Shown here: positions 1-64,000 of the stretch, in pieces
Layout: each line of letters starts with the position of its first letter
How positions within the stretch are numbered: the first letter of the stretch is position 1
The notes under the pieces: generated by a model
Told to the model about the DNA's origin: nothing
What the model saw: the letters and a program-made list of their open reading frames with translations, nothing else
Database searches by the model: none
Origin: Piromyces finnis finn
Lineage: Eukaryota; Fungi; Neocallimastigomycota
DNA length: 64,000 nt
Assembly: GCA_002104945.1 (NCBI GenBank)
Contig: MCFH01000069.1
Coordinates: 124,001-188,000, forward strand
Reading direction: 5' to 3'
Position numbers and translations under genes: made by a program

Positions 1-18
1 TGAAAATCATTTATAAAG

Positions 19-2859
19 GTTTGCCAAACTAAAGAATGTTTAGAGGTTTCTAATAGAATGTTAAGCTTTATAGATGATACAGTTGATCCATGTGATGATT
101 TTTATCAATTTACCTGTGGAAATTGGATTGTAAGTATAGAATGAATAATTATTAAAATAGCTTGATTATATTTTAATTCAAAAGTACTATTTAAAGAATA
201 TAAAATTAATATAATTATTTTCTTTTTTTAATAATAGAATGAAAATAAAAATTCATTAAGTGTTTTTGATTCTACAGATAATAATAGTAAAGTAAGCAAA
301 TATGATGTATATTTAATTAGTTATAATAATTTATTCAAATAAACAGAATTTTATTATTATAATAAAGATAATATTATTAACGTTTAATTTATTAATATAT
401 AAATTAATTTTTTACTTTTTTTAAAAAGGAATTTTTTATGGAATTAATGAATAAAGAATATAAGCCAAATAAAAGTTTAAGTACAAAAGAACAAGAATAT
501 GATGAAAAGATTTTAAATAAAATTAAAACCTTTTTCAGTAGTTGTATTAATCAAAACAAAAACAAAGAAAAAGAAAAAGAATTAATTTTAGATTTAATTA
601 AACAACTTAAAATTGATGAAAGAAAAAATCATTTTAATGATAGAGATGTATTAACACAAACCATTGTTGATATTCACAAATATAATACTGAGATGTCACC
701 TCTCTTTATAAGAAATTATACATTGGATGGAAAAAAAAGATACAGAATTGTCATTGGAAAGGAATATAAAAAAATTGATAAAATAAGCATTAAAACAATA
801 TTTTATAATGCTTTTAAAGATAAAAACGATGAGGAAATTGATGACATGGTTGAATCAATTGTTAACTTTTATATAAAATTGTATGGAGAAGATGCTATCA
901 TTGATGAAACTGATTCTGATGTAAATAATATTAATATTAAAGAAATAAAAGGAGCTATATCTAAGAAATTTAGTTTAAGAAATATTGGTAGTATTGAAAA
1001 TGACGATATTTTGGATGAAATTCCAGACTCCGATATAAAAGACATTAAATATTTAATGAAAATATGCCCAAGCATTAATTGGAAATTATATTTAGAAAAG
1101 ATATTTGAAGGTCACATTAAAAATAATCCAATAACAGAAGATACTGAAATTTATATTTTAGATGAAACTTATTTTAAAGAGTTGAACAAAGTTCTTAGTG
1201 AAACTGACAATGATACTTTAGCAAACTTCTTTACATGGTATTTATATTTTAGATAAATATAATTATCAAAATATTTAGCCATTATTAAAATATTAAAAAC
1301 CCTATCCTATTTTTATAATATAATTAATAATTTAGGAGTACATTACATAATCTTATATCATTAACAAATGATCCATTATTTAATATGGATGAATATTTAA
1401 CTGATATTTGTTATAGCCTTACTAGAATAGTATTTACTCATGCATTAGGAAGATATTTTGTTTTAGAAAACTCTAATAATGATACTAATGCATACGCTGA
1501 AAAACTTTTAGAATATACTAAACAAAGTATGTATAATAGAATTCCTCAAATGGAATGGCTTGATGATGAAACCATTGAATATGCATATAAAAAAATTGAT
1601 ACTATGACAACAACTATTGGGTATACTAAAGAAATTTTAGATCAAGAATATATATTTAAAATGTATGAAGGATTTGATGTTAGCCTTGATGATTTCCTTA
1701 CCAATCAAATTAATTATGTAATTTTTATGAATAACAAAATATTAGATTTCTATGAAGGCGGTTTAGAAAGTATCTTAGTAGAGGCATTAATACCACAAGT
1801 AATTAAATTAATAAATACTATATTAATTAGTAAATTGAATTTATATTTTATCCTTTTTTTTTGACTAACTTTTTTTTTATTAGAATGTCAATGCTTATTA
1901 TACTCCTTTAAATAATTCCATTTTCATACCAATTGGTATCTTACAAACACCATTCTTTAGTCATGGAATTCCTGATTATATTAATTATGGTGGTATTGGT
2001 TCAATTATTGGTCATGAATTAACACATGTATTTGATAGTAACGGTAAAAACTATGATATGAATGGTTATATTATGCAATGGGTAAATATTTTAAATAATA
2101 ATATATTGTATTAATATATATTTTATTATTGTGATTAAATATTAAATATTGTTTTATTTTTATATATATATAAAATAATTAATATTAAAATTAAATATTT
2201 ATATTGGACTGATAATGATAATGAAGAATTTGATGAATTTTCAAAGTGTTTTATTAATCAGTAGGTTTTTTTTTAAAAAAATTCTTTTTTCCATAAATTT
2301 TCATTTTATTTTAATATTAATTATAAAAAAATTTTTTTTTTTTTATTTTTTTTCTAAATATTTTTAATAGATATGATGGATTATATACTGAATATGAAAT
2401 AAAAATTAATGGAACAGTAATTATTTAAAAAATACTCAATTTTTTCTATAATATTCTAATATTAAATTTTAAGCAATATTTTAATAGACTAAATAATTTG
2501 TAAATATAATTGTTATTGATAAAATTTAGCAAACCCTCGCTGAAAATCTTGCAGATAATGGTGGTTTAACTCGTGCTTATGAATCATGGAAACTTTCTAT
2601 GAAGGAAGACCCAGAGCATGTTAAGAAAGAAAATCAATTACTTCCAGGTCTTTCAAAATACACCATGGATCAATTATTCTTTATTTCTTTTGGTCAAATA
2701 TGGTGTAATAACGAATATTTTTATCCTAAAAATGATCCACATGCTTCAGGAAGTGCTCGTGTTAGAGGTACTATTGCTAATTCTAAAGAATTTGCCGCTG
2801 CGTTTAATTGTCCATTAAAATCTAAAATGAATCCAGACAAGAAATGTCAACTTTGGTAA
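19..2859 (+). CDS. M13 (neprilysin/ECE-like) zinc metallopeptidase, multi-exon, 5' end outside window
   Basis: Exons read VCQTKEC...DPCDDFYQFTCGNW (19-129), NVNAYY...GGIGSIIGHELTHVFD (HExxH at 2013-2027), ENLADNGG (~2542) and C-terminal DPH...ARV...AFNC...MNPDKKCQLW. ORFs 438-1256, 1385-1864 and 2599-2859 are exon pieces separated by GT..AG introns; some exact junctions are uncertain. Confidence 0.93.
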
Positions 2860-3434
2860 ATTACAAAAAAAAAAAAAAAAATAAAAAATAAATAAGAACG
2901 AAAGATGATAGCATCTCCATAATAAATTATTATTGATAAGATATATTACAAATAAAACAAGGCTTTATACACAAATTATAGAATATATTTTTAATAATAA
3001 AAGTATTCCATTTAATGAATTATTATTAACTTTAAAAAAAAAATAATTAAAAATTAAAAATTAATAATACTTTTCATATTTAAAAGATATTTTTATAAAA
3101 ATAATAATCTTAGTAAATATAAATAAAACGATAAAATTAGTTTGCAATAAATAAAATGAAATGAAATAAAATAAATTTTAAAAACATTTATATTAACATT
3201 ATCATTATTGATTCAAATATAATTTATATTTATTTTTTATCTAATTTATTCTTTTTTTTTTTTTATTTAGATTGTAATATAATTATATTTTTACAATTAT
3301 TTTTTTTTTTTTCATTTTATCGTATATATTATATATTTAAAAAGGAAAATAGGTTATTACTATGAAAATTTTAATATTTAAAAGTTAATATTTGCTTTGT
3401 AACATTTAAAGGTTAATATCCCCCCTTTTTTTTA

Positions 3435-3661
<227 letters not shown>

Positions 3662-4009
3662 ATTTTACTTATATCAATGTTTTGATTAGCCTATGATTAG
3701 CTTACGTGTTTTCATTAATTTTCATGAAATTTTGAGTTTTTCTACATTTCAATTATTATTATTGATTTTTAAATGAAAATATTATGTAAATTTTTATACC
3801 AAGAAAATTTAGTAAGAAAGACTTTTTTTCTGATATAGAAATCTCTACAAAAGTATACTAAAGCAGAAAGATTTCAAGAGTTATCTACAAACCAACAATA
3901 ATGGTAATGATAATTATTATATTTATTATAACAGAATGAAAAGAAAAGAATATATTAAAAACTTTAAACATATTTGAAAATATTGCATTATACTTTTCCA
4001 TTAACATTT

Positions 4010-4742
4010 ATTCTTGTCTTTAATGGAAGATTCGTTACATCTGTTTAAATTATTGGAAATTATATATTTTAACATAGGTATAAAAAATATAAAATTATAA
4101 TATAGAAATCTATGTAATTTTTATTTATTATCTTTTATAAAATAATAATAATAAAAATATACTGATTAATAAAGCATTTAGATAATTCATCAAATTCTTC
4201 ATTATGGTTATCAGTCCACTATAAATATGAAATGTAAATATTTGATATTTTATATAAAAAATGAACAAATATAATTAATATATATAATCAGAATATTTAA
4301 ATATTTTAATATTTAAAAAGTATTTACCCATTATTGATTTATGTCACCATTTATATCATAGTATACAAATGTATGTGTTAATTCATATCCAATAACTGCG
4401 CCACCATAATTAGTATAGTCTGGAATTACATGACTATAGAATAGTTATTGTAAAATACCAGCAGGTATGTAAATTGAATTTTTTTTAGAAAATTAATACG
4501 CATTAATAACCTAATAATAATATATTATTTAAAAAATTGAGGGAATATTAACATCAATGACCTCTTTTTCAGAGCTTAAATCCATTTAATCAGCTTTTTG
4601 AGTAAAAATACTAGCATTGCTATCATATTTAATATTCATTAAATATACCATATACAACAGCATCAGTTGAACTTTCAATAACTGGTAATGATAATGATAA
4701 TGTCATGAGAAAGAATAGTAAAAATAGTTTTTTAAAATCCAT
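4010..4742 (-). pseudogene. Degraded inverted M13 peptidase paralog
   Basis: Minus strand reads NSIYIPAGILQ*LFYSHVIPDYTNYGGAVIGYELTHTF (~4330-4480) and WTDNHNEEFDE (~4190-4220), collinear with exons of the gene at 1884-2260. HELTH has become YELTH and there are internal stops. A signal-peptide-like MDFKKLFLLFFLMTLSLS starts at 4742; linking it to this relic is inference. Confidence 0.8.
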
Positions 4743-5547
4743 TTTATTTGTTTTTTTATATTTAATTATTATTAATTATTTTTATTTTTTATTTTTATAT
4801 CTAATTATTTAATAATAAATAATTTAAAAAGGAAATTTTTTAAGTTTGATTAATTAATTTATTAATTTATTTTTAATTTATATTATAATTAAATAATTAA
4901 ATATTACAAGTTTTTGAAAAAAGAATATTCGATTTTTCTATTTTCTTTATTTTATCTTTTTTTTTGTTAGTAATTAAAAAAATTAGTAAATAAATACTAT
5001 TGATATTTAATATGACTATTTTATTTTGATATAATTTTTGGTGAAATTATATCAAAATAAAATAGTTAATTAAAAGCATTTTGTTGCTACTATATACATA
5101 GAAAGAAATGAATGCAATCTTTTTAAAGGTTTTAGATAAATTTAAATTTTTATTCTATTCCTTGGATTAATTATGAATATTTCGTAAAAACATATAAAAA
5201 AAAAAAGGAAATATGAATTAGTCACTGAAAATTTTAAAATAATATTTCTGAAGTTATGCTATTTTAATCAATGAAGTTAAACTTTATAATATTTTATAAA
5301 TTGTATATGGCAATAATGAGAGTTTTTATCAAATCTTTTCCATCATTAAAATATTATCTAAAACTTGGTATAGTATTTCAATTCTCCAACTCTACATTGC
5401 TATTACATATTTTTTATTCTTATTATTGAGTTATTATTATTTTTTTTTTTATAAAAAATAGTATATGATAAAATATACATAATATATATATTATATTATT
5501 AATTTAATATATTAATAATGAGTTTTAATTTTGAATTTTGTTATATT

Positions 5548-5548
5548 C

Positions 5549-5590
<42 letters not shown>
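5548..5590. repeat. (AAT)n microsatellite
   Basis: Directly visible. Confidence 0.95.
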
Positions 5591-5853
5591 TTTATATTAC
5601 ATTTTTTATTAAAAACTATTAAATAGATTTAATTTGTGAAAATGAATTTAATATTAAAACATTAATAATACTACTACTTATAAATAATTTAGGAATGTAA
5701 TAAAATTATTTTTTTATAACACTACAGCAATACCTATGAAAATTACATTTTCATAAGTATATAATAAAGATATTTAGAGAATTTAAGTATTTATGAAATA
5801 AATATTAATAATTAGGTATTATATAAAAGTGTTAAATATTAGATTATTGTTAG

Positions 5854-5948
5854 GACATCAATGCTTATTACATTCCAATAAAAATCAATTTTCATGTACG
5901 CTTGTATTTTACAAGAATCATTCTTTAGCCATGGAATTTCGGAATATA
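5854..5948 (+). pseudogene. Short M13 peptidase exon relic
   Basis: tcaatgcttattacattcc...cattctttagccatggaatt resembles the INAYY exon at 1887-1980; frameshifted. Confidence 0.65.
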
Positions 5949-6554
5949 TTTTTTTAAAAAATTTGAATGCTATATAACTAATTTTATAAATATAATAAAA
6001 TATATATTTATAAACACAAGAGAATTGAAAATGAGCATAATTTTAGGATATTAATTAATTATTTTATTTTATTTTATAATATGTAGTATTTGAAATCCTA
6101 TTTTTATTCCATATAGTAAATAAAAATCTTTTATAATAATAAAAGGATAATAAAAATATTATTTAAAAAAAAAATTATTTTTTTCTTTTTAAAACTTTAA
6201 ATTTTTATTTTTATAGAAAACTATTTAAATTATTTAATTATTAAAATTCCATACATTAATATTTTTTTAGATTAATTTAGGTTTTAATTTTTAATAATTA
6301 ATAATAATATTTAGTATTAAAAATTAAACTATAACGACAATAATTAATTATTAATACTAATAATGTTTTTTTTCTATATTATAAATAAATTTATTATTTA
6401 TAATGATTTTCTTTCTATTTATTTCTTTTTTTATTATTATTATTTGTTTTTATTAGTATAAATTTTTAAATTTTTTTAAAAATTTCACTACTTTATAAAA
6501 AAATAATAATATTAAACCTATTAATATAAATGATTATTATTAATCAAAATTTAT

Positions 6555-7793
6555 TTAATGATTCTTAACAAAACATTTACGACGTTTTTCAGTCTTTTCT
6601 GATTCAACTTCACTATCGCTTTCTGGTTCAACAGCATTAGTTGGTTCTGGTTCAACAGCATTAGTTGATTCTGGTTCAACAGCATTGGTTGGTTCTGGTT
6701 CAACAGCATTAGTTGATTCTGGTTCAACAGCATTGGTTGGTTCTGGTTCAACAGCATTAGTTGATTCTGGTTCAACAGCATTGGTTGGTTCTGGTTCAAC
6801 AGCATTAGTTGATTCTGGTTCAACAGCAGCAGTTGGTTCTGGTTCAACAGTGGTAGTAGTGGTAGTGGTAGTTGTTGGTTCAACAGTAGTAGTGGTAGTG
6901 GTAGTTGTTGGTTCAACAGTAGTAGTGGTAGTGGTAGTTGTTGGTTCAACAGTAGTGGTAGTGGTAGTTGTTGGTTCAACAGTAGTAGTGGTAGTGGTAG
7001 TTGTTGGTTCAACAGTAGTGGTAGTGGTAGTAGTAATAGTAGATGGCTTTACAGTAGTAGTAGTAGTAGTAGTTGGTTTTACAGTAGTAGTAGTGGTAGT
7101 TCTTCTTACAGTAGTAGTGGTTGGTCTTACAGTGGTAGTGGTTGGTCTTACAGTGGTAGTGGTAGTAGTGATAGTGGTTGGCTTAACTATAGCTTGTGAA
7201 GTACATTTATTGGATTTTAAGTATCTCATAATGCTTTGAAGTTCTTCATTATCAAACTTATAGTAAATTTCCTCACTAGTTCCATAATCTCTATTGTATA
7301 TTCCTACTTTGTATTCCAAATTTTGATTAAATTTTCCAATATTTTCGAAGAATTCAATGGATTTAGAAGTACAAATTTTGGATTCACAAGTAGCTTGGAT
7401 TTCAGAATCAGTATTAAGGAAATAACTCAATGGACAATAGTTGTTGTTTTCATCTTTAGTACATTTAAGTCTAAGGTTTGCAATGTAGACATCTTTACCA
7501 TGGTTAGCAATATACAATGGAATTGCATTATCCCTTCTACATTCTGGAAGATTAAGGAAATTTAAGTTTTCAAATTCTTTACAAACTTTTTCATTATAGG
7601 TACTACAGATTGGATCTAATAATCTATCAGGAATATTTATGATATTAACATTACATCCATTCTTATAATTATTATATGCTTTATATATAGCATTTTCACA
7701 TTGAGTAGATAAAGGAATATCCCTTTTATTCAATGGAGAAGATAAAGCAGAGGTAATACAAATCAAAGATAAAAGTTTAGTTGAGAGTTTCAT
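6555..7793 (-). CDS. Secreted Cys-rich protein with Thr-rich and EPEPTNAV repeat stalk, ending RKCFVKNH
   Basis: 412-aa ORF with signal peptide MKLSTKLLSLICITSALS, a Cys-rich N-domain (CTKDENNNYCPLS), (T)nVEP repeats and 24-bp EP(E/S)TNAV repeats. Confidence 0.85.
   Translation of the reverse strand: MKLSTKLLSLICITSALSSPLNKRDIPLSTQCENAIYKAYNNYKNGCNVNIINIPDRLLDPICSTYNEKVCKEFENLNFLNLPECRRDNAIPLYIANHGKDVYIANLRLKCTKDENNNYCPLSYFLNTDSEIQATCESKICTSKSIEFFENIGKFNQNLEYKVGIYNRDYGTSEEIYYKFDNEELQSIMRYLKSNKCTSQAIVKPTTITTTTTTVRPTTTTVRPTTTTVRRTTTTTTVKPTTTTTTTVKPSTITTTTTTTVEPTTTTTTTTVEPTTTTTTTVEPTTTTTTTTVEPTTTTTTTTVEPTTTTTTTTTVEPEPTAAVEPESTNAVEPEPTNAVEPESTNAVEPEPTNAVEPESTNAVEPEPTNAVEPESTNAVEPEPTNAVEPESDSEVESEKTEKRRKCFVKNH
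6620..7170 (-). repeat. Coding tandem repeats (24-bp EPxTNAV units and ~27-33-bp poly-Thr-VEP units)
   Basis: ggttcaacagcatt(a/g)gttg(a/g)ttct repeated, then gtagtagtggtagtggtagttgttggttcaac repeated. Confidence 0.92.
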
Positions 7794-9419
7794 TTTATAT
7801 TTCTAGGTTTAAAAGAATATATTTTTTATATTATTTTCTATATTCAATATGAATATATATAAATAAATATTTATTTATTTATTTATTTTTAAAGAACAAA
7901 AAAGTTAGTTTTTAGTTATTTTATATAGAAAAAAAAAAATTTTTTTTAATTTATTATTTAGTAGCTTCACCACAATTAATTAAAGATAATTAATTTAATT
8001 AATTTAATATAATGAAAAAAAAAAAAGTGTATGATAAAGTAAAAAAAAAATTAATAAACAATTATATATATATACATTATGTATTCATTATATAAAGCAT
8101 TTTATCTTTTCATTTTTATTTTTTTATGTTTATTTTAACATCAATTATCAATTAAATAAAAAAAATAGAGATTAGATAAATTATACTAGCATAAAAATAA
8201 TATATAATTAATAGAGAATATATAAAAACATATTTATTATTATGTAAATACTTTTTGTTTATCAAAATCTAAAAGTGGTTATTTGATGTGGTTATTTTTT
8301 TTTTTTATATATTATATTTATTTAATATATCATTTAAATAATTAATTTATAAATTTTCTATTAATTTAGGTTTATAATTATTTCAAATTTATTAATATAT
8401 TTTTATGATAAAGAACTACATATTCGTTACATTCTTTTCAAACTACATGTATTTATATATTTACATTGTGGCTTGAATATCTAATCAAATACAATACATG
8501 CAAATATATTTCAATACATTTGACATAAATCTCACATATTTTAACATTTTCTATTTTATATATTAAAATTTTAATTTATTATATTAAGTTTTAAGTTTAT
8601 TAAATTGTAGAATTTTCCAAAATCTCAAATTATCATTATTTAATGACATTTATTTATGGCTATTTTATTTAGTGAATTTTTATATTAGTTTGTTTTCCTA
8701 AATTATCAAATTATAATTTTAAATAATAAAATATATATTTCTCTTTTGTTAAACTACTACAGAATTAGTTCATTATTGTTTAAACAAAAAATAGTTCTAA
8801 CTTTTTTTGTATTTCAAAATTTAATAAATAAAAAGTCTAGAAAATTCTTAATTTATCTAAAAAAATAAATGTATTAAAAATATATTATAATATATTATAA
8901 TATATATTAATTTCAATGTAATTTCTAATTAGATTAATTGAAAAATATCGTGTAACATTAATAAATTCTTAATTCTTCTTTTTTTCTTTTTTAATTAATT
9001 AAATAAATCTTAATTGATTGAAGAAATAAAATATTTATTTATTTATTTATTATAAATATTTATTTATTTTTAAGGAGTAAAATACTATAAAATAAAGTTT
9101 ATTATTTTTATTAATAAATAACAAAGAAAATAAATACAATATCAATTGTAGCTTATGTATAAGTCAAATTTGTTTTAAATTTCTATTCATTGATTAAATG
9201 AATGATCAAATAAATTTGTAATTAAATTAATGTATTGTATTGTAATTATTTCTATAGAATAGAATAATTAAATATAAATATCCATATATTATATATATTA
9301 TTTTAACTCTTTTGTTATTAATACTTAATGATAATAAATAAAATAATAATATGATATATATGATATTCTCAAACAATTAAATTTATTATATAAGTTTATT
9401 ATTATTTTCTACACTATAA

Positions 9420-10930
9420 CACAATTCTTGTATTCTTGTATTACATTAAAGTATGTGAAAAAGTTAATAATTACCCTTTGAAACTATTTTCCAACAATAG
9501 AAAAATACAACGTTTTAGGGTAAATTCATCAATAAAAGTTAAAATATATATTTTATCAGTATATTTTAATATACATAGGAATACATATAATGTTATTCTA
9601 ATCTGCTACGAAAATTTCAAATTCATAGTTTTATTCTTCTTGTTTTTAATTTCTAAATTAATATATACATTTTCTTTCTTTGATTTTAGATTACAGATCA
9701 TTCCGTTTTAGAAAAGTTTTATACCCAATAAATAGATTTAATGTTTTCGAGTTTTATATTAAATCCATCTACGTAGCCTTCTTTGTGCTCTAACATTGTT
9801 GAATTCACATAAAGAATTATTTATGCAATTCAATAGGCCCTTTTATCATGATAATTAGCTAGTAAGGATTTTTTCGAATTTCTAGTGTCAACAATACCTT
9901 CGGTAGATTCAGTATCATTGATACCTTCAATAAATTCAACATCTTCACAATCTTCAGTGATATATGAAGTATCATCTACTAAATAATAGTAGGTACCGTC
10001 TTCAAGATATAAAAATATACCTTCACTAGTAAGATCCAAATATTCAATATTGCTTTTTGATTTATGGTCAATCTTAATATTTCCTTCTTCTGTATTCATT
10101 ACATTCTTATCTTGGATTTTTAAGCATACTTGACCAATAGCATTGTCCTCTAAAACTAATTTTTGTTGAGGACGTGGTTGTTTTCAGATTCACCCGTATC
10201 AAATATCTAAATTGTTTTATTATCCGGTCAGTCGATTTTTATTGATGGTAAAAATTAATTGATTTCGATTCTCTTTCTTTAATCATTCCAATACTGCTTT
10301 TTTCTTGGTCATACATTGCTTTTAACATATTTATTGCTTGGGTCATATATTTCTCAACAGATTCTGTGCCGTTATGTACCATCAGGATAAATATAGCTTC
10401 TAATAATTTTTGGAAATGAAAAGTATATGCTTTAATCTTTTCCTAATTTCAGAAGGGCTTTATTTCTTAGTGTCATATCAAAAATTTCTTTTAATTTGGA
10501 TAATCACATTCTCTGTAATAAGAAAGATCTTTAGTCTTTGAAAGAATGTATCTTTGTCATTTAGTATTGAATATCAGCAGATTTTTTCTTGCCATACAAA
10601 GATTGTTACTTTTTTATAATATCAAAAAGTTACCAGCAGCAGTTAATAACCTCTTGATGTAATCTAACGTTTCTTTCAAAGTATGAATGTTGATAATCTG
10701 ATAATCGTACAAGATAAGCCATCCTTTGGGATCAGCTTCATCGATATTTTTTCTAGTATTCTTATAACCTATTTGTACGAGATGATATTTCCTTTTTCAA
10801 TTCAGGCTTTTTCTAAAGTTCCTCAATATGACTAATTCTAACATAACTTTAAGTTTTGGAATATTGATAATAAGAAATTCCCATTTTTCAAAATTATTTT
10901 CATTTAGATATTCCTTCTTTGGGTTGGTTT
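9420..10930 (-). mobile_element. Decayed Ty1/copia LTR-retrotransposon internal region (gag-protease-integrase)
   Basis: Minus-strand fragments in copia order: LNENNFEKWEFLIINI (gag N-term, ~10890), LYGKKKSADIQY (~10590), [W>*]IFDTG protease motif (~10200), YILTFIDEFT integrase core (~9540). Many stops and frameshifts. LTRs not identified. Confidence 0.75.
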
Positions 10931-11563
10931 GATATTTTATTTCATGAGATGTATACCAGTAGAACAGAGTAATCGAGTATTTGAGACATTTAATGAGTAT
11001 GAGTAAAAGTGCTTTGTTATAAAATAAAGTTTATCAATAGATTATGGTAATTAAAAAAAAACCACACAATACAAGCATTTATATCAATTGTGGCTTATGT
11101 TAAGCAATTTGTTTTTACACTCTAACCTACATTTATTTCATTCTAATATTTATCTAAGCTATTTATTTATTTATATATTTATAAATATTATTTATTTTAC
11201 AATTTGTTGGAAATTTATCCAATCAATTGAAAATATTTTGAAACAAGAATTATAAAAAATTCTTTTTTTAATTCTTAAAAGATATGAAAAATAAAATAAA
11301 AGAAAAGAAAAGAAAATAAACATAAAAAACATATTATAAAAAAATAGAAAAATAAATAATAATAATAATAATAATATAAAAAATAATAGAGGTTAATTGT
11401 ATATATATATATCAAGTTAATTAATAAAATTAATTATAGCCTATATATATATAAACCAAATAAAATAACAATAAAAATAAAAGCTACTATAAAAATAATT
11501 GAAGCTTTAAACATCTTTATCCAATAAAATAAATTATTATAGAATATAAAAATTTTAGAAAAA

Positions 11564-13705
11564 ATGAAATATATTTCAAAAAATGAAGAGTATATTTTAA
11601 TTAATGATACTGATGATAAAACTCCTTTTTTGGAGAAGAAAAATAAAAATAGTACATCACGATTAAGAGTAAAACTTAAAAGTCTTCTTAAGAGAATTAT
11701 TATTGCTATTGGTGTAATAGTAATTCTATTTATTTTGTTTATTAAAAAAAAATATACCTGAAGAAGAAAATGTTAAGTTTATAGATGAAGAAAATGGTTT
11801 TGTATTTTCAAAAGGAAAGCCAAGAATTGACAAATATGGTATTGATTTAAACGCATACATTTTACAGGGGATATATAGTATAGGTTTTGATGAAGATCCA
11901 TATAAAAAAATAGAAGATTGGTCACTCTATACTCCACCTTGTCCAAATATGAAACCAGTTATTCACTCTGATTATGTTATGAATCCAGATTGTGAGAGCA
12001 GCAGTCTCCAATTCTATAATTATAATAACTATAAAATGCCAGTTTCTCTTCGATTAAATAGTATATCTAATCAAATAGAAAAATTTAAAGAATGGAAGAA
12101 AAATAATAATACTAACCCATATTATGGGGATCAAAATTATAAACAACTATTAAGTGATGAATATCATCCATATGACTATGGATATAAAGAGGATAACACT
12201 AATAATGACGTTGATGATGTTGAATACTATAACAAATTAGTTAAAAGTCGTATGGATGAAGTTCCTGATCCAAGAAGAAGAAGATTATTTAGTTTTATTT
12301 TATTTAACACAGAATTTGATCTATTAGATTTATATCTTTCTGAATATTATAATATTGTTGATTATTTTGTTATATATGAAGCAAATAGTACTTTTTCAGG
12401 TCACCCAAAGCCACTTTACTTTACCAGAACATTATTAGAAACAGATAGATACGACAAATATAAAGATAAATTAATTCCACTTCCATGTGAAATCATAGTC
12501 AATGAAGACAATGGAAGAGGAACAGGATTTCCAAAAGAACACTTAGCAAGAAGAGCGGTTATTGAAAAGGGCTTAATGTCTGTTCAGGCTCGTCATGGGG
12601 ATATTTTTATGCATGGAGATTTAGATGAAATGGCAAAACCTCATATTCTTACAAGATTGAAAAAATGCGGTGGATGGGAACATTTACAAGCAGGTATAGG
12701 CGGAGGACCAAAATCATTTAAATATGAAAATGCAGAAACTTACTTAAATAATGATAATATGAATATTGAAATGACTCAAAAAGGAGAATATAATATTGAT
12801 TATACAAATGAAATTACTTTAGGATTTTTATCATGGTTTTATGATGGTTTTATGAATACTCATTTAATATAGTAGAAAATTCAAGAAAAGGAACAGTTTG
12901 TCATCCAAACATTGTAATTTTTGATGCTAGACGTTCATTAGGACAATTAAATGACTATGATAATTACCATTCCCATAATATTACTAAGGAAAAAAGATCA
13001 AACAATGATCCATTACTTGATCCTAATTTTAATCCATATCAAGGTTATACCTATAGTGTTCATCACACTGATAAAAAAATAGGAAAAGGTTTCTTGGCCG
13101 AAACAATTAGATTTGATACTTCAAAAATCAGAGATATGGAAAAAAATGATAGACCTATGTTATGGAATGGAGGCTGGCATATGAGTAGTTTTTTGCCTAC
13201 AATAGATCAGTTCTATAATAAAATTAAATCCTATTCTCATTATGATACTTTTTCTGGTAATGAAGAGAAGGACAAGAAAAAAATTATTTCTAGAATTAAG
13301 CAACATTTATATATTTTCGGAAAATCAAAAAAATACTATGATAATAAACCTCTATTACCTACATCTTATATAAACGGTTATGACTACAATTTTAATTATA
13401 CCTTCTGGAAGGACAATTCTAGAAATTATACTAAAAATAAAAAGTTTGTAAAGTATGTTAGGGATTTAGAAAAAGAAATCCCAGCACATGTATGGAAAAA
13501 TCCTATTTGTTACTCCTACATGTTAGATCGTGATTACGGATTTGAAAAAAAATTATGGTGGCAAGAAGTTCCAAAAGAAAGTTGGAATACTATAAATATT
13601 GAAACCTTAAGTCCATCTATCTTGAAGAAAATAACCCCAAAAATAATATCAAAAGAATTTCAAACAGAAATGTTTGATACTATGTCAAAAGAAAATAATT
13701 TATAA
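11564..13705 (+). pseudogene. GT17 (MGAT3-like beta-1,4-GlcNAc transferase family) type II membrane protein, two frameshifts
   Basis: TM segment RIIIAIGVIVILFILFI; FILFNTEFDLLDLYLSEYYNIVDYFVIYEANSTFSGHPKPLYF; GDLDE DxD motif; GGWHMSSF. Removing one A from the A9 run (11744-11752) and an 11-bp duplication (12833-12854) gives one continuous 709-aa frame. The first lesion may be an assembly error. Confidence 0.8.
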
Positions 13706-14321
13706 TCTTTATTTTTTTAAAAAAAAGAAAAAAAATTAAAAATAATAACAATAGTAATTGTAACCTCTATTATTTAAAATCAAATATTAATGTATTTTAA
13801 ATTAATTATCACCCTATATTATATTACTTTAAAAATTTAAATATAATACTTAAAATATTCTTAAAATATAATTTATTAATTATTCATTAAATTTTTTTTA
13901 TTATATTTAAAGAAAATTTACAACCCCAATTAAAAATTAAATATATAGAAATTATAAAAAATAATAATACAATAATAGTAATAATAATAGTAGCAATAAC
14001 AATAATTATTATTTGTACTAAAGTAAATAAACTAATCCAAAGTAATTTATTTTATAAAATGTGGCTAATTTATATTAAATTTTATTAAGGCTTTAAAAAT
14101 AAATGTATACAGTTTTTGTGAAATATCTTGGCATTAAATAATTTTAATTTAATGTATACTATTTTTATAAAAAACTTGGATATATCCATTTTATTAAAAT
14201 AATTAATTTAAAACTTGGAAAATAGCTATACTTCTTTTATGATTTTATTACTATATAGATTATTTAATTATCTATTAATTACTTCTATCTTTTTTTCCCC
14301 TTCATTTATACTATTAATTTA

Positions 14322-14556
14322 CCCTCTTGGGTACGTGCCTTGGTGTTCCATTTGATAAGAATCTGTCCCTTAAACCAGTTATTAAAACTCTTAATAACAA
14401 AGTTTTGAAAGGCCTTTTTTCAGTCAGTAAATTCTTAAGAAATCCTAATATTCCTATTCCTTTCAAAAAACTAGTACTTAACTCTCAAGTGATTAGCAGA
14501 GTTTCATACTTTGCACCATTACTTGGATCCAACAAAGCTAGGTCTAGGATTGCTCA
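14322..14556 (+). mobile_element. Chimeric LINE scrap: element 5' tip joined to a late-RT segment
   Basis: 14322-14341 matches 38441-38460 (1 mismatch); 14339-14556 matches 42325-42542; the shared junction is CTT. Confidence 0.9.
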
Positions 14557-16132
14557 AATCTATTCCAATATTACATTATTTTATGTTTATATAACATTTA
14601 TAGTAATATTCAATTATATTATTAATTAAGGTTTTTAGGTTCATTTTATATCACTATTTATTATACTTTTTTTTATATTTTATATTAATAAGCTTATCTT
14701 TATTATTTTTTTTAATTTTAATAACTGCGGTAAGTGAAAAAATAAATTAAATATAAATTAAGTATGATATAAGAAAAATGGAATAAAGTTACATGTAAAA
14801 AAATTTATGATTAGGAGAATTAATAATAATAATAATTATTTATTAATACTTATTAATAGTACTTATTATTATTCCCATTATTCCTATTATTATGTAGGAT
14901 GATGATAATTCATAATTAGGAGAATTAAATCATTAAATTATCATTTGTAATAATTATTATTACTAGTATTATGTTTTATTATTTCATTGTTTTTTTATTA
15001 TATAAAGAATCCTTTACTTTTTTTAATATTAATTAGTTAATATAGGATTTACCAAACTAGTTATAATTATTATTATAACAACATAACAACAATGATAATA
15101 ATAAAAAAAAAAAACAAATTAAATTATTAGATAATAAAAGTAATAGGATTAAAAAAATCTATTTAATAATTAATTTATTATTTTAAAAATATTTCTAATT
15201 TATATTATAATAAAAGTTTTATTATAATTACTTTTTTTTTATCAAGTATATTTTAGAAATATTAATCTATTATTTATATTTAATAAAAAGTTAAACTTAG
15301 TTTTTTTATTCCAATTAATTATATAATTATATTTATCTATTTTATTTATTATTTTCATATAGACAAACCAATAAAAATAAAAAAAAAATAAAAATAGAAA
15401 AAGTAATGTGGTGAAGAAATGGTCGTGGTAATTATATATAAAATAAGATTTATAATGGCTTGTTGTATTACGTTACACAATATTTTGTTCACCTTAATGA
15501 ATAATAAAATATATAAAATAAGATTTAAATATTTCCTATTTTAAGTTAAAATAAATAATAAGATAATGTTTTTATATATTAGAGTAACATTGTTTTTAAA
15601 TTAAATTATTGTTATTATTGGTTAGGATAATAAGAAATAATATAATAGAAATTAAACAATAATAATCATATCATAACTGAACTATATATATTATATATAA
15701 TATAATATATATTAATAGTAGTTATTTATATTAAAAGCAGTGTATTTTTACTTTTAAATAATATAAATATATTTAAATAAATGAATTGCATAATTAAATA
15801 ATTCTTACATTATTTTTTATATTAATTTTTATATTAAATAATTCAAATTATAATAATTAAGGTTTCTTTTTGTAGGATAAAATTTTTAAATAAAAAGAAA
15901 AATTTATATAAATAATCACATATTTTGCCTTTAATTTTTAGTTATATTATTTAATTATATTTTTTTTTATTTTTTTATAGTAATTATAAAAAAATAAAAA
16001 AAAATTTAATAATAAATATAAATTAAAAATAAATAAATAAATAAAAATTAAATAAATTACAAATAAAAAATTAAATAAATAAAAAAAAATTAAATAAAGA
16101 AAAAAAATTAAAAAAAAAAAAAAAAAAGCAAA

Positions 16133-18735
16133 ATGAAATTATTTAACATTTTCTTTGTAGCAATTGTTTGCTTTTCTTCAGTTTTAACTGTTCCAGTTAA
16201 TCATCCAGCTAAAAATGGTAAGTATTTAATAAAAAATATATAAAATTATAATTATATATTGTTTATTTTTTATCTATATTAATATATAATATTATAAATA
16301 ATATTATATATAATATAGGAAAGAAACAAAATGAAGACTATGAAACAAAACATATCAATATAATTAATAAATATAGTGCTGAAAGTACTGTATTATTAAG
16401 AAGAAATAAAGATTTCCCATTAAAGGCTAATGAAAAGAAAATTTCCTTATTTGGTAATGGTATCAGAAAAACTATTAAAGGTGGTACAGGTTCTGGTGAT
16501 GTTTATTCTCGTACCTTTGAAAATGTTGAAGAAGCCTTCATTAGTAATGGATATAAAATTTTAACCAAGGACTTTTTAGATGAATATGATAAAGTTTACG
16601 AAGAAGCTCATCATAAATTCCTTGAAGAAATTAATAGTAAATATGATAATCCAATCATGTCAATGTTAGAAAATATGGGTGCTAAAATGGATGAACCAGA
16701 ATATAATATTCCATATGCTAAGAAAGGTGATGTTGCTATTTATGTTTTATCCAGAATTTCTGGTGAAGGTACCGATAGAGCTGTTAAGAAGGGTGATGTC
16801 TTACTTACTGATACGGAAGTAAAAATGATTAATACCTTAGCTAAGGGTTACAAGAAATTTATGCTTGTATTAAATACTGGTGGTCCAGTTGATTTATCTC
16901 CATTAAAATCTGTTAAAAATATTTTAGTTTTATCTCAACTTGGCGTTGTTACCTCACAAACTTTAGTTGATATTGTTAGTGGTAAAAAATATCCATCTGG
17001 TAAATTAACTACTACTTGGACTAAATATGAAGATTATTCAAAGATTGGTGATTTCGGTGATAAAGATGATACTTACTACAAGGAAGGTATTTATGTCGGT
17101 TACCGTTACTTCGATTCTGCTGATGTTGATGTTATGTTCCCATTCGGTTTTGGTTTAGGTTACACTGACTTCAAATATACCGTTGAATCTGCTAAACTTA
17201 AGGGTGAAGAATTCAGAGTCGATGTTTCCGTCAAAAATACCGGTAAATTTAACGGAAAGGAAGTTATGCAATTATATTTATCAAAACCAGGTAAAACTTT
17301 AGATGAACCATACCAAATTTTAGTTCAATTCGATAAGACTAAGGAATTAGCTCCAAAGAAGTCTGACACTCTCCGCCTCAAATTTAAACTTTCTGATTTT
17401 GCTAGTTATGATACCGCTACTGCTTCTTACATCTTAGAAGCTGGTACTTATATCGTTCGTGTTGGTAATTCTAGTAGAAATACTACTATTTGTGGTCAAA
17501 TTGTTATTAAATCAAAGATTGTTGTCAAGAAGTTACAAAATAAATTAGGTAACCCAGGTTTCAAAGATGTCACTCTTCACTCTAAGAAGAAGGATTCTAA
17601 AGCTAAATTAGCTTCTGTTCCAAAGTTTACACTTAAGGCTTCTTCTATTCACACCTTTACTCAATCCTACAACAAGACTTACACAGTTTCTGATGAAGTT
17701 AAGGCTTTAACTAAGGAACAAAAGGCTTCTTTAGTTGTTGGTGCTTTTGGTGTAACTGAAGGATCTAGCAGTATTGTTGGTGCCGCTGCTTATACTGTTG
17801 CTGGTGCTGCTGGTCAATCTGCTATGGTTGCTGATTTAAGACCAATTATTATGGCTGATGGTCCAGCTGGTTTAAGATTAGCCAAGGATTATTACATTGA
17901 TGAAACTGGTGCTCACACTACTGATGGTCCATTTGCTGCTTTAATTGATGTTTTAACTGATGAATTCAAGGAAATGATTTCTTTCATGAACCCACAAATT
18001 CCAGAAGGTACCACTATTTATCACCAATACGCTACTGCTATTCCAATTGGTACTGCACTTGCTCAAAGTTGGAACAGAGAATTTGCTACCGTTTGTGGTG
18101 ATATTGTTGGTACTGAAATGGAAATTTTCAAGGTTCAATTATGGCTTGCTCCAGCTTTAAATATTCACAGAAGTATTTTATGTGGTAGAAACTTTGAATA
18201 CTATTCCGAAGATCCATTCATTAGTGGTATTATTACTGCTGCTATTACTAATGGTGTTCAAAAACACAAGAATGCTTTTGTTACTATGAAGCACTATGCT
18301 GCCAACAATCAAGAATATAACCGTTACTACAGTAACAGTCATGTTTCTGAAAGAGCCATGAGAGAAATTTACTTAAAGGGCTTTGAAATTGCTATTAAGG
18401 AATCTAAGCCAAAGGCTGTTATGACTTCTTACAATTTAGTTAATGGCGTTCACACTAATGAAAGTAAGGAATTAACTAATGATATCTTAAGAAATGAATT
18501 TGATTTCGATGGTATTGTTATGACAGATTGGATGAGTGGTTTCCCAGATAATCAAAAGTACGCTATTCCATATGCCAATAATGTTATTAAGGCTACTGGT
18601 GATATCTACATGCCAGGTTCACAAGGTGATTACGATAACATTCTTAAGGCTTTAGAAGATAATAAATTATCTATGGAAGAATTAGAACTTAGTGCCGCTA
18701 GAATTTACGATTTAGCTAAGGAAATCGAAAATTAA
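16133..18735 (+). CDS. Secreted GH3 beta-glucosidase with inverted domain order (GH3_C - Fn3-like - GH3_N)
   Basis: Exon 1 16133-16217 (signal peptide), GT-AG intron 16218-16318, exon 2 16319-18735, 833 aa. Motifs: ESTVLL...KGGTGSG, YKEGIYVGYRYFD, ADGPAGLRL, GRNFEYYSEDP, KHYAAN, C-terminal GIVMTDW nucleophile. Confidence 0.95.
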
Positions 18736-19899
18736 ATATAAAAAAAAGGACAATAAAATAATCCTTTTTAAAAATAAAATCATTTTATTTTATTATAGAT
18801 TAAAAAAAAAAGTAAAGAAATAATTTTTCAAGTAATAATTATTATATAAATGATAGAAGAATAAAAAAAAATATAATAATAGAATTATTATTTTTTTTTA
18901 ATAAAAATATTAATAGAATATATATAATAATTATTCAAGAAGTAATTTTTCAATTATATTTAAATAGTCGTATTTATATAAAAAAAAAAAAAAGATAGAA
19001 ATAATAAATCAAAAAAAAAAAAAAAAAAAAAAAAATCAAAAAAAAAAAAAAAAAAATAAATAAATATATAAATTATAAAAAATAATTGCTTTTTTTTTTT
19101 TATACTTTATTTTATAAAATTTCTAATTTATACAATGTGTTATTAAAAAAAAAAAGATATTCAGATAAACTAAAATATATATTTACTATTTATTTTTTGT
19201 CTGATATGTTTATTTTTTGTCTGATATGTTATTCCTGATGATTTTCTCAACAAGAAATATAAAAAGTTTATATAAATTTTAAAAGAAGAAGAAAAATAAA
19301 ATTATTTTTTCAATATCAACCCAAAAACCTTTTATTATTTATAAAAAAATAAATCATTCTATTTCTCAAACAATAATTTGCTTGAAATGAATGAGTAATC
19401 ACTATTTTTAACCTTTACCATCCCATAGTACAAAAAGGAAATAATAATAATGTTGATTTTATTCTATTTTGATTAACCAATAGAAACAATAATTAAAAAT
19501 AGGAAAGGAAAAGAAAAATTGATTAAAAAAAATTAAAAAATAAATAAAAAAAGAATAATTATTTATTATTTATTATGGGCATTTTAACATTATCATTTTA
19601 ACATTATCTTATCATATACTTCCTTTGGTTATTCAATGAATAAATTGTAAAAACATGATGGAGAAACGTCAAATAATTGTAATAATATAAAGAGTTTATT
19701 AAAAAAAAATTTTCAAACACTGCTAAAAATGGTAATTGTTGTAATGTTGAATATTATGATAGCTTTCTTGATGAATATTTTAGTGTAATTGAGTGTGATA
19801 TTAATGGTCGAATAAAAGAAATGTAAAGTATTTTAAAATAAAAAATATAGCTGTATGACTTGTATGTATAATGTAATAAAAAATAAATACTATTACATT

Positions 19900-20307
19900 A
19901 TAAATATAAATCATACGAGTTTTAGCTTTTAATTTCTCATCACGATGCCTTTTGGCCGCAGCAACAATAGCTTCATAGTTAGGCGAATAAGTGGTTGCTG
20001 TAACATCGGGTTTCATTGTATTATTATTGTTATTATGGTAGTAGTTATTATTGTTGGCAGTTTGATTAACGGAAGTTTGCCCTCTTCCATAACCTAGTTT
20101 TTTGTATAATATGAAGAGTTCATGTGTGGGCAAAATCTGGCTGGCAATATGACCTGATTCATGGCAGAAATAACAAGTCTTTATATGTAAGTTTTGCATT
20201 CCGTTAATCAGATCATTCATCTTATCGTTTTGATTATTGATACTAGTATTTGATCTTGCATTATTATTAGAATTTGATGTATTAGCATATTGTGTACTTA
20301 GCACCAT
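19900..20307 (-). mobile_element. Retrotransposon gag relic with CCHC zinc knuckle (probably Ty3/gypsy)
   Basis: CYFCHESGHIA; removing a 4-bp duplication (tggc tggc, 20138-20145) restores C-x2-C-x4-H-x4-C (GHIARFCP). Asn-rich flanks. The superfamily call is inference. Confidence 0.6.
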
Positions 20308-20663
20308 TGTTCATTATATTATAGTTTTTACTATAATTAACATTATTAACATTACTACCATTGTTATTATTATTATTATTAACGTTATTATTTACTTTAA
20401 TATTATGTGGAGAATTATAATTATGTAATGTAATAAAATTACAAAAATTAAATTACAACCAATCAAATTTCAATTTATTTTAATAAATAGAAAATTCTGA
20501 AAATTCTAAAATAAAAAAAATTAAATTAATTTTAAATTAATGGACCAATAAAATAAAAAGTGTTTTAAATGTAAAAATTATAAATTGACATTAATAAATA
20601 AAACAAAATTTACTTTATTTAAAAATGTATTATTTATAATAATTAATTTCAAATAACACAACC

Positions 20664-20979
20664 TTTTATGATGATGATGGTGAATTAAGTATACCAAAAA
20701 AAAAAAAAGAATTGAAAGTCTTGATGGAGCTAGGAAATTTTAAGTAATATTAATCCAAATGCTAATTATACTTTCTTCGAGCCTTTTAAATATACTAGTA
20801 CATCAAACTTATCTATTAATAATTCTCATCCCGATTTCAGTAGGGGAAAGTTTTCAATGTATAATTATATCACTTATTATAATGACAAAGAAAAATAGGA
20901 AGAAATTGGTAGTATAAAAGCTAGTTGGATTTATAATGTTTTTGTTGGCGATAACAATGACGTTTGGATTACATGCTAA
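20664..20979 (+). pseudogene. 3' fragment paralogous to the gene at 35746-37666
   Basis: Matches ~37348-37666, ending ...ASWIYNVFVGDNNDVWITC*; carries CAG>TAG and indels. Downstream non-coding similarity continues to ~21335 (versus ~37940). Confidence 0.88.
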
Positions 20980-21325
20980 ATCGCTATAATACATAGGCAA
21001 ATTTTAAATTGAAAAGAAATAAGCTTAAAAATATATAAATATATAAAAATTATAGAAAGAAAAAAATTAAAAAAAAAGGAGAGGAAATAAAGAAAGAAAA
21101 AAAGTAATATTAACTATAATTTTATTTATTACATCAAAATCTATATATAAAGTAAAAGTAAAATATAATAAATAAATTTATTTGTAATAACTATTTATAT
21201 ATACATATATTTTTATACATTACTGATTTTTATCATTAAATGGAATTTAAAAACTTTAAGGAAGAATATTAATCATCTGTTACTTATTATATATATATTT
21301 ATGTGAAATTTATTATGGTAATATA

Positions 21326-21334
<9 letters not shown>

Positions 21335-21367
<33 letters not shown>
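21335..21367. repeat. (ATT)n microsatellite
   Basis: Directly visible. Confidence 0.9.
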
Positions 21368-21368
<1 letters not shown>

Positions 21369-22752
21369 TATTTATATTATTTTATTTTTTATTTTATAAA
21401 GCAAATATTTATTAAATGTTTATTAATTATTCTAACAATTTTTATCATTAAAAAAATAAAATTACATTGAATCATCTATATATATCATGAATAAAATGAT
21501 TTAAAAAATATTTTATATAACCTTATTCCAACAATACATATTAACGACAATAAAAATAACTATTAAATACTTTATGTGGTGTATTCATTAGTATTTTAAA
21601 TATTTTGTGAATATAATAAGGACATTTATATTTATTATAACTATTGTCAATAAATACAATTTGATTATCTATATAATCAATTGCATGCCAATATTCATCA
21701 TAATATATTAATATATTAATTAAAAATTTACTATATTTGTTTTGAATTAAGGATGCTAAAAAACATAATTTTATCATTAAATATTCAGTATAATTATCAA
21801 AAGTATTAAACTAAAAACTTTATTAAAAGTAGAATTAAAAATTAATTTTTAATATAAAATAAAATAAATTTTAAATTAAATTTCATATTAAAAAGATTAT
21901 TTTTTATTAATTTTAATTTAAATAATTTTCCTTGAATAAATATGAAATAAATATTTAATATAAAATAATAATTTTTATTTACTTTTTAATAGTATATAAA
22001 GTTTTTAAAGAAGTTTACATTATAAAAATTAATTAAATATTAATAATTTAATTTATGAAAATGAAAAAAAAATTGAAATAAATTATTAAAAAGGAAATTT
22101 CCCACATTTAATTTAATATCTAATAATTATTAATTATTAAAAAGTCTTTATTAAGTAATAAATAATAATAGTAAAGAAATTTATTTTTTAATTTTTAAAA
22201 TAAAAAGAAAATTATTAAACAGTGGTATATATTATTACTATTAAATAGTTTTATGTTTCAATTTCATTATATCTAATATTGGTTTAATATCACATTTATT
22301 AAAGATTTATTAATGGTTTGATTAAAGATGAAATAAAAATTCATATTTTAAAGTTATTTAATTTGAAATATAAAAGGAACTCGATTTTTCTTTCAAGAAA
22401 AATTATTTTAATAATCATTAATTTCAAACATTATAATATTTAAATATTCTAATCTTTTTTAAAAATATTATTATAATTAATATTTTTATTAATTAATTAC
22501 TTAATATTTCATCTATATTTAGGTAAGAATAAACGATTTAAAATATTAATTATATTTATTAAATTAAATAATAATTTAACTAATTATTTATAAAAATTAT
22601 AAAATAATTTTTAGATGTTATTGACTTTAAAAGTCAAATTGTAATATATAATAACTTTTAATCAAAATCCAAGTACCTTTTATATTTGTATATAAACTAA
22701 ATTTTAAAAACTTTTTTTTAAAATTCTTAAAAGAAATAATATAAATATCAAA

Positions 22753-24504
22753 ATGTTCAAGAATATTTTAAAATTTTTCGCTTTACTTTCTGTATCCAGT
22801 GTTTGTTTTGTAAATGCTGATTCACCATTAATCAACGAAAAGGCAGCTAAAAATGTCTCTCTTGAATACACTAAAGATGGTGTTTTAAGAAAAGAAGATC
22901 AATGTTTTATAAATTTTGCCAATTTCGGTATTAAAAATGATATCATTAACATCTCTGTAAAGAAAGAAAATAACAATGATGGTTCTTTCAATTTAAGAAT
23001 CGGTGAATTAAAAAATGGTAATGAAGGTCTCAACAATTACAAAACTGGCTATCGTTTTACAGATGATGAAATCAAAGATTATGTTAAAATTAAACAAAAT
23101 AATGTTGAAATTAATGATTTTTTCATTGCTTCTGTCGTTGATGGAAAATTCTCTTTACTCATCAAGAACTTAAAATCTTGTGATGGACTTTCTATTAAAC
23201 AAGCCTACAAAACAGAAGCTCTCATGGCTACCTACTTGTACTATTCTAATGTTTCTCCACTCGACATCAATCATGCATTCGATATTGCAGAATTCGGACC
23301 TTCTTCCAACAATGTTCCATACGATATAATCCATTGGGATATGAATACCGGTTTGGATCGTGTCAGAGAACAATGTCGTATCTACATTGATTACAATCGT
23401 AGAGAACAAACCGGTGGTAACCATTGGATCTGGTATCTTTCTACCGACAATATAAATGGTGAAAAGTGTGATAACACAGCCTTCTACAAAGCTGCTAAGA
23501 GTTCCTATGTTGACTATGAACAAATGGATGAACTCTTTGGTGATTACTATGAAGGATATGTTATTAAGAGAGAAGGATCCGAAAATGGACATATGGATGG
23601 TATTCTTGTTAACCAAAAGTATTTAATTGAAATTTATCAAGATGGTTGCAGTGAACAAAACAAGGATCAAGTCATCTGTACTATTTCATCCAACAAAAAG
23701 TTGAGTTATGAGGAATTCCAAAAGGAATTTGCAGATAATTGTTTAGATGTTATTGTTGATCAAAAAGAAAAGGCAGAATGGAGTGTTAATGCTAATAACA
23801 TTACTGCTAAATTCAGTCAATATTCTATCAACATTGAAAATTACAATCGTGGTAGCTTGCCAAAATGTGAAACCGAATCAGTTTCATACAAGGAATTCAA
23901 AGCAGCTGAATCCAGTGGTATTGCTCGTTTCACAGTTAATATGAGTTGTGGTGAAGGAACATTTATTGGTGATAAATGCAGATGTTCAGCATGTCCAGTA
24001 AACTGTGCTAGTTGTCTTGATGGAAATACTTGTACTAAATGTAAGGAAGGAAGTTCATTAATTAATGGTAAATGTGTTTGTAGTAAAGGATTCATTTCTA
24101 ATGAAGAAGGTGTTTGTGTTATTGAACCACTAGCTACTACCACTACTACTATTGAACCAACTACTATTATTGAAGAAGAAGTAACTGAAGTTAAAGACGA
24201 AGAAATTACAAAAGAAGAACCTTCATTAAGTTCAGATGAAGAAGAAGCAGAAGAAATAACATCAGTTGAAGAAGTTGAAGAAATCGACTCAGCTGATGAA
24301 AATGTTAATGAAGATATTATTGAAGATGAAAAATCCACCGAATTAGATGAAAACGATGAAATTAAAGAAGAAATTAATTCAACCACCATTAGACACATTA
24401 CTAAAACTATTACTATGATGAGACAAACCATTCCAGTAACTAAAAAGCCAGCTACTAAGAAACCAAAGAAGACCATTCGTAAATGTCGTGTTAAACTTCA
24501 TTAA
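22753..24504 (+). CDS. Secreted protein: unknown N-domain, furin-like Cys-rich repeat, Thr/Glu stalk, ending RKCRVKLH
   Basis: 583-aa intronless ORF with signal peptide; CSACPVNCASCLDGNTCTKCKEGSSLINGKCVC; acidic low-complexity linker. Confidence 0.88.
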   Translation: MFKNILKFFALLSVSSVCFVNADSPLINEKAAKNVSLEYTKDGVLRKEDQCFINFANFGIKNDIINISVKKENNNDGSFNLRIGELKNGNEGLNNYKTGYRFTDDEIKDYVKIKQNNVEINDFFIASVVDGKFSLLIKNLKSCDGLSIKQAYKTEALMATYLYYSNVSPLDINHAFDIAEFGPSSNNVPYDIIHWDMNTGLDRVREQCRIYIDYNRREQTGGNHWIWYLSTDNINGEKCDNTAFYKAAKSSYVDYEQMDELFGDYYEGYVIKREGSENGHMDGILVNQKYLIEIYQDGCSEQNKDQVICTISSNKKLSYEEFQKEFADNCLDVIVDQKEKAEWSVNANNITAKFSQYSINIENYNRGSLPKCETESVSYKEFKAAESSGIARFTVNMSCGEGTFIGDKCRCSACPVNCASCLDGNTCTKCKEGSSLINGKCVCSKGFISNEEGVCVIEPLATTTTTIEPTTIIEEEVTEVKDEEITKEEPSLSSDEEEAEEITSVEEVEEIDSADENVNEDIIEDEKSTELDENDEIKEEINSTTIRHITKTITMMRQTIPVTKKPATKKPKKTIRKCRVKLH

Positions 24505-25059
24505 TATTAATTTTAATATTTAATAATAATTTTATTATATAATATTAAAAACATAGAAATAATAGAAATATAGACATGATAATATATAAATGAAAATAAA
24601 TATATAATACTATTTATTAAATATAATATATATAATATAATATAAATAGATAAATTTATATAATTTCTTTTATTATATTATCAAAAATAATTATTTTCAT
24701 ATAATTAATAAATATTATAATATGAAAAATACTAAATATATAAAAATATTTTAAATATTATTATTTAATATTTTCTTTTTTTTAGATTAGTTTTTACTTT
24801 TTTAGTTTTTACTTTTTTCGTGTTAATTTTTTTATTATTGATTATTGCTTATTTACTTAAAAAGTTTTTATCATTATTTTTTATGTATACATATATTTGA
24901 AAATTTATAAAATATAATAAAATTATTGTAAAAGAGCAAAACATAAGATATTTGTGTATAAAATATTTTATTATATTTATTAATTAATAGAAATATTTAT
25001 TACCTTTTATTTTTTTTAGTACATTAATGAAAATAACTAAAGATTATTATTATATTTTT

Positions 25060-25500
25060 ATTAATAATAAAAAAGACATAATATTTTCAAAAAACATTTA
25101 TTTCTTTAATTCTTCCACATCATCTATATCTATATTCCACCATTTGTTCCATTCATCTGCCTTCTAACCATTCATATATCCATTTTTGGTATATAAATCA
25201 AGACAATCACCGAAACCACAACGACTAAATGGAACAATTTCAAAAACATAACTATTATAATACATTTCTTTCCATTCATTAATATTCATGTTTGAGAAAT
25301 TATATTCTTCAATTATCCTATTATTTTTTCTTTTGAAAAGCAGCATGGCCTAATTGAAGATTGATAATAAGGTTCAAATTCATAGTCGTCAACATAATTC
25401 TCAATATTATCTTCATATTCTGCATATATTTCCCAACGAATTGGTTCTTAATAGAGGTTAATTCTTCTCCATAACAGTAACAAAAGAGAAGGAGTGAGAG
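25060..25500 (-). pseudogene. Unidentified degraded coding relic (Trp/Cys/Tyr-rich)
   Basis: Protein-like pieces IRWEIYAEYEDNIENYVDDYEFEPYY and FSRCGFGDCLDLYTKNGYMNG*KADEWNKWW, with stops and shifts. Family not recognised. Confidence 0.4.
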
Positions 25501-25552
25501 AAATACTATCCCTATTAAAAAGAAGTCAATGAAGAATGTCAGAAAGAAAATG

Positions 25553-25923
25553 AAATTGAATTAGAAAAGAAAAATAATAATGAATTTCTGAAAATAAAAG
25601 AAATTTAATTAAAAAAAATAGACTCTGAAAAATTTCAGAAAGTAAAAAAGATTGAATTAAAAAAAATGGAATATGAAGAATATCAGAAAAAAAAAAAAGA
25701 TAAAAAAAACTATAGAGAATATCAAAAAAAAATATCATACTTTATATTTTGATTTTTCCAAATTTGTCACCAAATATAAAGAAATGGATAATTATTTAAA
25801 ATATATAAATAAAAGATTTAAAAACGATATTGAAAATTTATTTCCAGGTCTTAAATTATTAAATGAAGATATGTATAATGATAATATAATTGATAATATA
25901 AAAGATTTATCTTTTGAATTAAA
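25553..25923 (+). repeat. ~370-bp direct copy of an AAA-ATPase gene segment (second copy 33234-33601)
   Basis: Near-identical text apart from A-run lengths; encodes KYHTLYFDFSKFVTKYKEMDNYLKYINKRFKNDIENLFP. Confidence 0.92.
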
Positions 25924-26109
25924 TGAATCAATATTATTCTTTTTAATATAAATATGCTAATTTTTTAATTTTTTTATGATAATGATATTACAATAAATTA
26001 TTGAACTCCAATTTTAAAAATAAATAAATATTTAATTAAAAATATAAAAAAACAGAAATTAATGTTTAACAAATATATAAATAAATATAAAATTTAAAGA
26101 AAAAAATAA

Positions 26110-28356
26110 TTTTATGAATTTACGATTAATATCTTATTAACTTAAAAATCATATAAATAGAATTATTTTTGAAAGATAGATAGATCCATTTAAATTTCTT
26201 TTAAATAATAAATAAGGTTTATTAAGAAGGGTTGATTTTAATATTTCTATGGATGCTTTACATGGATAATAATCTTCATTATCCCATACACCATAGATAA
26301 TAACTTTTTTATTGTTTTCATTCATAATACTATAATGATATGCAGTTATATTTTTAATATTCTTACATAAAAAAGAAAATGATGGTAGTGTATTGTATAA
26401 TTCATCATTATCTTTTATTATTGGTATTGTTGGTATTATTTCTGAATAAATCGATCTCTATAAATATACCTTTTCATCTGGAAATTCCTTTTCTGTTATT
26501 AAAACTGTTTTATTATCTGAAATATATTGTTTAATGTATTTAGTTAATGTAGCATTATCTATGATTGAAATTGAATTTTTTTTATACATAGAAAATATAG
26601 CTTGTACAAAATCATCATTAAAATTGAACAAACTCTTATTTGAACTTACTACATATTCATATCTGTAATTAGGAAGTGTAAATAATTTACATGTGTTTAA
26701 CATTATTATTAAAAAGGGAAAAGAAGAATTACAATTGTAGACATAATCAAAAACACAATATGGATATATATTCATATTATTATCTACTGAAAAAGAAAGT
26801 ATATTAATATCATTGTAACTATAATTCTCATTTATTAGTTTTAATTGTTTATTCTTAAACTTTTCCTTTATACGATTTATTAATTTCTGTTGACTAGGAA
26901 TATTAATGTATTTATTACAATTAGAACATATTATAAATTTATTATTTATTTCTGGAATATCAAAATATTGTCTATATAAACCTTGTAATTCATAACCATA
27001 AGAAATAAATAAATTGGAAGGAAATTTTCCTTTACAATGTTTGTCTAGTTTATAAGCTATATTAAAATAAACAGATGTTTCTTTTTCTTTGTACTTTCTT
27101 ATCACTTTAACACATTTAGGAACAACATTTAATTCTGATACTGAATCAAATAATATCTTTTTATCATGAAATACAAAGTTATTATCAATAGAATTTTTAT
27201 TTGTTGAAAGAATGATTTTATATCCTGAATTTTCTGGTGATCTATAATAATTATTATTCCACTGTACATACGGTATATTATTCTTAATACATTCCTCTTT
27301 ATCAGTAATTACTTGTAATACCTTATCCTTATTATTATTAAAATATCTAGTATAATATTTTCCAAATAATCGATTATAATTTATTTTTAATGGAATATTT
27401 AATACTTTATTTTTTTTATAATAGTTTGCATGAAAATCAATATATAATAAATAAAGATATTTTAATATTTTTTTAACAGTCATATACATATACCATTCTA
27501 ATTCTTGAAATTGAATAATTTCTGTAAATTGTTTATACTTGTTATAAAGTTTCATATTCAATGACTGCTTAAAAATATTTATTGTATATACTAATTTTTC
27601 TTTATTTTTTATTATATCTTCATTCTCATCGGTATATATATAGGGATATAAAGAATATTCATATAACATCAAATCAAACAATTGGAAATTTATATTTATT
27701 GGGTATGTAAAAGAAACAATACTTGGTTTGAATCTAATTAGTATTTGGTCACTTGAATAATTTAAACATGGTAATAATTTACAAATAATATTATCATAAG
27801 TATCTCTTTCATAAAATGTTATTTTATTTCCAGTGATTTTTATACTATCATGACAACATTTAATAATTATGAAATTATCTGAATCTTTAACATCCTTATT
27901 TTTATCTTCTGCAATTAATAATTGATTATATTGATACGTTTCAATATACCTTTTATTAAAGTAATGATAGTAATTTATTCTTTTGGTAAAAGCAGTTACA
28001 TATTGACAAGAACTTGGTAAATCTAACTTTATTATTTTATTATAAATATCTTTAAGAATATATGAAGGAATGTTTATAGATATATAAAATTTTGTTTATG
28101 TTGTATCTTTCAAATAAAAATTATATTTAAATATTTTTTCAAAGCATATTTTTTCCAAAGTATTAATAAGTAAAATATTATTTAGATTGCCATTTATATT
28201 ATTATTGCTATATTCAATAGTATATTGATCTTTCGTAAGATTATTACAATTAATAACCCTTATTCCTTCAAAAAATGAAAAATATTCATTATTAATTATT
28301 ATTTTATGTTCATTTGATAAACATTTTTCATTTTGTAGTAATTGAATAATATCCAT
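26110..28356 (-). pseudogene. Long intronless N/K/Y/I-rich ORF of unknown, possibly viral, origin
   Basis: ORFs 28096-28356 and 26458-27681 are in one frame; I translated the gap and it is open apart from the TAA at 28096-28098. The frame continues past the TAG at 26458, then shifts. No family recognised. Confidence 0.6.
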
Positions 28357-28727
28357 TAATTATTAATTAATTTTATATTTAATAAAAATTAAAAAATTAT
28401 TTTATTAAAATATAAATTATAATGTATACTAATCATTTTATAATTGTGGATATTTATTTATTAATTTATTATTATTATGTAAAACTATAAATAAAGGTAT
28501 GATAAATATAAGTAAATATTTAAATTATAATATATTATATATTATACTAACTAGTTAAAAGTAATATAGTTAACATTTTTTAACAACACTTTTTTGATAA
28601 AATTATATAAAAAAGTATTATATTTAAAGATAATATTGATTTAAAAATAAATAGTTTATTTAAAAATAATATTAATATTTTTTATAAATTAAAAGTTTTT
28701 ATTTAATAGTGTAATAGTTCAACTTGG

Positions 28728-30720
28728 TAATTACAAATTATTATAAAATATATAATATAATATTTACATCTATATTAAACATAGTTTATTTATATAATAA
28801 ATAAATGATGTTTAAATGTATTTACATTCATTTGAATTATAAAATAAAATATTAAAAAATAAAAGTTTAGTTTAATTAAATATATATCATAGTTTCTATT
28901 TAATGTTGTTATTGTATTTAGCATGATGTAATTATATGTACATATTATTTTTAATGAATTATCTATTATGATAATATATAAATCTATAAAAGAAAATATT
29001 AAGGTTATATAAATATAAAATTAAATCTTTCAATAAAATAAAATATTACATATTTTATAAATATATAAATAATTATTTCATTAATGCAAATTATATAATG
29101 TCTAAATAATTATTATTTATAAATATATAAAATATAAAAAATAGCATTTTAAATATTTTATTTTATTTTTTTATTATAAGTTATAATAAGATAATGTAAT
29201 ATTAAAATAATTAAATAATTAATATTTCAGTTAATTTAGATTTATAGAATATTCTATTTATTATATAAATAATAGTGTAACAATTTATTGAAATATGATT
29301 GGTTTTAAAATATTTTATAAATTTTAAAAAAAATAATTTTAAAAATATAATTTCTTCTTAATTATAATTAAAAATATTTTAAAAATATTTTGATATATTA
29401 ATAGAATAAAATATTTATAATTATATTATTAAATGTTAAATTAAACTGTTAATTAATATAAGATTAATTAAGTTTCAAGATTTATTTTATATAATTTTTA
29501 TAAAATAAAATGAAAAACATTATTTTCTTGGTATTTACATATATATTTTGTATTTTGTTTTTTCAAAATGGATATACTCATATTATAGCCATTGAATTAG
29601 ATAATATTCTAACCATTGAATCAGATTATATTCCTTATGAATATATTTATCATTTAAATGTGACTACTAATTCTATTGAATGCGTATTTTGTGATACAAC
29701 CATATGTAAAGGTTCATATTATTTTAAAGCTGACAGATATTTTAATTTACCATTTATTGAAATTCCAATTAATACTAATACTTTACGATTAAACGACAAC
29801 AATACAGATTGCGGAATATGTAATTTTTCGGAAATTCAATTCAACAGGTATATTTTGCATCCATATGTTCGGTATCTTGATCCTATTATAAGCAATAATA
29901 CTTCAACTGAATGTAATAAAGATGCTCAATGTTTTACAAATAAATGTGTAAACCATACTTGTAAATTCAATGAAAATAATATTATCACACGTCTTCGATA
30001 TGGTCGTAAGGGAAGATTTATTGGAGATCCTTGTGTGAATGATAATGATTGTTCAGAAGGTGAATGTAATGGAGAGTGCTACAGACCTATTGATGAAGTT
30101 GAAGGAAAAGATGAAGTTGAAGGAAATGGTGAATTACGTAGTTTACACTCTTTATATAATTTTTTGTATTGTTTGGGATTTTTGATTTTTATTGCAAATC
30201 TTGGAATTTGTTATTGTTGTTGTTCTTGCTTTTTTAAATATAAAGATGCTAAATCTTCTAAAAAATTTAATAATGTTTAAATTAAATCTATTAAATATAT
30301 TCAATAAATTTAATATGTAAAAGAAATTTAGTGAGTATTTTTTAAAAATAAATTTTATTAACAATTCAAACTATAATGAAATATTAATTTCATTATTAAT
30401 TTAATTCTTATATATAAACTAACATTAAGTATTATATATAAACATTATATATAAATATAAACATTATATATATATATATATTATAATAATTAAATAAGAT
30501 ATTATTTAAATATGTATTTAAATATAAAATGATTTTTTATGTTTTTAATTTATAAAAAAAAGTTATTTAAGATAACTATAAATATTAATCCAATAAATAA
30601 TATAATTTCTAAATTCGAAATTATAGACTCATAAAATGATATTTTTTTCTGCTATTATTGCAATTGCACTAGTTAGAAATGTGTTGGGTGTAAAAGATCA
30701 AGATCAATATTATGAATTAG
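28728..30720 (+). repeat. Segmental duplication; inverted copy at ~61843-64000 runs off the window end
   Basis: 28728-29085 matches the reverse complement of 63643-64000 (one mismatch seen). The 29510 gene matches 62196-62942, and the start of the 30636 gene matches 61843-61918. Confidence 0.92.
29510..30280 (+). CDS. Cys-rich single-pass membrane/secreted protein
   Basis: 256 aa; signal peptide; C-x5-C-x4-C-x4-C modules (CNKDAQCFTNKCVNHTC; CVNDNDCSEGECNGEC); C-terminal TM segment followed by a Cys cluster. Confidence 0.8.
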   Translation: MKNIIFLVFTYIFCILFFQNGYTHIIAIELDNILTIESDYIPYEYIYHLNVTTNSIECVFCDTTICKGSYYFKADRYFNLPFIEIPINTNTLRLNDNNTDCGICNFSEIQFNRYILHPYVRYLDPIISNNTSTECNKDAQCFTNKCVNHTCKFNENNIITRLRYGRKGRFIGDPCVNDNDCSEGECNGECYRPIDEVEGKDEVEGNGELRSLHSLYNFLYCLGFLIFIANLGICYCCCSCFFKYKDAKSSKKFNNV

Positions 30721-33140
30721 ATGGTACAACAACTAAAGCTTATTTACTTATTGGTGAAGATGATTATAGTAAAGTGTATATTTGTAAACAATGTGATACA
30801 GGTATTTTTACTGATGATATATATGATTGCTATCTTAGAAATGAGCATACTGATAAGAAATTTGGTCCAAGAAGTAGAGATGATCCTGGTGATTGTAAGA
30901 CTAAAGGTTATGTTGATATTAATAGAAATAAGTGTTATTTTACAAATACTGGAATTGGCGGTGAAACTTACAATAAGATGCTTACCATAGATAAGGTTCC
31001 TTATTATGATATTGATTTAACAGATAAGCGTGCTTTAACTGAATATGGATGGTGTACATTTAAAATTAATGACAACGATATTCAATGAATAACTAAAATT
31101 ACGGATGATAATATACAAATTAATCAACTTAACATTCCTGGAACTTATGATAGTGGAACATATGCAATAGGAGATACTGGTGTTAATATTTATAATGCTC
31201 GAGTAAGTCTTGGTAGAACTCAAGAATTAAATATTTTTGAACAAATGATGAATGGAATCAGATATTTTGATATAAGAATTGAAACAAACAAAAATAAGGA
31301 AATATATCTTTCGCACCTTGTATTTGATTGTATGAATAGAGATACAGGAAAGAAATATTATTTAAAAGATGTATTTGATGAAGCTATTGTATTTCTAGGT
31401 AATAATCCAGGAGAAACCATTATTATTCATTTAAAAAATTAAAATATTCAAGCAGGTAAACCCATAGAATATCCTGATTATATGCATGGTTCAATAACTA
31501 CAATTCCATATGGATTTGAAACATATGAAGAAGTATACAAAGCAATTGCCAATCTCAGTATATTAAAAACTGTTCCTACTTCTTTCTTCAAATCATATAA
31601 AGAGTTTTTCTATAGTGGAAAGGAAAGTTTTCCAAAACTTGGTGATGTAAGAGGCAAAATAATTTTATTAACGCGTAAAAAATGGATGTATGGTAATAAT
31701 ATAGATGAATATATAGGAAATGAAATTAATATACCAAATATGGGTAGTTGTGAAGAATATCCAGTTTCTGATAAAGAATATATGAAAAAATGTTATCCTC
31801 ATATTCATAATAATAACCATAATATACTTGTTCAAGATAATTATGATTTACAAACAGGAAAACCAAAACTTGTTGAAAATCTCTTGGATCATAAAGTTCC
31901 AATTATACTTAATGATATTGAATATGCTGCAAATAATAATTTTACTAATTCTTTTTATGATTCAAAAAATCCAAAAACTCTTACTATTGATTTCATGAAC
32001 ATACAAGCTGATATGTTTAATTTAATAAGTTTAGAACATAATGCTGATGTAATGAACTATTTTTTATCAAATTATATTAAAGAAGATACAAAATTTCATA
32101 ACCATTGGTTTATTCTAGATTATCCTACTAATGATTTAGTACGTAAAATATACAAAAGTATGGGTACAATTACATTAGTCAAAAGAAATAAATCCACTAA
32201 TATTGTTGGAATAGATGATTTTGTTATGTATACAGATTTTGATTATTATATAGTATCTGCAGAAAATGCTTGTTTACAACGTAGAACGGTGAAAACTCAA
32301 CAAGGATATGAAGTAGAATTTATTAAAACCAATTTCAAATGCGTTGACAACAAAAAGAACAAATGGCGTATTATGCCAATAGGTAATTATTATAACATTA
32401 AATCTTCATATGATGCTAAATGTTTAAGCTATTCTAATAATAAATTATCAGTAAATTATTGTGATAATAGTCAAAATATGCAATTTAGTATTATGAATGG
32501 AAATATTTGTTCACGCAATAGTAGTTACTGTTTAAATAGTAAATTCCAAATTAAACCCACAATTATAAATCCAGCAAGATATCAATATTTAACTTGCTCT
32601 TCAAATTATATTAAGGCTGGATATAACTGTTGCCGTAATCAATATGCTAAAGTTGAAAAAGTTGATAATTATGGTAACTGGGCTAAAGAAAATGGTGAAT
32701 GGTGTGGTATTGGGTATGAAAGATGTTCATTTGAAGTATTAGGATATCATTGTTGTTCATCTGTTAATCCAAATAAATGTATTCATTCCAATGGTGTACT
32801 TAATGATAATATTACCTTGAATGAATGTGATTACTCAGAATATTTTCTCTGGGATGTTCCATATACACATGATGATTATTTCCACTTAAAATTTAATAAT
32901 GATCATTGTCTAATGCTTGCCGATGATCTTTCCTTAATTTTAGGTATTTGTGGAAATGAAAGAACTAAATTTTATCGTAATAGTAATTATATTATGTCTC
33001 CATTATATAAAAATATGTGTATTACATTAGATACTAATAATACTTTAGTTATGACTGATTGTAATGAATTTAATAATAATACTCAATTATATTACTTTAA
33101 TCTTTGGAATGAGAATTCTATTGAATTAAATGATAATTGA
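30636..33140 (+). pseudogene. Secreted PI-PLC X-box-like protein with ricin-type repeats and fungal dockerin; two in-frame stops
   Basis: ORFs 30636, 31245 and 31482 share one frame (stops at 31086-88 TGA and 31440-42 TAA). IPGTYDSG..RTQ..EQMMNGIRYFDIR..GETIIIHLK are X-box motifs. Dockerin CSSNYIKAGYNCC...DNYGNWAKENGEWCGI at ~32595-32711, plus a truncated second copy. Confidence 0.82.
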
Positions 33141-33233
33141 ATATTTAAATTAAAATAATGTTTATAAAATAAAATAAAAAATATATAAATTTAGATATAG
33201 ATTAGAAGTTAGTTAATATTAGTTTTCAACTAC

Positions 33234-34852
33234 AAATTGAATTAGAAAAGAAAAATAATGATGAATTTCTGAAAATAAAAGAAATTAAATTAAAAAAAAT
33301 AGACTCTGAAAAATTTCAGAAAGTAAAAAAGATTGAATTAAAAAAAAATGGAATATGAAGAATATCAGAAAGAAAAAAAAGATAAAAAAACTATAGAGAA
33401 TATCAAAAAAAAAAATATCATACTTTATATTTTGATTTTTCCAAATTTGTCACCAAATATAAAGAAATGGATAATTATTTAAAATATATAAATAAAAGAT
33501 TTAAAAACGATATTGAAAATTTATTTCCAGGTCTTAAATTATTAAATGAAGATATGTATTAATATAATTGATAATATAAAAGATTTATCTTTTGAATTAA
33601 AAAAAAAGGTTTATATTAATTATTGATGAATGGGATTATACGATTAATGTAAAATTTTCTGATCTTGAGGAAATAGACAAAGATAAAAATAAGGAAGAAT
33701 ATAAGAAGGAGATAAAAAATGTTAATGCTTTTATTAAAGACTATATTTTTTTTTAAATTACTTAAAAAAAATATAGTCTTTAATAAAAGCAATAAGTAAT
33801 TTAATAAAAGGTCAATCATGTTTCGCTTTTGTTTATATGACAGGAATATTACCAATAGCAAAGCAATCAAATCAATAATCACTTAGTTGTTTTAATGAGT
33901 ATTCTATGTTGAACGATAAAATATATTATAAATATTTTGGTTTTACAGAAGAAGAAGTTCGACTTCTTTGTATAAGAAATAAAATAATAAAATATGATGA
34001 TTTAGAAAAGTGGTATAATGGATATAAAAGTTATAATGGTGAAAAAATATTCAACACATGGTCAGTATTTCAAGTATTAAAATGTAATTCGATTAATAAT
34101 TATTAGACAGAAACAGGACGCTTTGCGGATGTATCAGATATAATAAACTTTAAAATAAATAGTGTAAAGGATGAAATTTTAGAATTAATTAAGAGGAAAA
34201 AAATAGCCACAGAATTAGAAAATTATGGAGTAGAAGATATACAAAAGGATTTAAAGGGAAAGGGAAAAAGTAATGATGAAATGAAAAAAGAATTATATTC
34301 AAAAATGGTTGCTTTTGGATTTTTAACCTATTATAATAAAAAAATTTCTATTCCAAATGAAGAATTGAAAGAAAAATTCATAAAAGTTTTAAATAGAAAA
34401 GATGATGAGACAGAATATTATTATGAATTAATTAAAAATTCAAAAAAAAATATTGGAAAGTACATTAAAAAATGACAACAAAAGGTTTAAGAAAATTATT
34501 AGAAGAAGTACAAGAGAAAAAAAAAAAAGCAGAAGACAAAATTGATCATGGTAATTTAAAACGAGTTATTGATTTTGCATACTTTTCAGCAAATGAAATC
34601 TATGAAATTAAAGAGAAAGAAAGAAGCGGCGAAGGATTTGTTGATTATATCTTTTATCCTAAAAATAGGAGAGAAAAAATAATTATAATAGAATTAAAAT
34701 TATATGGTTCAACAAAGAGAGTAATTAGTCAAATATACGAAAATAGATATTTTAATAATATTGAAAAAGCATATACAGGAAATATTTTATTAGTTGGAAT
34801 AAATTTTAACAAGCCAAGTAAAAATTATTCTTGTATAATAATAAAAATGTGA
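33234..34852 (+). pseudogene. Bacterial-type AAA-ATPase-like plus PD-(D/E)XK nuclease gene (DUF1703/PDDEXK_9-type), fragmented
   Basis: LIIDEWDY (Walker B), YMTGILPIAK, YFGFTEEEV, KWYNGY, FNTWSV, NY*TETG, GEGFVDYIFYP..IIIELK..QI..NRY. Multiple stops and A-run frameshifts; N-terminus with Walker A not seen. Confidence 0.85.
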
Positions 34853-34859
34853 TCGTATA

Positions 34860-35324
34860 ATGGAAATTAAATCACTTAAAAAATCTAATAATGTACAAGC
34901 AAATATTAGTGAAATAGAAGAAATGATATCATCTGTAAAATCTAGAAATAATGAAGGTGAAATTAGATCTAATTGCAGAATTGATAAACGTAATAATACA
35001 GAAGTGAATGCTAATGAATTGGAGTATATATTACATGAAGCACATAAAGAAAGGTTTAGGTTTAGAAATAACAAAAAAAAGCATGTATCATCTATAAAAT
35101 TTGGATATAATGAAAGAGAAACTGAATCAGATTATAGAGTTGATAAGCCTAATAGTATAGAAGTAGATGTTAGTGAATTAGAATATATAATACCTGAAGA
35201 AGGTTTTGGAAATAATAAAAGAAAGTCAGAACAGGTATCTTTTAAAGAATCTGGAAATAACAAAAGAAAACATTTATCATCTAAAGAGTCTAAAAATAAT
35301 GAATCTAAATGTCTGGTTAAATAA
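34860..35324 (+). CDS. Charged low-complexity ORF, probably the tail of the AAA/PD-(D/E)XK gene
   Basis: 154 aa directly after the nuclease; internal duplication RxDK..xEV..ELEYI..E..F.NNK.K. Confidence 0.35.
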   Translation: MEIKSLKKSNNVQANISEIEEMISSVKSRNNEGEIRSNCRIDKRNNTEVNANELEYILHEAHKERFRFRNNKKKHVSSIKFGYNERETESDYRVDKPNSIEVDVSELEYIIPEEGFGNNKRKSEQVSFKESGNNKRKHLSSKESKNNESKCLVK

Positions 35325-35745
35325 TTAAGTGAAAAGAGTGTATTTGATATTTTATATTATTTTATTATATTATATATGTATTATAGTTTTTTATAAAAAA
35401 AATTAGATATAAAATATTTTTATGCATTATTATTTTGAATATTACTTTAATAATAAATGGTCGAATAACGAAAACTATCTTTTTTTTACTAATGTAATAT
35501 AATTTTATATTTTAAAAAATACAATGAATTAAATATGCTTATATATATTATTTAATTAATATTAATAATATATTTTATATTATATATTTTATAATGAAAA
35601 AAAAAAACTTTTTATAAAAAAGAGTAAATAGTACTTTAAAAATATTTAATAAAAAAAATTGTAGTACTTACTATACAAACATAAAAAGTACCTAAAATAT
35701 TTTCTATAAAAATAAAGTATTATTGAAATATAAAAATCTAATAAA

Positions 35746-37666
35746 ATGAACTTTAACATTTTATTTCTAATCTTTAATACTTTATTGTTTTTAAACTCTG
35801 TAAGTACCAAAAAATGTTACGTTAAAAAAAAAAAATATCAAAAATGAAAATAATAAAAATGGAAATGTTTTAAATTTAACAGTGAATAAAAACTCCGTTT
35901 TCACAAAAACAGTTTCTTATGACATATTATCATCTTCCGAAACAGAATTAGAAGATGAATTTTTAGACATAAGCAAAGCTTTACCAACTTCTACTACTGA
36001 AGATGATATTATGGAAAGTTTACCAACAACATCTACTACTGAAGATGACACTATGGAAAGTTCATCAACTTATACTACTGAAGATGTCACTATGGAATGT
36101 TCATCAACTTCTATAATTGAAGATAGTACAATGGAAAGCTCACCAACAACTTCTATTACTAAAACTAGCACTATAGAAAGTTCATCAACTTCTATAATTG
36201 AAGATAGTACAATGGAAAGCTCACCAACAACTTCTATTACTAAAACTAGCACTATAGAAAGTTCATCAACTTCTATAATTGAAGATAGTACAATGGAAAG
36301 CTCACCAACAACTTCTATTACTAAAACTAGCACTATGGAAAGTTCATCAACTTCTATAATTGAAGATAGTACAATGGAAAGCTCACCAACAACTTCTATT
36401 ACTAAAACTAGCACTATAGAAAGTTCATCAACTTCTATAATTGAAGATAGTACAATGGAAAGCTCACCAACAACTTCTATTACTAAAACTAGCACTATAG
36501 AAAGTTCATCAACTTCTATTACTAAAACTAGCACTATAGAAAGTTTACCAACAAATTATTGTAAAAACGAAATAACTATTGATAATTCAAACTTTAATAT
36601 AGTTTACTTTCAAGAAAATATAATGTATGATAAATGTATATTATCAGATTTTTACTTTAATGAAAAAACTTTCAATATTAATTCGATAATGTACTGTGGA
36701 AAATTATACTTGAACGATAATGTAGAAAAGTACAATATAACCATAGAAAAAAATCTTTCAATTCAATTTGGAATTTATATTATGGAAATAGAAAAGGTAT
36801 ATGAAGTTAAAATGGTTAATAGCTCAAACGAAAAATTGTGTATTGATTTAAAGGGAAAACAAAATTTGGAGTATAAAAAAGAAAAAAAAGATGATTTCGT
36901 ATTATTAAGTTATAAAGAAGAATCTAGTTTATTTATTACTAATAAATATAATGAAATAATTAAAAAGGATTGTTTAAATGAAATTGAATACAAGGTTAAA
37001 CCTTCACTTATATCCTCTGTTAAAGAAGATTTATGTGGTAAGGAAGAACATTTATTAAAAATCAAAGACTTAATAAATAAAAACAAAAATAGTGTAAACA
37101 CATCAATCACTGTTACAACTAAAATTCCGGAACCTACTAATGTACCAGTAAATAAATGCAATGATAAAATTAATAGTATTACTTATGCCGAAATAGAAAA
37201 CAAAACATTTAATTTTGGAGGATATGTTATATATAATAAAAACTTATGTAAAGTTAACTTAGTTTCAAATGGTCCTATGAACTATTATACATTAAATCCA
37301 TATAATCAAAAAGTTCAAATTAATGGATTTATCGAATGTCTTTATTATGATGATGATGGTGAAGAAATTAAGTATGATAAAAAGATAATAATTGAAAGTC
37401 TTAATGGTGCTAGAAAATATGAAATTTTAAGTAATATTAATCCATATGCTGATTATATTTTCTTTGAACCTTTTAAATATACTAGTACAACAAACTTATC
37501 TACTAATGATTCCCTTCCAGATTTTAGTAGAGGAAAATTTTCAATGTATAATTATATCACTTATTATAATGACAAAGAAAAACAGGAAGAAATTGGTAGT
37601 ATAAAAGCTAGTTGGATTTACAACGTTTTTGTTGGTGATAATGATGATGTTTGGATTACATGCTAA
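35746..37666 (+). CDS. Secreted protein with N-terminal KKCYVK motif, Ser/Thr mucin-like repeats and unknown C-domain
   Basis: ATG at 35746 gives signal peptide MNFNILFLIFNTLLFLNSVST-KKCYVK. Deleting one A from the A12 run (35824-35835) joins it to ORF 35882-37666 (639 aa); probably a homopolymer error. Confidence 0.8.
36101..36540 (+). repeat. 81-bp coding tandem repeat (27 aa, SSTSIIEDSTMESSPTTSITKTSTIES), 5 copies plus a partial
   Basis: Units start at 36101, 36182, 36263, 36344, 36425 and 36506. Confidence 0.95.
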
Positions 37667-39207
37667 ATTACTAAAATATATGTAAGATGTAGATTGAAAA
37701 TGAACAAATTTAAAAATATATAAATATACAAAAAATAGAGAGAGAAAAAATAAAGAAAAAAAAAAAGTAACAAAAATTTTAAAAATGTAATATTAATATA
37801 TAAAGAAAAATATAATAAATATATATTTTTTTTTTTTTTTAATTTTTATTTATACATTTCTTATAAAAATTACTGATTTTTATTATTAAATGGGATTTAA
37901 AAATTAAGATATGTGAAATTTATTTTGGTAATAATTTTTTTATTATTATTTTCAATTAATTTTTTTATATATGTAATATTTACTACTAAAAGGCAAGATA
38001 CATATTGTGTATATATTCCTTAGTTGTTTTTTAATATTTTCTGAATATGTAGTTGCTAACGTGTAGTTGAAGCATTTTAAATTATTTTTTTTTTTTTTTT
38101 CTTGATTAGAATACTTGTATTTCTTCAAGTTTTTAATATTTTTTAGTTAAAAAAAAAAAACATAATTGTATTATTATTTTATTTTAAAGTGCAAAATTGT
38201 AATTACATAAATAATTTACAGTTATTTTATAGCCATCACTAAATATACTAGAAGTAACATATAATGATAATGCATACTTTTTTTTATTTGAAAGACAACT
38301 AAAATTACCATATATATTAATATTTGAATATATTATTATAATTATAGCTATAATAAATTGTATTCATAAATTCATATATTTATAAAAATATTAGGCAGTA
38401 TTTATATTATAAATATTTTATCTGACTATGTTTTATCTTTCCCTCTTGGGAACGTGCCTTCATTTATTTAATAAATGTAGTTTCTCAAGGGGGTCTACTC
38501 ATGCTCATGGTACTGAGAGAGTAGAAAGAATTAAATCCAAGTATTGCGCAATGGATGCTTGGTTAGTCTTAAGGGAAAATTATTAGGACTAAGCTCATGA
38601 TACTGAGCGATTAAAAAACATTTTATTCATCGAATTTAAGTATTTGATGAATAAGTTGAATGTTTGATATTCAGGTAAGTTTGTATAGTATTTAATTAGA
38701 AGAGTAATACATTTTGTTGCTGTATTTTTTCTTTTATTCATGTATTCTTGTAGTACTACTCTTCTCTTGTAAGAATCCAATGTAGTCAACTTTAGCATTT
38801 GCATTGTATTTTTATATTCATGTAGCTATTGTTGTATTGTTCTTGTAAGAGACTGATTCACTCTACATCATGTAAAAATACTATTCACAAGCTTTCTGGT
38901 GTCGATATTCTTGATTCAAATTTTTACCAATTTAAATATTTAATGAAAAGTAAAGTCAAACAAGTTTAGTGTCAAAAAGCGAATCGAATTTACTAACAAC
39001 AAACCAAAACTAGAATTTTTAAAGAAAATTTACAACTAGAATTCAAAAAAGAAACTTTAAACAAAGCATCGTAACAATTTTTGTACTATCCAGCCAGTAC
39101 TTTTAAGAAGAGAGAGAGAGACAGATTTTTTTCCATATACGTTATATTTATAATTTTTATTAGTATTTATTTTATATTCAATATTTTTTTAATTAGAATT
39201 TATTATC

Positions 39208-39660
39208 ATGTCAGTCCTTTATATTAAAGATAAGAATTATATCAGACGTGGTACCCGGTCTTATGGTATCCCCTTAGATGATATTCGCTCCTTCTTTATC
39301 CGTGGTATTCGATCATGGTCAGTAAATATGCTATGGGAAAAACTCGAGGTTATTCTAGAAGATAAATTTAATTCAGTTATTAGTGTTAAATATTTTCAAA
39401 CTTTCAATAATCACTTTTTCTTAGTCAAGGTTCATGGTTCATCGAAAGATTGTATTAAAATCTTACACATGTTAAAGAAGAAACTTTCAGTTACCTCAAT
39501 TTCCTTTTCAGCTCGTAGTAGAAGGAATCACAAATACACTTTTTCCACTCTCAAACGTAAAATTTTAGTTTCTAATAAACATCAACATTCTATTCAACAA
39601 TCATTTCAACAATCAGTTCAACAATCTCATCAACAATCCGATCTTCAACAAGATCTTTAA
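39208..39660 (+). CDS. LINE ORF1 (possible RRM-like domain plus Gln-rich tail)
   Basis: 150 aa; FFIRGI and HFFLVKV resemble RNP2/RNP1 (inference); in frame with ORF2. Confidence 0.7.
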   Translation: MSVLYIKDKNYIRRGTRSYGIPLDDIRSFFIRGIRSWSVNMLWEKLEVILEDKFNSVISVKYFQTFNNHFFLVKVHGSSKDCIKILHMLKKKLSVTSISFSARSRRNHKYTFSTLKRKILVSNKHQHSIQQSFQQSVQQSHQQSDLQQDL

Positions 39661-42600
39661 CAAGATCTTCAACAAGTTTCCCATCATGAAAATATTCCAG
39701 ATCTACAGCAAACACAATTTCAATCTCAACATTCAACAATTAATTCTATTAGTTCTATCAACTCAAATAACAGTTCAATAGTTGATAGTTCTTCAGCTTC
39801 ACAGCCATCTAGTAATAGTTCTACTTATTCCTCTGATGCATCATCCATTAGTAACGATGACTTTAATAATAATAATAATAGCAACGATTCTTCCTCATCC
39901 AACAAGCCTGATAACTTTTCTTTTTGTCTTAGTTGGAACACCAATGGGTGGAATCACGAAAAGAGAGATAGTATTAGCTATTTCACAGCTATTTTCAAAC
40001 CATTATTTTTATGTTTCCAAGAAACTGGTAATGGTTCTGGTTCGAATACAGATTATCCTTGTCGTGTTACTTTGCGAAACTATAGACACTTTTTCAAGAA
40101 AGCTGATGAATCAGTTCCTGGAATGAGAGGTTTATATTTAGGTTTTCACAATTCGTGTCAAGCCTCACTTGAAAACTTCTCTGGAAAGTATATTATTTCT
40201 ATTTATACTTTTAGTCTTTGGAATAGATTCAAATGCTCGATTGGAAATGTTTATATGCCTCATAGTCATCACAACATCTATGTTGATCATGCAAAGTTAG
40301 AAGTTCGCTTGTGGTTACAAACTCATTCATCCCATCCATCGATTCTTGTTGGTGATTTTAATATGTCTAAAGTAAAATTATCCAACTGGTTATCAACAAA
40401 TGGATTAGGAGATTGGGAAATTCTTCCGCTTAGAGGGTCTACTATCTCTTGGACTCGAGGTGATCAATCTTCCGACATTGACCATGCTCTTATCAATTCG
40501 AAGATGAAAGATCTTATTCACTCAGCATCATTTATAAATAATTTTTATCCAGTATCAGACCATAAGCCACTTCTTATTAATGGTAAAATTATTCCTATGG
40601 AAGATTTTTCTAATGACCTTAATGTTCCTAAGAAAATTCTGAAATGGAATAGATTAAAATGTATTGAGGAAAAGGAATCTATTCTCAGTCATAATAAATT
40701 CCAAATACTTTCAGCAAAATTCAACGATCCTAATGTTTCAACAGATGAACTTTCCAAAGAGTTTACTTCAACTGCTTTTTCAATTGCAGACGAGCTCAGT
40801 ATTACCTCAGCAAATAATGTTATAAAGTCTTCATTTCATATTTCACAACAAATTTTTAATCTTCAAAAAATCAAAATGAAGTTGTATAAGAGATTTAAAA
40901 AAGAAAGAATTTATGATATAGATGAATTTATTAAACGAATTAAAATCTACTATAAGCTCATTGATTACATCCACAAAAGATGTAATGAATTTAGGAAGCA
41001 AGAATATCTTCATTGGATTAAAACAGGATGTGAGTATATGAAGAGTCATAATCCTAAGAAGGCCTGGAAATGGATCAAGAAAACTGCAAAAATTGGAAAA
41101 GATTCTTTCTTTATTGCTCAACCAATTAAAAATAAAAATGGAGAATTAGTTGTTGCTACGGAAGAACAACTAGAAGTGTGGCATGATCATTTCGAAAAGC
41201 TTGCATCAGATCCAAGTGGTGTAAGTCTTGATTTGGAGCATTGGTATGAAGAACCAATGATTAAACGTTTTTCACTTCCTATGCTTGATGAGTGGGATAT
41301 CAACCAAGATATTAGTATTGATGAAGTCAAGTCAGCTATCCTCTCTACTCCAAATTATAAAGCATCAGGTCCGGATGGTATTCCAATTGAATTTTACAAA
41401 GCATTAATTCCATCAAGTAATGATTCTAATAATGTTACAGATAATATTTCTTCTGGTAATACCACTTCAGATAATGATGCTCATGGTTTAAATTTTATTC
41501 TTAAATTATTCAACCGTATTTGGGATGAAGACTTCCCCAACTCATGGAATGAATCCAGTATTGTTTCTATTCCTAAGAAGGGAGATTTGACAGATTGTGA
41601 TAACTATCGAGGTATATCACTTATCAATAATGGTATTAAGTTGATTTCCAAAATTGTCACCACTAGAATTTCAGAATATGGTCTAAAGAATAATTTCATT
41701 AGACCTGAACAATTTGGTTTTCGAAAAAAGGAAGAAAGTATCAGTCTTTTCATTTCAATCCAAGAAATATGCCGTAGACGTCAATTAGATAATAAAGAGA
41801 CATATTTGGCCTTTTTAGATCTCAGGAAAGCATACGATTCTGTCCCAATCGGTAATATTCTCCATAAATTAGATTGTTTAGGAATCCGAGGTAAGAGTTT
41901 ACAATTCATCAAAAATTTATATTTAACATCTAAGGCTAATGTCAAATTAGATGGACAATTCTCGAAATCTTTTGATGTGAAGAAAGGAGTCCGTCAAGGT
42001 TGCCCTCTTTCTCCTATTCTCTTTAATCTCTTTATTAATGATATATTTAGAGAGTGCGAAGATCTTGGAGTCAGTTTAGGTGACACTCGATGCTGTGGTG
42101 GACTTTTTGCAGATAATATAGTTATTTGTGCTCCAACAAGAGGATGCTTAAAAAAGATGCTTAGAAGAGTTAATGAATGGGCCTTGTATAATGAAATGGA
42201 ATTTGGTATCCGGAAATGTTCAACGATGGTGATTCGTCCTGAATCAATAGAAAATCAGAACAAGAGAGATCCAACATTTTACTTAGCAGGACAACCCATT
42301 CCAACTACTGATTGTTATACTTATCTTGGTGTTCCATTTGATAAGAATCTGTCCCTTAAACCAGTTATTAAAGCTCTTAATAACAAGGTTTTGAAAGGAC
42401 TTTTTTCAGTCAGTAAATTCTTAAGAAATCCTAATATTCCTATTCCCTTCAAAAAGCTAGTACTTAACTCACAAGTGATTAGCAGAGTTTCATACTTTGC
42501 ACCATTACTTGGATCCAACAAAGCTAGGTCTAGGATTGCTCAGAAGCATGTTAACAAAGGAATACGATGGGTTGCCGGAGTTCATAAAGCTGTATCGTTT

Positions 42601-43728
42601 ATATCTTTATACTCTATTTCAAAAGATTTGAATATTCCTCCATTGTCAGCCAAATGTGCGTTAGCTCAGATTAGATGTTTTAACAAATGGAAAAACTCAA
42701 ATTGTATTATCTCACATCTTGTCAATTACATTCCTAAATTTAGAAAATACACGTGGTGCAAATCAAGTAGGACACTTGATAAAAAACTAAAGAAACATGG
42801 AGATGTTAGAGCAGTTAAAAACTTTTATTGGAAAGATCTCAAAGGGAATTCAATCAAAGCGCAATATTATGATGATAATAAATTTATTGAAACTAAAGAT
42901 TTTATCAAATTATGTTATGAATACCCAGAGTTTGCCTATGGCTTCTACTGGCTATTGAAAGCAAGAAGCGGATACAAGTTGGATGCTAGAGTTGCCAAAG
43001 CTGCTAAATTTGTTGATCCAGTTTGTCCTAACTACTGTCCATGTTGCAAGTGTGGAGATCAAAGTATTAAACATTGGTTATTAGATTGTCCAACATTTAG
43101 AGATATCCGTATTAAACATTATGATTCTATAGTCCAGCTATTAAATTTTTTCAGTCAACGTAATTCCAACAGTCCCATCAATAATAATGAAAATGTTAAT
43201 ATCAGTAGAGATAGCAATAACAATAATAGTAATAGTAACAATAGTACTAATAATATTAACAATAGTAATAGTAACAATAGTAATAATAACAATAGTAGTT
43301 ATAGAAATAATAATACTAGTAATGATAGCAATAGTGAAGATAATAATTCTAATTTAGATAGTAATTTAGTTAATGATAGTAATAGTTCTAATAATCCGGT
43401 GAATATTAATGTGTATGATTATTCTAGTGTGTGCAGTAAAATATTTAAATTCCTTCTTGGGGGAAGAAGTTTTAACAATATTAATTACAATTCAAGGGAA
43501 TGGAAAGAAGTTTGTAAGCGTCAGATTCAATCTGGTACTAATGAAGGAACACCATTCTTGACGGTAACCGCGGAACTTCTAACCAAAATCATGCCTTTTG
43601 CTATTGGCCAGCAATGGTCAATGTTCAAAAGGTTTGAAGCAACATCCAAGAGCGTCAATGCTGAAGAAACAGTAAGACAGGCCAGGAGGGCCAGCGCAAC
43701 CAATGGAGATCATAATTTTGTTCCATGA
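39661..43728 (+). CDS. LINE ORF2: APE endonuclease, reverse transcriptase, C-terminal CCHC
   Basis: The frame is open from 39661. SWNTNG (39931), FQET (~40018), LVGDFN, SDIDH, SDHKPL; KASGPDG, PKKGD, YRGISL, QFGFR, FLDLRKAYDSV, GVRQGCPLSPILFNLF, LFADN; CPCCKCGDQSIKHWLLDCP. Confidence 0.95.
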   Translation, partial: QDLQQVSHHENIPDLQQTQFQSQHSTINSISSINSNNSSIVDSSSASQPSSNSSTYSSDASSISNDDFNNNNNSNDSSSSNKPDNFSFCLSWNTNGWNHEKRDSISYFTAIFKPLFLCFQETGNGSGSNTDYPCRVTLRNYRHFFKKADESVPGMRGLYLGFHNSCQASLENFSGKYIISIYTFSLWNRFKCSIGNVYMPHSHHNIYVDHAKLEVRLWLQTHSSHPSILVGDFNMSKVKLSNWLSTNGLGDWEILPLRGSTISWTRGDQSSDIDHALINSKMKDLIHSASFINNFYPVSDHKPLLINGKIIPMEDFSNDLNVPKKILKWNRLKCIEEKESILSHNKFQILSAKFNDPNVSTDELSKEFTSTAFSIADELSITSANNVIKSSFHISQQIFNLQKIKMKLYKRFKKERIYDIDEFIKRIKIYYKLIDYIHKRCNEFRKQEYLHWIKTGCEYMKSHNPKKAWKWIKKTAKIGKDSFFIAQPIKNKNGELVVATEEQLEVWHDHFEKLASDPSGVSLDLEHWYEEPMIKRFSLPMLDEWDINQDISIDEVKSAILSTPNYKASGPDGIPIEFYKALIPSSNDSNNVTDNISSGNTTSDNDAHGLNFILKLFNRIWDEDFPNSWNESSIVSIPKKGDLTDCDNYRGISLINNGIKLISKIVTTRISEYGLKNNFIRPEQFGFRKKEESISLFISIQEICRRRQLDNKETYLAFLDLRKAYDSVPIGNILHKLDCLGIRGKSLQFIKNLYLTSKANVKLDGQFSKSFDVKKGVRQGCPLSPILFNLFINDIFRECEDLGVSLGDTRCCGGLFADNIVICAPTRGCLKKMLRRVNEWALYNEMEFGIRKCSTMVIRPESIENQNKRDPTFYLAGQPIPTTDCYTYLGVPFDKNLSLKPVIKALNNKVLKGLFSVSKFLRNPNIPIPFKKLVLNSQVISRVSYFAPLLGSNKARSRIAQKHVNKGIRWVAGVHKAVSFISLYSISKDLNIPPLSAKCALAQIRCFNKWKNSNCIISHLVNYIPKFRKYTWCKSSRTLDKKLKKHGDVRAVKNFYWKDLKGNSIKAQYYDDNKFIETKDFIKLCYEYPEFAYGFYWLLKARSGYKLDARVAKAAKFVDPVCPNYCPCCKCGDQSIKHWLLDCPTFRDIRIKHYDSIVQLLNFFSQRNSNSPINNNENVNISRDSNNNNSNSNNSTNNINNSNSNNSNNNNSSYRNNNTSNDSNSEDNNSNLDSNLVNDSNSSNNPVNINVYDYSSVCSKIFKFLLGGRSFNNINYNSREWKEVCKRQIQSGTNEGTPFLTVTAELLTKIMPFAIGQQWSMFKRFEATSKSVNAEETVRQARRASATNGDHNFVP

Positions 43729-43965
43729 TAAAATTTTGATCTTTGGCTCGGTGTCCCATTGGAAGTCAAATACAATTATTATACTTTAGTATGATAGTGG
43801 CTTTCTTACTTTAATTAAAATTACTAGAATACATTATACCCAATTTTTATTAATTTGTGTTTAATTAAACATATTTTTTTTTATTTTTATTTTTATTTTT
43901 AATTTTTTATTACATGTATTATAATTTTAATTAAATTAATAATAAAGTTTAAAATATTTGATGCC

Positions 43966-44003
<38 letters not shown>

Positions 44004-44125
44004 TTTTATCTTTAAGGTAATCTTTTAAAATTAAATGAATTAATAAAAAAAAAAGATATTAAATCATATTATTTAATATTGGTTAATATCTTTTAATTAG
44101 CCTATCATGTATTTAATTAAAACTA

Positions 44126-44412
44126 TTATAAAAATATCAAATTGTTCGTGGCATCCAGTATAAAAGATTTATCTTGATACTAGTTTACCTTTTTTTTTTT
44201 AATCAATTATTTTTATATATTAACTAAAAAAAATACTAATAGAAAAAAGGAGAGTTGACTTCTAGGAGCATCTTAGGGTTAGGGATTACCATTTTCCTAA
44301 AGAATTTTTTTGTACATTTTATATTTTATTTTTAAATATTAAAAAAAAATATATAGATATATATATGTATATATATTAATTTGATACCACGAACATTTTA
44401 ATATTTTTATAA
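44126..44412. mobile_element. MITE-like element candidate (30-bp inverted repeats)
   Basis: 44126-44155 versus the reverse complement of 44383-44412: 27/30 identical; non-coding interior. TSD not resolved. Confidence 0.45.
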
Positions 44413-46339
44413 CATATATTATATAATATTATTTATTATATCTAAATAACTTGAACCTACCATATAAAGTCTTGTAAATTTATTACATGATTTATTATAA
44501 GAAACTTATCTTTAATAAAAAAAAAAAAATAGCATTAATTAAATAAAAATTTATAGTAAAAAAATAATAAAAACAATATTTATTATTATATATTTTTCAA
44601 TACAGAAATCATATAACCTAATATTTAAAATATTATCATTACTTTAATAATTATCATTCTGAAACATATAATTTTAATTATGGGTTAATGAAATAAGATA
44701 AAAATAAAGATATTAAGAATTCGAATAATTGTATAATTATTAAATGTTAATAGTATTGAAAATAAAATTACATTTTCTAAAAGAGATACGTATGACTGTA
44801 TCATTTATAAAATATTACCATATTTAAATATTTGAGTGATAACATATTGATTAAATTTACATCTTTGTAATGGTTTTACCTATCCAATAACCATAAAATT
44901 GCAATTCTTATTTAAAGAAATATAAAAATAATTTATATCCCTTCACATATATTAATAAAAGTAGAAATATTTTATTATATTTTTCTTTAAATTTATTCAT
45001 CATAATAGTTAATAGATCATGCTTTATAAATTGTTAAGAAAATATTTAAAAAATAATGAAAATAGCGTTTAAGAAAAATGATAATTTAAATGTAAAATAT
45101 AAAAAAATAGTATCTAATAATACTAAATTTTTTGATATAATTGTAAAATATATTTAAAATTTATGATTTATTAAAATTTCTTAATAAAACATAAAGTGAA
45201 TTTATCTCCACTTTACTTTATTAATTTTATTTTTATAAATTTAATTTATTTTAAAAAAGAAATGAATAATATAGCGGATTTATTTCTGCAGTTGATGTTA
45301 GTCTCATTTTAAATATTTAAAGTCAAAAAAAAAATATTTAAATATTATAGAAAATAAAAATATACTTTAACTTTTGTTATATTATTTAGACTTTTTATGT
45401 TATAAATTAATAATTTAATATATATTTTATATAAATTAAATATAAAAAAGTATAAAGAATAAATATTGTAATTATTAAAAAAAGAAATTTTATGAAAAAA
45501 AATATATTTTAATAAAAAATAATTATAATTTTTGACATTTTATTAATTTAATGAAATGAAAAACTTTTTTTTTTTTCTAATTCTTTATAATATAGTTTCA
45601 GTTAAAATATATATATATATGTATAATCCAGATAATGAATCTTTTTATAAAATGATAATTGACTATTTTGATTTATACACAATATAATAAATCCTAAGAA
45701 TAATAATATTACTTTCTAGCTTCTATCATTTATTTTCAAACTTTAAATTTTTGTAAAAAAATCTTTTCGTAATTCTTACTTCTATTTTATAACTATGGTA
45801 TTGTGAAATTTGTTGTTTCTTTCAATTTTTGAAATTCAGACAACTTTAATTTTTCTTTATATAATTCTCTTTTATATAATCATTCTGAGGATAAAGTATT
45901 ACTATAATACAATAATCATTACATAGGTTTATTATAAATAAAATAATAATAAATTAAATAGTATTTAATTATTACTTTATATTTATTCGAAGTATTAATA
46001 AAAAAAATTAAAAAGTATTTTTTTTATATTTAATATTAATTTTTTTTCAGTAATATTAAAAAAAATGCAAGTAAAAAAATATCACATTATTTAAATTAAA
46101 TAGATATTAATTTATAAATAAAAATTTATAATAAAAAATTATAATTTATATTAAAATTGAAATGTTATATATAGTTATTTTTACATAGTTAATTGATATA
46201 TAGTTGTTGTCGTAAAAAACAATTAAAAAAATAAGTGAATATTCTTTTAAAAAATGTAGAAGAAAAGACATTAAAATAATAACTTCTTCATTTGATCAAC
46301 CTTCAGAATTTGTTGAAATACGCAGAAATATAGAAATTG

Positions 46340-46663
46340 TTGCTAATATAGAAATATAGAACTAAAGGATATAATAGTATTGTTAAATATAGTATTGCCT
46401 TTTATAAAAGAACTTGTGAAATCAAAATGAAAATAAATAAAGGAGAAATACAAAGCTCATCAAAACCTATTAATGATGGTAACAATAATAGAAAAAGAAG
46501 AAAAAGAAAAACGACAGCAACAATAGGAACAAGAACAACAACAGAGGCACAACAAGAAGCAAAAAAGAAAACAAAAACAACAAAAGCAACAGGAACAAAA
46601 GCAACAAGAGGCACAACAACAAAAACAACAAGAAGTACCAAAACAGGAAAAGGGAAAATATAA
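46340..46663 (+). pseudogene. C-terminal relic of a second PD-(D/E)XK/DUF1703-type gene
   Basis: RTKGYNSIVKYSIAFYKRTCEIKMKINKG runs in frame into ORF 46427 and resembles the usual G-Y-x2-I-x-K-Y-G-I-A-F C-terminus; followed by a K/T-rich tail. Confidence 0.5.
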
Positions 46664-48248
46664 AGAATGAGAATAGGATAATAAAATAAAATAGTTTTCT
46701 TGTTTGATTTATAAATTCATTATATAATGAATTTATTATATATTTATTTATACTTATCATTGTTTTAATTATTTAATTGGATGATAACTGAATAAAGCGT
46801 ATAAATACATAAATTGAATTTCATATCATTAAAATTTCAGTATAACAATGGAATATTGGGTATGTATAAACAAATAGTTAACATTTTTTCATTGAATAGT
46901 TGGAATATGGAAAGTTAGAATACAATAAAAAAAGCGTTGGGATATGAAAATTAATGGAATGGGATTAAAAATGGAAAATAAAGAAAAAATATGAAATTTT
47001 ACCAATATTTTATTAACCCATTCATTATTTGTCTAGATTTTTGGCGATTTTAGCTAGATTTATTAGCCAGAAGAAATTCGACCTCTACCAGATTTTTAGC
47101 CAGGAAATTCTCCCAAAAAATGGAATTTTTTGGCCAAAATCAATAATTCATTTTAAATTAATAATCAATTTTGTCTTCTGGTTGAATTTTACTTCTATAC
47201 TCACTCATCATCTAATAATTGATTTAATACTTTTATTATTTATAAAATTAAAAAAGTAATAAAATAAATATTTTATATGTAATAAAAAATAATAATGAGA
47301 ATATTTATATATTTGAAAAAAAGTATAAAAGATGAAAGTATTTCTCAAATTTAAAAATCTTCAAACTGTTATCAAATGCAAAAAAAAAAATATATATATA
47401 AAGGTATTAAGATTGCTTACAAAAGATTTTTAAAAATAATATATAATATTATTTTATTTAATAAATATTTAATACTAATACCAACAAAGCTTATTTATCT
47501 TTATCAGTTATTCCTATCCCTGATAACATTTTTATGCTAACCATTCTTTTAATATTGAATTTTCAGTCTTTAGTTCAACAAAAACATCAATAACAGGAAT
47601 ATTAATAAATGTAAAGGCTTCAATATTTTAAACACATATTTAAACCTATACTTATATGTCTTCAAGAAATTGGTAATAGCTCTTATTTAAATTCATTATC
47701 TTCCTTTTTCTTTTTTTTCTCAGTATCCATTCTTTGGTTAATAAAAATCAGTTCTTTGTTATACTGATAGAAAAATTCTAGATATGAGAGGTGATCAAAT
47801 TTTTACTAATAAATAAATAATAATAATATTTAGAAATAAAATTTTTTTCAATAATATCTAAAAGTATTAAAAAAGTCATTACTCATATTAATTTATACAT
47901 AATACTATTTAGATTTATTTAGTATTAAAATTATGATATATATTAATTAGAAATTATATTAACATCTTTATGCTTGTGAATTATCTGATTCAAAATAAAT
48001 TACATATTTTTTATGGTTAAATACAACATTTATATTTTTATATTTATATACTTTTTTTTTAGCATTACTGATAACTTATTTAAAAAAAGAAAAATAAGAA
48101 CTTGTTTATAAAAACTTGTTTAGTTACTTATTTACTTATTTATTTATTAAATTATATAAATTGTATTAAAAAGAATAATTTATTTTATTATTGTTTTTTT
48201 TAATTAAGAATACCATATTATAATAGAATATGCTTATTTTTGTTGTAA

Positions 48249-49474
48249 TTAATTTATTAAGGTAACATTATAAGTTGGATTTTTAATAAAATTTTCTTCT
48301 TTTGTTGGTATTGGGGCGTCGATTACATATTCTGATAATCCATCTATGGAGGCTTGCTTGATGTCTCTAGTAAAAAGATAAGCAACATATTTACTACCCC
48401 AAAGATTAAGATGGGTATTATCTACAGAGGATGAATCATTTATTTTCCAAGCATGTAGATAGAGAGTATTATTATAACCAAAAGTATCGTATAATTCTTT
48501 TGTTTTTACAGTCATATCGATCACAGGAATATTTAGAGTTTTACCCAAGTCTCTAATAGCTTGAGGATAATCCCCTCCTTCATAACCATCTTTTGTTTTT
48601 GTTATATGTAATTTATCGGAACTCCATGTACTTTTATCTGTTCTACGAACAATTGGGGTTGTAAGAATGATAGAGACATTTCTTTCCATAGCTATTTTAA
48701 TATAATTTTCGTATATAGAATTAGCAAAGGAACCCATTGTTTTATAATCTCCATTTGGGTTGGTATAGCGTTCTTCTTCTCTTTTTTCATCATTATGACC
48801 AAATCCAAATGTTAAATAATCCCCTGCCTTCATATTTTTTATTAATTCGTGATATGATTGTTCGAGGATAAAACTTTTTGAACTAGTTCCTGAAATAGCT
48901 AAATTTTTAACGATGATATTTTTATCAAAATAATGGTAAAGTTGTGTTCCATAGCCATATTTTTTATAATAATAATTATTATAGATTTCTTCAAATTCAC
49001 AAAGAGTAGAATCCCCAATAACCCATAATACAGATGGATTTATTGATTCATCATCAGAATCTTTATTTTCTATTGATACTTCATTTGTATTTATTTCAAT
49101 AGCGTCATTGTCATCATCGGATTCTTCATTATCCCTAATAATATCGTTTGACACTTTCATACATTCAGAATACCAATGATCAATTTTTTGGCATTCATAT
49201 CCTATATCACAACAAGTTAAACCTTTCCAATTTTCACTTTTTTTTTTTTGGATATTATTATAGAAATATATATGTATAAAATATATACATACACACACAT
49301 ACATATGATAAAATATATATAAATTAATCATTATAATTAATTATAGTCATTTAGACTTATTTATGTAAACCATTATTATTTTTACCCTCCACATTGATAA
49401 TGAGGTGGATTACAATTTTTACAATAGGAAGTAATGGATTGGAATAAAGCAATAGTAAATACTATATACTTCAT
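48249..49474 (-). CDS. Secreted CBM1 plus SGNH rhamnogalacturonan acetylesterase-like (CE12) enzyme
   Basis: Exon 1 49474-49386, intron 49385-49237, exon 2 49236-48249 (358 aa). CBM1 YQCGGENWKGLTCCDIGYECQKIDHWYSEC. SGNH blocks IGDST, NLAISGTSS, FGHND and DNTH. Confidence 0.92.
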
Positions 49475-50203
49475 TAGGATTTATTTATAATTATTATTTT
49501 ATTTTTAAAAAAAATAAAGGCAAATGTTTCTATTTATAAAACCCCCTTTTTTTTTTTTTATGAGATTTTTAATATTTCATCCTAACTATTATCCTTTCTT
49601 TCCTATAAAATGTAAAACTTTTATAAATCATGGATAATAAAAAAATTATTATTAAATAAAGTTTATTTACTGAGATATATACATTTATTGTGTTACTGTA
49701 TATACAATAGAAAATCATTAGAATTAAAAAAGAAAGTACCATAAACATAAAAAAAAAAAAAAATTATCTTATTTTTCTACAACTATGAAATACCATAATC
49801 TATTTTATTCAATAAAAAAGTAATAATAATTAAAAAAAATAGTAAATACTAAAAAAAATAAAAAAAAAAAAATATTGAATTATTCTTTTTTAAAATTTAT
49901 TATTATTCTTTTTTAACCACTACTTCACTACTTACATCCTATCAAAAAGCAAAATTTGTTTTCATTTTTGATATGAAACTTTAAAAACTTTAAATCCTTA
50001 TTGTAATATTAAAATCAAAATTCCATATTGCTCATACAACAGTTAAAACATTAGGTTACAATGTGATGAAACAACAAAAATTCATATATAAAATTATAAA
50101 ATTATAAAATTATAAAATGGTTAGTTTAAAAAAAATAGTTCTTATATAATTAAAATAAAAATAATATAAAATATAATATAAAAAAAATATATATATAAAA
50201 AAA

Positions 50204-50238
<35 letters not shown>

Positions 50239-50475
50239 GGCATCAAATATTTTAAACTTTATTATTAATTTAATTAAAATTATAATACATGTAATAAAAA
50301 AATTAAAAATAAAAATAAAAATAAAAAAAATATGTTTAAATAAACAAAAATGAATAAAAATTGGGTATAATGTATTCTAGTAATTTTAATTAAAGTAAGA
50401 AAGCCACTATCATACTAAAGTATAATAATTGTATTTGACTTCCAATGGGACACCGAGCCAAAGATCAAAATTTTA

Positions 50476-53244
50476 TCATGGGACAAAATTATGATCTCCA
50501 TTGGTTGCGCTGGCCCTCCTGGCCTGTCTTACTGTTTCTTCAGCATTGACGCTCTTGGATGTTGCTTCAAACCTTTTGAACATTGACCATTGCTGGCCAA
50601 TAGCAAAAGGCATGATTTTGGTTAGAAGTTCCGCGGTTACCGTCAAGAATGGTGTTCCTTCGTTAGTACCAGATTGAATCTGACGCTTACAAAGTTCTTT
50701 CCATTCCCTTGAATTGTAATTAATATTGTTAAAACTTCTTCCCCCAAGAAGGAATTTAAATATTTTACTGCACACACTAGAATAATCATACACATTAGTA
50801 TTCACCGGATTATTAGAACTATTACTATCATTAACTAAATTACTATCTAAATTAGAATTATTATCTTCACTATTGCTATCATTACTAATATTATTATTTC
50901 TACTACTATTATTGTTATTATTATTATTGTTATTATTACTATTGTTACTATTACTATTGTTAATATTATTAGTACTATTGTTACTATTACTATTATTGTT
51001 ATTGCTATCTCTACTGATATTAACATTTTCATTATTATTGATGGGACTGTTGGAATTACGTTGACTGAAAAAATATAGTAGCTGGACTATGGAATTATAA
51101 TGTTTAATACGGATATCTCTAAATGTTGGACAATCTAATAACCAATGTTTAATACTTTGAACACCACACTTGCAACATGGACAGTAGTTAGGACAAACTG
51201 GATCAACAAATTTAGCAGCTTTGGCAACTCTAGCATCCAACTTGTATCCGCTTCTTGCTTTCAATAGCCAGTAGAAGCCATAGGCAAACTCTGGGTATTC
51301 ATAACATAATTTGATAAAATCTTTAGTTTCAATAAATTTATTATCATCATAATATTGCGCTTTGATTGAATTCCCTTTGAGATCTTTCCAATAAAAGTTT
51401 TTAACTGCTCTAACATCTCCATGTTTCTTTAGTTTTTTATCAAGTGTCCTACTTGATTTGCACCACGTGTATTTTCTAAATTTAGGAATGTAATTGACAA
51501 GGTGTGAGATAATACAATTTGAGTTTTTCCATTTGTTAAAACATCTAACCTGAGCTAACGCACATTTAGCTGACTTGACTTCATCAATACTAATATCTTG
51601 GTTGATATCCCATTCATCAAGCATAGGGAGTGAAAAACGTTTATTCGTTGGTTCTTCATACCAATGCTCCAAATCAAGACTTACACCACTTGGATCTGAT
51701 GCAAGCTTTTCGAAATGATCATGCCACACTTCTAGTTGTTCTTCTGTAGCAACAACTAATTCTCCATTTTTATTTTTAATTGGTTGAGCAATAAAGAAAG
51801 AATCTTTTCCAATTTTTGCAGTTTTCTTGATCCATTTCCAGGCCTTCTTAGGATTATGACTCTTCGTATACTCACATCCTGTTTTAATCCAATGAAGATA
51901 TTCTTGCTTCCTAAATTCATTACATCTTTTGTGGATGTAATCAATGAGTTTACGGTAGATTTTAATTCTCTTAATAAATTCATCTATATCATAAATTCTT
52001 TCTTTTTTAAATCTCTTATACAACTTCATTTTGATTTTTTGAAGATTAAAAATTTGTTGTGAAATATGAAATGAAGACTTTATAACATTATTTGCTGAGG
52101 TAATACTGAGCTCGTCTGCAATTGAAAAAGCAGTTGAAGTAAACTCTTTGGAAAGTTCATCTGTTGAAACATTAGGATCGTTGAATTTTGCTGAAAGTAT
52201 TTGGAATTTATTATGACTGATAATAGATTCCTTTTCCTCAATACATTTTAATCTATTCCATTTCAGAATTTTCTTAGGAACATTAAAGTCATTAGAAAAA
52301 TCTTCCATAGGAATAATTTTACCATTAATAAGAAGTGGCTTATGGTCTGATACTGGATAAAAATTATTTATAAATGATCCTGAGTGAATAAGATCTTTCA
52401 TCTTCGAATTGATAAGAGCATGGTCAATGTCGGAAGATTGATCACCTCGAGTCCAAGAGATAGTCGACCCTCTAAGCGGAAGAATTTCCCAATCTCCTAA
52501 TCCATTAGTTGATAACCAGTTGGATAATTTTACTTTAGACATATTAAAATCACCAACAAGAATCGATGGATGGGATGAATGAGTTTGTAACCACAAGCGA
52601 ACTTCTAACTTTGCATGATCAACATAGATGTTGTGATGACTATGAGGCATATAAACATTTCCAATCGAGCATTTGAATCTATTCCAAAGACTAAAAGTAT
52701 AAATAGAAATAATATACTTTCCAGAGAAGTTTTCAAGTGAGGCTTGACACGAATTGTGAAAACCTAAATATAAACCTCTCATTCCAGGAACTGATTCATC
52801 AGCTTTCTTGAAAAAGTGTCTATAGTTTCGCAAAGTAACACGACAAGGATAATCTGTATTCGAACCAGAACCATTACCAGTTTCTTGGAAACATAAAAAT
52901 AATGGTTTGAAAATAGCTGTGAAATAGCTAATACTATCTCTCTTTTCGTGATTCCACCCATTGGTGTTCCAACTAAGACAAAAAGAAAAGTTATCAGGCT
53001 TGTTGGATGAGGAAGAATCGTTGCTATTATTATTATTATTAAAGTCATCGTTATTAATGGATGATGCATCAGAGGAATAAGTAGAACTATTACTAGATGG
53101 CTGTGAAGCTGAAGAACTATCAACTATTGAACTGTTATCAGAGTTGATAGAACTATTAGAATTAATTGTTGAATGTTGAGATTGAAATTGTGTTTGCTAT
53201 AGATCTGGAATATTTTCATGATGGGAAACTTGTTGAAGATCTTG
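50476..53244 (-). CDS. LINE copy 2 ORF2: APE endonuclease fused to the C-terminal CCHC region, no RT
   Basis: Open frame reading ...DISIDEVKSA|KCALAQVRCF...; ORF track length of 785 aa equals 1218 - 438 + 5. Confidence 0.85.
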
Positions 53245-53697
53245 TTAAAGATCTTGTTGAAGATCGGATTGTTGATGAGATTGTTGAACTGATTGTTGAA
53301 CTGATTGTTGAATAGAATGTTGATGTTTATTAGAAACTAAAATTTTACGTTTGAGAGTGGAAAAAGTGTATTTGTGATTCCTTCTACTACGAGCTGAAAA
53401 GGAAATTGAGGTAACTGAAAGTTTCTTCTTTAACATGTGTAAGATTTTAATACAATCTTTCGATGAACCATGAACCTTGACTAAGAAAAAGTGATCATTG
53501 AAAGTCTGAAAATATTTAACACTAATAACTGAATTAAATTTATCTTCTAGAATAACCTCGAGTTTTTCCCATAACATATTTACTGACCATGATCGAATAC
53601 CACGGATAAAGAAGGAGCGAATATCATCTAAGGGGATACCATAAGACCGGGTACCACGTCTGATATAATTCTTATCTTTAATATAAAGGACTGACAT
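53245..53697 (-). CDS. LINE copy 2 ORF1
   Basis: 150 aa, nearly identical to 39208-39660, with the same TAA. Confidence 0.7.
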   Translation of the reverse strand: MSVLYIKDKNYIRRGTRSYGIPLDDIRSFFIRGIRSWSVNMLWEKLEVILEDKFNSVISVKYFQTFNDHFFLVKVHGSSKDCIKILHMLKKKLSVTSISFSARSRRNHKYTFSTLKRKILVSNKHQHSIQQSVQQSVQQSHQQSDLQQDL

Positions 53698-55274
53698 GAT
53701 AATAAATTCTAATTAAAAAATATTGAATATAAAATAAATACTAATAAAAATTATAAATATAACGTATATGGAAAAAATCTGTCTCTGTCTCTCTTCTTAA
53801 AAGTACTGGATAGTACAAAAATTGTTACGATGCTTTGTTTAAAGTTTCTTTTTTGAATTCTAGTTGTAAATTTTCTTTAAAAATTATAGTTTTGGTTTGT
53901 TGTTAGTAAATTTGATTCGCTTTTTTGACACTAAACTTGTTTGACTTTACTTTTCATTAAATATTTAAATTGGTAAAAATTTGAATCAAGAATGTTGACA
54001 CCAGAAAGCTTGTGAATAGTATTTTTACATGATGTAGAGTGAATCAGTCTCTTACAAGAACAATACAACAATAGCTACATGAATATAAAAATACAATGCA
54101 AATGCTAAAGTTGACTACATTGGATTCTTACAAGAGAAGAGTAGTACTACATGAATACATGAATAAAAGAAAAAATACAGCAACAAAATGTATTACTCTT
54201 CTAATTAAATACTATACAAACTTACCTGAATATCAAACATTCAACTTATTCATCAAATACTTAAATTCGATGAATAAAATGTTTTTTAATCGCTCAGTAC
54301 CATGAGCTTAGTCCTAATAATTTTCCCTTAAAGACTAACCAAGCATCCATTTCGCAATACTTGGATTTAATTCTTTCTACTCTCTCAGTACCATGAGCAT
54401 GCATGAGTAGACCCCCTTGAGAAATTCCATTTATTAAATAAATGAAGGCACGTTCCCAAGAGGGAAAAAAAAAAAAAAAATTTAAAGTTGGAAACATTAT
54501 TTTGTATTACCTTTTTTTTTTTTCTCATAAATTATGTTGGAATGTTCATACTTTTAAAATATCTTTGAAAAAATGAATATAAAAATATCATACTTATTAT
54601 TAATAATATAATGGTTATTTTTTCATAAATTATAAACTAATTTGTCTATAGTTAAATATTTGATTATTCTATAAAAATTCTTTAATAAAAAGAATGAGAA
54701 TTAAACAACTATTGTTTATCAAATCATAAACAGGGCTCTTTACTCTATAAGTAGTTTTGCTTTAATGTCATCAAATCCATTTAATAAAAAATATAAAACT
54801 AAAAAATCATTTTTAATACATTATTATTTAATACACACACACACACTTATATCTATCTTATCTATATATAAATAGATAGATTTTATAATTGGTTAGACTA
54901 TTAACTAAATATAATTTATTTTATTTCAACTTTTAATTTAAATTTTTATTATTTATTACTTTTTTTTACTTTTTACAATTTTTACAACTTTTAGGTTTTT
55001 TTTATTATTATTTTTTAATTCTTATATTTTTGTTGAATAATACCAATTTTTCAATAAAATTGGAATCATATGTTTGTTGATTACGTTATTTACTTTATTT
55101 TAAAATAATAATAGTTTATCTTAATTATTACTATCTATAATGTAATATAAAATAGTAGTAATCCTACTATCATTATTATTATTATAAATTTAGTTTTTTT
55201 TTTTAAATTTTATTATGAAGATGATTATTATTTTTTTTTTTAATTCTAGGGGATATTATTTATATAGATTGTAT

Positions 55275-56562
55275 CTAGAGAAGCATGTATAAAGCAGATA
55301 AAATAATAGTAGCAATAACATAAAAGTTTACAGTCTTAGTCATGAAACCATCACTCTTAAGATTCATTACTTCATTATTTAAATTAGTTGTAATGCTTCT
55401 GTTTTCTTGGAAATCAGTATTACTATAACTATAATCTATTGTATCAACATCAGCATTATAATTATTTTGAACAACATTATTATTTGGAGGAGCACCACCG
55501 TTAAGTATGGATAAAGCATTACCACCAATAGTGGACCAACCACCAGTTGGATCTCCAAGACATTCAGCAACAGTAACAAAATTATATCCTTGGAATATTC
55601 CATTATTAATAATATATGGTACTATTTCTTTTACAGTGTGTGGTTGAACATCATGCATTAAAACTAAATAGTTTTCTTTCTTTTTATAATATTCGTTAGT
55701 GAGAAATTCTTTAGCAGCTTTTATTCTAGCATTATGATCCTTATGTTTAACACCATTAACGACTCTGTTCCAATCATTAGTATCAGTGTCCCATTGAATA
55801 ACTTTATAGTTAAATTCTTCAAATAACATTACAGTAGCTTCATCAATTTCTCCCTTTGGAGCACGGAAATAAGTTGGGTACTTTCCTGTATTTTTATAAA
55901 CAAGGTCTTCAATTAAAGATAAGGATTCAAGTACACTTTGCTTATCAATAACACCATTTTGTTCAGGAATTTCATGATTCCAAGTATGAGATGCAATTTG
56001 GTGACCTTCTTCAGCAACTCTCTTTAAAATAGCTTGCTTTTCTGGATCAGTTGATAATTCTGGCCAATAATTATTACCATTAATAAAGAAAGTAGCATGA
56101 ATACCTGCTTCTTTTAAATAATCAAGTAATTCAGTAGTGTATTGGAATGGTCCATCATCAAATGTAAGAGCAACAGTATTTGGTTCAGTACAAGAACGAA
56201 TAAGAGTACTACTTACAGAAAGAACTTTTATAATATTTATATATAATTTAAATATAAATAGATTATATAAAATAGGTTATGAAATAAATTAATAATATTT
56301 TCCGATAATAACTTTTTTTTATAAAAAATAATTAAATATAAATAAATTTTTATATAAAAATAACATTTTATATTTAAACTATCCATTCATTTAAACATTT
56401 TATTTCTATAAATTGAATAGGTTTTCTTTTTCTTTTTTTTTTTTTTTTTTTATAATACATTAATTAAAATATTATATTTATTTCAAAGTATATTGAATAT
56501 TAAACAGTTAAATAATAATTACTTGAACAAAGTCCCAAAGCAGCAAATTTAATGAAATGCAT
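55275..56562 (-). CDS. CE4 polysaccharide (chitin) deacetylase, secreted, probable GPI anchor
   Basis: Exon 1 56562-56523, intron, exon 2 56224-55275 (329 aa). NodB motifs TFDDGP, HTWNH, RAPKG, WDTDTNDW and LMHD; hydrophobic C-terminal tail. Confidence 0.93.
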
Positions 56563-58957
56563 TTTTATATTTTTATTAATTTTTCATTTAATTTATTTGA
56601 TTTATATTTATATTTATTTCAACTACTATTAATTGTGTTCTAAGTAAATATATATAAATTATAGAATCATTTATTATTATAAATATAATGTTTTACTTTG
56701 TAATATGCTGTAACTACCAAGTTGAAGTATAATTTACTATTAAATAAACTTGTAATTTATTTATATTTATTTTATATAGTTTAATTATATATGTCTTAAA
56801 TATAAAATATATATACTTTTTTATATATATTTTTTTATGTTTTTTTTTTTTTTATTATTATTATTAATTTGATTTATATCTATTTTTTTTTTTTTTTAAA
56901 AAAAATTCTTTTTTTTTGTGACTTATTATTTTATATATTTTCTTAAAAAATAGTAATAAAATGTCAAACTTTTATTTTCATATATTATTTTATATTAAAT
57001 ATTAATTTTATAATTAAATTAATTTATGATTTAATTAATTTTATAGGTCATTATAAAAAAAAATTTGTTTATTTAATTAATCATTAATTTAGATAAATTA
57101 AAATAAACTCTAATTTTTTTTAACAGTACATCATCATCATCATAATAAAAAAATAGGTTTATTTTTTTGTGTTAAATGATTATTATATTTATTTTTTATT
57201 AGTTAAAACTTGACATTACCTTCCTATCTATCTCTAATTTTTAAAATTTAAACTATATAAAATAAATAATTTTCATTATTTATAATAATGTGAATAATGT
57301 AATAAATATGAAACCTACATAAATTTAACTTTTTTAAGTTTATTAATTTTTAAAAAATGGAATATTCATTTTTTCATTTAATTTATTTTGTACCCAACTT
57401 TGATAAATAAATAAATTAATAGAAAATAAAAAAAAATTTTTTTTATGAAATGTCAATAAAATTTAAATGCAAATTTTTTAAAGTTTTTTTACTTTACACC
57501 AATAGTCTTTGATGTTTTTTTTTAAATAGTAATTACAGTTTAAATTAACATTACTAATAAAAGTTTTGTAAAAAAAAAAAAAAACACGTTACTTTCTAAA
57601 TCAGATACGGATCATTCATTAGATTATAAATAAATTTTAGTAAAATCACTAGTTAAAACCAAGATACGAGATAGCTTCAGGGGTTATAGCTATTATTTTT
57701 ACATTAATTAAAGACATTTAACTAGCGAATGTTAATCGATTGATTGTAGTATAACTTGGTTTAAAGGTACAAATGATAATTCAAGTATAATTATTAATGG
57801 AAAATTAATAGCTTTGGTAAAAGAAAGGATTGTGTTTAAATCTTTCAATTTAGCGTTCAGAAATACTACTTAAGAAATTAATATTTATAATAAAATTATG
57901 GTGGTGGATGTAATTTTCTATATATATAAAAAAAATAATTGAATCCTATTAATATATTAAGAAATAGTTTTTAAATTTGTATATAAAATTATATAAAACA
58001 TTTTAATAATTTTTTAATACAATTCATGTATATTAATATATTAAAGTTATTACTATTAAATATTATTAAATGTAATTGTTTTATACAAAATGTACAAATC
58101 CAAATGGAAATTGTTCATTAATATTTTATATGTGTGCTATTTTATGATAATTATTTATTAAATACATTTTATAATTTATTTAATAGACTAAATAAATATA
58201 TCTTATATATTATAAATAATAATTTCTTTATATGGTAAAATGATAATTAAATAACTATCCAGAAAAAAAAAAAAAAAAGATAAAAAATCGACTTTTTTTT
58301 TTTTATACTTTAAACCTTAATTATAATAATTATTACTTTTAATAAATACTTTTATATAAGAATAAATAATTAATATGAAATAACTATAAATTAATGTCCT
58401 TTGAATTAGCAATAATTTTTATAATTTATAGTTATATATAGATAACTATCGAGTTTATATTCAGTTTAATATTCACATTTCTGCAATGTTATTATTATCA
58501 TCATTATTAGTATTATCTATTTTTATATAGAATATTTAAAGAATAGAATAAATATTTTAAAATACTTGATAGATTTCATTTTAATTGAATTAAACCATTG
58601 ATAATAATAATAATAATGATAATTGTAAAAACAAAAAAATTTTATAATAAATATAAATTCTATTTAGATCAAAAATTTTTTTTAAATAAATTAATATCAT
58701 TACATTTTATAATATTTAAACTTTGATATGGAAAAAAAAAAAAAGTATACTTTTTTCTAATGGTCTAGACTGTAAAAGAATTTTACCTCAATAATGAACA
58801 CAAACCAAAAATTAATAAGAAACAATACTTTTATTATATATTTAAATAATAAACTTTATTTTTTATTTGATTTTTCTAGAAACTATAAAAAAATAAAAAA
58901 ATTCTTATTTTATTTAAAAAAAAAAATAAAAAACTATATATATATATATATATAAAT

Positions 58958-60700
58958 ATGAAATACCTTAATTTAATTTTCTCCATTTCATCAATTCTAT
59001 CCATTTCATCTATATCGGCTGCCCCAACGTTTACAAGTAGATGTGGTGATGGATATGGTGAATGTGATCCTGGCTTTTGTTGTAGTGAATTTGGATGGTG
59101 TGGTAAATCCGATGACTATTGCTTAATCTCTAATAACTGTCAACCAAAATTTGGTAAATGTACTGGTGGTATCTCTACAGATGATCGATGTGGTCCACAA
59201 AATGGTTATACTATATGTCCATCTGGGGAATGCTGTAGTCAGTATGGATGGTGTGGAACCGAAGGTATTCATTGCGGTACCGGATGTCAATCGGAATTTG
59301 GTCAGTGTAATAATTTTTTACAACCAACTTTAACTTTTAATACCATCCCTCCATCAACAACAACTAATATTTCTTCTCAAACTACTAAATCCAATACATC
59401 TCTTCAACCTACCTCAATCAAGAGTAAATGTGGTGTAGGATATGGGGAATGTGATCCTGGCTTTTGTTGTAGTGTGTTTGGTTGGTGTGGTCAATCTGAT
59501 GATCACTGTTTAATTTCAAATGGTTGTCAATCTGAGTTTGGTAAGTGTATTGGTGGTATCTCTACAAATAATCGTTGTGGTCCACAAAATGGTTATACTG
59601 TATGTCCATCTGGGGAATGTTGTAGTCAGTATGGATGGTGTGGAACCGAAAGTATTCATTGCGGTGCTGGTTGTCAATCCGAATTTGGTCAATGTAATAA
59701 TTCTTTAATAACTAGTACCGTCCCTAAAACCACCACCACCACCACAAATAACATTTTTAAAACTACAACCACTACTACTACAAAAAAGACTACTACAACC
59801 AAGGCTACAACAACTAAAGCTACAACCACTAGAACGACTACAACTAAAACTAGTACATCTCCTACAACAAAAAGTAGATGTGGTAAAGGATATGGTGAAT
59901 GTAGTCCAGGCTATTGTTGTAGTGAATATGGATGGTGTGGAAAAGAAGACAGCCATTGCCAACTTTCAAAAGGATGTCAATCTGAATTTGGTACATGTAC
60001 TGGACTTTCTACGAATGGTAAATGCGGACCTCAGAATGGATACACTGTATGCCCATCCGGTAAATGCTGTAGTCAGTATGGATGGTGTGGAACCGAAAAT
60101 ACTCATTGCGGTATTGGATGCCAATCAGAATTTGGAAAATGTTCTACTCTTAAGGAATGTTCCCCAAAAAATAGTTACGGAACTATTGACAAAGAAGCAT
60201 TACCAAATGCACCATACATTTGGAGCTTCCTTTTAAGTAAAATTGAAAATGCTTATGGAGCTGCCGGTATGATTGGAAATCTTTATGCCGAATCTCGTTT
60301 AAGATCAAATGATCTTGAAGGCATTTACGAAAAAAGTCTTGGAAAAACTGATGAACAATATACCAAGGAAGTTGATAATGGAACATACAAAAAATTTACA
60401 ACTGATTCAGCTGGATATGGTTTAGTACAATGGACTTCAAGTAAACGTAAACAGGGTCTTCTTGAATATGCTAAAGAGCAAAAAAAGAGTATTGGTGATC
60501 TTCAAATGCAACTTGACTACTTCTGGATAGAACTTAATAATAATTATAAAGACGTTCTTAGTGCTTTAAAAAGTGCTAAATCAGTTAAGGAAGCTTCTAA
60601 TAAAGTCGTCTTAGAGTATGAAATCCCTAAAGACCGAAGTAACAGTGTATTAGAGAAGAGAGCCAAATTTGGAGAAATGTTAAAATTAGCATGTAATTAA
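58958..60700 (+). CDS. Secreted 6x hevein/CBM18 chitin-binding protein with a C-terminal phage-tail-lysozyme-like domain
   Basis: 580 aa, intronless, with signal peptide. Six CG-x-C-x4-CCS-x-(F/Y)GWCG modules in three pairs. C-domain IWSFL..GAAGMIGNLYAES..AGYGLVQWT..RKQGL..DLQMQLDY..EL..A..V..EYEIP. Confidence 0.92.
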   Translation: MKYLNLIFSISSILSISSISAAPTFTSRCGDGYGECDPGFCCSEFGWCGKSDDYCLISNNCQPKFGKCTGGISTDDRCGPQNGYTICPSGECCSQYGWCGTEGIHCGTGCQSEFGQCNNFLQPTLTFNTIPPSTTTNISSQTTKSNTSLQPTSIKSKCGVGYGECDPGFCCSVFGWCGQSDDHCLISNGCQSEFGKCIGGISTNNRCGPQNGYTVCPSGECCSQYGWCGTESIHCGAGCQSEFGQCNNSLITSTVPKTTTTTTNNIFKTTTTTTTKKTTTTKATTTKATTTRTTTTKTSTSPTTKSRCGKGYGECSPGYCCSEYGWCGKEDSHCQLSKGCQSEFGTCTGLSTNGKCGPQNGYTVCPSGKCCSQYGWCGTENTHCGIGCQSEFGKCSTLKECSPKNSYGTIDKEALPNAPYIWSFLLSKIENAYGAAGMIGNLYAESRLRSNDLEGIYEKSLGKTDEQYTKEVDNGTYKKFTTDSAGYGLVQWTSSKRKQGLLEYAKEQKKSIGDLQMQLDYFWIELNNNYKDVLSALKSAKSVKEASNKVVLEYEIPKDRSNSVLEKRAKFGEMLKLACN

Positions 60701-61842
60701 ATCTAAGGAAAACTATGTAAATAATATACATATATCTAAAAAGATTCTACTAAATTTATTAATATTTTAATAATTTAGTTATAATATAAATAATCAAATA
60801 TATATATAAAAACAACACAGTAGTATAATAAATAATTAATTATTGATAATAATATAAAATTTATTATTTTTATATTAATATTAATAACTATATACTTAAT
60901 AAAAAAAAATAATAAATGTAAAATAATAATATAAAAAAAAAATAAAATAAAAAATAAATAAAAGTAAAGAATGAAAAATAAAAAAAAAAATTAAAATTCT
61001 TTTGTAAAGATTATATACCTTTTTTTAAGTTTTTATTTATAATTTTTCATTTATATCTTTATTCTTACTAAAGGACAAAATATTAAAATGACCGTAATGT
61101 TTTATATATATTCATTAGTATTTAATAAATAGTATTTAAATTAATATTCCTTTTTAGAAATTATATTTAATATAAATTTTAAATAAAATCACAAAAATCT
61201 TTATTTTTAATAATAAAGGAAAGTAATTTATATAAAAATATTTGATAATTATTATATACATTTATAAAAAATAAAAATAATTCGATTTCTCTTTTCAAAG
61301 ATTATTAGAAAAGAAATTGAAGGAAGATATTTATTAAAAATAATGATTTGTAAATAGAACAATTTGTGTAGAAATTAGAATTTACTTTATGGAATTTTTA
61401 CAAAATTTCAAATAAATGTAAACAGAAATTCATTATTATTTATAATTTTGTCTCAATACATGTTCTTTACAAACTATTTTCCGGTTTTCAATTATAAAAC
61501 ATAATAGATTTATCAATGTTTTATTAAAATATGAAACTATAAGTATTTCTTTATTTTCTTCATTTTAAAAAAAAAAAAAAAAAAAAAGATTAAATATTCT
61601 ATTTGTTTCTATTATTTCTTTTAATATAGTATAGAACTATATCGTTTTAATATAATATATCTTTCTTTATATTATTTTCTCTAGATAATAATAATATAAA
61701 ATATATAAAAAATAACAATATAAAAATGAAATTAAATGTGATTTTTCAAGTGTTAACATTCAAATTTTTAATAATTTATTATCTAAACTTTATATTTACT
61801 GGAAAATTGATCCTGTTTAATTTAATTTTTCATTAAAGTACA

Positions 61843-61918
61843 TTTCATAATATTGGCCTTGATCTTTTTACACATTTCTAACTAGCACAATTGCAATAAT
61901 AGCTGAAAAAAATAGCAT
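61843..61918 (-). pseudogene. Truncated 5' copy of the PI-PLC-dockerin gene
   Basis: Reads MLFFSAIIAIVLVRNV, then a 7-bp deletion and loss of homology; lies at the edge of the inverted duplication. Confidence 0.8.
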
Positions 61919-62195
61919 TTTATGTGTCTATAATTTCGAATTTATTATTAGTTGAATTAATATTTATAGTTATCTTGAATAATTTATTTTTATTATAAAT
62001 GAAAACATAAAAATAATCATTTTATATTTATATAATATTTTAAGTATTATATTATATTAATATATAATGTTGATATATTATAATACTTAATATCAGTTTA
62101 TATATAAGTAATTAAATTAATAATGAAATTAACATTTCATTATAGTTTAAATTGTTAATAAAATTTATTTTTAAAAAATACTCACTAAATTTCTT

Positions 62196-62942
62196 TTACA
62201 TATTAAATTTATTGAATATATTTAATAGATTTAATTTAAATATTATTAAATTCTTTATAAGATTTAGCATCTTTATATAAGAACAACAACAATAAAAAAT
62301 TCCAAGAATTGCAATAGAACTCAAAAATCCCAACCAGTACAAAAAACGTATAGCAGAATCTAATTCATTATTTTCATCTTCATTCATAGGTATGTAGCAC
62401 TCTCCATTACATTCACCTTCTGAATAATCATCCCTATTTACACAAGGATCTCCAATAAATTTTCCCTTACGACCATATCGAAGACGTGTGATAATATTAT
62501 TTTCATTGAATTTACAAGTATGGTTTACACATTTATTTGTAAAACATTGAGCATCTTTATTACATTCAGTTGAAGTATTATTGCTTATAGTAGGAGTATG
62601 ATACATAACATATGGATGCAAAATATACCTGTTGAATTGGGTTTCCGAACGATTACATATTTTGCAATCTGTATTGTTGTCGTTTAATCGTAAAGTATTG
62701 GTATTAATTGGAATTTCAATAAATGGTAAATTAAAATATCTGTCAGCTTTAAAATAATATGAACCTTTACATATGGTTGTATCACAAAATACGCATTCAA
62801 TAGAATTAGTAGTCACATTTAAATGATAAATATATTCATAAGGAATATTATCTGATTCAATAGTTATAATATGGGTATATCCATTTTGAAAAAACAAAAT
62901 ACAAAATATATATGTAAACACCACGAAAATAATGTTTTTCAG
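62196..62942 (-). pseudogene. Decaying paralog of 29510-30280
   Basis: ATG has become CTG (62942), with in-frame deletions, Cys>Tyr in DDYSEGEC, and a ~10-bp deletion shifting the C-terminus. Confidence 0.82.
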
Positions 62943-64000
62943 TATTTTTATTTTATAAAAATTATATAAAATAAATTTTTAGGATAAATATAGCAATATT
63001 ATGTATAAAATTTAGTTTGATTTTTAATAATGTATTTATAAATTAAATATTTTTTAACAGTCCCCGAATATATTTCATAAATATTCTTTTATAATTCCAC
63101 TTTTTGAATTATTCTTGATTAAATTATGATAAAAAAGAAATTAACTTTTTAAATTTTTTTAAAACATTTACAACCAATCATATTCTAATATAATGTTACA
63201 CTGATATTTATTACTTTAATAAATAGAATATTCTATAAATCAAAATTAAATAATCCATTAATTATTTAATTATTTTAATATTAATAATAGTATTGTTTCA
63301 TGTTTATTTTATAATATTTAAAGTTTATTAATATATTAAAATTATTAATATAGGATAGCTATGAAAAATTTAAAATGTATGAAAATTTTTCTTTCTTATA
63401 TACTATTAATGGCTCATTTCTAGACCACTAAATATTTAATACAAATACATAAATTGATAAGTAGGTTTGTAGAACAATGTAATAAATTAATATTATAAAT
63501 TTAATACACCTTTTCTTTATAACTTAATAATAAACAATTAAAATAAAATATTTAAAATGATATTTTAATATTTTTAAATTTTTATAAAATAATTATTATT
63601 ATATAATAACTAAATAATAATTATTCTATTCATTCTATTCGTATTAATGAAATAATTATTTATATATTTATAAAATATGTAATATTTTATTTTATTGAAA
63701 GATTTAATTTTATATTTAAATAACCTTAATATTTTCTTTTATAGATTTATATATTATCATAATAGATAATTCATTAAAAATAATATGTACATATAATTAC
63801 ATCATGCTAAATACAATAACAACATTAAATAGAAACTATGATATATATTTAATTAAACTAAACTTTTATTTTTTAATATTTTATTTTATAATTCAAATGA
63901 ATGTAAATACATTTAAACATCATTTATTTATTATATAAATAAACTATGTTTAATATAGATGTAAATATTATATTATATATTTTATAATAATTTGTAATTA

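Follow-up and report, generated by a model that had tools for sequence, protein, structure and literature searches.

A predicted secreted protein of an anaerobic gut fungus joins six hevein modules to a lysozyme-like domain related to phage endolysins

The Phage_lysozyme2 family (PF18013) includes the N-terminal domain of phi29 gp13 (3csr/3csq), a tail-tip protein in which it is joined to an M23 peptidase. The gp13-like domain of PrgK is a proven muramidase, and is the sole gp13-like domain for which this has been shown. The gp13 family has no CAZy number as of 2023, because functional data were lacking (PMC10394673). Endolysins of Oscillospirales phages (Faecalibacterium phage FP_Lagaffe gp31 and Acutalibacter phage Fontainebleau) and multi-domain autolysins of rumen Lachnospiraceae and Oscillospiraceae carry a subfamily of this domain joined to Amidase_2 or CHAP plus LysM, SH3, CW_7 or PG_binding; the two endolysins act inside the cell with a holin. 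Muramidases of GH184 (Kionochaeta, Thermothielavioides) and GH24 (Trichophaea saccata) are secreted lysozyme-fold enzymes of Dikarya, with one essential Glu, an SH3-like wall-binding domain and biochemically shown activity (PMC10394673). In amphioxus BbtPGRP3, a hevein-type module that binds chitin is fused to a peptidoglycan amidase (PGRP), and activity on Lys-type peptidoglycan is raised 5-fold (PMC4610682).

For anaerobic fungi, PF18013 is noted for Piromyces finnis in one line of a preprint, which calls it a phage protein 'without clear function in fungi', and annotated 'CBM18 proteins' of Piromyces sp. E2 have one or two hevein modules and a Phage_lysozyme2 domain. Our literature search found no description or test of a CBM18-lysozyme fusion, and no antibacterial lysozyme of an anaerobic fungus. 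The original prediction treated the architecture as one not known from the literature. This stands insofar as no paper on the fusion was found, but the preprint names the transfer and Piromyces sp. E2 has shorter, annotated CBM18 versions.

We identified a gene of this kind in the window (the whole 64,000-nucleotide stretch of DNA that was analysed). It is an intronless ORF on the forward strand (58958..60700; all features below are on this strand) that encodes 580 amino acids and has no internal stops. The intact frame, the three hevein pairs with Thr-rich linkers and the motifs GNLYAES and GYGLVQWT are all as the original prediction had them. A predicted signal peptide (58958..59023, aa 1-22) was read by eye directly from the sequence (MKYLNLIFSISSILSISSISAA), in which a Lys close to the N-terminus precedes a hydrophobic core and a predicted cut between SAA and P. 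A leader of the same type is present in Piromyces paralogues. Only Chitin_bind_1 and Phage_lysozyme2 were identified by Pfam in the whole protein. Unlike gp13 and the phage and bacterial relatives, this is a eukaryotic protein with a predicted signal peptide, a single catalytic-type domain and a CBM18 array.

Chitin_bind_1 (PF00187) matches six stretches (176 bits, cutoff 27.8), and the eight-Cys pattern of hevein is complete in all six modules. A-type modules are 65-82% identical to one another and B-type modules 85-93% (A2 is 82% identical to A1, and B2 93% identical to B1), so the array consists of three tandem A-B pairs. Pair 1 (59042..59308; A1 aa 29-68, B1 aa 78-117) is followed by a linker rich in Thr, Ser and Pro (59309..59428, aa 118-157), with 10 Thr and 7 Ser within the 38 residues counted (aa 120-157). 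Pair 2 (59429..59695; A2 aa 158-197, B2 aa 207-246) is followed by a mucin-like poly-Thr linker (59696..59878, aa 247-307), with 33 Thr within the 59 residues counted (aa 249-307). These extended linkers are probably O-glycosylated. Pair 3 (59879..60142; A3 aa 308-347, B3 aa 356-395) leads into a short connector that contains Cys401 (60143..60205). All six modules have the form CCS-x-(F/Y)-G-W-CG, in which the Ser and the two aromatics presumably form the GlcNAc-binding face, as in hevein and WGA structures. Trp53/Trp55 of BbtPGRP3 also support assigning hevein aromatics to this face (PMC4610682). That protein follows a similar plan, a eukaryotic hevein-type module attached to a domain that cleaves peptidoglycan, but has one module rather than six, is an amidase rather than a glycosidase, and is an animal protein with no transfer origin (PMC4610682).

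The remainder of the protein (60206..60697, aa 417-580) is a genuine Phage_lysozyme2/gp13-type domain and a putative catalytic domain, as originally predicted. The Pfam match covers residues 417-570 (95.1 bits, cutoff 28.2), a profile search recovered phi29 gp13 at E 1.3e-10 (only ~21-23% identity), and PHROG 20388 ('endolysin') matched this catalytic-type domain at E 4e-51. NCBIfam gave no match for the lysozyme-like domain. The AF2 model of the domain (pLDDT 97.1, pTM 0.92) has a two-lobed, mostly alpha-helical lysozyme-like fold and matches gp13 (3csr/3csq) in Foldseek at prob 1.0 and TM 0.66-0.73. Most of its top AFDB cluster matches carry the name phage tail lysozyme domain protein. The putative catalytic acid proposed earlier, Glu445 (codon 60290..60292), is retained: it aligns with catalytic Glu45 of gp13, which ends helix 2 there, is found where helix 28-42 of the model ends, and is Glu in 99% of the bacterial homologues. 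Its equivalent in a GH184 muramidase, Glu41, is essential (PMC10394673). The domain also keeps 47 of the 49 family-conserved positions (those the same in >=85% of 91 bacterial and phage homologues), where the bacterial mean is 46.

Some features of the domain differ from those of its relatives. Arg447 and Glu454 (codon 60317..60319), both near the active site, are typical of the fungal clade; position 454 is Glu in 7/8 fungal copies, whereas the bacterial copies have Gln in 82% and Glu in 12%. Glu454 aligns with gp13 Gln54, which superposes on Asp66 of KsGH184 (PMC10394673). Compared to gp13, the subfamily has an extra insert of ~25 residues with two short helices (aa ~455-480), in the lobe that is believed to determine specificity. 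The domain lies between Cys401 and Cys579, which could, at a guess, form a disulfide; where this protein has Cys579, Tyr or Phe is found in bacterial homologues.

We considered whether the protein belongs to one of the described classes. GH184 membership was rejected, as a profile of 101 homologues recovered gp13 only and no GH184 chains at E up to 10, so that GH184 is a different sequence family; the GH184 structure 8b2e has a distant likeness to the model in Foldseek (prob 0.92, TM 0.49/0.58, 15% identity). Like the GH184 and GH24 enzymes, the protein in the window combines a predicted secretion signal, a lysozyme fold with a key Glu and a carbohydrate- or wall-binding part. Those enzymes differ in their origin from Dikarya, in their SH3-like domain in place of CBM18 and in their demonstrated muramidase activity, which for the protein in the window is a prediction. 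GH19 and GH23 Ralstonia-type chitinases match the model at prob 0.2-0.4 and TM 0.34-0.46, a likeness at superfamily level only, and the protein was not placed among the lysozyme-fold chitinases. It was not classed as a phage endolysin either, given its fungal chromosomal context, a chitin deacetylase gene next to it and its predicted eukaryotic signal peptide; endolysins are encoded beside a holin in a phage lysis cassette and need no such peptide. The protein descends from endolysin-type domains and is itself no endolysin.

The lysozyme-like domain shares 50-60% identity with its counterparts in endolysins and autolysins from Clostridia of the rumen and gut and from the phages of these bacteria, as expected from the original prediction of horizontal acquisition from Firmicutes or phages. 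Among phages, the nearest relatives (50-56% identity) are endolysins encoded beside a holin in Faecalibacterium and Acutalibacter phages. The nearest cellular relatives are from Lachnospiraceae, Oscillospiraceae and Butyrivibrio, many of them from ruminant guts, and have the domain fused to CHAP, Amidase_2, LysM or SH3. In searches of genome contigs, a single-protein query gave no match and an alignment profile gave matches. In a phylogeny with the gut Firmicute and phage proteins, 11 fungal CBM18-linked copies form one clade (support 97/87), which is present in 100% of bootstrap trees. GC3 is 0.20 in the domain, as in the native part of the gene, compared to 0.49-0.73 in bacteria and phages, and is fully ameliorated. 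The locus is syntenic with P. finnis. The single fungal clade, ameliorated GC3 and synteny point to one old transfer from gut Clostridia or their phages, with duplication afterwards.

A homologue from a phage-like operon (P0009) was sister to the fungal clade in a quick tree (87). A careful tree did not confirm this placement, and we name the donor no more finely than Clostridia or their phages. A further protein (P0319; SH3_3-PF18013-SH3_3), in which a regular expression found a hevein-like Cys motif, was rejected as a second eukaryotic acquisition. It was left out of the fungal family because Pfam identified no hevein module, its coding GC is ~50% and it groups with Ruminococcus/Oscillospiraceae.

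The fungal gene family and clade include the CBM18 proteins OUM56466.1, OUM58038.1, OUM65878.1 and OUM61871.1 of Piromyces sp. E2, and ORX42630.1/ORX49608.1 of P. finnis. These relatives have one to three hevein modules, whereas the copy in the window has six, as three duplicated pairs, and a long poly-Thr linker. The gene is under purifying selection (dN/dS 0.25-0.48). It is also transcribed, if the runs presumed to be RNA are such: contigs from these runs are confined to the ORF, at a depth of up to ~1700 with flanks near 0, and break at linker 2 because of its repeats. Contig depth per run (~1700, 300 and 5) is a poor measure of expression, and that the runs are RNA is itself a guess.

The most likely function is that of a muramidase tethered via binding to GlcNAc polymers. 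We propose, with a probability of roughly 0.6, that the protein is a secreted chimeric wall hydrolase, cutting peptidoglycan and held by CBM18, that lyses Clostridia on the thallus. It is probably an antibacterial enzyme. The fungal lineage would have gained the gp13-type domain in a single ancient event, its source being Clostridia of the rumen or gut, or phages of these bacteria. There, endolysins and multi-domain autolysins carry this subfamily at the N-terminus as a catalytic domain. Bacterial wall-binding modules (LysM, SH3, CW_7, PG_binding, SPOR) would have been swapped for a native hevein/CBM18 array, which was apparently expanded here to three A-B pairs. With Glu445 as its general acid, the enzyme would cleave the MurNAc-GlcNAc backbone of peptidoglycan. 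It would be held on GlcNAc polymers by the six GlcNAc-binding modules, most likely on the chitin wall of the fungus itself, with the wall glycan of Gram-positive bacteria as a possible further anchor. Clostridia settling on the thallus would then be lysed. We infer the substrate, the tethering site and the antibacterial role.

A more specific version of this proposal is tentative. The phage endolysin domain may have been domesticated as antibacterial armour displayed on the fungal surface, lysing the hosts of the source phages (Lachnospiraceae/Oscillospiraceae). Rumen Clostridia attack fungal walls with chitinases, and the Lachnospiraceae/Oscillospiraceae are also the group to which these chitinases belong.

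It is possible, but unlikely, that the lysozyme fold was repurposed for the fungus's own wall, as a chitinase- or chitosanase-like enzyme that CBM18 targets to chitin for remodelling in growth, zoospore release or encystment. In plants and fungi, CBM18 typically accompanies enzymes that act on chitin, and the anaerobic gut fungi commonly have CE4+CBM18 fusions. However, CBM18 is also fused to partners without chitin activity, and its arrays on serpins, LRR, CotH and CAP proteins of anaerobic gut fungi suggest a general tether. The adjoining gene, also syntenic, encodes a fungal-type chitin deacetylase and could point to remodelling of the self wall. Activity on chitin is possible since gp13 was crystallised with GlcNAc oligomers bound (PMC10394673) and lysozyme-fold chitinases exist, but the matches to GH23 Ralstonia chitinase and GH19 chitinases are weak (TM <0.5). 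Arg447 and Glu454, near the active site and typical of the fungal clade, also speak for this explanation, but Glu454 occurs in a minority of bacterial copies as well. A repurposed chitinase is disfavoured because the 47 conserved positions are the same as in working phage-endolysin domains.

Feeding is likewise an improbable purpose. Here the secreted enzyme would digest the plentiful wall debris of gut bacteria for GlcNAc, MurNAc and peptides as nutrients, with CBM18 binding the GlcNAc glycan. All evidence for peptidoglycan as the substrate applies equally, hevein-like domains can enhance action on peptidoglycan, and the spread of depth among runs may reflect regulation by growth condition. 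However, no genes for muropeptide uptake or catabolism were seen next to the gene, and a multivalent tether fits surface display better than a free digestive enzyme. This explanation differs from the antibacterial one in purpose only, and sequence cannot separate the two.

Much less probable is a non-enzymatic lectin that acts via its hevein modules, with the lysozyme domain as a relic, or a gene in decay. In the paralogue OUM61871.1, Lys replaces the catalytic Glu and only 43/49 conserved positions are retained, and the P. finnis orthologue, of which ORX42630.1 is part, has two in-frame TGA codons. The family is thus dispensable in some lineages. The copy in the window, however, has the Glu, nearly all of the conserved positions, an intact ORF, presumed transcription and dN/dS <0.5. 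Contamination by bacteria or phages, or a chimeric assembly, which the intronless gene and bacterial-type catalytic domain might suggest, is effectively refuted by the 754-kb contig, flanks of fungal intergenic DNA (13-14% GC), native-like GC3, in-frame fusion to fungal hevein modules, synteny with P. finnis, and recovery of the gene in three sequencing runs with the same organism label.

If the predicted activity is correct, it would assign a function to a transfer whose sole listing so far is as a phage protein. It would also extend the gp13-type lysozyme family to eukaryotes and offer a secreted form that is convenient for biochemical work. If the protein does serve as surface armour, it and its relatives would be the first members from eukaryotes in a glycoside hydrolase family that lacked a CAZy number in 2023. 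There are applied uses for fungal muramidases, and the ancestors of this domain are lysins of anaerobic gut Clostridia. The finding bears on competition between fungi and bacteria in the rumen, where a eukaryote would have re-tooled a phage lysin, its own lectin modules replacing the bacterial wall-binding ones.

We identified a single ORF of 580 uninterrupted codons at 58958-60700 (forward strand), with 37% GC in a strongly AT-rich region (13-14% in the surrounding intergenic DNA). Pfam recognizes six Chitin_bind_1 (hevein/CBM18) stretches (176 bits summed) and a Phage_lysozyme2 domain (PF18013) at residues 417-570 (95.1 bits versus a cutoff of 28.2); the C-terminal domain also matches phrog_20388, 'endolysin', in PHROGs (E 4e-51). 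The architecture of the original prediction is borne out in full, and the motifs GNLYAES and GYGLVQWT and the putative catalytic Glu445 (codon at 60290-60292, forward strand) were found as it gave them. The hevein modules (residues 29-68, 78-117, 158-197, 207-246, 308-347 and 356-395, from Pfam and the sequence) are of two alternating types, with identities of 65-82% within the A-type and 85-93% within the B-type. Thus, at the sequence level, the array is an A-B pair in three tandem copies. The CCS-x-(F/Y)-G-W-CG face is retained in 6/6 modules, and the linkers between pairs are, by composition, a 40-residue Thr/Ser/Pro stretch and a 61-residue poly-Thr stretch. Cys401 (60158-60160) and Cys579 (60692-60694) bracket the catalytic domain, as in the P. 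finnis orthologue and the protein P0002; the Cys579 position is Tyr or Phe in bacterial homologues. This pair may form an extra disulfide staple of the secreted fungal form.

The C-terminal domain is lysozyme-like, as had been proposed. A profile made from 101 homologues (alignment A1) identified one significant PDB family, the phi29 tail protein gp13 (E 1.3e-10), with Glu445 opposite gp13 Glu45, the proposed catalytic residue. An AlphaFold2 model of the domain is very confident (pLDDT 97.1, pTM 0.92). Foldseek ranks gp13 first (prob 1.0, TM 0.66-0.73) and the Kionochaeta GH184 muramidase 8b2e second (prob 0.92, TM 0.49/0.58), followed by weak, superfamily-level likeness to lambda lysozyme, GH23 and GH19 chitinases; the top AFDB cluster matches are mostly named as 'phage tail lysozyme domain' proteins. 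The Glu equivalent to Glu445 is needed for catalysis in GH184, a family separate from that of gp13, which as of 2023 was still unnumbered in CAZy 'due to a lack of functional information' (PMC10394673). The gp13-like domain of enterococcal PrgK is a true hydrolytic muramidase, based on muropeptide mass spectrometry (bioRxiv 10.1101/2024.02.15.580431). From profile, fold and literature evidence, we conclude with near certainty that the domain belongs to the gp13/PF18013 family. Membership of GH184 was rejected, as gp13 is the sole significant PDB family for the profile and GH184 is distinct from it.

In an alignment of 91 bacterial and phage homologues, 49 columns are conserved at a level of 85% or more. 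The copy in the window retains 47 of them (bacterial mean 46), and thus gives no indication that its active site has been remodelled. The fungal clade has just two characteristic substitutions: Arg447, two residues past Glu445, and Glu454, where bacterial copies mostly have Gln (82%) and less often Glu (12%). Glu454 lies opposite gp13 Gln54, which superposes on GH184 Asp66 (PMC10394673).

The protein starts with a leader, continues as a multivalent array of GlcNAc-binding lectin modules carried on extended linkers, and ends in a glycosidase domain of the endolysin type that retains its catalytic Glu. Given the endolysin role of the family and the PrgK result, the enzyme would cut the peptidoglycan backbone, and peptidoglycan is probably the substrate. 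Bacterial wall-binding modules would have been swapped for the CBM18 array. In anaerobic gut fungi, CBM18 arrays occur in fusion with numerous, mutually unrelated extracellular proteins (LRR proteins, CotH, CE4 deacetylases, serpins, CAP proteins), which suggests that the array serves broadly to anchor proteins to the chitin wall of the fungus itself. Wheat germ agglutinin, which is made of hevein modules, stains Gram-positive walls. The hevein-like domain of amphioxus BbtPGRP3 binds chitin and also lifts amidase activity on Lys-type peptidoglycan five-fold (PMC4610682). Thus, direct targeting of bacterial walls by the array is plausible as a second option. Our main reading, to which we assign a probability of about 0.6, is that the protein hydrolyses peptidoglycan, is tethered by its binding to GlcNAc polymers and acts against bacteria.

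Scavenging of peptidoglycan as a nutrient would involve the same chemistry and differ in purpose alone; we regard it as unlikely. Equally doubtful is remodelling of the fungus's own wall through a chitinase-like activity. This would fit the classic role of CBM18, and the divergent upstream neighbour (55278-56276, reverse strand) is a CE4 polysaccharide deacetylase with fungal chitin deacetylases as closest solved relatives (E 1e-34 to 1e-27), but the active site of the lysozyme domain is unchanged. The pairing of the two genes is kept in P. finnis. The deacetylase ORF begins only at 55829 in the ORF listing, so an intron or a different start is probable. Downstream, a 242-aa ORF (62196-62924, reverse strand) has no Pfam match.

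It is very improbable that the protein is a lectin without catalysis, or the gene in decay, as the copy in the window is uninterrupted and evolves under constraint (domain dN/dS 0.25-0.48, Nei-Gojobori). Two relatives favor such a fate. The Piromyces sp. E2 paralogue OUM61871.1 has Lys at the catalytic Glu position (GNLYVKS) and GLFQWA, keeps 43/49 conserved positions, and may, from these residues, be a pseudoenzyme. The P. finnis orthologue (7515-8616 of locus L083, MCFH01000062.1) is interrupted in frame by TGA at L083 7995 and 8433, where relatives have Trp, and its annotation is split into two fragments. Either the gene has recently become a pseudogene or the sequence contains errors.

Contigs from three runs with the same organism label, whose RNA nature is a guess, span 58967-59650 and 60044-60717, with no splice joints and breaks only at internal repeats (59650-60044). 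Word depth, a rough measure only, is about 950-1750, 270-340 and about 5 over the ORF and 0-17 in the flanks. Together these indicate an unspliced transcript limited to the ORF. The roughly 300-fold spread in unnormalised depth (about 1700, 300 and 5) may reflect condition-dependent expression.

Hundreds of metagenomic proteins share 50-60% identity with the domain, joined to other catalytic domains (Amidase_2, CHAP, NlpC/P60 or M23) and wall-binding modules (LysM, SH3_3, CW_7, SPOR or PG_binding_1). An exhaustive search (E up to 0.001) returned 4283 cluster representatives, and scanning one genome per prokaryotic species with a profile gave 517 confirmed stretches encoding a relative. The best 80 of these are overwhelmingly from Lachnospiraceae, Oscillospiraceae, Ruminococcus, Butyrivibrio and other Clostridia, many from gut MAGs of goat, sheep, deer and yak. 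The nearest sequenced phages are Faecalibacterium phage FP_Lagaffe (55.6%), a lemur-gut phage and Acutalibacter phage Fontainebleau (50%); in the Faecalibacterium and Acutalibacter phages the domain is the endolysin N-terminus, with an adjoining holin gene. A recent survey names Phage_lysozyme2 among gut-phage endolysin catalytic domains. Near-typical copies (51-59% identity) also occur beyond the Firmicutes, in MAGs labelled Succinivibrionaceae, Muribaculaceae, Alistipes and Thermoguttaceae (loci L004/L005/L057, L023, L037 and L033/L064), and could be due to phage spread or binning errors. P0319, from an ENA metagenome contig (L086 627-2186), is a secreted protein with the domain order SH3_3-Phage_lysozyme2-SH3_3 and a further C-terminal region (coding part about 50% GC, flanks 28-32%). 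It was rejected as a fungal CBM18 family member, as its domain groups with Ruminococcus/Oscillospiraceae.

The predicted horizontal acquisition was upheld by phylogeny against gut Firmicute and phage proteins. In a maximum-likelihood tree (95 rows, LG+C20), 11/11 fungal CBM18-linked domains lie on one side of a branch (support 97/87, 100% of bootstrap trees), the inner ten with support 100/99; no sister group of this clade was resolved in the tree. Given one small fungal clade versus a huge, diverse bacterial and phage family, transfer into the fungal lineage is, from the sequences, near certain. GC3 is 0.20 in the catalytic part, 0.19 in the native hevein part and 0.14 in the adjoining fungal gene, versus 0.49-0.73 in bacterial and phage relatives. 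In Piromyces finnis, the orthologue (signal peptide, three hevein modules, lysozyme domain) lies next to the same upstream neighbour (73% identical). From the host-like GC3 and this synteny, the gene is old; contamination is dismissed on these grounds and because the gene sits on a 754 kb contig.

In the protein database searched, the product is represented by a C-terminal fragment of 176 aa (P0001), not by the six-module form, and no six-module relative was among the matches. Fungal muramidases that are secreted and carry wall-binding modules are already known (GH24, GH25, GH184), so the protein varies a known theme and is not a wholly new type. The suggestion that the architecture is new holds in part: the literature searched neither describes nor assays a CBM18-lysozyme fusion, but a preprint lists PF18013 in Piromyces finnis as a phage protein 'without clear function in fungi', and at least five paralogues occur in Piromyces sp. 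E2, four of which carry only the annotation 'CBM18 protein'. In work cited in PMC7200989, rumen Clostridia are reported as lysing fungal walls by chitinases. Such attack would be an ecological reason for a wall-mounted lysin from the phages of those bacteria.
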